Of a stretch of DNA of 64,000 nt, positions 1 through 64,000 are shown piece by piece. A model generated the notes under the pieces. The model saw only the letters and a list, made by a program, of their open reading frames with translations. It searched no databases and was not told the DNA's origin. Source of the stretch: Paramecium tetraurelia (taxonomy: Eukaryota); assembly GCA_000165425.1 (NCBI GenBank), contig CT868219.1, forward strand, positions 314,728 to 378,727, read 5' to 3'. Made by a program: the position numbers and the translations under genes. Each line of letters begins with the position of its first letter. Position 1 is the stretch's first letter.

Positions 1-446
1 GAAATTTATATTCTTATTATATTTTCTTTCTTTTCAACTTGAACTAATATTTTGACAAATAAATTTTGTAGTACTACAATTATAAATCGAAACTAAAATG
101 AATATCTTATGGAAAAATATTTAATAACAAATTCAAATTCAAAAAATAAATTATTTTCTTTTTTCTATTTAATTATATATCTAATTTATAATATATTAAA
201 TAATATTATCATTGTTTTGTTTGATGAGGCAAAAAAATAATTAAAAATTTATACTTCTTTTTAATTTTACCCATAAACTATCATACTAAATAAAATCTAA
301 TTGGAGTTTGACTTTTAGAATGAGGTGATAATAATTAAGTTATTATTTCGATCCTTTTGAAAATATTTCCTAATTCTATTTATTCATAAACTACGAAAAT
401 TTAAAGAAAATATTCGTTAGATTGTTATTATTTTATATATTATATT

Positions 447-1881
447 TCAATTTTATTCATCTTCTTGTTCAAGAATAATTTGATAATCAGGTAATTTAAC
501 GGTAGGCGACATTAATTTATTACCATTGTATCTATCATAAAAATAAATATTGATATTGCTGATATTAGCTATAAGGGCGATAAACCCAAGAAAGTATATC
601 ATATGTAAATAGCCAATAGCAGTTTCTTCAATCAAAATTTTACCTACGATAATTGGAAATACAGTCAAACCAAAATTTTACATAGAACAAACTACACCAA
701 ATCCAGTTCCTTGGGTATTTGTGCTGACACAAATTGGAATACAAGGCCAAATCAAAGGTGCAAATAAAGAAAAAAACATTCCGTTTAAAATTTGTCCTAT
801 TAGTGCATAATTAAAACATTCATTCTAAACTGAACAATCATTATTTAATGAATAAACTAACATTGATAATGTTGTCAAAAACCCAGAAAGAATTAAAAAA
901 TATGGTCTCTTTCCCACTTTATCTACGATATGACCAATAATTGGTGTTAAAATTATACAAATAATGTAGGGTAGACTATAAAGTAATGTTTAATAAAAGA
1001 ATGTTAGATTATATCTAAGAATAAAATTACAATTAACCTTATTTAAAACATGCGTAGAGCGTTTAACTACAATATAAAAAAGATGCAATATCCACACATA
1101 CAACTTATGGAAATTAAATAGAACCCATAATTAAACTCTTTTAAATCTTTGCAACTCACTGGTTTTTGTTACTCTAATTATAATTGTGCTTATGATTAAT
1201 AATGATTAGAGTCTCTTCTGTCACTTACATAATCAATTACTGTTTCAATGATACAAGATAATGTGATGATCAAAATAGTAGCCAAGCAATAGGTCATACA
1301 AGCTACAAAGCTATTACCATAATTAACATATATTTGAGGAAGTTAATTAACAGCAATAATTGATCCGACTCTGATAAAAGTAAGTTAAATTCTAAGATAA
1401 TTTATTATAATACCCAAAGGCTAACGATATTTCTTTTCCAAAAAACCATTTGGTTAACAAAGCACCTTAAGTGACTAACAAACTAACCTCAGCACCTAGA
1501 CCAAGTAAAAACATGCCTACTTTGAGCAAGTTAAAATCCTTAACCTATGCACTATATACACAAGAACCTAAATTCAACAAAAAAAAGCTTACTTTATCCA
1601 ATAATCAAAAACGCACAAAAAATAAGTAATGCACTTCTAATACCGATTTTATCTATAATAATTCCTCCAAAAAAAGGAAGAATAATGTTGGGCATAGAAT
1701 AAATTGCATAAAGATAATTAATGTCTTGTTGATGTACATTATAATAATTCTAGATTTCTGTTGCTAAAACAAAAGGAAAATCAATGCATAAAGAGCAGCC
1801 GGCCTAAAATAAGCATAGCAATGCTAACAATAACCACCTGATCTTTGTATCATGCCAAGAAGTGTATAATTCTTATTTCAT
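447..1881 (-). CDS. Major facilitator superfamily transporter, MFSD1-like
   Basis: Ciliate-code translation MKQELYTSWHDTKIRWLLLALLCLFQAG...YLYAIYSMPNIILPFFGGIIIDKIGIR (MFS motif A region); many hydrophobic segments; several short introns; ends QEDEQN-TGA. Confidence 0.85.
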
Positions 1882-2429
1882 TCAATTATAAATGAAAAAT
1901 AGTTTAAGAAGGGAAAAACCAACAATTCATTAATTATTATTTTACAATTTTTTTATTAATGGTGGTAAGTTGCATAATCATTTGAAGAGGTATTCATAAT
2001 TAAATCAGATTTTATTACTAAAATTAAATATAAAATTTCAGCAAAAAAAAGAAGAAAAATTTAGAGAAATAATTAAAATGACTTTGGAATTGAATAATAA
2101 GAATCAATAATTAACTAAATTGTTATAAATTTAATTAAATGATTTCATTTGATTATGTACTCATTAGTTGATTTATATAGTCTTTATGATATTTTGTATA
2201 AGCAATGTGATCAAATATAATATTTTGGATTTATGTAACAAATATATACCTTCAGAAACAATATTAAAATTTTGAAAAACAACACATTTATTGGATTAAA
2301 TTAAAAAAAATCTTTATTAAAGAAATTAATGATTTACTTTTATTCATTTATTAATAGTTTAAATTACTAAATTATTTAGTGATGCTCATGAATTGACTCT
2401 CTGTTATGAAATAGCTTTACAATATATTA

Positions 2430-3149
2430 TTTCAAAATTTTCTGTTTTTCAATTAAATTTACTTATTTAGCTGCTTCCCATTACTTAAACACCATGATTA
2501 CATTCCTTCGTTTTTTTGTCTACCCATACCATTTGCCTTCTTCGTATTTTTGCATTCATCAATTAAGAGGCTAATTATAACATGAATTACTTTCAACCTC
2601 TTCTTTCTATTCCACAATAACAACCTGATTGATATCTCAAGATCAGTCCACATATTTGTTAGGACCATAACTTTTGTATTACAGGTACAAGCTGAAGGGT
2701 TGAGTTTAAGTGGCATCCAACCAAAAATACAACCTAAGGTGGGATTTGCAGATTAGATTATATTCAAAGTTATTTTTACAGTAAATCCTAATTAAGGATA
2801 TTATTCAAAAGTAACTATTTGTTTACAGAAATTGTGTAACTCCTAAATTTATATCGTAAGATATAATAGGTTTTTTAGAATTACTGTATATTTCGCAAAT
2901 AAAGTTAATTATGCTTTCTTAAATAGGTTGATTAGTAGTATTATTATGGATGGATTATCAAAAATCTACAGTATATTTCCAAAGTAGAATTATTCAGTTA
3001 GGTGAACAATTTTATTTCTATTGAACTTTATGTTGGATATTATTACAATTAAGGGGTTTACTTATGAAATTAAGAATTAATTAATAATAGTTAATAGTAT
3101 TTTTAATTATTTCAAATTAATTCCTACTCAATTAAGTAATAGTAGCCAT
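2430..3149 (-). pseudogene. Possible decayed gene or hypothetical protein remnant
   Basis: Long TGA-free stretches in ciliate code and one intron-like GTAATTCATGTTATAATTAG, but no single consistent frame from ATG to stop. Confidence 0.25.
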
Positions 3150-3540
3150 TATAAAAATAAAGAGAGTTTTAGTATTTATATGTTATTGAATTTACAGATC
3201 GAAATTATCTTTTTGATTCAGATTTGATAGCGATATGATAAAAGTCTCTTAGTAGGGTATATTTTAAATTAGAAATTATTGATACACAAATAACATTTTC
3301 AGAATATATTATTAGGTTTAGTTAACCATATATAAAACATTTAAAGATAATTAGATTATTGTTCAAATTTTCTCTATCTTCATTTTTAATAATTTTAATG
3401 TGATCTATGAATTAATATTTTTGTGGAAACTTTAAAATTTTCAGTATTTAGTTGAAATATCATCAATTGAATTTTTGAAATTAATATGAACTGAAAACCT
3501 TCCAATTTCCTAATTTTGAGATTATAATTTATTAAATAAT

Positions 3541-4561
3541 ATGATAAGGAGTGTTATAAAATGCATTTTTTAAAGTACTATGGTAATGTTAAATAATAGT
3601 AAGATAACCCAAAGTTTTATATATGATCAATCCTGACCCAATATTTTATGCAGAAATGGATGATCTAATAATTAATTAATTAACTTAGCAAAATGCTTAG
3701 GTTTAAAGAGTAAATCTAAAGGACATAAGTTTCACAGTTGGAAATGTAAAATCATGTTATTTTCAAAGGAATTTAAATTTTATATAAATAACGAGCTAAT
3801 AGATTTTGATGCATTCTTAGCGTATGGATACATGAATCCTAAGCATTTTCTTGACTATTTGTATATTAACTAGGCAGTTCATGCATCAGGTCGAATTACT
3901 TTACATAAACCTGAGACAGAACACATCCTCTACAATAAATTACTTTAATACATCAACTTTTCTAAGTACAAAATACCTTTTCCAAAAATTGGAGCGGCAT
4001 TTTCAATAAACTCATTTAAATCAGTTATATAATAATTTGATGAAGAAGCAATCATGAAAGATGTTCATGGATATTCAGGAATAGGAGTGCATCTAACTCA
4101 TTGTAGAAACAATAGTGTAGAAATGTACTCACGTGCTTTGTGGAAATAAGAACAACAAATATCTTAAGTGTATGTTGATGATTGTCCTGGAAAATCAGTG
4201 AGAGTCCTTGTAATAGGAGGTAAAGCAGCATCAGTTGCTGAATTTAAGTTTAGTAAAGTAAAATATCATTTGGAGTTTAAAATAGAATTTTAGGTCAGTT
4301 GGTTTAAGTGAAGAGGCTTCAGTGGAGTCATTAATGAATTCGGAAAAGAAGAATATATATTGTGATCTGGCTGAAAAAGCGTGTCTAGCTATTGATGATA
4401 ATTTAACAGTTGGGGGAGTGGATATATTGGATTCTAAGAGATTTGGGTTATAGGTTTTGGAAGTAAACAGTTGCCCTGAGATTTGCGATTCTATTGATGC
4501 TACTAATCTACCTTTACTTGAGTATTTTGGATAGGCTTTCCTTAAAAAAATAAAAATTTGA
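3541..4561 (+). CDS. RimK/LysX-family ATP-grasp ligase
   Basis: Three introns (25, 23, 28 nt) give a 314-aa protein with NKLLQY, IPFPK, MKDVHGYSGIGV, VRVLVIGGK..NFRS and GVDILDS..G..VLEVNSCP, the RimK-type ATP-grasp motifs. Confidence 0.85.
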
Positions 4562-4699
4562 TTTTGTTTTGGGCATTTATAATTAACATAGCATATTTAA
4601 TAATTCATTTTAACTATTCTGAATAATTTTGAATATGTAAAATATCAAAAACAAATTTTTTTAATAATTGAAATAATATTTTTTATTTATTTTCAATAT

Positions 4700-5712
4700 A
4701 TGATAAATCGTATATTATTATAAACATGGAGCAAATTGGCATTTCAGACAAGATACTTCAATGTTTAGGCACCAGCAACTTAGAGTGAAAAATTGTTGTA
4801 ATTCACTGATGCATTGACTAAATAATAATTGAAAGATACTAAATAATAGGTCTCATAGGGAAGATCTTGGAAGGTAGAGGAATTGCGATTGAAATCAACA
4901 GAAGATTTAACAAAATTGTGGTACTTTTTCAAATTAATGATTGAGGTATGTAATGTTGAAGGAAAAGAATTTATTATTATCAGATGGCATATTTTTCAAA
5001 AAAGTGGTAGGTGTCAAAGGTAGGATGGGAAAACTTGTGCAACTCAAAATATCAATGGCCAGATTAAAGACTGTTGTATAGGAGAGGGATAGAATCAGAT
5101 AAAAATATAGAAAATAATTAGAAGATGAGTACGTGAAATAAAAGACAGAATAATATTTGGCTTAGGTAAGTTATTGATATATTTGCAGCAATAAGAAATC
5201 AGTAAGTCAGAAATTGAAGTTCCAGAAATAACCCCTAATCTTTTAAGAGCCAAAGTCAGAGATCTTAAATTGGGAAAAGATGATGTCTCCTATATTGAAC
5301 AGGCATTAAGAATTAAACATAAGAAAGAAGATTATAAATAGTATTTAAGAGAGAAATATGATTATAAAAATAAGCCAATTGTTAGGTTGGGAGAGAGTCT
5401 CCCAGAGGGAAAGACAGAGGTATACACTCTTTTATTAATAATGAGGATTAAGTCATTAGATAATTTAAGTCTTCAGTATAAGAATAAATAGAGACTGCTA
5501 AACCAATACCTTAAGATGAGATTTTGAGATCACATGTCAAAAATTGGTTCATGTTGGGTCCAAAATAAAAGAGAGTCATTGTGAATTTCTTATAGGCAAG
5601 AAGAGCCAGAGAATCTAAATCACTATTTTTAAGAGAATTAGACTTATTAGGATAGAAGATTAGACATGATTTACAACAATACCAATAATAAAAATAAGCA
5701 TAGTAGTAATGA
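4700..5712 (+). CDS. MRPL47: Mitochondrial ribosomal protein uL29m (MRP-L47) with C-terminal extension
   Basis: [32 protein letters not shown] and SMARLKTVVQER motifs; Arg/Ser/Leu-rich, acid-free N-terminus MINRILLQTWSKLAFQTRYF; three short introns. Confidence 0.9.
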
Positions 5713-5787
5713 TATAATATATAATGAGTATTAAAGAAATTATCAAATAAAATATGATCTTTTAATATAAATATTTCATTTTTTCTT

Positions 5788-6654
5788 ATGAAAAAAGGAA
5801 AAAAATAAAAAGATTCACTAAAGAAGCAAGAAGAACAAATTGAAAATTTTTGGAAGGCCTAAAAACTAGATCTTAACTTTTTAGATGGGTTGAACCTCAT
5901 GAATCAATAATATCCACAAAATAAACAAATATTTGTGAATGAATTGATGGATATATAAAAAAGAAACTCAAAAGTCAGATGTGTAAAGAAAAGAAATAAT
6001 AATGCTCCATTAATTGATTGTAGAACAAAAGATATACCTCAAAAAATTAGTGAACCTATTAATAATCAATAAATCGAAATTGAGAAAATATCACAAGTAA
6101 ATGAGCCAATCGCCATAGAAGTTAGCAACAACAATGCGGTTATTGTGATTAGTTCTGATGAATCCGTAATATGTCTAAATGATGTTGAAGATCAACTTTT
6201 AGATGATTATTTATCATGTCATGATGACTAGTAATCTAAGACTTAAGCTTAACCACAAATCTATTAAAGAGCCAGACAACCTCCTCAAATACCTAGATAT
6301 TTATAATATGAGCCAGAGAAATCCAGTTCTTCTTCAATAAATCTTAGTTAACCATTATCAGCGAGTTTAGTTTTTCAGTTCATGAATGATGAATATGATT
6401 TCCAAAGAAACTTTGATGAATGGAGCTTAAGTAGTTTAGAATCTAAAACTCCACCAATTAAAAATAATCAACATTACAATACATTTTTAGAATTGTAAAA
6501 GTATTTCTCAACAATTACTGATTATTAATATGAGGCTTTATTATTAGCATATAATAATGATTATAAACTTGTGATGAGGATCTTAGAAGTTGATTAAAAG
6601 TAAATACAAAGATTATTGGATAAAAATAAAAATAGAAAAAGAGTGAAAAAATGA
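5788..6654 (+). CDS. Hypothetical nuclear protein with SIM-like motifs and C-terminal CUE/UBA-like helical domain
   Basis: Intronless 288-aa ORF in ciliate code; basic N- and C-termini; VIVISSDESVICLND; FLELQKYFSTITDYQYEALLLAYNNDYKLVMRILE. Confidence 0.7.
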
Positions 6655-6995
6655 TTCATTTATAATATTCTTTGTATTTATATTATAATTCCTTACTTTT
6701 GCAAGTTAAATAATATAATATTTATGAATTTAAATAAGAAATTATTTTCATTAATCTAAAAATATTATTAGAAATTTTTTTTGCGTTTATTTCCATAAGT
6801 CTTATTTTGAAGAAAAATTTAATTGAAATTCCAACACCTTCAATAATATAAATATGCTTTTTAGGAAATATATATTATCTGAATAAGACAATTGGAATAA
6901 TTATATAAACAAGATATTAAATGTTATATTAAAATAAAACTGCATACATTATTTGATATCTAATCATTTCTGTTAATAAAAATATTAAAACATTT

Positions 6996-7740
6996 TCAAT
7001 TTAGTGTTAATTGATAAAAAGAAAGAGATTCTGTTGATGATTTATTTTACAATTCCAAAAAATAACTATCAGGAACTATTTTCTATTTAAGATCCCAATT
7101 GAATATCCAAAATTAAGACTTACAAAATTACATATTTATCTAGTATTTGGTTGATTTCTTATTATCATTCTAATTTGAATAACACAAATGTCTTGTCAGT
7201 AGTTGTAGTTATCCTCTCCTTTCCCTATAGACTTTGACTAATGGATTGCTAATAGACCCTAGCCCACTTTCCAATTACACGTTTTCTAAACTGTCTTACT
7301 TACTAAGCACAATATCATTCTTTTTAGTTTAGCTAAGCCAAATCTCGACCCAGCATTTCCACATTATTTAAGGCTGTAGTTCCTCATCTACTTATTTTTC
7401 TAATTTCTCAACTATTGTATATTCCGTTTCTAATTTTTAAGGAATAAATTACTTATAAGTTTACCATTGCTTTGATCAACTACAAATTTCACTTTAGTTC
7501 CATTAGATATTTTCGTTGAAGTAAAATGAATCTGATTTGACTTAGTTACCCAACTTAATGAGTACTCAATAGGACAGGTAATTACAGATTCATTATTTTG
7601 TTCAGAAAACTTAGATTCCCCTTCTGATATGATCTTGGATAAAATGACAAATAAACTTTTATTTATGAGTGAGTCCATAATTACACTTCTCCCTTGGCAG
7701 GCCAAAAAAAATTGTTTTATTGTGATTGCTATTATCCCAT
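6996..7740 (-). CDS. Hypothetical protein with an apparent 1-nt frameshift near the start
   Basis: MGQQQSQQNNFF start is out of frame with the downstream body (ACQGRSVIMDSL...) across the A8 run at 7704-7711; one 23-nt intron; body open to TGA at 6996. Confidence 0.55.
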
Positions 7741-7799
7741 TTTAATTATAGTTTATTATTCAATCTCATTTAAAAAGTAGAACTCAAATAAATTTCATG

Positions 7800-9776
7800 A
7801 GATCTCAGTAAAATCCACTTCATTCAACAATTATTAATTCTTTCTTAATAATTTTTCAATACAAAAAAAGAAACCGAATCATATATTCTATCAATGAACA
7901 TAAATTCCTTTAAAGAAATTGAATAGAATATTTAAAAACACATTATGGCAGCTAAACTCTTTTTATTTTATTATGAAATAAACAGATAACAAAATATATT
8001 CTATTTGCAATCCTTTTAAGATAACAAATCCTTTTAAATTTTCTTTCATTTTTAGAATTACTGATTCAATTGAATAATATAAAATTTAGTGTTATTTATC
8101 ATTAAATTGTATTAATGAAGCATCCATAATTAAATATAAATCTATAAAAAAGGGAAATTGACATGTAACACAATCTGGAATTTTCCAAAAGTAATTATCT
8201 TTAGATCAACAATATTTTAAAGAAGAAGTTAATTCGTTTATAAATTTTCAAGATTCAAACTCAAGTTTTTATGTAGCATTTATAATCAGATTATAACAGC
8301 TTAGCTGATTTTTTAATATTAATCGAAATCCTATTAAGGTAAAAACAATATTAATGATTTCAGATAACAAAAATAACTTAATAATAATGGATCCTTGTAA
8401 ATTTTAATAATAATGTTAGTATATCTAATTCTTATACTAAAAAAAATATTAAATATTCAATTCAATTGTTATTGTGAGAAATCAAAGTTTCATTTTAGAT
8501 TGTAAAATCTATGTATAATTAGAAATACACACAATAAAAATTAATCAATTTCGTTTTTTGGAGTAGATGAGGCATGGAAGGGAAGATCTTTAAATTTACA
8601 TACTTTTCATTTACAGATCGCCACATTCTTCATTTATTAACCATGCATCATCATAACTGAATTATTTACTTTTTGTTACAAGATCAGGGAATTAATTGTC
8701 TAAATGATTGAGTTTTTCTGGTTGTAAATCCAACCATTATACTTATTTTTTATTTTTGAAATCTTTGTTATTTATTCTTTATTCAATGGTAGTTTTTTCA
8801 GTCCTAACTTATTACGATATACTTTTCTAAGTCTTTTCATCTTAATTCGCTACTTTAATTGTGTAGAATGAATGAAAATTGTCTATGTCTCTAACTGAAA
8901 GAAACTTTTGATTAAGCTCTAGGTTATTTTTTGGTATATTGAAAATCCAGAGCACTATATCTGAACATCTTGGCTCTTTAACATAGCTTTCGAAGACATT
9001 TTCAAAATAATAAAGCTGGAATTTCGGAAATTTGACGATCAGTTCAATTTCTCTCTCTGAATTTTGAACACATGAATGATAGACATTATTAAAATATATC
9101 CCACATTTTGGTTTTTTTTTATGTTAATCAAATTCTTTAGAAGGCCAATTGAAACATTTACTATAATAGACAAGCATTCCATTATTTTAGAGTGAAATCA
9201 TTCTTGAATTGTGATATAGAAAACTATTATTCATTTTTTTGGCTTTTATTATTTTTCCTTACAAAAATGACTCAATTTTTAACTATTTTTTGCCTTTATG
9301 AGATTAAAACTCGTTGTGCATAATAAAAATAATATCATTTTACAAAAAAAAATCGTTTATTTATCTATTATTCAATCTTTGCCTTCGTTTCTTTTACTTC
9401 CAATATTCAGATAGTGGAACTACATAGTTTTCTATGTAATGAAGAAGAATAATTAGAAAAAATGAAGTAAACTAGCTCTAAGTTGATAAATTTATAAATT
9501 TATGTTATTTCTTAATAGCTTTCTAATCAAAGATATAGTTATTTTTATATTTAAGTGTTTTTAATTATGTATAAAAATTTTAGCAGACTTAGATAAATAT
9601 TACCTACTCCTCACATAATTAAATATCATAAAATAGGAATAATTATTAAAATTTTATATAATTTTATTAGTTAATTTGAAAATTAATATCGATAAATGCA
9701 ATCCTCCGAAAATACGATTATTACTAATTCGTTGACTTACAACTTGATTTAGGGTTGATAAAATAGGTCGATTCAT
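7800..9776 (-). pseudogene. Hypothetical or decayed coding region
   Basis: Open frames of several hundred nt (MNRPILSTLNQV...; FENVFESYVKEPRCSDIVLWIFNIP...) that I could not join into one clean spliced frame. Confidence 0.35.
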
Positions 9777-10253
9777 AAAAATAACAAAAGACAAATCTAT
9801 TATATATAATTACAATTTGGAATAAAGTAACAACGAAGCATATGGACTTTAAGAGATAAAGATATTATGTAAGATAGAAAAGACAATTAAAAAGACAATG
9901 GAATAGAAAAGTTTGTGATATATACCATCTGTTTCATGAGGTTATTTTAAGGCTTGATAAAATAAAAATAAATTTACATTATTCTCATACTAAAACTATC
10001 ACCAAAGTTAATTAAATGGTGGTGAATTCCTTAGGTAAAAACAAAATTGATAGATGGGAATTATTATAATAATTGAAACGATGTGTTATTCAATATTGAG
10101 TAGTTAAGATTAAAATGAATTTTTATTATATCTTATGAGAAAATTGGAATATAATTTAATTTTTCAAAATTTTAATATTCTTATCTTGAGATAATTAAAG
10201 TAAAATATAAGTTTAAATCTTCTAGATTATATACAGTGATTTCAATATTAAAA

Positions 10254-13200
10254 ATGCTTATAAAAGTAGTATTATACTTGATAGTTGTTTCTAATTCGTC
10301 GTGCATGGTTTGCAATTACTTCCCCATGGATCCCATAGCATGTATAAGCAAAACCGAAGGCGTGATGTGTAAATTCCTCATTTAATCACTTAGGTCAATT
10401 TAGTGTTTTTGACAATGCTTGCTTACCAATTCGCAGCACGAATGTTGGATGTATTCCTTAATTAAACAAAATGGCATGCTTAAATTAACTGACAAATAGT
10501 GATGGCAATGAAGCAAGATGTATGATGTTTGAAGTTATTTAAGGTTACTTTGGGTAACGATGTATGGATGCACAGTAAACCCATTTGATGAATTTGGGAT
10601 GTTCAAAATAGCTTTCTCGAAATTCTTGCACAAATGTGATAGGCAAGGATTGTCTTTGGAATGGGAATGAATGCATGGAGACTTCAGAAAGGGCATTGCA
10701 GATTGCATATTGTTCTGAAGTTTATAAGGCTCCAGTTACAGCAAGTCTTTGTTCGAAGATAAAGGGAATCAATTGTAAGAGCAGCTAATTTGAAGGGGAT
10801 TATGCTTGCATTAATGTAAAGGATGAATAGATTTAATATTTAAAATGCAGTACTCCTGGTTTGAATGAAGATGCTTGTGTTAGGATTACAGGATAAAAAT
10901 GTAACTGATATGAGTAAGCTAGGCATTTTTAAAAACATGATGTGTTAGGAGTCGAATGAAATGTCTGGATGTAATGATTCTGTAAATAAGGAATTGTGTT
11001 TATCTGTAGAGGATCCAAATCTGACATGTTAATGGTATAAAAACAGATGTCAACAAGCAATCTTGAAAGAAACAATGAAATGTTAGGATTATACTGAAGT
11101 AAATCCTACTGTCTGTGCAAAATAGAAGGGTTAATGTCAATATCAGTAAGGTAGATGCATAGTTCCGAAAAACTCAGATCAAAGTTGTTCAGATTTAGGA
11201 TTGAGCAAAGAAACTTGTTTACAAGTTAAAGATGATTATTGTTAGTTCATTAATAATTAATGTAAGAGATTGGAAAATGACGAACTAAATCACATTCTTT
11301 GCACTAATTTAAATTAGGATTCATGTGTGAATGTAACAACTTAGTTTTAGTTTTGTAAATGGACAGGATCAGAATGTGTTTCTATTTTTATAAATCAAGA
11401 ATTAGATTGTCCAATATTAGATGTAGATAAGAATGTTAAATTTAATGGAAATGTGTGTAGAGCTATCTCAAAGCCTGGAGTTAAATGCAAATACAACTCA
11501 AAAAAGTCTTTATGTGAAAAGAGTATAGATAGTGATGATTGCACTACTTCATATTTGAATTTAAATGGATGCACTGCCATATTGGGAATGGCCTGTAAAT
11601 GGACTGATAGTGGGTGCACTGTGGCATAGATTACTTAAGAAATTACAAGTTGTTTAGATTTAGGATTTGCAAATAAAGTGGCGTGTTCTTAAGTAATTAA
11701 ATCAGATGAGGATGGATGTTATTTTGACATTAATGCCTAATAATGTAGATTAGTCAATGATCAATTGCTCAAACAGATTGAATGTACAGGTATGGGATTA
11801 AGCAGAATTGCATGTGCTCAAGTAATAACTGTAGGTCAGATCTGTAGATGGTATAATAATTCATGTCAACAAATAAAAACTAAATAGGACGTTTCATAAG
11901 TATTCTGTTTACAAATGCAATACGTTAATCCTGCTGCTTGTGCTTTAGTTGATGCCGGCAAAGAGGTCTGTAGATATGAACAAGTAGCGAAGGGCTGTGT
12001 GAATAGTTTGGATACTGAAACCATGACTTGCACATACCCAGGACTGAATGCTTATGCTTGTGCTTAAATTTAACTTAAAAGTTGCTATTATGATAAAGTG
12101 CAATGGTAATGTAAGTAAATTTAAGTGATATCTGCTAATTATCTTACCAGAAAGTTGACAGAACAATTATTATTGACTTCTGATTGTATAAACAGTTCAC
12201 CTACTCCTGATGTTTGTAGATCAATCACTAAAGTTGGACAGAAGTGCACTTGGTTGTTTAGGGAAAGCAGGTGCTCAACTTAATTTATTACATTCAACGA
12301 AAGTTGTTTGGATTACAATTCAGCCTATACTGGTAAAAATATTTTAATAAATCCCAATGTTTGTGCTTCTATTGAAATGGAATTGCCAGAATATGATGCA
12401 GTCAAGGGGCCTTTGATTGATAAAATGAAAGGCTATTGCATTTATGAAGGTGGTAATTGCAATGTGTTCAAAGCTATTTGTGCTACTCCTTGTTGTACTG
12501 AGTTTCTTGGTATCAATTCCCATGTTTGCGGACGATTTTCTACAGGTAAGTATTGTTACTTCAGCAATGAATTGAAATGTACAGAACTGACTATGGATGT
12601 TGTAGATATCACAGTTGAAAAATAGGTTAAGGATTTTTACAATTCCCAATAGCTCAAATGTTCATCTATGAATAAGAATTCATGTCATATGATTGAGTGG
12701 TCAACATAACAACATTGCTATTTTAATGGAAATTTGTGTGTCAATGTCAATTTTAATTTGTTCCCAAATTTGAATATTTTTACAGATCCTACATAAATCT
12801 TGAATAAATATGCTTGCTTATCTATTGAAGCCATGATAACGACTTAAAATGCAGTGAAATATTTTGGATATTAGGATAAACATTGTATTGCAGATCCACC
12901 CATTGTAGATTTATTAAATTGTGAATCGACAGAACTAAATAGCAATGCATGTTTAGTTAAATATCCAAATATCCTTTGCAGATGGAATAAACAAGAATTA
13001 AAGTGTAAAAATATAGATACTGAATATGTATCAACTTTGAATTATTGTGATTAATATTTGAATGAGTTTGGATGTGTGAATATCTAAAAGGCAAGTTGTT
13101 TCTTTTCTTACATAATTGATAAATGCGTTGATGCACCAAGGGCAGTCTCATGTGGATATTTTGGATCTACAACAGGAAAGGTTAGTAAGTTGGCTTGTAT

Positions 13201-16200
13201 GAATATTAATTTAGATGGATAAATCTGTGGTTATGATGAAGTTAATCATGTTTGTGTAGATATACTTACATCATCAGATAATTGTGATTTGGCAGATGGA
13301 AATTCCATCGCATGCTATTCCAAAACAAAAGGAGATTGTAGATGGAATGATAAAGAGATGTATTGTTATGAGAATGATCAACCAATTGATAAATTGGGAT
13401 GTGAAGATAATGTGAGCAAAGAATTATGTTTAAAAATAGATTCAGAGCCTTGTGAATGGAATGCTCTCAAAATGAGGTGTATAAAAGTGAGAAGTGTTAT
13501 GGCTTCTATGATTTCCCCAGATAATCTCTATAATGCAGAAGCCTGTGTCTCAGTGTTTGGTGCTCCTTTCAAATTTGATAAGAATTTAAATAAATGCATC
13601 CAAATAGATCCATCAGAAACAAACATATTTTGCGATGGAACAAAGATTTTAAATGTAGATGCATGCTTATTTAGTACAATAAATTAAAAATGCTATTTTG
13701 ATAAATCTTAAACAGCTTAAAAGAGATGTCAAACATTTTTAGGAGTTCAAACCTCATGTGAATCACCTTATTTGATAAGTTTATAAATGTGCAGTGAAGT
13801 TCCGCAATCATGCTATTTTTCTAAATCAACTTATGAGTGCAAATATATAAGAATTGATGATTCCATGAAATGCAGTCAGCTTAGATAATAATCAGCTGAT
13901 AATCTTTATAATAAAATTGCTTGTGCTTCCATTAATTACGATTTTCAAGAATACATTGGTGAATTACAATGCTAGAAGTCAGGGGATCCTTTAAAGAAAC
14001 CAGATGATTAATTCATGTAGTAATGCAGAGTGGAAAAGTACTGTAAGTGGAATTCTGATATTAATACTTGCTCAATTATGGCATTGAAGGATTTAGAATG
14101 GATGTAAGAGTATAGATGGGTTACAGATAAAAATGGAGTCACATCTCAATAATTATTTTAATGGTGTGAGGATACAACTATAGTTTATTAGGCGGATGAT
14201 TGCCGTAATATATTTAGTAAAGGAGTGTGTTTGTAATTATCGTCCTAATGTGTTTTCGATCTGACTATGGGAGGATGCTATAACATCGAAGACAATGAAT
14301 AACAAATTTTATCATGTGAAAATATCTTAGGATCCAATTGCTTAAAATCCAGAAATCCTAATGCTCCTTGCATTATAGATAATGATAATAGTGCAGAATT
14401 TCCAAAAATTAGTTCATGCAGTGGTTTCCCAAATAAAAAAGAATAAATTTGTAAATAGACTGCCCCTAGCAAATGCAAAGATGCTCAAGATTTGGGGAGT
14501 GTCAGTCCTATTGTGTGCAGTAGAGTTAGTGATAATTGCTATTACGATGGAACTAAATGTTCATCTGATACAAAGAAGAAGAAATGTAATGAAACATTTA
14601 GTTATAATGCTTGTCTTTCAAATGGATGTGATTTTACTTTAGGATATTGCTAATAAAAGTTTACTCTTCCTTCATTCAATTAAGATAGTCCATTCTACCT
14701 TTATCAATGCTAATACATCAACAAATTAACAATCAAACCTATTGTAAAAAGAAATATTTGTGCTTAAATGAACTTTCCTTGTGCTTTTTAAAATGAATTA
14801 TGTGTTTCAGCAGCTCAAGTAACCTGTTCTTCTTTAACCAATATATACGTTACCTTATAGACTTGTATTTATTGCTTAAATGATGCATATGCTTATGACT
14901 CAGCAACATAGCAATGTAATCCATTATTAGTTGCTTAATAAGGATGTGACAATACAAACAAGTATGGATGCCTATCAATGACAACAGGTAAGAATTGTGC
15001 TTGGTCAGGAGTCAATTGTGTAGAATAAAGTGATATAGTTGTATAATCCTTAACAGATTGTTCATTAACAAACTCTTAAGGCTGTCCAAAGGTACAGAAT
15101 GCTTGTTGGGTATCTCCATCAACTAAATTATGTTCGATAGTAGATGTATATTCAGACTGTTCTTTGATTAGAAAGCAAAATGGAAACCAACAAGCCTGTA
15201 TTATTAGCAATTAGTAATCATGTCACTGGTTAAATGGATAATGTGAAGATTATCCATTAGACAGTATGGATTGTACAAAGGCTAACAAATTTGGTTGTTT
15301 AAATTTGACCAAACTATCCTGTGGTTGGTCAGAAGATGATCAAAAGTGTTATGAAATCGACCCAAAACTCTCTGTAAGTAAATGTTCCGACTTCTTTAAC
15401 AGCAGCAAGAATTTAGTAAAATTCAATCCGAGATCCTGTTAATAGATTCCTGGATTTGCATGTTTTAGAGATAGAACACTTAGATGTAATTCAATTGGAG
15501 TCAAAGATAAACCGTCATGTGAAGCTACTGGGTTGAATTATTTAGGATGTATTGTATATTCCACAGGATATTGCTAATTTACAAATGGATAATGTACGAG
15601 TATCAAAGATTTACAATAAGTGTCATGTACATCAATAATCAACAAGGTCGCCTGTTTTAGTTTGAGTAAAACGTGTAAATTTGATAATAATTAATGTTCA
15701 GATTACGATGTAAGTTCATTTACCACTATTGCATAAATAACTACGAAAATGTCTTATCCTTATTCGCCTTATGTTTGTAAAGTCTACAAAGAATTGGAGG
15801 GACAGACTCTTCAATTATTTTATGATGAGATAAACGGTTGTTGTGTAAATGCAAACTAAGATAAGCCATTCATCTATAGTTGCAAAACTCAAGGTTTGAA
15901 TGAGATTACTTGTTTAAAATAAACCAAAAGTCTTTGTTAATACTCTCAGAATCAATGTATGGACTTATCAACATCTGATTTGAAGAAAGCATAGAATTGT
16001 GAACCTACATTCAATTGGTTAGCATGTGCTTCTGTGAAATCGAAATGTAAATTCTATCAGAATTAATGTCAATCAGTAAGAGATTCTGAAACTTGCATTT
16101 CATTGGCAGGAATAATAGCGTCTCCTTTGACTTGTTCAAGTCGATCTTCATCTGCAATAGCTTGTATATATGATAGCGAGACTCATTCGTGTGTTACGAC

Positions 16201-18427
16201 TACTAATACCAATCTGATGTGTACACAAAATGGATTAAATAAATATGGTTGTTAAATGAATACTCAACAAGAGTTCTGTAGATTCAATGACTTAAGCAGC
16301 ACTTGCATGCCCACATATGAAACTAATTTGAATTGTCAACACCTGACCAATAAAAACAAATGCCTATTCATAAAGACTCCAAAATAATACTGCAAATTCG
16401 ATAATGGATGTGTCCCATTAGAACCAACCTAAGTCATTGATTGTTACAATCTTACTCCAACAAATCCAATGACTTGTACAGCAGCAGAATCTGTAGCATG
16501 TAAGTATGACAAGGTAAGTTAAACTTGTGTTTCAGTCCCAAATGCAATGAATGCGGATGAACCATGGTCTAATGTAGTTTCATTTAATCAAGCTGCCTGT
16601 ATGAAATATCAAACTGGCAACACTCAAGTAATATACTCAACAGAGGGGTGTGTCGTTGTTGATCCCCAATCTCTAAGTGATTTAACTTGTGATTAACCTG
16701 TCAATCAATTTACCTGTTCCTATATCTCCAATCCAACTTAATATTGCATATATTCCAATTACAAGTGTTAATACATAATACCCTCTAATATACCTGTGAA
16801 GTCTTGCACAAGCATTGGGTATGTCAATAGATAAGAATTCTGTGAATAAGCCAACGATGTTCCATGTAAATTCAATTCCTATACCAAATAATGTGAATAA
16901 ATAGATATAGTGGCTGATCCACTGGCTGGTTGTATCAGAGGAATCAATAAGGTAGCTTGTGATTCTCTTCCAACTTGTCAATTTGATTAGTTCTGTCTAG
17001 ATATCACAGCTAGTTGTATAGGTGGTTTTGATTGTGGAAATGTCAAAGTACAACCATGCAAAATAGTCAATGGCAATTGCATTCTGGCTACAGATTTGGA
17101 TACTCTTTAATGCGATTAAGTTGCCAACAAGCTAGCATGTATATCTATTACTACTCCATAATAATATTGTCAATTCTCTAATTCTTAGTGTAGCCTTGAA
17201 ATTTTGGATGATTTTATATAATAAAATTGTGAAACCATTGTAAATATTAACTCGCCTTACTTTTGTGAATAGCCTACTGACATTCCTTGTAGATATAATC
17301 AATTTGAAAATAGATGCATTGAATCACAATCAACAGATAATCTAGATTGTATTCGAGGTCTCAATGAATATGCATGTTTAAATAACACCAAATAAGATCT
17401 CAGATGCAGATTCGCTGATTTTTGTTATGGACCTACTCAACCTATGTTTGATTGTGATTAAACCATTTTCGATTGTTGCAACAAAGCCCCCAATAAGAAC
17501 ACTTGTTTATTATAGGATTTGATGAAATGCTAATGGAATGGTAGTCAATGTGTTAAATATGATACTCCAATCACTTCTTGTAATTTGACTAACACATCCA
17601 AATTGACATGTGTCCAATCTAGTGATTAAAATTGTGTTTTTGACCTCTAGACATCCTCATGTCATCAAATACTATCACCAACCTCTTGCGATTAACTTTA
17701 ATCTAAAAATTAATGCTAATCTGCTTAAAGTCTACCTTGTGTTTGGTAAAATGATTCGTGTAAATATCATTAATCAAATGCATATGAACTTTGTCAATAC
17801 ATCACTAATCTAAATGGCTCTTCAAGAGCATGCCTGAATATAATAAGGAGTGGGTAAATGTGCCAATTTAAAGATGGCATCTGTTAATCATATGATCACA
17901 CTACTGATAACTGCTTAAATAATATTAATAAAGTTGCTTGTATTAGTCAAACTAAAACTTTATGTATGTGGAACACTTAAACGCAACAAATCAAAATAAT
18001 CAGATCCTCTGACCCTATTGAAGTTGAATTCGGATCATGTCAACCATATATTCCAAATCAAAGTCAAATTTGCAATGATAAATTAAGTTACTTATCTTGT
18101 TTATCAATCACAACACTTAAACAATTCTGCAAATGGTATAATGGTTAATGTGTTCAAATTTCTGAAACCAATTAAATCGTAACACCAACCACTCATCTAT
18201 TAGTTAATGTGAATGCATGCTCACTGGTTAATTCTGTGCCTGTTTATTACAGTCCATTATAAGCTCTATGTATTCCGCTCTAAGAAGGTGATCAGATCTC
18301 TTGCTTACCTCCAACTCCTGGTTTAAACATGAAAGCCTGTCTTTCTATCACTAAACAAACATGCAAATGGAATTTTGACAAACGATAATGTGAATACTCG
18401 TAATCTTAAAAATTTAGACATCTTTGA
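10254..18427 (+). CDS. Giant cysteine-rich secreted or surface protein (surface-antigen-like periodic Cys repeats), about 2,700 aa
   Basis: Signal-peptide-like MLIKVVLYLIVVSNSSC; two introns (25, 22 nt) leave a length divisible by 3; dozens of units of the form C..(G)LNxxAC.....C.(W/F/Y)....C; ends QKFRHL-TGA. Confidence 0.85.
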
Positions 18428-18712
18428 CTTTTACATCAATCTTTATCATAGAAATTATTGAATTATATAATATGATATATTCTATTTATTTTAAAAAACA
18501 AATAAAGTCTTTCATTGTATTATCATACATGCTAATATAGGTTATTCGAATTTTAAATAACTAAAATGTATGTAAACCCTTTGTTTAAAAATAATTAATT
18601 TAATATTAAATTATTCAAAGTTTATTCTCTTATTTCGAATACAACTAAGACCTTTACTTTTGTTATGATAGTTGTCCCTTAAAAATTAGTGCCCCATAAT
18701 TTTCTATTCTTT

Positions 18713-19643
18713 ATGGTTATCATTTAAATTTGCCTATTGAACACCTTGGTGCTTGGCATTCCAAATGTACATTAAAGAAAAGTGATTGAAGATTTAAAAA
18801 AGAGAAGAACAATTATTTGATTTTCATCCAAATGAAAAGCTAAACAATAAGATGAAGATAGGACCATATCCATAAGATTAGGTTGATTGCAATTAGGTCT
18901 CAATTTGCAAAAATTGTATAGATTATCAAAATGTACTTAATTACTCCTAAGAATGTTCATCTTATTGGACTTCATTTTGGATATAAATAAGAAATAATAG
19001 ATCTATTTCATTCTTTAAAATTTATTGATTAAGATTCTGCATTATGGTTTGCATTTGCTGAGAAATCAATTTGTATAGAGAAAAGTCAATTATAGATTGA
19101 TGTAATAGAATTGATTATTTTTAGATATCCCTTTAATCCATTTTCAACTAATATTAAACTCTGTAACATTCTTTGGAAGTATTCCCTCAATTATTTTCCA
19201 TTCAAGATAACATTAAGTTGAACAACATTAAGATGATGGCGAGATTTGATAGAAATGAAAGAGAAGATTGGAGTTATGAAATTCTATCTCTTAACTACAC
19301 AGGGAATTGCAATTCTGATTTATTACTTTGCGAATAGTTTTATCAAGAACCTACTAATGTAATATAGTAATGTAATTTTTAGGTTTAACTGAGAGTAAAC
19401 GGAAAATTAAATATAATGGAGGAGATAGGGTTTGAGATAATAGGAAATAAAGATATTAAATAAATAATTATAGAAGAAATGGTATTGCCAAATTTAATTT
19501 TTGATTAATTGATCAAATAATTCTTCGGAGAGAGATTCATCGAATAGATCGAGTATGATTTGGATCGGCAATACAAAGTAGAGATTAAGGAGTCTCTTAA
19601 GGAGGATAAACTTGAATTAGAATTAATAATGGAGGAGGATTGA
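18713..19643 (+). CDS. Hypothetical secreted protein
   Basis: Signal-like MVIIQICLLNTLVLG; four short introns give a continuous frame ending ELIMEED-TGA. Confidence 0.55.
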
Positions 19644-19677
19644 ATATATAGATATTGGCATATTAAGTATTGATGAA

Positions 19678-19758
19678 GTCAGTTTGGCCGAGTGGTTAAG
19701 GCGGTGGACTTGAAATCCACTGGGTTTACCCGCGCAGGTTCGAATCCTGCAGCTGACG
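19678..19758 (+). tRNA. tRNA-Ser(TGA)
   Basis: Acceptor GTCAGTT/AGCTGAC, D-arm GCCGAGTGGTTAAGGC, anticodon arm GTGGA-CTTGAAA-TCCAC, long variable arm GGGTTTACCC, T-loop GGTTCGAATCC, downstream T-run terminator. Confidence 0.95.
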
Positions 19759-19827
19759 ATTTTTTTTGATTTTATTAATTGATGATGTATTTGCTTTAAG
19801 GACTTATTATTGTAGTTAATTAATTAA

Positions 19828-26735
<6,908 letters not shown>

Positions 26736-26797
26736 TCAAACTAAATACTTGATAATTATATTTTTTCTCTTATAAAGTTTAATATTAATATCTAATT

Positions 26798-29700
26798 ATG
26801 GGTAATAAATTGTAAGGGAGAGAAGCCATATCATATAAATTGAAAAGTGGAAAAGTATTTGAAATACAAGTCAATGATCTTTAAGGAGGCAAGAAATTTC
26901 CAAAGCCTCCCAAGAGAGAGGACATTATATTAAAATATAATCAATGGCTATCAGAAGTTTATCTCAATTATATATATTAGGTTATTTTGGAAGAGTCAGA
27001 TATTAAACTCTTGTAGACAGTTGAATCGAAGTATAAATTTCGTATTTGCTACCTTCATGAATAAATAATGGAAAAAATCAACATATAGAAAAAAGAAGAA
27101 TTTTAGACTAATCAGATTTTTATTGATTAATTAAAAAAAAGTATTAATAGATTATACGAGGATTATAATGATGTGGATATAAGCAGTAATATCTTAAACC
27201 ATTCTCATAGGCATTAGTAAAAGTCTTTCGAATTCTAGTTGTATTGATCAAAAAGTAGAGCTAATTAAAAATATGAATTTCATCTCCTATTTAGCAGATA
27301 GATTGATACTTTTAGAAGAGACATCTAGAATTACAAATAATTTTAGAGATCAAATTAGAATATTAGAACTCTATTAAGTTATCTTGAACACATACAATAT
27401 TAATCATAAGTCCCTATTTCATGAATCTAAATGTTTTAAATCAGTCATTCAAAATTTTCATCCAGTTGAACCTAAAGTAACTGGTTTAGTTTTCAAAATT
27501 ATAGCAGGATAAAATGGATTAAGTTGGAAAGAAAATAACTTTCAAAATATCTAAGATGCCTTACAAAATCTGTAAGATCTTTATGCATTTTAAAATAAGT
27601 AATCCATATTTATATTATTAGATTCTAAATATTTCTTAGAACAATGTATTATACAAAAAATCTTATAATGATCTATTAAATTATAAAGTTTCTCTTTCGA
27701 TATTTGTATTCATTAGATGATAAAAACTAATTATAAGTTGCAACTGAACTCTACACTTCAAAAGTAAACGATAAATAGTTAGAGGATGTTTTTAAGTAAA
27801 TTAAACTTAGAATAAAACTGGATCTATATAAAAAAGAAGATTGTACTTATGAATCAGTTAGAAACATACTTACTACTTTTGAACATCCATTGATTTCCTA
27901 TAACTAAGATGATCCGAGATTGACAAAACAATTTGCTTCATTTGTAGAGACAATTGTTGATGATAAAATGAATTACGAAAGTGATTATGACTCTTCCCAA
28001 AATATTTAGGATATCAATTTTTTATAAGATTAGTATTTTTACTATGAGGAGGGTTAGGAACATGTGTTCAAAGCCATAAAATAATCAGTTATAGAATGGA
28101 TTGATGCAATCTAAAATATAAGTCTACTATCTTTAAAGGAGGATGAGGTCGATTAGTTTTTCTTGGAAAATGAGAAGACATAGCATTATGCATTTATTGG
28201 AGAAAAGGATATCAACTCTTCTAATTAGGCACTTTCTAAAACACCCAAGAATGATCGTTCTGAACAAGAAGATTAGAATGTGGAATAGAAAAACTATAAA
28301 AGCAAATACAAAGAAGCAAAAGAAATAATTAATGAATTAAGAAATCAATTAGATTAATAAACAAATCAACATTATCTAAAACTATAAGAACTGTCAGTTT
28401 AAAATTAGAAATTAAATGAAGAGAATGGCTAAACTATAAAAAAATTATAAGAATAAATTAAACAACTCTAAAAAGAAATCCAAGATTATAAAACACTGGT
28501 GGCTTAAGAGGATTAAAAATCAATTTAAGTTTAATTAAATTAATCTAATATCCCTATGAAACAATAAAAAGATTCACAAACATAAAATACTCAAGATTCT
28601 TAAAAATAATAAACTCCACCACCACCACCACCACCACCACCACCACCTCCACCTGTATAATAAACTGGAACATCTCTTCCTCCACCACCACCTCCTCCAC
28701 CTATTTAAACAACAGGTGGACCACCTCCTCCTCCTCCTCCTATGAGATCTAACAATTAATAACCATAACAATTACTTAGAAAATAATAGCCTGCCCCATC
28801 CAAACCTATGAAACCACTTTTTTGGACTGCTATTCCGGATTCCAAAGCTTTCAAATCAATTTTTGAAAAAATCTAAAATGATGATATTACTTTGGATACA
28901 TAATTTTTAGAAATGAACTTTTGTAAACCTCAAGAAATATAAAAATAAACAGATAATTCAGTGGAAGTTAATGTTAAAAAATAAAAAATTAAGCTTTTAT
29001 AACCAGAAAGATCTCAAAATATTGAAATTATTCTGAGCAAATTACGTTTAAATATTAATTCTTTTTCTGATTCATTACTTTAAATAAATCTAGAAGTTTT
29101 AACCGAAAATGTAATAAACTCCTTAATTGCAATTTGTCCTTCCTAAGAGGAAATTGAATTATTGAATGAATTTACAGGAGATAAATCATTATTAGGGTAA
29201 TCTGAATTATTTATTGATGCTCTACGTAAAATCAATGGTTTTCAATTCAGAATCAAAGCATTGCATTTCATGTATAATTATCATGACAATAAATCAACAT
29301 TTCTAAAGGAGGCAAACAAATTGACTGAAGCTTTTATAAATTTGAAGAATTCCTAAGAGCTATAGACTGTTATTTTGATTGTTTTGAGATTGGGTAATTT
29401 TCTTAATGGTAATTTAACATTTAATAATTAGCAAAGACTCCAAAAGGAAACATTGCAGCATTTAAACTAGAAGCAATTGAAAAGTGTGGTGATTTGAAAA
29501 GCGTCGATAATTAATAGAATCTTTTATACTATGTAATCGAAAAATCAGAGTAGATTTTAAATAAAGATTTCATAAATTAATAAAGTAATGTTCGCTTTCT
29601 ATTTTAGTTATTACCTAATTCGAAATTATTGAAAAAATTTCTTTATCATAACTTCAACAAAGCTTAAATGACATTAAAAAAGGCCAAAATCTAATTGTCC

Positions 29701-30167
29701 AATCCATTGAGTCTGCATCTGATAATCCTAATGATCTTGTGGCAATATAATTTTAACCAATTTTAACAGATATTCAATAGGATTTTGTAAAATTTTAACA
29801 AGAATTTTCAACAGTAGATAAACATTACAAGGAATGCTGCGAATTTTATTGTGAAAATTAATCAGAGTAATCAGATAAATTTGGTGAAAAAATAATGAAA
29901 ATATTGAGATGTTTATACAAAAATAAATAAGAAAAGCTTATTAAAATAGAAAAGTAAAGAAAAGCTGAAGAATAAAAATTAAAATCATAACAATCATAAC
30001 AAAATGAAAAACCAATAGCTAGGAATGACAGAGTGAACAAAACCTGGATGCCTTAAAATCAATAAAATTAGGGATAGACAGGAATTAAAAAGGGAAGAGA
30101 AAGCATGGTAGATAAAGAAATTAAAGAGATGTAGAAATTTAAAAATCAAAGCAAATTTTTAAAATGA
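26798..30167 (+). CDS. Formin (FH1 + FH2)
   Basis: Polyproline FH1 at about 28615-28741, FH2 start KPMKPLFWTAIP, ERSQNIEIILSKL, VLRLGNFLN, AFKLEAIEKCGDLKS; N-terminal MGNKLQ. Confidence 0.92.
28615..28741 (+). repeat. CCA/CCT trinucleotide runs encoding the formin FH1 polyproline tracts
   Basis: Long (CCA)n run and CCT runs in frame with the formin. Confidence 0.9.
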
Positions 30168-30682
30168 ATTATAATTTTGTTGTTTAAAATTCATCGATTA
30201 TGAAAAGCTATCATAAAATATGCTATCTAAAAAGGATGGAATATATTCATGAAAGGTCTTAAGGAAAAATAAAATTTCTCATAAAAACTCGAAAAAAAAT
30301 GGAAGAAGATTGGATTACTCTCGAATTAGGAAAATTTCAATAAAATCTCTGAAAAATGAATACCGATAAGCAAGCTGAGAATGGAATAATTTTGAGAAAG
30401 CACATTAATAATAATCGATTTCAAATTAAATAAAATAAATTATAATAACATTTGTTGAATATGAGAAAATTTACTATATTTTACAGAATCTTTTTCAAAT
30501 AATTTAACATAGCATTTTATTATGGATTTTAATTGCATTAAATCCTCATCTATTTGTATTGTAATATAACACTGATAAATTAAGTAAAACTGAAAAACTA
30601 AAACAAATTAGAAAACTTTGTATTTCAAATAAATATGCTTATTTGATAAGATGTCACTATAAATTTTATATAGATAAAAGAT

Positions 30683-30976
30683 TCATGAGATTTAACACAA
30701 GCAATCGTCCACTGGATCTCTTTCTTTAACATTAAATGTTTTCCAGTTTACAACCTCATATATATCAGCCAACCCAGCTTCTGGATTGATTTCATCTCTA
30801 AAACTGATTTTATGGTTTTTGGTTTTTGCTTTAATCTCAACATTATATTTGTCAGTTCTCTATTTTGTTTCTTATTACTTAGCACTTATTTCTGTACACA
30901 TTCTTTCAAACCAGAGGTTAATATCTTATTCTTATTCAATCTCATCATCCCCTGTACATTTTTATATTCTAATCAT
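30683..30976 (-). CDS. Small protein (97 aa) with HKISF motif and C-terminal CaaX-like CLCQIS
   Basis: Intronless ciliate-code ORF MIRIQKCTGDD...RTDKYNVEIKAKTKNHKISFRD...IYEVVNWKTFN...DDCLCQIS; paralogue at 46203-46439. Confidence 0.75.
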
Positions 30977-31622
30977 TATAAATTAAATTAATGTTATTAT
31001 GTCAACAATTCATTAAAAATAAATCAATAAAATGTTGATTATAATAACATTTACACCTAAGCTTTATAAAGAAAGTTGTTTGAGAATGATAACATTTAGT
31101 TGCTATTATCAAATATATAATCATTATTATTTTAACGAACAACAATAAATATTATTTGGCTAAACAATTTATGAATGCAATACTAAATTGCAATATTGCC
31201 TATTTAGATTCTTCTTAGCAAGAGCCCAAAGATTTACCAAAATGAACAAAATTATAAATTAGGTTTATACCGAACTAAAGTTCTTCAATAAAACCCAGAA
31301 GTTTATTTTACATTTGTTTTCAACTAAAATATTTACTATCATTTATATTTCTTGTCTTTTAAAAGGAAAGTATATCAATATTTCAATTTTGATATCAAGA
31401 GGGTAATCTCTAGTAAAATCTTAAAGCCAAAAGCATGTAATCAAGATAGACAAATATTTTTGGTTAAGGAAATGAAATCTCATCAGTGAACAGGAAATAA
31501 TGGAAATACAGAATGATTTACTATAGAACTGATCATAAGATTAGATTTCAAATTACAGCTTAGTATTAATTAGTAAGGTTGTTCTTTTTTAAGGAATAAT
31601 AATTTTTATAACCTAAAATTAC

Positions 31623-33920
31623 ATGTAAACTTAAAATTCAGAAATATAGCCAAACAATTATTTTGATTTGATAAGTGTTCCACCCTCAATGAGAAAAAAA
31701 AGTGCAAGAGTAGATTAAAGGCCAATTCAAACTAGCAAAATGTATTTTGAATCAGATTCTAATATTGATAAGTAAGTATGATGATTAGGGTCAAGCACAT
31801 AATCTTTGCATAGTCTATTACAATAGAAAGAGGCTTAATTAGATTCATTACAGAGGAAATACATGTAAATTAGATAGGTAAAGTCAAGAAAGCCTTAAGG
31901 ACAAAATTTTATGCATGGATATTTAGATGACTTGATTAATTCATTCAAAGATAAGGTTGACAACAATATCATCAGCGAGTTTATAAACTATTCAAATTCA
32001 ATGAATGATATCTATAGGATATAATAAACTCATTTACAACTTTGCTAGTAAAGGTTGTAACAAGCAGATGCATTGGTTGATTAGCTCAAAATACTTAAAG
32101 AAGCAGATCTCTTCAATCTAAAAAAGATAATTTAATCTTTATAAGAATCATTGTAATAAGCTTAAGTTACAGAATTAGATTCAAATAAATTGTATAGGGA
32201 TCTTTAGAACATGAAGTTGAAGTATGCAAAATTGCAAAACCAATTTGAAATAGTACAAAGGTAGAATGAATATACTGAAAAAAATATGCAATCGATAAAG
32301 TAGCATCTATAGCATACAAACGAGGAAACTCAAATTTATAAGAAGACTTTAAGAAAAGAAACTAGTTAGAATTAATTAAACCAAAGAAGAGTTTTTACAT
32401 TAGAATAAAGATTGGAGGTTTTAAGTGGGAGTGATTATAAAAAAGTAGTTCTATTGATATTATTTTAGGACAAAGACTCATTAAGAAATATTATAGAGGA
32501 TATGCTGAAAGAGAACGAGGCAAACAAAAGAAAGGCATTCTAAAAATGTCAAGAAGTGTTAAAGCTGGAATAAGTTGTTTAAGACTTAAAAGAAAAGAAT
32601 CAAAAGCTACAGAAGAGAAATATGTTGTTGGAGAAACAATTAAAATTGCTAGGGTATTCAGCTTATGATTTAAATGGAAACACTTTTGGACAAAAGACTA
32701 TAGTAGAATCCAATGATCAAGATGATGAGATTTAGGATGTATTTCAGCAGGCTAACTTGCCTAATAAATTAGAATTTAAATTAAATAATTTGAAATCGAG
32801 ACAAAAGAATTTAGTTTAAGACTTATTAGATTGTGGTGTTAAATAAGCAATCGATTAATTATTCTAGATGGATTAGTAGCATCAAGTGGATTAAATTAGT
32901 ATCTTTATGGATTTGTTTGTATAGTATAAGAATTTAGGAGAGAGTGTGAATAGTTTAATTAATTTAATTAAGCAGCTATTGAAAATTGATTAGATTGAAA
33001 TAATAATGCAAAGACTGAGTTCTGATTCTTAGTTATTTAATTGTGAGTTGATTCAATTATGGTTGATAGATTAATAGACTGCCACATTTTATACTTATAA
33101 TTAAAAAAATGAATTGGTCAATGCATATATTGATACGGATGAATTTTTGAATGTCGTTAAATCATCATTGCCTATTTATAAATAATAAGCATTTGTTTAC
33201 AGAAACATTAATACTGCTAAATTCGCAAAGGATTGCTATCTTATACCTTTGTTAACTGATAGTAGATTGATTGGAATTATATCGTTGGAAAATCTAAATA
33301 ATAAAAAATAGGATGCTAAATATCTTGGTTTGTTGATTTCATAATTGTTATTGCCGATAATAGATAAGGTATTGTAATTTAAACTTATAAATTATCAATT
33401 GAGATACAAAAATCTCTTATTTGAAGCATTTACTGAATTATCAAAGTAAAAGTCAAAATTTAAATTATAAAAATCAATTGAAAGTCAAGCTGAAACACTA
33501 TTTGGTGTGGCCAGCAGCAGATTTTTCTTTTATAGTTAAGGGATCATTTATACTTATAAGGATGACTTACATACAACTGAATATAGCTCAGATATAGGAG
33601 TAATTGGTTATGTAGCAAAATCTCAAGAGGCATTGCTACTTGGCAATATTAAACAGCATCATTCATTTCATTAATCAGTCGACATGATTAGTGGATTACC
33701 AATATTTACATTGCCCTTGGCCTTTGGTGTTTTGTAGATTGTATTGAATTAGAGTGCACAATTATAATAAAATAGTAATGCATCCAATATATTCTAATTA
33801 GATAAATCAATTGAAGTTCGTAAGTTATTACAACCTGGGGAAACTTTACAGAGCATGGCATTAATGTTCACATAAATTTGTAATTTCGCATATGAAATTC
33901 TAAAAATAGAATTATCATGA
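31623..33920 (+). CDS. Coiled-coil protein with C-terminal GAF-like domain(s)
   Basis: Long Gln/Glu/Lys heptad region, then SSRFFFY...DIGVIGYVAKSQEALLLGNIKQHHSFHQSVDMISGLPIFTLP...GVLQIV, a GAF-type pattern; short introns. Confidence 0.7.
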
Positions 33921-34019
33921 TACATTAAATAATAAAATTGACATTTTTCATAAAAATTTTATTAGATAGAACAATCTTATTAATATAAAATTAACAATAA
34001 TGTAAACAATATGTTATAC

Positions 34020-35172
34020 TCATTCTGCACTTTTTTCGGTAGAAGCTGCTACGATTGGAGCAACTGAGTATGCTTCTAATTGTAATTAGTTTTGTCCTAA
34101 AAATATAACTAATTTGAATACCAACAGCAACATAGGCTAATCCTTTCAATCCCCAACTGTCTCCCCAAGAATTTTCAATGACCCAATAGTTGACTCCGTC
34201 TTATTTACCCCAACCAATAACTTTGACTGCATGTCCATATTGGAATCTAATTATTTAATAGATAAGTATACTTTGAACTTCCTTCGACAACTTCATAGAC
34301 TCCTCCTTTGTAAACAAGGAAATCTTTGAAGACTTAGATGACAGCAACAATTGGACCATTGTTCAATATTTCTCTTTTGATGTTTTCCTCACCTGAGACA
34401 ACACAGTAATCATGGATCTTATATTTTTCACAATTTGAGAAAAGAGCATCACAATTGTTTTTGGCATCTTCTGTTCCACTGTATGGTAAACATGAGGTTG
34501 AAACAAATCCTTGTTTCTTACCAACTTCCAAGACTCTTGTTACACTACCTCCTCCACATTTGTAGTTCTTGTCATCACATGAGATTGGGGATTATGGTGA
34601 CAATTGGTCTTAGAATTCTCCATTCTTTGATTTGCATAATCTATCACTTGTGGCTGATACTGCAGCAATTGAATAACTGGATGAGCAATTTCCTATACAT
34701 ATTTACAATTATTAATACCCTAGAAGTAGATTGGTTATGCACATTCTGGTTAGGCTTCTCTGAAATTGTAGCTCTCTGGAATTATGACACCGCTTTCAGG
34801 GCATTGTTAGATTTTTCCTTTGAATGTTAAATGATTGTTGAAAATGAATTTGGCATCACTGAATTTCCAATCTTTGAAGAAATCATTTGGACCTTAGAGG
34901 TAGGATCCTAAAGAATTGTGTGCAGCTATTTCCTCTTCATCTATTACAGGAGCTGTCGTTAATTTCTTGCTAGATCGTGTCAAAATGGAAAACAAAGCAT
35001 AGACACAAACAAATCCGAATGCTCCTATGACCAAATGATAGGCGTATTTATCGAAAAAGCTTGGCTATGTTTGGTTACGTCTTTTCATAGCTTAAGCTGC
35101 TTTCTCTCTTTAGGCTACCTTTTCTGGAGATTAGGGAGAGGGACTTCTCTATCTTTGAGACACTTAACTCAT
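34020..35172 (-). CDS. Papain-family (C1A) cathepsin B/C-like protein, catalytic Cys replaced by Ser, N-terminal membrane anchor
   Basis: IPESYNFRE, QGNCSSSYSIAAVSATSDRLC, LSPQSPISCD..CGGG, EILNNGPIVA, GHAVKVIGWG, YWVIENSWGDSWG; TM segment YHLVIGAFGFVCVYALFSIL; three introns. Confidence 0.9.
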
Positions 35173-35246
35173 GTATTAATTTAATTATTCAACACGTTTT
35201 ATTAATTAAATTATATATATACTTTAAAATAACATATTTAATTAAG

Positions 35247-36346
35247 TCATAAGAAGAATGCATGCTCTAGGGCTTAACGTGCATTTATTCTTAATTTCTA
35301 TGCAAATTAGATTAAATAAATACGTGATCATAAACAAAGATCTTTTCCAACAGATCAATCGCATCTTTGGTTGCCCATCTCTTGTTCTTTTTATTCACCA
35401 ATTACTTGAAATCTATTCTCTCTTCAACTTAAGGAATATCTTACAAACGTAATTTAATATGATATTTTTTCAGATATTCATATAAATCCTTCTTTCCCAA
35501 TTTCTAAATTATTTGTCTTAATTAATCTTTTAGATCCTTCCCTTTAAACAAGGGATCAGTCTTGAATATAAAATCAGCCAACATGCATCCAACAGCCCAA
35601 ACATCAATTGAGTAATCATATTTCCTATATTTCAATAATAGCTCTGGTGCTTTATAGTATCTAGTACCCATTCTGACGGATAAAATTTTTCCACTGTCAT
35701 AAAATTGACTTAAACCCCAATCTATTAATATAATATTATCATTTTGATCTACAAGTACATTTTCAACTTTAATATCCCTATGCATTATATGTAAATCATG
35801 AGCCTAAACAAGGGCACTGAATATTTACTTAAAGTATTTTTTTACTTATTTTAAAGTGTACCTTCTTTTTTTAAGGATATGATATAAATTACGAGTTGTA
35901 TTTTGGTAAGTAAATATTATAGTGGTATCAAGAGAATCATTATGATGGGGGGGATCTTATTTAGCTTATATTGCTTAAGTCTCCTTATTTAAGAGTTATT
36001 AGTAATAGTCAGCCTATTCAACTTAATGTCCCTTGATAGCATCTATCATTTGAACGATATTGGGCAAACCTATTAAGGCTTACAGAATTTATATCTCTTG
36101 ATTGATATCGCTCTCTCTGGTGTCATTGATGTGTTTTAAAACAACCAGCTCTTAATCTTGAATTCTTTATGCTAAGTAAACCTTAGAAAAGGCACCTTCT
36201 CCTATCACTTATTTTAATTCATAATCAAAAATGTTTCCAGAATTGTAATCCAATATTTAATTGACTTCATCAGAATTGAGTTATTATTATTATTGATATG
36301 TAAAAGCAAAGATTTGAAGTGGCATGAGAAGGAAAAACAAGATCAT
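35247..36346 (-). CDS. Casein kinase 2 alpha-like protein kinase with N-terminal signal peptide
   Basis: GEGAFSKV, VVLK, IMHRDIKVENV, LIDWGLSQFY, VRMGTRYYKAPELL, YDYSIDVWAVGCMLA; one 26-nt intron gives 357 aa; N-terminus MILFFLLMPLQIFA. Confidence 0.88.
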
Positions 36347-36704
36347 AATAAAAAAACGTATTTTTTTAAATATTGCTTAAAAACCAAAATAAATTCACAA
36401 TATTTTAGAATCACTCTATTCTTTATTACAAAGTGGGCAAGTATTACTTTATTTCAATCATCCGTCAATTCAAATTTTATGTAATCCATGATCACATAAT
36501 CTTTGGACTATTTTACACTAAAGGAGTAAATTCAGAATTTTTATAACTCTTCTAAAATTTGATTGGCTTCACACACCAAACATTTTCCAAGAGACTTTAT
36601 TTATCAATAGCGCATCTATCTTCTTTAATATATTATGTCCAAACTCAAGCAGCTTGCAAAGATTTGATTTCTATGCTATTATCTATTCCATTAATTAAAA
36701 TAAT

Positions 36705-37792
36705 ATGAAAAATAGTGAGAATCTATAGAGCTACGCAGTTGAAAAAAGAATTGGAGAAGGTGCATTTGCAATAGTGTAAATCTCAGATCATATGAAAGAT
36801 ATTTAGCTTAGGTACAAGAGAGTGGAGAGAAAGTTGCAATAAAAAAAGCTCCAATAGACAAAAAATATAAAAACAGAGAGCTGGCGAACTTAAAATTACT
36901 TGGAGAACATCCAAACATTGTCGCCTTAAAAGATGCATTCTATGTTGTTGGTTAAAAGTACAAATTCTATACATTATATTCAACTTAGTGAGGAAGTCTA
37001 CATTAATTATGTGATGGAATATATGCCAGACAATTTATCTGATTATTTGAGAAATATGAAGAAGCAGAAACAATAGTTAACATAGATTCAATTACAGATC
37101 ATAACGTATCAACTATTGCGTGGTTTGGCCTTCATACATGGCAAGGGCATGGCACATAGAGACATCAAACCTCAGAACATTTTAATTGATGGAACAATCG
37201 TAAAATATTGTGATTTCGGATCTGCTAAAATCATTTCAGGTGGATAGATCAACACTTCCTATTTATGTTCCAGACATTATAGGGCACCTGAATTGATATT
37301 TGGAGCCACTGATTATTCTACGAGTATAGATATTTGGTCTTTGGGATGTGTCTTTGCTGAACTCATTTTATTGGAACCGCTATTTCCTGGTGAAAGTTCT
37401 GTTGATCAATTAGTGGAAATTATGAAGGTCTTAGGGACTCCAACAGCTACTGATATTGCAGAATTCAATGCATCTAATACAGATTTTAAATTTCCTTAGG
37501 TCAAAGGACATCCATGGTCTAAAGTCTTTTTAAAATATAAACCTGATCCCCAATTCATTGACTTAATTAAGAAGATGGTTACGTATTAATTTTCATCAAT
37601 GCTAGTTACTAACCTTAACAGAGAATCAAACCATTTATGGCTTTGATGCATCCATTCTTTAATGATCTGAGAGAGTTAAAGAATGAGGAGGTTCCGAATA
37701 AACTTTGGTAATTCACGCCTGAAGAGGAGAACATTTTTGGAAAACAGCCATTAAAACATTTGATGCCATCATGGTGGAAAGGTGGAAGATGA
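36705..37792 (+). CDS. GSK3: Glycogen synthase kinase 3 / shaggy-like kinase
   Basis: [92 protein letters not shown]. Confidence 0.92.
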
Positions 37793-37877
37793 TAATGATT
37801 ATTTTAATACTGTAAAAAACAAATCTCTTTCAATTAATTGAAATTATTTTGTTATTAAAGAATTAATTATTATTTTC

Positions 37878-38517
37878 ATGGATCAACAAATTAAGAAAGT
37901 GTTTCATACGGCTTTGGTCTTAGTTCCTCCAAAGCAATGTATAGATTAAATATAACTCCTAAGGAAACAATACGATAAAGCGTACGAAAGATGGATGCCT
38001 CATGTCAATTTGTGTTTTCCATTTGCAGATCCTGCTTAATTTTAATAAGTTTTCCAAGCACTTTAAAATCATCTGAGTAAGAAAATATAACATTTCAAAC
38101 TAGAGGACTTTCCTGCTTTTTAAGTTCGGTTAAGAGAATTTAATCATTTTCAACATGGCAAAAATTGTGTAATGTGGTTAAACCCAGAATCTGAGAATGA
38201 TGGAATCTAAAAGTTATACTAAGAAATCTTAAAGGTCTATCCCTAATTGGATGATCTAAATAAAAAATCAGAACATGGGTTTCAACCTCATATAACAATT
38301 GGATAGTTCGGAACAAATCAGATTGAATAGAGAAAAAAAGCATTCCAACCTTAATTTTAGGAAGTTCAATTTCAATGTTAAGAGATACACATGATTAGTA
38401 GGAATGGGTAAGATGACCCATTTTAAATAATTCATACCATCAAGTAAGTTAGTGATCTGATCATTTAGATTCAAGACTGAGAATCCATAAGCTTATGAAT
38501 ATCCAGGTCAAAAATGA
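37878..38517 (+). CDS. 2H phosphoesterase / 2'-5' RNA ligase superfamily protein (LENG9-like)
   Basis: HTALVLVPP, IQLLRKQYDKAYERWMPHVNLCFPF and FQPHITIGQF, i.e. two H-x-[T/N] motifs; two introns. Confidence 0.85.
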
Positions 38518-38539
38518 ATATAAATAATTATTATATTAT

Positions 38540-39537
38540 ATGTAAGGGTCTGAGATTTTAATTGCTCAAGCACAGCATAAAACTGAATTAGTTCATCAGT
38601 TGTAGGAGCAAGCTTATGAAACAGAATAAAAATAATTGGATAACAATCTAGTGACAAAGGCAATTGAGTACATTTTGGAGAACCCTCATTTTGGCTTTTT
38701 TTTAATTTATACCGAAAATCATCACGTCTTCGGGTAGATCCTGATGACCAAAGAATACAACATCTACTCTGGATTAACTTGCTGGTTTCAATCTGTAATA
38801 TTATGAATTCAACCATTTTAGGTTTACGTGAAGAAGGATCATAGAATGAAGGGAATATTTAAGTAAATGTACAAGGAATTTATGAAATATGCAGCAAAGG
38901 AGAAAGCAGGGACAAAATTATATGTAGAAGTTGAGAATAAGAATGCCATCAAAGTATATGAGAAATTGGGAATGATTAAAACAGAGGAAACCATATTTGA
39001 AGATGATTTCGTATTTCATCCTGTTAAGTAAGTCAAATTGCTTATCAAATTAGAATTATTAATCTTGGTTAAGATTGTGTAACAAGGACTTCAAGCAACA
39101 AAAAGGAATTAGAGGACTTATTAAAGAAAGGAAAAAGTATCTTAGGGAATGACTTAACTCAATAATTGTAAATTGAGAATTGTTTAAATAATAACAAAAA
39201 TGCATTTATAATAACAGAGAGTTCAACAGACTATCTGATAGGACTATATTTCATCGAATTTAGTGATTGGAGAAATGGAGTATTAATTAATTAATAAAAT
39301 TAGATAATTCTATGGTTTTACGATTTTGTAAGTTCAACTTATAATAATGGAATTATTAGTATAATGATGAGCAATATGCTGAATTCGATTAAGCATAAAT
39401 AGGTTAAGTTTAATCCTGAAGTGAAAGGAATTAGAATACTTGTAGACAGATCTAAAGGTTAGCGGTTAGAGTAATTATTGGAAGTCATTGGTCTAAAGGA
39501 GTCACACTATTATATATATTATTAAAAAAGTGATTGA
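38540..39537 (+). CDS. Tandem GNAT N-acetyltransferase
   Basis: Domain 1: AYETE..LD, WFQSVYVKKDHRMKGIF, KLYVEVENKNAIKVYEKLGM. Domain 2: EFSDWRNG..W, VKGIRILVD, GLKESHYYIY. Three introns. Confidence 0.85.
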
Positions 39538-39622
39538 AATGAGCAAGTATTTTAAATAAATAAAGTAACATGATTTCCATAATCAATTATTTAAGAAATT
39601 TAATTCGAATTTATTATTAAAA

Positions 39623-41567
39623 ATGTCAGAATAACAAAAGAACTTGGAACCTCCTCAAGAATAACCAGATCAAGAACAATCACTCTTGTAACAAGCTCTA
39701 GAGAATAGATAGGTTTTTGATTCGGAAATTTAATAATAAATTCAGAAAGATGCTTTTGACTTTAAGATGGAAGTCAATAATAAAGAAGAAGACTTAGGAA
39801 TGATGAAGAGAGATATAATCAAGAAGAGGAAGAAGAGGGAAAAGAAAGAGAAATTGATATCTGCAAGAAGATTAAAACGATTGCTGAAAAAGAAACCTGT
39901 TGATAAGATTAGATTAGTTTACTAAGCTTATTTCTTTATAGTTAGTATTACCGTACTCACCCTAAGTATATTGTCATACAGAGATCAAACAGTTTATGAA
40001 GGAGATTATCAGTAATTCGTTGACAATGTTAATTCCTATGTAATTGATGATATTCAATTCACATATACTAATAAAAATTGCAAAACTCAGTTCGGAAGTC
40101 AAGTATGCAATTTTTCATATCATAGTATTCGTCCCTTTATGAATACCATTGGCCAGGTACTAAGATTGGATGTGATTGTAGTAAAGGATTTAATTTCTCT
40201 TCATTAACAGAATTTAATATTGATGCGTTTTTCAGTGAATCCTTTATGCTTGGCCGTATTTGCAGTTAAGACTTGCTCTCTAAGAATTGTAATACAGTGA
40301 ACGAACAGCAACCTAAAATCTTTAACTCATGGAATGATGGATCATATGGAAGACGTACTGTCATGCTTCAATTTTATTAGCCTTTGTATTGTGTGCCAGA
40401 AGATAACTTGGAATTGATTTACAATCTAACTAAACCAATTGTCAATCCGATCATAAAGTCTGTGGAACTGGTGATAATTCATTTTGCGTCCCCTCCGATA
40501 TCAGTTGTCCTATATCAGAAATTGGATTTACTACAAATTCAAATTATTAAAATTTATCATTAAAAAACGATACAAATATAGGGAATATTTTTGATTTGGG
40601 ATCAGGATTCTATTTTTATTATATCAAAAACACTTCAAGTTTACCAATTGTAGAATTTAGAGTTACTGAAGGAGACAAGGTATGTAGAAGGAATTTAGAT
40701 CAAAATATTTCACCAAACCGAATAGATTATCCTTTAATGGTATCAATGAGAAAATAATGCGAAAATACTGACTAACTCTTCTAAGTAATCCATTCTATCG
40801 ATGAAGAGTAATTTTATCTTTCCAATAATGTAATTTATTTATCTGAAAAATTACCTTATTTTAACATTGATACCAAATATAATTGGACACTTCATGCTAA
40901 AACTTTTATTCCTTGGGCACCTCAATGTCGAGGAGAGTTATTTGATTAGGTTCTACAAGAAGGAGCTAATTTGCATCATGTTTACATATCTTTAAGAGTT
41001 TAACTAGGAGTTACTATTGCCTATTTTATTGTTATTGGCCTTATTTTTAATGTTGTTGGAACGATGACTGCTTGCAACTTTGCTTGGTCTTGTATGGCAA
41101 GTAATAAATTATTATTTATCATTATAGCTAGGCCTGATTCATAATATAATTATATTTTCCTAATTGAAGTTGGATTCAAAATACTATTATAAATAACTGA
41201 GATAATTGTTATAATAGTCTCTTTTGCTATCATAGATGGCAAAAGAAAGATAATTAAATAAATTAATGATGATGGATGTGTATCTGATCCTGTTAGTGGC
41301 TATTTCTTTACTAATTTGGAAAGCGATTTAACTAAATTTGCTTGGTCTTACAATCTAGCCAATTTAGTGATATTCACAGTTACTCTTATTCTTGATCTAA
41401 TCATAATTAAACACTCAATTAATTAAGGACATCATCATGGAGCAAAAAAACACCATGAAAAAGGAGAGCATTAAGAATTAGATGTTGGATCAAATGGTGA
41501 ATCAGGAAATTAGTAAGAAATTAAAAGTGATGTAAAACTCTAAGCTAAGTCAGAGCCTCAAGTATGA
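39623..41567 (+). CDS. Multi-pass membrane protein with large Cys-containing extracellular loop (WPGT..GC.C type)
   Basis: TM AYFFIVSITVLTLSILSY, luminal YHWPGTKIGCDC, three further hydrophobic segments near the C-terminus; short introns. Confidence 0.75.
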
Positions 41568-42629
41568 AATTATTTAACATCAAAATTATTATTAATTAAT
41601 TTCTAATTATCTATTTGTCAACATTAAATATTATTTTTGTTATATATTTTTGTTTATTAATATTATCAGTTATCTCATTTCTCGTGCTAAATATTCAAAT
41701 AATTCCTATTTGTCATTAAAACAAATTAGGTTGCATTAGTAAAAATTATCAGACTATATTCAAAATATAATAAGTTTTAATGAAAATATGCTTTGCTAAA
41801 ATTTATTGAAAAGAAGGTTTAAAGGTTAATAACTCAATTTCTATTATAGACATCAATAGTTACATGTTTTACAAGCAATAATTATGTATTTTTATGACCT
41901 ATTTATTTTGGTTTATTATTCGACAAAAATTGTTACTCAAGACTGAAGTTGATTAAATTTCAAAATTTAATTTCATAAACTAAAAATGATGTTACCAATA
42001 AAATAATTACTTTAAAAAGGTAGACTAATTTTTAGATAAGAAATAAATGACTTATTGTACAGATATGATAACAACTAGTTTGATAAATACAAAATTAATT
42101 CATTTACAAAATGATTTAAGGCAGATAATTTTAGTTTATTTATAATAAGCGAAATATTGAACATAATGTTCTGTTTTGATCCTTTCTGCTTTGGAACTAC
42201 AACAATATTTTAGATACAATCTTTATGTTTTCATAAGATTAATTATTTTGGCATAATAAATTATCATAAGAATTGTATTTAAGTGAATTAAATTAATTCA
42301 ACTTACATATAGAACTTTTAGATTTTTAGTTGAATAAAACCATAGAATATTTAAGATTGATAAATCTTAAAAGTACCTACTTAATGAATACCTAATAAGT
42401 GTGTATAATAAGGCGTTTGAATGCAAAATTGAAAATCATAGGAACCATATGCTCATAGCATAAGAGAAAGATCCAATATCTGATTGAGTGTGGAAAGAGT
42501 TATACTCCTTAGATGATGAGGGAACTCTAAGGCGCATGATGAAAAACAGGAAATGATATTGAACAAGAGATGAGTGATTTAGGATAATTAAATTTAAAAT
42601 TAGATTTAAAATTAATTAAAATACAATCA

Positions 42630-43249
42630 ATGCCTGCCAAAAAGAGAAGTGTGAGAATTGGTAATTGGTACAAAAGTGATGATGAGAAAGTCCATTTCGT
42701 TAGAAAGAGAAAAGTATTTTGAAATAAAATCAAAAAAGGCTCCAAGACCAGCTACATTGAGAAAGATTGTCCCCGGATAAGTGTTAATCTTGTTGTCTGG
42801 AAGATTCCAAGGAAAGAGAGTTGTATTCTTGAAGTAGCTCAAATCTGGATTGTTGCTTGTAACAGGTCCTTTCAAAATTAATGGTGTCCCTCTCAAGAGA
42901 GTCAACTCCGCTTATGTCATCCCAACATCCACTAAAGTTGATGTGACTGGAGTTAATGCCAACTAAATTAATGATGATTATTTCAAGAGAACTTAAGCTT
43001 AAAGACGTAAGAATGAATAAGGATTTTGGGCAAAGAGAGGAGAAGTAATTTAATATCCATATATATAATTAGCTCACAGTTGAATAATAAACAGCAGAAA
43101 AAACAAGATTGGATGGAAAGAGAAATACACAAAAATCAGTTGATGCTGCATTGATCACTGCAATTAAGAAAACATAATTATTGAAATAATATCTCGGTGC
43201 TCGTTTCACCATTGGAAAAACCACAAGACCTCACGAGTTAGTCTTTTGA
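42630..43249 (+). CDS. RPL6: 60S ribosomal protein eL6
   Basis: [57 protein letters not shown], ends RPHELVF; two introns. Confidence 0.96.
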
Positions 43250-44133
43250 TCATTACCAAGATATTATCGTACAATAATAAATATTATAAATCAATATATT
43301 AAATTCCACCTGTTTAATTATTTTTTACTCTCTCCTGTTAACTAATTACTTTATTCTCAATATGCTATCCCACATTTAAGATCTCCTCATATCCCCTAGA
43401 TACTTAATCTCTGGACTATTAATTAAATTAGTTATTTTTATGAGTTAGAGTAATAAATTACTATATTACAACTAATATTTGTATTTTTATAAGGATTTTA
43501 TAACTAATTTATTTATTTTATTTTAGAATTCACTACCTTTAGTTTATTTTCACTACTATATATTAGAACTCCAATTTATATCGTCATAACATCAAAGAAA
43601 AACTTAACAAATTTTCTCATATTAAGTATTGAGTTTTAGATGAATTATTTCAATGTTTATTACTTTATAATATATGTCTTGTTTTGTGATTATAGTAAAT
43701 CTATAGTTTCATTGTTAAGGCTAATTTCTATGTTACTTTTTTTAATGTTTATAACGTGTTATTAAATTACATATATCTAACTCTAAGAAAATAAAATATT
43801 TCTAGAATTTGAAATAATCCAAAGATTGCAACAACATAAATTATTAAAAAATTAAAGGATGGTTTTAATTTATCTGGCTTAATATTAGATTTTTGCATTT
43901 CCACAAATATATATTTTATATTTCCTAGATTGTCGATTCTTATTTTAAATTCTTAATTTTATACTTTTCTTGAATGAATTTTTAGAATAATTTCAACTAG
44001 GTTGTTAATAAAATTGAGTGACTATTAGGATTGATTACTTTATCTGCTAATAAATATACATTTATATGTAATATAAAGATTATATCCAATTTTACAAGAA
44101 TAGTTCATAAAATTTAATATGAATACTATAAAA

Positions 44134-45133
44134 TCATTAATATGCTGCAACAATCTGATTGAGACTTTCATTCACCTCGTAATCAATATTAAAAAACTAT
44201 TTTGGAACTTATTAAAATTTATTGATGGTTTTTGCCAATATATTCACATTACTGCTATGGTTACTTATCTAAGCAATTCCAGGATAGGCTTTCTCAAGAA
44301 TGCCCATGTAAGAAGGAACTTAGGTGATTTCTTAGACCCACTTGACCTATTCTAAATTGGGTTCTCCTCTTATAATTAATCCTGTTCTATTGAATTTTCC
44401 TTCCTAATAATTAATACCTCCAAAATTATTAGAAAAAGCATTAACATAAGTGTAATCAAAACCACATGACAAAAACTTTTAATCGTAGTCTAAAAATAGA
44501 TGTTAGGAGAATGTTGTCAAATCTAATTCTTTCTTATAAGATTGATTAATTGTAGCCAAACAAAAACTTAAGAATTATGAAATATTTCTTGGAGGATAGG
44601 ATGTATATTATTTATTGTCCAAAAATACACTTCCATTGATCTACAAGCACACCTCTGCAAATTCTTTCAGCATTTCATAGCATTTTAGTAAACTTAATTG
44701 CTAAGAATATGATATTTAATCTTCAATCAAATTCACAAAATAAAATGGAACAGTAGGTATCAATTATTATTATTCTTTGATGTAATCGTCGTAATTTTAA
44801 TTTGTTGTATTAATAACAAGGACTCCTTGTAGATTTTCACATTTCTCAACCATCTATCTGAATGAGGAAAACTATCAGATATATAAAATTACGTACATTC
44901 TATTTTGCATATATTTTCTTCTTTTGAAATTGTGAATCAGAATCAACGAATACAGTTTTAGGAACAAATTGGCCATTTTAAGTTTCATAATAAAATGATT
45001 TGGCTAAGAAATCTGATTCCTTGTTTAAGAGATTCAAATCCTGTATTAGATTTTCAGTGGCCAATTATTCTTGCAAATGATCTCCTATAATGCCCCCATT
45101 CCAACCCAAGTTGAGTATGATTATTTCCTTCAT
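44134..45133 (-). CDS. Highly divergent, shortened tubulin-like protein (324 aa)
   Basis: MKEIIILNLGWNGGIIG, FYYETQNGQFVPKTVFVD, RQMVEKCENLQGVLV, GKFNRTGLIIRGE, AQISNHS, ESLNQIVAAYQ; single 25-nt intron at 44872-44896. Confidence 0.8.
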
Positions 45134-45222
45134 TTCTTTATTTTATATATTAATGAATTAGTTAATTATATGAGACCAATAATTTGGAATAAATTATTAA
45201 AAGATTTATTTAGTATTTTGAA

Positions 45223-45758
45223 ATGGGAAAATTGTAAGCAATTGTAATATGGCTAGCTTGAAACCAGGTCGTTTAGTAGTTATGCTTGCCGGTAGATAAG
45301 CTGGAAAGAAGGCTATTTTGATTAAAGCAAATGAAGAATCAACTAAAGTAAATCAAATGTGGATTTATTTTAGGATGCAAAATTCCCTAATGGTTTAGTG
45401 GTTGGTATCTAGAGATATCCCAGAAAGGTAACCAAGAGAATGGGTTAAAAGCAAATCAGAAAGCGAACTACATTGAAGGTGTTCATTAAATAATTAAATC
45501 TTAATCACATTATGCCAACAAGGTAATGATTATATACAATTTTATTTTAGATATAGATTAGAGGAATCAACATTGAAGGAAGTCAGAGACAGAATTGAGA
45601 GAGTTAAGGAAGCTGAATTAAAGAATGTTGAAAAAAGAAAAGAATTGAGAAAGAATCTTAGAAAATACTTAGCTGAGAAATACAGAACATTACCAGCAGG
45701 TAGTTTGGCTGATAAGAAAGCTTAATCAAGATTCCTATTCTCAAAATTGAGATTCTGA
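45223..45758 (+). CDS. RPL27: 60S ribosomal protein eL27
   Basis: MGKFLKPGRLVVMLAGRQAGKKA, LVVGIQRYPRKVTKRMG, NLNHIMPTRY, ends FLFSKLRF; three introns. Confidence 0.96.
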
Positions 45759-46202
45759 TATAATAAAGTATAATATAAAATATATTTATTATTGTAATTC
45801 TTTATCTCATACATATATCTATTTAAATTATTTATTTTTCAATAAAAACATATGAACAATTATATTTTGATGAGTAATATGAAACTTAACCTTTATTTTC
45901 TAGTGTTTCTTGGATTTTCACTGAATCTACCTATTGAAGCAGATGTAACTCGAAAGGTAATTACAAGATTGTAAAAAAAATTAAAGCAAAAACACTCATA
46001 TATATTAGAAAAGTAGATAACATATTTCAAAGATTTTTGCTTTAAATATTAAATCAAAATTTTGAGTTGGTTCTGTAGTGATTTAAAGCAATTATCATTT
46101 TAAATTTTATGAAGATATTCATGAAGATCATATTCTTAAATGGGGGGGAAGATGAAAATCCAAAATTTGACTGATATTTAAAATAAAATATATTATACTT
46201 AT

Positions 46203-46439
46203 ATGAACCAAAAGTCAAAAAAGGTGCATGCGGATTCTCAAATAGAACTAAAATCTAAGAATCCTTAAAGATAGATACGCGTGGATACTTTTGGATAGCA
46301 AATTTTGAAAGGATAAAAAAATCATAAAATTGCATTCAAGGAACATATCAAAACAATTCACATAGTAGAAAATTGGAAATTGTACAATCTTGATCATGTG
46401 GATAAGGAAGATGATTCTTGTCCATGTTAATTAGTTTGA
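46203..46439 (+). CDS. Small protein (78 aa) with HKIAF motif and C-terminal CaaX-like CPCQLV
   Basis: RVDTFGQQILKGQKNHKIAFKEHIKTIHIVENWKLYN...DDSCPCQLV; homologous to 30683-30976; an in-frame upstream ATG at about 46152 is an alternative start. Confidence 0.75.
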
Positions 46440-46610
46440 GAAACTATTGATAGTTATTTTTTGATTTCAGTTGTTATTTGTTTTATAAAATGATGTTGCA
46501 TTGATATAAAAATTAGCAATAAATAAATATGTGAAGTTGATATTATCACGTAAATTCCTATTATGAGAATAAACAAATTAATTTCTTTAAATTGAGATAT
46601 TAATTAAAAT

Positions 46611-47394
46611 ATGTACTCTTAAGGCACTTAATATCCAAATTCTAAGTACAAAACCTAACTTTGTAGACATTTTAGTATTGAGTTGATAATTATCTGAATA
46701 GCACAGAATGGAGTTTGCGCTTTAGCAATAAGATGTTAATTTGCACATGGACCATAAGAACTTCGATAGAATGCTTAACAGCCACAAAGCTTCCCAGAGC
46801 AAACAATCTAAACAAATGCGTTTAATAAAGTATAAGGAATCAACCCTATGATCGTGAATTACAAAAGTAAGATTAAGGACTAATTAATGTAGCATAATTA
46901 TGTAAGCATTTTAATCCTTAAACTGGATAATGTAAAAATGGCCCTACATGCACATTTGCACATGGTGAAAATGAATTAAACACAATGCCATATTTACAAA
47001 ATTAATATTTGTAATGTTATTAATTGATTATTTCTGATTAGATTGATGTAATAGCAGATGAAACAGATGAATTAGCAATAAATGTAGGCAGAATTAACAT
47101 AACAAATATTAGTGATGATCTTAACAAATATGGAACATATTTTTCCAGGTTAGCAAGTATTAAATACTTTAATTGTAGTAAATACTGGCATTGCTGAAAC
47201 AAGGATAGGAGAAAGCAAAATCAGGCGATACTTAGGGAGCAAGTGAAATTATCAAACTCATAATACACGATTAGGAGAGATCAAAAGAAGAGAAATAGTA
47301 ATATCAATAAATTTATAATAATGCTTAAAGGCATTATGATTAAAAATTGAAAGAGATTTAATCTTCATAATAGTAGTAGTAATAGCTTTATTGA
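46611..47394 (+). CDS. Tandem CCCH zinc-finger RNA-binding protein (TIS11/ZFP36-like)
   Basis: KYKTQLCRHF..NGVCALAIRCQFAHG and TQLCKHFNPQTGQCKNGPTCTFAHG, followed by a Gln-rich helical C-terminus; short introns. Confidence 0.88.
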
Positions 47395-47525
47395 AATATA
47401 TTATTATATATACAGATATTATAATGAAAATTGATGTTATATTTTTAGGGAGATGCAAGACTTGTAAGTCCTAATGGAAATGGCAAAGACACTTAAAGGT
47501 ATGTTTATAATTAATATACATATTT

Positions 47526-48142
47526 TCATTAGATTTATTATTGCTGTTATTACTTTTACAATTATGCTTGTTTCCATTGTTTTAAATACTCGATTATTTA
47601 TAAAATGTTTTGCTCTAATTAAGGCACTTCCTCATTATTCAACTCCATAATAATATTTTGTTTATAAGAACTAAACATAATTACAATATTAAACAACCTT
47701 TCGACCTCATCTTTGCTGACATCTAGAATTTCACACTCGATATTCTCTGTTATCTTCTTATCTTCGTATCCTCTGGCTTTGAGTCTGTCATATAAGACAG
47801 TGTTGTTGGTCCTTAGTAACACAACTAAGTCGAACCACTAAATTTATAACTCTGAAATACTCGTTCAGGGAAGAATGAAGATGTATGAAAATCAATGATC
47901 ATTCCTCCTGCTGACATAGCATCTTCTAATTCATCACATACCATGTCCTAATCAAATTCAGGCACATTAAATTCTTAATTCCATTCCTTATACAATTTCT
48001 TTTGATTTATTAGCAACCCAATATCAACATATTGGAGACCCTCGATATGTTCACTCAACAATTTCCCTAAGGTGCTCTTTCCAACTCCTGGTGTACCAGT
48101 AACTAAAATGTTTGGCTTTTACCTATTATTTTCAATTTCCAT
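47526..48142 (-). CDS. AK6: Adenylate kinase 6 / Fap7 / CINAP
   Basis: [59 protein letters not shown]; two introns. Confidence 0.93.
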
Positions 48143-48201
48143 AAATTAATTATGAATTGTAAGAATAAATTAAAGTCTTATATTCATTTAAGGTTTAGAA
48201 G

Positions 48202-48274
48202 GCGGTTGTGGTGTAGTGGTTATCACGTCAGTCTCACACACTGAAGGTCCCCAGTTCGAAACTGGGCAATCGCA
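48202..48274 (+). tRNA. tRNA-Val(CAC)
   Basis: Acceptor GCGGTTG/CAATCGC, D-arm GTGTAGTGGTTATCAC, anticodon arm TCAGT-CTCACAC-ACTGA, T-arm CCCAG-TTCGAAA-CTGGG, T-run terminator. Confidence 0.95.
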
Positions 48275-48458
48275 TTTTTTTGTTAATAATATATATTATA
48301 TTAAAATTTATTATAAATTTATCCTCCCATTTTTGATTATGTATTTTTCATCATAATCATACAATGTATGAGATTGATATTATATCCAAAAAAGAATTAT
48401 TGATAACTGTAAGATATTGGACATATTTAATAAAATTCTTTTTTTAATCTAAATTTAA

Positions 48459-49292
48459 ATGAAAGTACCATCTTTGGAAGGAGAAATGTTTATGACAGCA
48501 GTATATGCTCCGAGTGCCAGAGCCTCTTGCAGAAGCTGTTAGGCTAAAATAGCCAAAGATGAACTTAGATTAAGCAATATTGTGGATGAAGATCATTATC
48601 ACCAACAACTTCATTACCATGCAGATTGTTTCTAATTAAAACCAGATTTTAAGAATGCAACCTATAAAGATATCTTTCATGTAGAAAATTTAACAAAGGC
48701 AGATCAAGAAAAAGTCAAGGCTATTCTTGAAAAACTACAAAAAATGGAATACAAAAAGAAACCTTAATAAAAAAAAGCTAATTCAAAATCTAAGAATAAC
48801 AAATAAAAAAAAAGTGAACTGGAAGATGGTGGCGATAGTGGGGATGATAACAAAAAAACCAAGAAATAGAGGAAAGAGGTAGCAAAAAAGGATAAAAAAT
48901 TAGAGACTACCAAAAAAGCAGAATCATATGAAAGTCAGAGTGATGAAGATGAGCCTGGCATCCTTGTACTTTATGATAAGCCATAAAAGGAGGAATTCAG
49001 GAAGATCCAATAAGATTTAGAGAAAAAGACAGCAGGTTAATTGAAGTCGATGCTAAAAGCGAATGATCAAACATAAATGGGAAATAAAGCAGAACTTATT
49101 GAGAGAATCGCTGACTGTATGATTAAGGGATGTTTAGAGAAATGTCCCAATTGCTCTGGAGGAAGACCAAAATTTAATCCAACGTAGAAAGTCTTCAAAT
49201 GTCCAGGATACATGGATGACACAGAATTTAGATTTTGCAATAAAGTTTATGGGCCAAAAGATCTCAAGAGAATTCCCTGGGTTGATGTTTGA
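48459..49292 (+). CDS. PARP-type zinc finger + PADR1 (Zn3) protein without catalytic domain
   Basis: Intronless 277 aa: YAPSARASCRSCQAKIAKDELRL...HYHADCF (zf-PARP); basic/acidic linker; LKSMLKANDQ..GNKAELIERIADCMIKGCLEKCPNCSGG...FKCPGY.....FC (PADR1). Confidence 0.88.
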
Positions 49293-49306
49293 TATTTATA
49301 TAACAA

Positions 49307-49451
49307 TTATGTCGAAGATATTACTGATTGATAATATATGGAATATTAGCAATCCCAGTTATGATCTTCTATCTTTTTTGCACCGTAGACAAACCGACAC
49401 TCTTTATAATAATTTCGATGAAATTAAACAGTGTGGAGATACAGGGTGCTT
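49307..49451 (-). ncRNA. Box H/ACA snoRNA (hairpin-H box-hairpin-ACA)
   Basis: Minus strand: hairpin GCACC...GGUGC with inner ACACU/AGUGU and AAUUUC/GAAAUU stems; A-rich ANANNA hinge (49374-49379); hairpin GAAGAU...AUCUUC with ACUG/CAGU and GAUUG/CAAUC; ACA three nt before the predicted end; about 145 nt. Confidence 0.75.
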
Positions 49452-49466
49452 ATAATAGTTATACTA

Positions 49467-49910
49467 GAGTGTATACTCTCCCGTAGACTCAAATATATTC
49501 AATTTAAGGTGTCGAAGCGCCCTCAACAATGAAATTAATCAAAGTTTGTGAATACAGCCTTAAGGTTTTGGGAGAGAGTATATTTATCACAAATTGTAGT
49601 ACCATCTTCACATTAAGTATAATCAAGCATGCAAAACGCAAGACCTGAAAATGTATGCCAAGATGTATATTTAATTTGTGATGAAAAAGTATTTTAATTA
49701 ATTAATTAAATCCATCAAATACTTATTCTCATTTCAATCTTGAGATATTCATATATAAATTTATTGCATTATTTTATATCTCATCTTTCAGGGAAGGAGG
49801 AGGGCAACTGTCTTAATATAATAATAGTATTTCAATAAATTTATAAACAAATGTTGTGTCGACAATAAAAAATGCAATGCCATTTGGATATTGAACATTT
49901 AAACACAAGT
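49467..49910 (-). ncRNA. Further tandem hairpin-ACA units, probable polycistronic snoRNA cluster
   Basis: Successive imperfect hairpins each followed by ACA: UAUACUCUC/GAGAGUAUA (49472-49582), AUUUUCA/UGAAGAU (about 49600-49655), AUGAGA..AAGUAUUU/AAAUACUU..UUUCAU (49681-49732), UUGUGU/ACACAA (about 49854-49908). GC content is above flanking intergenic DNA. Confidence 0.5.
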
Positions 49911-50015
49911 GAGGAGTAAAACAATTTATTATCATATGATTAATGGGACACAATTTGTTATTGAGTATTTATTAATTAATAAAATTTTAATTGTTCGATT
50001 AACGGAATAAAAATA

Positions 50016-51912
50016 ATGAAAAATTCCCTGACTAAATTTTATACTTTAAACTCATTTTCACAAGATAAAAGCTATACCTTTGTGAAATTGCGAAAAGAGT
50101 AATTATAAGAGGAAATCATTAGAATCAATGATGAAACAGAATTTGAAGTAATGATAATTATGAATTAAAAAGGATTTTGCTGAATTCAAGTCATTAAATT
50201 AAAACGAAACCATAATCTCAATCAAATACACTGTTGATCAATTCTATGACCCTTTTTAATAGTAAGAGATAAAAGTGGAACATTATGTCTAAGAATTGAT
50301 TTACAATGTACGTCGAAAATACCCCTACATTACAGTGTTGGAAAAGCGAATATCTCAATCCGCATAGTTGCAGTGCCAAATTTAACTTTACAATCAGAAA
50401 CACAAGATTGTGTTGTTCAACAAACCATTTACAAATACCTAACATATCTTGGAACTATTGAAACTCTACATAGAGAGAGGAACAATCAACATTAAATTCA
50501 TCTGTCACAATTAGGACATAATTGCTTTGGGGGGTCAATTGAATAATTTGTTTGAAGATGCTTTTATCACAATCTCATAGAAGGATAAATTGCAAATCAA
50601 TGATAAGTCACATATCCCTGCCAAATTGATTACAATAAACAAGAAGCTTACATCTAACTTTATTAATTTCAAAGATCTCCCCTTAAATAACGATTATGTA
50701 GTGGATGTGTAAGGAAAGCATTTTAAATATGTGCATCAAGAAGTAAATTTCAAAGAGAATGTCATTGAGTTGGAAAGGAATGACATCATCTAGGCCAAAT
50801 ATAAATTGATTCATCAAGGGAAATTGGTAGAAGCCGATAAGTTCCTGGTTAATGGCATGCCTATCATTTTTAATGGCGAATATAGGTTTTGGACAAAACC
50901 GTAGATGGAATATATTGTTAATATCGAGAAATTAGATTTCTATCCTAAACAGCAAATGTTAATAACAAAAGGTCTGGGAGAGTATAGATAGGAGATTGAG
51001 ATGATTAAAATATAGAAAACTATTCTGAGAATTACTAGTAAGAATATTATAGATTCATCCATACTTGACAGTGTAGATATAAGTATAGATGGTAAGTTTG
51101 TTGGATAGACAAATAAAAATGGTACCATAGTAATTTAGAATCTTGATTTGAGAAGCTTCGTAATCAAAGCATCGAAAAAGGGGTTTCTCACAATGCCTTT
51201 ACAATTTGACATATCTGCAAATAACATTGGCTAAAGTCTATTAATTGAGATGTTTCCTGATTATTTTAGTTTAATGAATTAGTTCCACATTTTGGTAGTC
51301 AAACCTAAGAGTGCAAAGAATTTATCACTCTAATTAATTGATTTAGACGAGTAAAATAAAAGCAATATCCAATAAAAGATAGTTCCATATAGCAATGGCA
51401 ATATAGTAAACTACGGAATACATATTGGTAATTTCGATGTGTTCGACAAACAGAAGAATATCTATCAATTGTTCATCAAGGATTCTAAGGAAGTCTTGCC
51501 ACGATGCAGATAGAGCAGCTAAAACTTAAATAAGAAATCATAACATGTTAATTCATCGCCAGTAAATCAAATGAAAACTAGAATAAATAATCAGAATTCT
51601 GATTTAAAGACAGAGAGAGGGTTAAATCAAAATAAGAAATCTACTCCGAATCTAGAGGTTGAGCACTTACACATCTACTTATCTTTTGGAATGGATATAG
51701 TGTGTTCTCAAATTTTTGAGGTTGAAAAATTCGCCTCAAAAGTTTATGCAACGATAAATTGTAAAATTTATTGATTTATTTTATTAGTGCACAGAAGAGT
51801 TGTTGAGTTAGATGGTAAGGCTTATAGCTGCAAGAAACAGACGTCTTAATAAAAAACAAATAAAAGAAGTAACACTGGAAATATTCTATAATTATTAACA
51901 AATCAAATATGA
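50016..51912 (+). CDS. Hypothetical protein with PEGA / carboxypeptidase-regulatory-like beta-sandwich repeats
   Basis: Long ciliate-code frame with introns; VDISIDGKFVGQTNKNGTIVIQNLDLRSFVIKASKKGF and similar degenerate repeats. Confidence 0.65.
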
Positions 51913-52025
51913 TTACTTTGTTATATGCATTATTTTAATATAAATAAAATCTATTAATAGTTGAATAAATATAGAACTCTTTATGAATTTTATACAAATA
52001 ATCATAAATAAATTAAGAAATTGGC

Positions 52026-54276
52026 ATGAATAACTCTAGTCTAAACGATGATACTCATTATTGTTGCATAATTAATAGTAGAAGAAATTCAGATTCATTT
52101 TTTGCAAATCATGTTATAGATGATGAAGTATAATACTATTTTATTTAGGGTGATGTATTAAGTACTAATGCAGTGCTTTTATAACTATATAAAGGGGGTT
52201 TGGATATAGAAGTTATCAAAGCCAATTTGGAGAAAGTCAGATTGAATCCGAATTGGTTGAGTTAGAAGAGAGATGATTTGGAGTATTATATACCATAATT
52301 TATCAATTACTTGGTATTCAAAGAAAATCATAAAGAATTAATAAATTTCTTAATAAATGTATGCGAAAATCACTATTTTTTTGCGCATTTGACATACTTT
52401 TAATTAAAATCCTTATCGCAAGTAGTGAATAAAAAAGTCATAAATCTCAAAGAGGTTTAAGAGTTTTTGATTGAATACATAAATATAATGAAAGCACAAT
52501 ATGGCGATGAATATTTAATCAACGGACATGAATATGTTTCCCATAACATAAACAAAGAAGCAATCTAGATTTATGGCACTGCAGATTATGATTATTCAAC
52601 ACCTAAACTTAATGCATCAGAAATTAATATAAAGCAATACACTTCAATAAATGGAGATGATTAAATGACAGATAGCAGTATAGGATTCTCATCTACAATC
52701 AATTTCTGGAATGACATAATCCGAATTTCTGAAAGGTATTTCAATTTGTTATTTAGACTATATTTAGCTTACCCATAAATAATATCCTTAAAGGCAGATC
52801 TACAAAGAATAAATGAGAATTTACCATCTTCTGTTTACATACCTTTTGTTAAGGACTAAATTAGAAACTATGTAATCTTGAATATAGTGGCATCAGAAAG
52901 CAAAGTATTCTCTACAAAAGAAAGATCACCCTTCTATATTTGCCTAGAAATCTACAGGCCAGATGTTGAAAAGGATCAAAGGAATGACTACAAATAATCC
53001 ATTGCAATGACCTTACACAAATCTATATTACCATAGAAAATGTCGATAACAGGTTCAATCAATATTGATTAAGCCAAATGTATAGTGTTCCATATATAAT
53101 AAGATACAAAAGTCCATAATATCTCAGTTTCACAGCCTCTTCAAATCATTGAAGAAGACGTCATTGATGAAACACCCACTGTTTAGTTTTACTCGCCCTA
53201 AAATGATGACGAGAAAAGTGTTTATTAATCATTTTTAAAAGAGCAGAATGATGATTTCGTTAGTGTAGCTAGTTCATTTGTATAAGATGTACAACAAAAA
53301 AGTATATTGCTTGGAGAAGATGGACAGCATTTATTTGGTGAATCAGCCAAGGATTAGGAACAAAGAATTAGGGATTAGTCCTTATTTGGTAATTTGAAAT
53401 CCTGGCGATTGGTTCATCTCATTGTGAAATCAGGGGATAATCTGAAATAGGAGTAATTTGCCATGCAACTCTTATCAACTATAGATTAGATATTTATAGC
53501 TGAAGATCTTCCTATGAGATTATCCATTTATGAAGTGCTATCCTTGGGACCTAATTATGGATTAATAGAAATGGTGAAAGATGCTATTACAATTGATTCA
53601 TTAAAACGATAGTTATGGAATAGACAATAAACATTGACCTAATTCTTCGAGTAATCAGTATATCTGTTCGATTATTAGTAATAATTTTAGTGATCGTCAT
53701 CGAACCAATTTCCTGCATAGCTTAGTTGGATATTCTCTAGCCTGTTATATTCTCTAACTCAAAGATAGACACAATGGAAACATTTTATTAAAAAGAGATG
53801 GCCATTTAGTCCATATAGATTTTGGATTTTTTTTGGGAAATGCACCAGGAAAGGGAATCGAAATAGAAAATAAAGTCCCATTTAAGTTGTTAAGTGAATA
53901 TATCGAAATACTTGGTGGGGTTTAAAGTGATTTGTTTAAAAAGTTTAGAGAACTGTTTTATAAAGGTTTTATGGCCCTTAGAAAACATAGTGATCGAATC
54001 TTATTACTTGTAAAAATGATGTAATTTATAACATATGAATCTAAAGGTACTCTGGACATAAGAACTCTATGCCATGTTTTAAAAGAGGAGATAAATCTAT
54101 AACTCAATTGGAAGAGAGATTTTATTTGTAGGAGGAGAATCAAAGATTAAATGTTATCTGTTAAAAGTATAATCACTCTATATTTATATATTAGTATCAT
54201 CAATTCGTCCATAGATAACTGGAGGGCAAAATGGTATGATAAATACCAATATTATTTTCAAGGTATCTTTTATTGA
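52026..54276 (+). CDS. Phosphatidylinositol 4-kinase type III beta (Pik1-like)
   Basis: LEYYIPQFINY, INENLPSSVYIPF, KVFSTKERSPF, IVKSGDNLKQEQFAMQL, LQLKDRHNGNILL, HIDFGFFLGNAPG, WYDKYQYYFQGIFY. Confidence 0.93.
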
Positions 54277-54796
54277 TTTAAGTTATTTTCATAATTAAAT
54301 AAATAATTTTGTAAATGCAATTATTTAATCACTTTTCGTCATCTTTTAAATAACAAAAGACAGAATTTTATTTTTGTAACTATATTTAAATTCAATTTTA
54401 TTTTTTATATAATCTAAATTATAAAATTATTTTTAGCTCTCAAATCAATTTGAGAATCTTATAAAGGTATTCTATCAAAGTCCAAAATATATATATATAG
54501 ATTTGAAATAAACTAAAGCAATCTATGAAACTAATAATTAGAGGAAGAATTTTTATATATAAATCTATGAGTAATTTGATGATTTCAATAAGACAAGAAT
54601 ACAATACTTATGTCTAATTATTAAATGAAATTTGAAGTATCAATGTTATTAATTATAATTAATTACAAATGAATTAAATAATAGGAAATAATTAAGAAAT
54701 CGGATATTAGAAGTAATTGCAATCCTTTAAGAGTCACTTATTCATGGGAAAATAATATTATGGATAAAAGAAATATTGATTAATAAATAAAATAAA

Positions 54797-55355
54797 ATGC
54801 TTTTCATTCTTGACACAATGGTTAGTGCAGCAGCAGACACTACTGAAATAAGTGCTTCTTCATTTTTTGGTTTTATGGGAGTCACAATGGCTTTGGTGTT
54901 GGCAAGTATGAATTAAGGATGAGTCTTTAAGATTTGGGTGCAGGTTATGGAACATTCAAGGCTGGTGCTGGTATAGCAGCCATAGGTATTTGGAAACCTG
55001 AGATAATTATGAAATCATTAATACCAGTAGTTATGGCAGGTATTTTGGGTATTTATGGTATGATCGTTGCAGTTTTGCTGTCATAAAAAGGTATGTGTGA
55101 GATTTGTAACCCAAAATAGTGAAAAACCCTTTGGAATACTCATATAAGTCTGGATTTGCACATATGGCATCGGGATTATGTTGTGGTTGCAGTTGCATAG
55201 CAGCAGGTTTTGCAATTGGCATTGTGGGAGACGTGGGTGTTCGAGGGAATGCACAGTAGGAGAGATTGTTTGTTGGATTGATTTTGATTCTCATTTTCGC
55301 AGAGGCTTTGGCATTATATGGTTTAATTGTATCCTTGATCTTATCGCAATCATGA
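54797..55355 (+). CDS. V-type ATPase V0 proteolipid subunit c (16 kDa)
   Basis: [87 protein letters not shown]; two introns. Confidence 0.96.
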
Positions 55356-55389
55356 GTTTGAAGATATCATAATATATTATGAAATAAAA

Positions 55390-55779
55390 TCAAAATTCAT
55401 CTCCTCTAATTCTTCTTGCTAAATTGATATCTCTTTGCATCACAGTCATTCTTTTGGCGTGATGTGCACAAAGAACACTGTCTTCTAAGAGATTAACTAT
55501 AAATGCTTCCGTTGCCTCTTATAAGGCAAATATGGCGCTACTTTGGAATCTCATTTCTTTTTCATTCACTCCTGCTATCTCTCTTATTAATCTCTAAAAA
55601 GGAATCTTCCTTATTAATAAACGAGAGCTCTCTTGAAATTTTCTGATTTCCTTCAAAGCAACTGTTCCAGGTCGGAATCTGTGTGGTTTTCTTTCCTTTC
55701 TTTTGGATTTCATTTTTTTTCCTGAGTTTTTAGCAATGCTTTTCTTTGACATCTCTTTGCCTTCTTTGGTACGGGCCAT
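55390..55779 (-). CDS. Divergent histone H3 variant (129 aa)
   Basis: Histone fold [19 protein letters not shown]...[16 protein letters not shown]...[16 protein letters not shown]...[20 protein letters not shown], with a non-canonical shortened tail. Confidence 0.92.
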
Positions 55780-56063
55780 AACTTTAATGCGAGGGAAAAA
55801 AAATAAAACAAAAATTATTATTGATTAATCATTTTTCCGTCAAATTTAAATTTGAATTACAATTTATATTCAATCAAATAAACGAGTTTAAATAATGAAA
55901 TCACGTAAACTATTTAGATTCATTTTATAAAAGATAGATTAACTATGTGTTTAATTGAAAAGCATTATTAATTAAATATTATTGTAAAATTAAACAACTG
56001 ATTAATAACTTTATACAATATTACGGGTTTTATGTAGTTGACGATCCCCAAATATTCGAACGT

Positions 56064-56136
56064 GGGGTAATAGCTCATTTGGTAGAGCGTATGCTTAGCA
56101 TGCATGAGGCGCTGAGATCGAAGCTCGGTTGCTCCA
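56064..56136 (+). tRNA. tRNA-Ala(AGC)
   Basis: Acceptor GGGGTAA/TTGCTCC with G3:U70, anticodon arm TATGC-TTAGCAT-GCATG, ATCGA T-loop typical of eukaryotic tRNA-Ala, T-run downstream. Confidence 0.93.
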
Positions 56137-56480
56137 TATTTTTTATTTTTTATTTTTATAATAATTCACACGTATTATAATATTATAACATTCATGTTAT
56201 TCTACGTTAGAACTCAATAGTTTATACCAAAATCAATACGATCTGATAGTTGATCAAGTATTATATATGTGTTTTAAGTGATTGAGGTTGAACGATGATT
56301 GCAATGCATAGAGTTTTGGACTTTTGAGATGATTGTGCAGATGAAAAATAATGATTGATGGAAAATCTATTGCGAAGATGGTCACAAGCACAGAATGTGT
56401 CCCAATTATAAAATATGGAGGTATTAATAATTTATATTCCAATTATATTAAAATTAGATATTTATTTTTTTAAATAAATA

Positions 56481-56839
56481 ATGAGCACCTAATAGACCCA
56501 AAGACCTCAAAAATAAAAGCTTGATCCAGCAGATAACTAATTGCACGTGTCATCAAAGAAGAGTGCTAAGGAATTCATTTTCATCGCTAAAATATTTTTG
56601 AAGAAATTCAATAGTGTTGAATTACATGCATTAGGTGAAGCCACAAAGATCAGTGTTAGAGTAGCTGAAAATTTGTAGAGATAAGGTATTGAAAATCTTA
56701 TCCTCTAGGTTTAATTACAATATCTAAGATTAATTCTTTCACAACCGATATCGATGGAAGAAAAAGAGTGAAATTGGTTATCATTTTGCAATTGACCTAA
56801 GACGGAAAAGCAAGAATTGATCAAGAATTATAAGCTTGA
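56481..56839 (+). CDS. Alba-domain DNA/RNA-binding protein
   Basis: NQLHVSSKKS..FIFIAKIFLKKFNSVELHALGEATKISVRVAENLQRQGLITISKI...VKLVIIL; one 23-nt intron. Confidence 0.85.
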
Positions 56840-57821
56840 GTGATTAAGTGATGGCAAATAGTATACATATATTAATTTGTTTATATTTATCAGTATGAAT
56901 CCTGAATAAGTCCTCTTTATATTAATATATTGTCTCTATACCCTTATAGAATAATTTAATTAAATATCACATCAAATTTCCCCTACTTTATATATTTATG
57001 CAGAATTGCAATAGTATTAATAATTATGCTGGTCATTAAATAGAATTCACGAATGCTACTCTTCAATTTTGATTAAGAGAATCAATTAGAACTATAATCA
57101 AGAGGTTTCTACTACTATTGATAGCTTCATATTGATTTCTCTTCCCAAGATCATGCAGGTTGATCTAATATTAAATTTAATATAAATGCTCTTTACCTAA
57201 TATATTAATAAGTATTTTCAATTTAAATATGTTTAATTTTACTAATTCATAGATTGTTAGGTTTAATTAGTGATCTTATTTTATTTTGAATCTTGTACTA
57301 ATTTTAGGAATATTTGTTTTTGTATATATAACTACCATATTTAGTTTCTTGGATTTAAGAGATTTGATGGTCCAAAAATATGAAATAAAAGGATATTTTT
57401 AATCCTAATGAGCTATAAATTTATTGTTTTGTTATTATTTCAATTCATCTAATTATTTAACAGTTTTCAACAACCATAAAGTTTAAATTATCTAAGAACT
57501 GTTATTAAGAGAACAAAATTGAAGTGTTACAATTAAAATCTAACAAATATTGAAGTTATTTTATTTAATGATTATAACACTGGGGCTTATTTAATAGAGA
57601 TATTATTGACTTTAAAATCTTGTAATATCCATTTTTCTATTTAATTTTATAGGTAGTCATTTCATATTATGTTATTAGAATAAATTATTATAGATTCACA
57701 TTCATAACTGCAATTAATGAATAGTTTGTTTATTAAAAAACACGTTTAATCTATTTTTATTTTTGGTTCTTAGTTATTAATCTGAGATGTAAAACAATAT
57801 ATATGTAATTAAAATATAAAT

Positions 57822-59298
57822 ATGGATCCATTTTATGAGGATTACACTCCAACAACAAACAATAAAGATGTAATAGATAAAGAGTATGAAATTAGATTAA
57901 AATATATCGAAATGGAGATTCAAATTTATGTTGCACGGTAACAATAAGAGATAATACGAAATTTCATGAAATACGTAAAACACTGCAATAAAAATGGGAC
58001 ACTTATTTTAATCGTCTTCGTTTATTCAACTAGGAAGGTGTGGAGATAACAGAGGACGATATTGATTATATAAAAAATGGAACTGTGTTGTTTGCTTCTA
58101 AGGGTATGAATTAAAGTAACTATATTTATAGGTGAAGAATTCGATGAGAGTTTTTAATTAGCAGAATATGAACAACTTCAAGACATTGGAGAAGGAGGGT
58201 TTGGTAAGGTTGTTTTGGGTAGACACAAACAAACAGGAGAGAAAGTAGCAATCAAAATGGTGAAATAAACATTGACTAATGCTTAAGTAATAACAAATTA
58301 AAATGTAGGATGTTGATATGATATTTAGAGAGGCTAGAGCTCTTAAGTCTTTAAAGCATGATAACATTGTTAAGATTTATAATGCATTCTTTTTACAAAA
58401 TTTGTAAACGGTGTATATAATGGAATATTTGGAAGGTGGTGAATTGCTTTAATATTTACAAACAAAAGGAAAATTCGAGGAGAATGAAGCAAGACATTAT
58501 TTCAAATAGCTTGTTAGTGCTATTTCATTTTGTCACTAAAAGAAAATTATTCATAGAGATTTAAAATTAGAAAATCTGTTGTTAACTAGCAAAGATTCAG
58601 GTGTAATTAAATGCATCGATTTCGGTATCTCTGGTTTTGCTTCAAATGATAATCCTGAAAATGCAGACGCAGGAAGTCTTCGATATATGGCTCCAGAACT
58701 ATTGAAAGGTATTAGAATAATTGATCAATTTAGGATTGGATAAAGCAGTCTCTCCCTTAGTGGATGTTTGGTCAATGGGCATAATTCTATATGGAATGTT
58801 ATTCGGAACTTTACCATTTACTGGCAACACCAATAAGGAAATTATCGCTTAAATCTCAGAAGGTCGAGTAATGATCCCAACAGATCTTATTAACAAATTG
58901 TCCCAAAATTGTTAAGACTGTCTTTATCGTGCTTTAGAACCAGACCCAAAAAAGAGAATAACTTCAATTGAGTTATTAAATCACCCATTTGTGACAAATG
59001 AAAATACTCTCAGCACAAATTCGAATAGTACAAATAAGTAATCATTGTATTCTAAATATTAAGGCCCAAACTTTAAAATTAATTATAGCAAATCGATGAG
59101 GTTGAAATCCCTGTTCAAAAGTAAATGTAATCGGCAACTAATAAAAAATAAAATCTTCAATTTTCTAAATAACATCCTTAAAGTTCGAGACAATTGACTC
59201 AGGCTCAAAAGAAAACTCCCTAATAATCCCCTTTATTATAAAAACAATCATAATCAGTTGGTTAGACAACAAAGATGACTAAGTTTAGTAAAAAGTGA
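57822..59298 (+). CDS. CAMK-group (AMPK/MARK-like) Ser/Thr kinase with small N-terminal beta-grasp-like domain
   Basis: LGEGGFGKV, KVAIK, IIHRDLKLENLL, IDFGISG, GSLRYMAPE, DVWSMGIILY; N-terminal RLFNQEGVEITEDDIDYIKNGTVLFASKGEEF; several introns. Confidence 0.9.
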
Positions 59299-59339
59299 TA
59301 AATGCTTTCAAAATAAATATATATATATATAGAACAGAT

Positions 59340-60887
59340 TCAAACTTCTTTTGAATGTATTTTTCTAGAACCAGAATTAACTGAGATAGCATTAGCTTCA
59401 TCAGATACTCCTATTTCTTATTCCAATTCGCTTAAAGATATCTCTTGTTTCATGTCCATGTCTATTAATTGATATCCAAAATAATACTTATTTTATTGTC
59501 ATCTTCATTCTCCAGATCCATATTTGGATAGAATGAATAAGGAACATCATGAAAATGAATTCCTGGTGCATTTTCTAAGTTTTTCAGATGATCATACACT
59601 TGAGATACAATTTTGTTTAAATCTTCAGCTTTATTTTTGTTTTCAACATGTTCTTGGATTGGAAAGTGTAAATGATAATCCCCGCTATAATTTTTATAGT
59701 AAACATCATTAGTTGGAATAGGCTATATTCAATAGTAATCTCCATACCTCGTCAATATTCTATCCTAAGCATAACCCTGTCTCGTAAGCCCAACATCTAG
59801 ACACATTCTAAATGGTATAGCCTCCTCCTCCTAAAAGAATCAATGGAACTCCAAATTATTTCATATAGGTAATACACTATCCATGTCCTCTTTTAATAAT
59901 ATTATTCAATTTTACTTTATGGATAAATTTAGTGCTCCTAATCGATCCAGTGATAATGAATCTGCACCACATTACACAACAACGCAATCAGGACGAAAAG
60001 TCTCCATGACTCTGCTTGTAACTTTCTTAAACAAATCTAAGTAAGGTCCATCTGAAATCCCTGGTTTTAACGGCACATTAACTGCGTAATATCTGCCTAC
60101 TCCTAACCCTACTGAATTCAATTATCCAGTTCCTGGAAAGAAGTCATCTCCATATTAATGAAATGATAAAGTCATGACTCTATTGGTTAAATAGAATGCT
60201 TCTTCAACTCCATCTCCATGATGACAATCTATATCCACATACAAGACTCGAACATAAATTCTCAATAACTCTAAAATACACAAGACTATATCGTTTATAT
60301 AACAAAATCCAGCAGCCTCTTTTTTCTTAGCATGATGCAATCCTCCAGACCAATTGATTGCTATATCTGCTTATCCAGTTAAAATTGTATGTGCGCAATC
60401 TATACTAGCACCTGCACTGAATTAACAATATGAGAAAAGGCCTGAAAATGTAGGATTATCTGCTGAGTCTCCTACTTTGTATTCTGCATTCAGATTCTTA
60501 GTATTCTTATTTTGACTCCATTTAGTTATTAATCGATATTCTTCAAGTAGGTTCTCAGGTATTACACCATCATTATTTGTTGAACAGTACTCTTTTACAA
60601 AGTTTACCTTATTGTCACTCATATACTAACTTAAATAAGTAACGTATTCAGGATCATGAAACTTTTTCAATTCTTCTAATTATGCTTCTCTAATCAGATA
60701 TACATCCAATGATCTATATAGTCTATCTTTATATATGTTTCAACTACCCAAAATTTACTATTAAGCTATGAGCCATTGCGATACGTTTAGGTTTCATAGG
60801 ATGTTCCTTACCATAATGAAATTTTCCTATCAATCTATTATAAAAGTATGCCACTCTTCTACTTGAATCCGAATCAGCTTAAATCAT
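59340..60887 (-). CDS. Class I histone deacetylase (Rpd3/HDAC1-3-like)
   Basis: [98 protein letters not shown]. Confidence 0.95.
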
Positions 60888-61229
60888 GTATTAATTATTT
60901 AATTATAATATTAATATTAAATTTACTATTATTCAATAAATGCTTTATTAAAATATTATAATTGGCTCATATATAATTAAAATTAGAATAAATATTAATT
61001 TACATATTTATAATAATTATTTAGTTTCATAACAAACTCAAATCAATCCTTGCAAATTTGAAGTAGTTTATATAAACATAAAATTTCATTATCTCTAACT
61101 GAAAGATCTCTAAGCAGAATCGATCTTAGAACATAATAACATTTTCAGAGTAGATTTAGTAATCTTATATTCAAAACTTTTATCCAAATATTGAATTTAT
61201 TTATTTGTGCTTCCAGCTTATCTAAAATA

Positions 61230-62541
61230 TCAAAGATATTACTATTCTTTTTATTTCATAGGACTTGACTCATTATCAAATGTTATTTTGTTAAATGAAT
61301 ACTATACAACCTTGGGTAATTAGACAGGGTAAACATAATCATAATTTCTGTAATATTATTTTTAAGAAATCTAGGTTTAATTCAGTAGCTTCTTTGATGA
61401 TTGAGAGTGTTTCTCAGTAAAAGATAAATTTTTTTTACTTTCCCCCAACTCCAATTGAAGAGTGACTAATTATTATTTGATATCTAAACAACTGTCATTA
61501 TTACTAAATTTGTCTCCCTAACGTTGAGGAGAGGGATTTGTGAACTTAATTTTCTTCTCTGATTTTAAAATCTTCGAAGGTTTAAATGAAGGATATTTTA
61601 AAACTTTATTATTCAAGTAGATTTAATTTTCCATTACATTCCGCCTTGGTTCCTTCTTCTTTTGTTGTAATACAATCTAATCAATCTTAAATTTCGATAG
61701 TATTTATAAAACATCACATTTTTCTGGGCTTATCAAGGCTTATTCTGCAAAAAGTTTAACTGAACCAATTGAGGGTCTTATTTCAGGATCATAACAGAGT
61801 AATATTCTTAATAAATTATTTAAATTCAGACTATATTATGGATGATAAGTAAATTTGATTCCTTTTAGTATTTATTTATGTAAAACACTAATATTGTTTG
61901 CTTTGAAGGGTTATTCCTTAAACATTAATTAAAAAACCAAAACACCAAGCATCCAAATATCAGATCTACAATCATATTTTCTTACTTTTACAAATTCTGG
62001 AGCTAATAAATATATATCTTAATAGTTTTCTTAATAAAGATATTATAAAATATTCATTTCTCCCAAAATTGTAGTTTGCTAAGAACAAAATATATTTGAT
62101 AAACTTATTTTTCCATGAGGATTCTTCGGATGGAATAATTCAAGTGCTGAACAAATCTAGTAATTTCAATTAAAAATACCTATATTAGAACATTAAGGAT
62201 TTCTTATTCTTTTAAAGGACATTAATATTGTGTGTCGTGATAATCACTTATTACTCTTTTAATTATACATCAAAGTACCCTAAATAAGTATTATCTGCAT
62301 CATGTGAGGCTTCATAAAATTTAACTAGATGAGGATTGCAAGTTTTGGATAGTTTATCAATAAATTGTAATAGAGAAGTTACTGTGTTCTTATTAATATC
62401 CTCTAAACTGTACAATCTCAAGATGTATGGTTTATTGAGTCTTTTAAGGATAATAGTTTTTTTGAATTTATTACATCGAAGCACCTCTACAACATTAAAT
62501 TATGGATAAAGTTTTTCGATGTCCTTCTTTAATGATTTCAT
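61230..62541 (-). CDS. NEK-like pseudokinase
   Basis: Two 23-nt introns give 421 aa; retains NPHLVKFYEA, YLLAPE, YDCRSDIWMLG and RPSI, but has YILR, HGK and EMN in place of VAxK, HRD and DFG. Confidence 0.8.
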
Positions 62542-62867
62542 AATGTTCTTGTGATATTAATTTTATTATTTATCATAGTTATAGAATTCGTGTCACTAGT
62601 GGATATTTCAAAATTGATTGAGAAATACTATATCAAAAATTAGAGTTAGATTCCAAATAAACAGCCAAGCTTGTAATGATTCAATAGGAAAACCAAAAAA
62701 ATAATGAAGGATCTTATATACTTTTTTATTTTGATATTTTAAATTGGTTGATTAAATCTTTATTTGTTGTGTTACAAGATTAAAGCATGTTGAAATTTTC
62801 ACGAATTTGTGAAATTATGGTTGCCTAAAAATAATAAATATTTTTATTAATTGTTATATAAAATTTA

Positions 62868-63961
62868 ATGTAAATAATTACTGGTGATGAAACAGGATTA
62901 TTGAAATTGATTGATTTGGAGAAAAAGGAGGTGGTTAGGAAATATGGGGAATAAGGAAAGGAGTTTAAAATAATCTAAATACTCACTCTGAAAATATCTG
63001 ACATTAGCTTTTTTCTGGTTTTGAGGGAGGAAAGCTTGGTATTATTGGATAATGAATTAAATGAAATAACACAAATCAGCATTGATGCATCACCTTTAAA
63101 AGCATTTTGTGATTCAAATCATGATATCTATATAATTTATACCAACAGAAAAATTAATCATGTAAAGTATGACTAAGATCAAAACATATTTCTTTAATAA
63201 GCAAATATTAACTCACAGGATTTTTTGCCATTAACCAATTGTAAAGATAAGTATGTGACTTCTGCTGCTATCTCTAATGATTAAGCATTGTTATTGGTAA
63301 CTTATTTTGGTGCTCCACCATCCATTTTCAATTTAAAATAGAAAAAATTATAATGGCAATCAAGGAATGTAAAAAATGATGAATTAGATCTCTAAGTCAA
63401 AATGCATGATTATGATGGATTGTTCTTAGATGACTATTCCGTCGGTGTTATTACAACCCACTTAACCTTAAGAATATATAGTATTCTAGAACAGAGATCA
63501 TAACCAGTTGCTGAGCATTCCTTAAAGCATTCAAAAACCAAAATCAAAATAATCAGACCTTATAATGAAAAATATTATATGATTAATGAGAGAGGAGAAA
63601 TTTTAATTTACAAGAAAAATTTTACTTTTGAGAGAATGATTAAGGGTACCTTTGGAGCTGTCAGAGATGTGGCTTTTAATAAGGAATACATCTACACAGT
63701 TAGCATTGATCGTTTTTTAAGGTTTATTTTCATGTTTATTTTAGGGTTTATCACAATGAAAATGTAAGAATTCCATTATCAATTAATTTATCACAAAGGT
63801 TGCAAGCCATCAATTTCTATTGTGCTGAATACAAAGATATTGAGATAGAGAAAAAATAAGAAAAGATTTGGACAATATAAAATGTGAAAAGAGGCCAAGG
63901 CTAGATTTGCTGGAATGAGAAGACACACCATTAAATTGCCATATTTGGATAAGATGTTTGA
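62868..63961 (+). CDS. WDR74: WD-repeat ribosome biogenesis factor Nsa1/WDR74
   Basis: ITGDETGLLK, WQSRNVKNDELDLQV, LRIY....QPV, KGTFGAVRDV, VSIDRFLRVY; one intron; 3' end uncertain. Confidence 0.85.
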
Positions 63962-64000
63962 GAATCATAAGCTTAATAAATAAAAAAAAGAATAATAAAA

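What the first reader, a model, noticed from the sequence alone, without database searches (positions are those of the whole stretch)
44134..45133. Minimal tubulin lacking the GTP-binding signature
Seen: colinear tubulin landmarks from MKEII to ..VAAYQ in only 324 aa. The segment between VFVD and RQMVEKC is much shortened (no NN(W/Y)AxG loop), GGGTGSG is replaced by NTTNQNY, and there is no acidic tail. The frame is fully open with a clean intron. Known: Paramecium has extra divergent tubulins (eta, theta, iota, alpha-like). Inference: a nucleotide-free pseudo-tubulin acting as cap, adaptor or folding factor, possibly an unnamed class.
Basis: partly seen in the sequence, partly recalled or inferred. 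Interest (0 to 1): 0.7.

Follow-up and report, generated by a model that had tools for sequence, protein, structure and literature searches.

The report
Shrunken GTP-loop-less tubulin relative in Paramecium
This is a real, spliced, expressed and strongly conserved Paramecium gene for a 324-residue protein that descends from tubulin but has lost the loops tubulin needs to hold GTP and build microtubules, so it probably works as a binding module, not a filament subunit.

Summary
The gene model holds. On the minus strand, exon 45133-44897, a 25-nt intron and exon 44871-44134 give 324 aa under the ciliate code. The product is identical to the uncharacterised P. tetraurelia protein GSPATT00011552001. 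RNA contigs lack exactly the predicted intron, and stranded oligo-dT reads show a low-level minus-strand transcript.

Nine intact 320-324 aa copies in five aurelia species are 86-96% identical. Both whole-genome-duplication copies are kept in three species, so it is not a pseudogene.

Tubulin descent is firm for residues 1-100 (hhalign E 1e-10; Pfam Tubulin at its cut-off). It is only weakly supported beyond that: profile score z about 2, colinear placement, language-model and Foldseek leads. My shuffle control shows that the eye-visible "landmarks" after residue 100 are no better than chance.

The tubulin GTP signature is absent in 9 of 9 copies. The H2-S3-T3 segment is deleted, the lattice loops are trimmed and there is no tail.

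Outside Paramecium only three ciliate fragments match among 1.84 billion proteins, and the gene is not in the published ciliate tubulin catalogue.

Verdict: a lineage-restricted, nucleotide-free tubulin derivative. This is a new variant of a known kind. Its function is untested, and cap or adaptor and folding-cofactor roles remain open.

The parts
44134..45133 (-). Whole coding region of the mini-tubulin gene (324 codons plus TGA, one intron). It equals P. tetraurelia GSPATT00011552001 / CAK75951.1 / A0CYT4.
   Evidence: sequence and translation; identical database protein P0010.
44897..45133 (-). Exon 1, residues 1-79. It is the tubulin-like S1/T1/H1/S2 part and the only segment with strong similarity to tubulin.
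   Evidence: Pfam PF00091, residues 3-68 matching profile positions 1-55 of 190: E 5e-7 alone, and 33.0 bits against a cut-off of 33 in the full protein. hhalign on 1-79: E 1.3e-10.
44872..44896 (-). 25-nt intron (GTACG...GATAG), phase 0, after codon 79.
   Evidence: Contigs X10 record 1 and X3 record 9 both lack exactly 25 nt at 44872. Fragment P0013 from another ciliate ends ...KQNV at the same site.
44134..44871 (-). Exon 2, residues 80-324 plus the TGA stop (44134-44136).
   Evidence: hhalign on 80-324 against tubulins: E 6e-4, aligned 82-255 to 121-328, with 0 of 40 shuffles reaching the score.
45083..45106 (-). T1-loop equivalent GWNGGIIG (residues 10-17). The tubulin glycines G10, G13 and G17 are kept; Q11 is W and Q15 is I.
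   Evidence: G10, G13 and G17 nearly invariant across the family plus 29 tubulins.
44872..44939 (-). Short linker, residues 65-83 (interrupted by the intron). It replaces about 52 residues of tubulin, so H2, S3 and the T3 (NNWA-type) loop are deleted.
   Evidence: Conserved tubulin columns N101, N102, A104, G106 and G111 fall in the gap. pLDDT is below 50 for 68-79 in the model. The same short length is seen in fragment P0013.
44824..44859 (-). H3/S4 motif RQMVEKCENLQG (residues 84-95), matching tubulin iRK..E.CD.LQGF.
   Evidence: R84, C90 and Q94 identical to columns conserved in 80% or more of the tubulins.
44791..44811 (-). NTTNQNY (residues 100-106), at the place of the tubulin signature GGGTGSG (T4 loop). 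About 13-16 residues of T4 and early H4 are missing.
   Evidence: G143-G150 columns are deleted. Signature present in 0 of 9 family members and 26 of 29 tubulins.
44497..44526 (-). T7-loop/H8-like stretch LDLTTFSQHL (residues 195-204). T199 stands where alpha-tubulin has its catalytic Glu (role recalled from the tubulin literature).
   Evidence: D196, T198, F200 and L204 are the only nearly invariant columns once the distant fragments are added. Alignment to tubulin LNVDLxEFxTNL. This region alone is not significant.
44098..45144 (-). Minimum extent of the transcript (short UTRs).
   Evidence: X3 contig records 7 and 9 and X10 record 1. Stranded oligo-dT reads in X21 and X22 cover 44104-45174 with the first mate on + only.

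Best explanation
The gene encodes a Paramecium-lineage offshoot of the tubulin family that kept a trimmed tubulin core and lost nearly everything that makes tubulin a GTP-driven polymer.

Lost parts:
- the H2-S3-T3 segment;
- the T4 GGGTGSG signature;
- most of the M-loop, the H10-S9 loop, the S9-S10 loop and the H11-H12 loop;
- the acidic tail.

Shown: it is transcribed from the minus strand and spliced as predicted. It has been held almost unchanged in five aurelia species, with both whole-genome-duplication copies retained.

Inferred: it cannot hold GTP in the tubulin way and cannot enter a normal microtubule lattice. It therefore acts as a stable, stoichiometric binding module, a pseudo-GTPase.

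My most likely concrete mode, at about 30%, is an end terminator or adaptor. In this mode it docks by its retained T7/H8-side surface onto the nucleotide-bearing face of an ordinary tubulin. Threonine sits where alpha-tubulin has the catalytic glutamate. Because its own upper face is gone, no further subunit can add. A Misato-like role with the tubulin-folding machinery is next, at about 15-20%.
For: Gene and transcript:
- The joined product is identical to P0010.
- Contigs of X10 (976 nt) and X3 (662 nt) lack exactly the 25-nt intron.
- Raw oligo-dT reads of X21 and X22 cover the gene at depth 0-20, all with the first mate on +. The eL27 gene on the + strand next door gives first mate on - at depth up to about 1700.

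Selection:
- Nine copies of 320-324 aa have no indel apart from one shorter annotated start. Mean column identity is 94%.
- The tree shows two duplicate clades (support 100/98) with branches of 0.08 or less. Both copies are kept in P. tetraurelia, pentaurelia and primaurelia.

Tubulin descent:
- Pfam PF00091 scores 33.0 bits at a cut-off of 33, E 9.5e-8.
- hhalign of the family against 29 tubulins gives probability 96.8%, E 2.2e-10 and 247 columns, aligning 1-255 to 3-328. A reversed control gives E 0.36.
- Residues 80-324 alone give E 6e-4, and 0 of 40 shuffles reach that score.
- The language-model search on residues 100-324 alone returns only tubulin or Tubulin_C clusters, scores 0.83-0.85.
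- Foldseek on the family-only model returns only tubulin-superfamily entries in all 41 printed rows, at E 1e-3 to 6e-3.

Loss of GTP and lattice elements:
- The signature is present in 0 of 9 copies.
- 19 conserved tubulin columns are deleted, including N101, N102 and G143-G150.

Low mRNA level relative to eL27 fits a substoichiometric factor.
Against: - After residue 100 the homology signal is weak. hhalign gives E 0.054 for 100-324, and 1 of 40 shuffles reaches the score.
- The landmark count there (9 of 38) is below the shuffle mean of 10.1.
- Pfam Tubulin_C does not match at E 10 or lower.
- The confident model (pLDDT 83, pTM 0.87) and its tubulin matches used an alignment that contained 29 tubulins, so they are circular.
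- With family sequences only, pLDDT was 43, and the Foldseek TM-scores were about 0.2.
- Loss of GTP binding is inferred from sequence and was not measured.
- The cap idea is weakened because the H10-S9 loop on the same (minus-end) face is also deleted.
- No partner, localisation or phenotype is known.
- dN/dS could not be computed, because no orthologous DNA was within reach.
Confidence: 0.6

Rival explanations
1. Tubulin-folding or assembly cofactor. As proposed for Misato, the tubulin-shaped protein occupies or stabilises the CCT/prefoldin machinery and is not part of microtubules.
For: - Precedent: Drosophila Misato resembles a tubulin monomer, binds TCP-1 and prefoldin stoichiometrically and is needed for TCP-1 stability (PMC4510148, abstract read).
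- The part of this protein that stays most tubulin-like is the N-terminal 80-100 residues.
- All lattice-contact loops are trimmed.
- mRNA level is low.
Against: - No Misato Pfam model (PF10644, PF14881) matches at E 10 or lower.
- The family is confined to Paramecium and close relatives, whereas the folding machinery is universal.
- There are no interaction data.
Confidence: 0.17
2. Chimera. Only the first 100 or so residues descend from tubulin, and the remaining 220 or so adopt another fold, so it is a tubulin N-terminal fragment fused to unrelated or de novo sequence.
For: - Exon 2 alone finds nothing in the PDB (0 hits at E 10 or lower).
- It gives no Pfam tubulin hit.
- hhalign on 100-324 gives E 0.054.
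- Landmarks after residue 100 are at chance level.
- The family-only AF2 model has low confidence.
Against: - The first 100 residues are only half of the tubulin nucleotide-binding domain and could hardly fold alone (structural knowledge, recalled).
- The weak alignments of 80-324, 100-324 and 165-324 all fall at the colinear tubulin positions, with z of about 2 to 5.
- The language-model search on 100-324 alone points only to tubulin or Tubulin_C clusters.
- Foldseek alignments of the family-only model span whole tubulin chains.
Confidence: 0.12
3. Still a working mini-tubulin. It binds a nucleotide through a remodelled pocket and forms its own filaments or co-polymerises.
For: - T1-loop glycines G10 and G13 are kept, as is the T2 aspartate D64.
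- Asparagines stand at or near the base-contacting N206 and N228 positions: N158 or N165, and N175.
- A T7/H8-like stretch is kept.
Against: - The T3 and T4 loops that hold the phosphates are deleted in 9 of 9 copies.
- The M-loop and other lattice loops are trimmed.
- Precedent: an archaeal FtsZ without the GTP motif did not polymerise, even after the motif was restored (PMC3684127, passages read).
Confidence: 0.07
4. Decaying pseudogene or annotation artefact.
For: It has lost the family's hallmark motif and about 125 residues. Catalogues of tubulins would call such a gene a pseudogene by their rule of missing considerable parts (PMC4202323, passage read).
Against: - Nine intact, indel-free copies in five species at 86-96% identity.
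- Both duplicates kept in three species.
- Spliced minus-strand transcript.
- More distant ciliate fragments at 45-63% identity share the intron site and the short T3 region.
Confidence: 0.02
5. It is one of the already named Paramecium tubulins (eta/zeta, theta, iota, kappa or a divergent alpha or beta).
For: - Paramecium has many divergent isoforms (PMC11321004, abstract and passages).
- The best-scoring true tubulins for the family profile are a divergent alpha-like group (33-37 bits, against 21-25 for ordinary alpha).
Against: - Table S2 of PMC11321004 lists 35 P. tetraurelia tubulins, all named except one that sits on a tiny scaffold.
- For the 17 of 35 whose exons I saw, coding length is 1215 nt or more, and none has 237+738-nt exons.
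- That study required PF00091 at E below 1e-20 or BLASTP at 1e-5. This protein reaches only 9.5e-8.
- I could not map the old gene id to the PTET ids, so the check is indirect.
Confidence: 0.02

Closest known systems
Eukaryotic tubulins (Pfam PF00091 + PF03953), especially the divergent ciliate-only alpha-like isoforms
   Same: - The N-terminal S1-T1-H1-S2 and the H3/S4 motif (E.C..LQG) are clearly homologous.
- The order of predicted strands and helices follows tubulin.
- pI of about 5 is like tubulin.
- The best-scoring true tubulins are a divergent alpha-like group.
   Different: - 324 aa against about 450 aa.
- No GGGTGSG signature and no T3 loop, H2 or S3.
- M-loop, H10-S9, S9-S10 and H11-H12 loops trimmed, and no acidic tail.
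- Tubulin_C is not detectable.
- Class of origin is unresolved. PDB profile scores are gamma 19.8, beta 18.6 and alpha 17.0 bits.
Paramecium theta, iota, kappa and eta tubulins
   Same: They are lineage-restricted, divergent tubulin paralogues of Paramecium, expanded by whole-genome duplications (PMC11321004 and PMC4202323, passages).
   Different: Those are full-length: coding sequences of 1227-1431 nt in Table S5. They nest inside the beta, alpha or zeta classes. This gene is 975 nt and falls below the detection thresholds used in that study.
Misato / DML1 (MSTO1)
   Same: A tubulin-shaped protein that is not a microtubule subunit and acts by binding the TCP-1/prefoldin complexes (PMC4510148 abstract). 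It shows how such a protein can work.
   Different: It is a pan-eukaryotic family with its own Pfam models (PF10644, PF14881), which do not match here at E 10 or lower. From memory, Misato proteins are considerably longer than this one. This family is Paramecium-restricted.
Signature-less FtsZ/tubulin relatives of archaea and phages
   Same: The same evolutionary theme: a stripped tubulin/FtsZ core that lost the GTP signature. The Nitrosopumilus FtsZ-like protein does not polymerise (PMC3684127). Earlier notes of this scan describe phage and Thermococcales cases.
   Different: They are unrelated lineages and independent losses, and no sequence relationship closer than the superfamily was found. 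This one is a eukaryotic nuclear gene derived from a true tubulin.

Membership tests
Tubulin/FtsZ superfamily (homology) | Significant sequence or profile match to the Tubulin/FtsZ GTPase domain | tested here: met
   PF00091 scores 33.0 bits, equal to the gathering cut-off of 33, E 9.5e-8, but covers only profile positions 1-55 of 190. hhalign against 29 tubulins gives probability 96.8% and E 2.2e-10. The reversed control gives E 0.36.
Tubulin (functional GTPase subunit) | Tubulin signature [SAG]GGTG[SA]G in the T4 loop (pattern recalled from memory) | tested here: not met
   Present in 0 of 9 family members and 26 of 29 tubulins. Columns G143-G150 are deleted. NTTNQNY stands in its place.
Tubulin (functional GTPase subunit) | T3 loop (NNWA-type) with H2 and S3 | tested here: not met
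   About 33 residues are absent between S2 and H3. N101, N102, A104, G106 and G111 fall in the gap. The region is just as short in the distant fragment P0013.
Tubulin (functional GTPase subunit) | Tubulin C-terminal/intermediate domain (PF03953) | tested here: inconclusive
   There is no Pfam hit at E 10 or lower. hhalign on 165-324 scores 18.0 against shuffles at 14.2 +/- 2.0, and 1 of 40 shuffles reaches it. The language-model search on 100-324 returns Tubulin_C clusters at 0.83-0.85, which is a lead only.
Tubulin (functional GTPase subunit) | Whole tubulin fold | tested here: inconclusive
   AF2 with tubulins in the alignment gives pLDDT 83.1, pTM 0.87 and TM 0.81-0.87 to tubulins, but this is circular. 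AF2 with the family only gives pLDDT 43.3. Its Foldseek hits are all tubulins but at E about 1e-3 and TM about 0.2.
Alpha/beta tubulin | Acidic C-terminal tail and lattice loops (M-loop, H1-S2, H10-S9) | tested here: not met
   The protein ends at ...VAAYQ. Deletions map to about 281-300, 338-351, 362-373, 411-422 and 434-449 in Euplotes alpha numbering. The alignment is uncertain in this region.
Tubulin GTP binding and polymerisation | Binds GTP and assembles | not testable with these tools
   This needs recombinant protein. The complex prediction gave no answer.
Named Paramecium classes (eta/zeta, theta, iota, kappa, alpha/beta isoforms) | Identity with a catalogued gene | tested here: not met
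   PMC11321004 Tables S2 and S5 list 35 genes. Exons were seen for 17 of them; all are 1215 nt or longer and none has the 237+738 pattern. The check is indirect because the ids could not be mapped.
Misato/DML1 | Match to PF10644 (Misat_Tub_SegII) and PF14881 (Tubulin_3) | tested here: not met
   Neither model is listed at E 10 or lower for exon 1, exon 2 or the full protein.

The most novel reading that the evidence does not exclude
Paramecium evolved its own protein terminator of microtubule growth out of a tubulin gene. This would be a nucleotide-free mini-tubulin that docks by its T7/H8 face on the exposed GTP site of the last beta-tubulin (or another tubulin). It cannot trigger hydrolysis, because Thr sits where the catalytic Glu would be. 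It offers no upper face for the next subunit. It would thereby set the fixed lengths of cortical, basal-body or ciliary microtubules.
Probability: 0.15. Interest if true: 0.85.

Novelty: new variant of a known kind. Interest (0 to 1): 0.55.

Why it matters
Tubulins are among the most constrained proteins known, and their GTP pocket is their hallmark. This is a nuclear, selected, expressed tubulin descendant that shed the pocket, about 125 residues and every lattice loop, yet has been held almost unchanged through speciation with both duplicates retained. That would make it a natural "minimal tubulin core".

It could show which parts of the fold are needed for stability as opposed to assembly. 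It could also reveal a new way for cells to regulate tubulin or microtubule ends. In addition, it shows that published tubulin catalogues, which use strict domain thresholds, miss such derivatives.

Paramecium allows the obvious tests: GFP tagging and RNAi by feeding.

Tried and rejected
- Whole-genome search of the window's own assembly: none is held.
- Metagenome contig scans for DNA of the distant relatives. The alignment with fragments was not accepted as a query. As a result no orthologous DNA was available and no dN/dS was computed.
- Indexed sequencing runs: no RNA holder was listed. The raw-read RNA runs and the contigs I laid did show the transcript.
- Complex prediction with Euplotes alpha-tubulin, GTP and this protein: no answer, score 0.00; my alignments were not used. 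This is not evidence either way.
- I searched for a named Paramecium or ciliate alpha-tubulin to use as partner and found none among the 120 rows listed.
- AF2 with family sequences only: pLDDT 43, unusable as a model.
- MAFFT landmark counting after residue 100 is no better than shuffles, so I dropped it as evidence.
- Class of origin (alpha, beta or gamma) is not resolved. PDB profile scores lie within 3 bits of each other, and my tubulin set is alpha-heavy, so I built no superfamily tree.
- Gene ids GSPATT/GSPATG/GSPATP 00011552001 and GSPATT00011125001 occur in no paper's full text.
- The supplements of PMC3091696 hold no occurrence. Three files were searched and two PDFs were unreadable.
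- Accession numbers are absent from the PMC11321004 supplements, which use other ids.
- Literature searches for a described signature-less Paramecium tubulin found none.
- Exon 2's KdpA Pfam hit (13.5 bits, E 0.021) is rejected as noise.
Full report
**Gene model**

The finding lies on the minus strand. Read with the ciliate code (table 6), the ATG at 45133 opens 79 codons that run to 44897. A 25-nt intron of the usual Paramecium size, GTACG...GATAG, occupies 44896-44872. A further 245 codons run from 44871 to 44137 and are followed by TGA. Twenty-four in-frame TAA/TAG codons are read as Q.

From base composition alone, the chance of 324 codons without TGA is about 0.0012. The joined 324-residue product is identical to a database protein, P0010. 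That protein is the uncharacterised P. tetraurelia GSPATT00011552001 (CAK75951.1, A0CYT4).

**Expression and splicing**

I laid four runs on 43900-45400.

- Contig record 1 of X10 (976 nt, 44126-45126) and record 9 of X3 (662 nt, 44458-45144) each lack exactly 25 nt at 44872. The spliced form therefore exists.
- Raw oligo-dT RNA-seq reads of X21 and X22 cover 44104-45174 at depth 0-20. All have the first mate on the + strand.
- The neighbouring + strand gene gives only first mate on -, at depths up to about 1250-1700. Its first exon matches ribosomal protein eL27 (E 1e-6).
- The mini-tubulin RNA therefore comes from the minus strand, at roughly a hundredth of the eL27 level.
- X3 and X10 are only guessed to be RNA, but a contig without the intron is hard to explain otherwise.

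**Conservation**

The word-index search found two clusters. They hold nine proteins from P. tetraurelia (2), pentaurelia (2), primaurelia (2), sonneborni (2) and octaurelia (1).

- All are 324 aa, except one annotated from a later start (320 aa).
- There are no internal indels. Identity to the window protein is 86-96%, and mean column identity is 94%.
- A maximum-likelihood tree splits them into two clades with support 100/98. Branches are 0.08 changes per site or shorter.
- One clade holds the second copies of tetraurelia, pentaurelia and primaurelia. The duplication therefore predates these species, and both copies survived in all three.
- From memory, silent sites between aurelia ohnologues are close to saturation. 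If that is right, 14% protein divergence implies strong purifying selection.
- I could not compute dN/dS. No genome is held for this window, and the metagenome scans found nothing.

**Range of the family**

A profile of the nine proteins, scored against 1,835,955,588 representatives, gave only five hits at E 0.001 or lower:

- the family's own cluster;
- three short fragments of 61-69 aa, from Logan, ENA and JGI contigs of 0.7-1.2 kb;
- one true tubulin fragment (P0015, E 1.8e-4).

The three fragments are 45-63% identical to residues 20-80, 146-209 and 194-262. Each ends where the Paramecium protein has a TAA/TAG glutamine or the intron. P0013, for example, ends ...KQNV, which reads into a GT at the same intron site. 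They therefore come from other ciliates with the same gene structure. P0013 also has the same short S2-to-intron stretch, so the T3 deletion is old within the family. Nothing was found in Tetrahymena or elsewhere.

**How far the tubulin relationship reaches**

The N-terminus is beyond doubt.

- Pfam Tubulin covers residues 3-68: E 5e-7 for exon 1 alone, and 33.0 bits in the full protein, exactly at the cut-off.
- PDB searches list tubulins almost exclusively.
- hhalign of the family against an alignment of 29 tubulins (A3) gives probability 96.8%, E 2.2e-10 and 247 columns, aligning 1-255 to 3-328.

I then split the query and added controls.

| Query residues | hhalign result | Aligned to tubulin | Control |
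|---|---|---|---|
| 1-79 | E 1.3e-10, score 66 | 1-68 to 1-73 | reversed tubulins E 0.53 |
| 80-324 | E 6e-4, score 33.3 | 82-255 to 121-328 | shuffles 15.1 +/- 3.5; 0 of 40 reach it |
| 100-324 | E 0.054, score 20.2 | 174-303 to 229-400 | shuffles 14.7 +/- 2.4; 1 of 40 reaches it |
| 165-324 | score 18.0 | colinear | shuffles 14.2 +/- 2.0; 1 of 40 reaches it |
| 256-324 | not significant | not colinear | none above chance |

A blunter test fails. In a MAFFT alignment, 9 of 38 conserved tubulin columns after residue 100 are identical. These are P118, N175, L204, F212, R247, G248, N283, F298 and Y323. Thirty column-shuffles of that region give 5-14 identities (mean 10.1), and the reversed region gives 11. 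The landmarks that an eye, or MAFFT, finds in the last two thirds are therefore not evidence by themselves.

Three further leads are independent of my tubulin alignment.

- The protein-language-model search puts the whole protein next to tubulin/FtsZ clusters (0.90, 179 of 256 features).
- The same search on residues 100-324 alone points to tubulin or Tubulin_C clusters (0.85-0.83). These scores count as leads only.
- The AF2 model from family sequences alone is poor (pLDDT 43.3). Even so, its strand and helix order follows tubulin, and all 41 printed Foldseek rows for it are tubulin-superfamily entries: eukaryotic, Asgard, Odin and Btub. Their alignments span whole chains, but at E 1e-3 to 6e-3 and TM about 0.2.

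The confident model (pLDDT 83.1, pTM 0.87; TM 0.81-0.87 to tubulins) used an alignment that included 29 tubulins. It is a threading picture, not a test. I put the odds that the whole protein keeps a tubulin-type fold at about 80-85%.

**What is missing**

Mapped on a Euplotes alpha-tubulin, the family differs as follows:

- about 33-34 residues between S2 and H3 are absent (H2, S3 and the T3 loop; N101, N102, A104 and G106 deleted);
- 13-16 residues comprising the T4 signature and the start of H4 are absent (G143-G150 deleted), with NTTNQNY on the spot;
- there is an 8-residue insertion in T5;
- there are deletions around the M-loop/H9, the H10-S9 loop, the S9-S10 loop and the H11-H12 loop, and of the whole tail.

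The exact borders after residue 100 are uncertain for the reason given above. The signature pattern, recalled from memory, occurs in 0 of 9 family members and 26 of 29 tubulins.

Kept are the T1 glycines (G10, G13, G17), D64, the H3/S4 motif and R247-G248. A T7/H8-like stretch, LDLTTFSQHL, is also kept. Its D196, T198, F200 and L204 are the only nearly invariant columns when the distant fragments are included.

**Mechanism**

- Shown: a selected, expressed protein of tubulin descent without the phosphate-binding loops.
- Inferred from established tubulin structure (recalled): without T3 and T4 it cannot hold GTP in the tubulin manner. Without the M-loop and the other contact loops it cannot sit in a normal lattice. 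It should therefore act by binding, as other pseudo-enzymes do.
- Most likely concrete mode (about 30%): an end terminator or adaptor that uses the T7/H8 side.
- Second (15-20%): a Misato-like cofactor of the folding machinery. Misato is tubulin-shaped and binds TCP-1 and prefoldin (PMC4510148, abstract).
- Precedent: an archaeal FtsZ lacking the motif does not polymerise (PMC3684127, passages).
- The only complex prediction gave no answer.

**Comparison with what is known**

Reviews and catalogues place Paramecium theta and iota within beta, kappa within alpha, and eta with zeta (PMC4202323 and PMC11321004, passages).

- Table S2 of PMC11321004 lists 35 P. tetraurelia tubulins: 16 alpha, 8 beta, 2 gamma, 2 theta, 2 iota, one each of delta, epsilon, eta and kappa, and one unnamed on scaffold 325.
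- For the 17 whose exons I saw, coding length is 1215 nt or more, and none has 237+738-nt exons.
- That study's inclusion thresholds would miss a protein with PF00091 at E 9.5e-8.
- I could not map the old id to PTET ids, and I did not see the exon rows of the other 18 genes.
- The gene ids occur in no paper's full text, and two literature searches found no description.
- Misato membership fails: there are no PF10644 or PF14881 hits.
- Among true tubulins, the best-scoring ones are a divergent alpha-like group (33-37 bits, against 21-25 for ordinary alpha). This hints at the parent but does not prove it.

**Verdict**

It is overstated for the C-terminal landmarks. The pseudo-tubulin reading stands, but the function is open. 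This is a new variant of a known kind, of moderate interest, and directly testable in Paramecium.

Noticed in passing
window 45249-45520 (+): A divergently transcribed neighbour starts 115 bp from the mini-tubulin ATG. Its first exon (MASLKPGRLVVMLAGRQAGKK...) matches ribosomal protein eL27 (E 1e-6). Reads reach depth of about 1250-1700, and a short intron begins after 45348. About 14-48% of reads carry other letters at 45269, 45282 and 45302, probably from cross-mapping of the near-identical ohnologue.
   Followed up: partly
window 47642-48424 (-): An ORF with an AAA_18 P-loop kinase-type domain (E 3e-14). It is probably one exon of a larger gene.
   Followed up: no
window 48459-49289 (+): An ORF with a PARP-type zinc finger (E 5.9e-14), PADR1 domains and a weak SAP domain. 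This is a PARP or DNA-ligase-III-like N-terminus.
   Followed up: no
proteins P0015, P0017-P0020 (unnamed Logan/JGI contigs): A group of divergent alpha-like tubulins begins MKEV... and is at most 44% identical to ordinary alpha-tubulins. Two genes share each of two contigs (15,640 bp and 2,421 bp). This group is the best tubulin match to the mini-tubulin profile in the whole 1.84-billion-protein library.
   Followed up: partly
proteins P0005, P0007 (P. sonneborni): Both P. sonneborni copies fall inside one duplicate clade instead of one in each. This suggests gene conversion, or loss followed by re-duplication, in that species.
   Followed up: no
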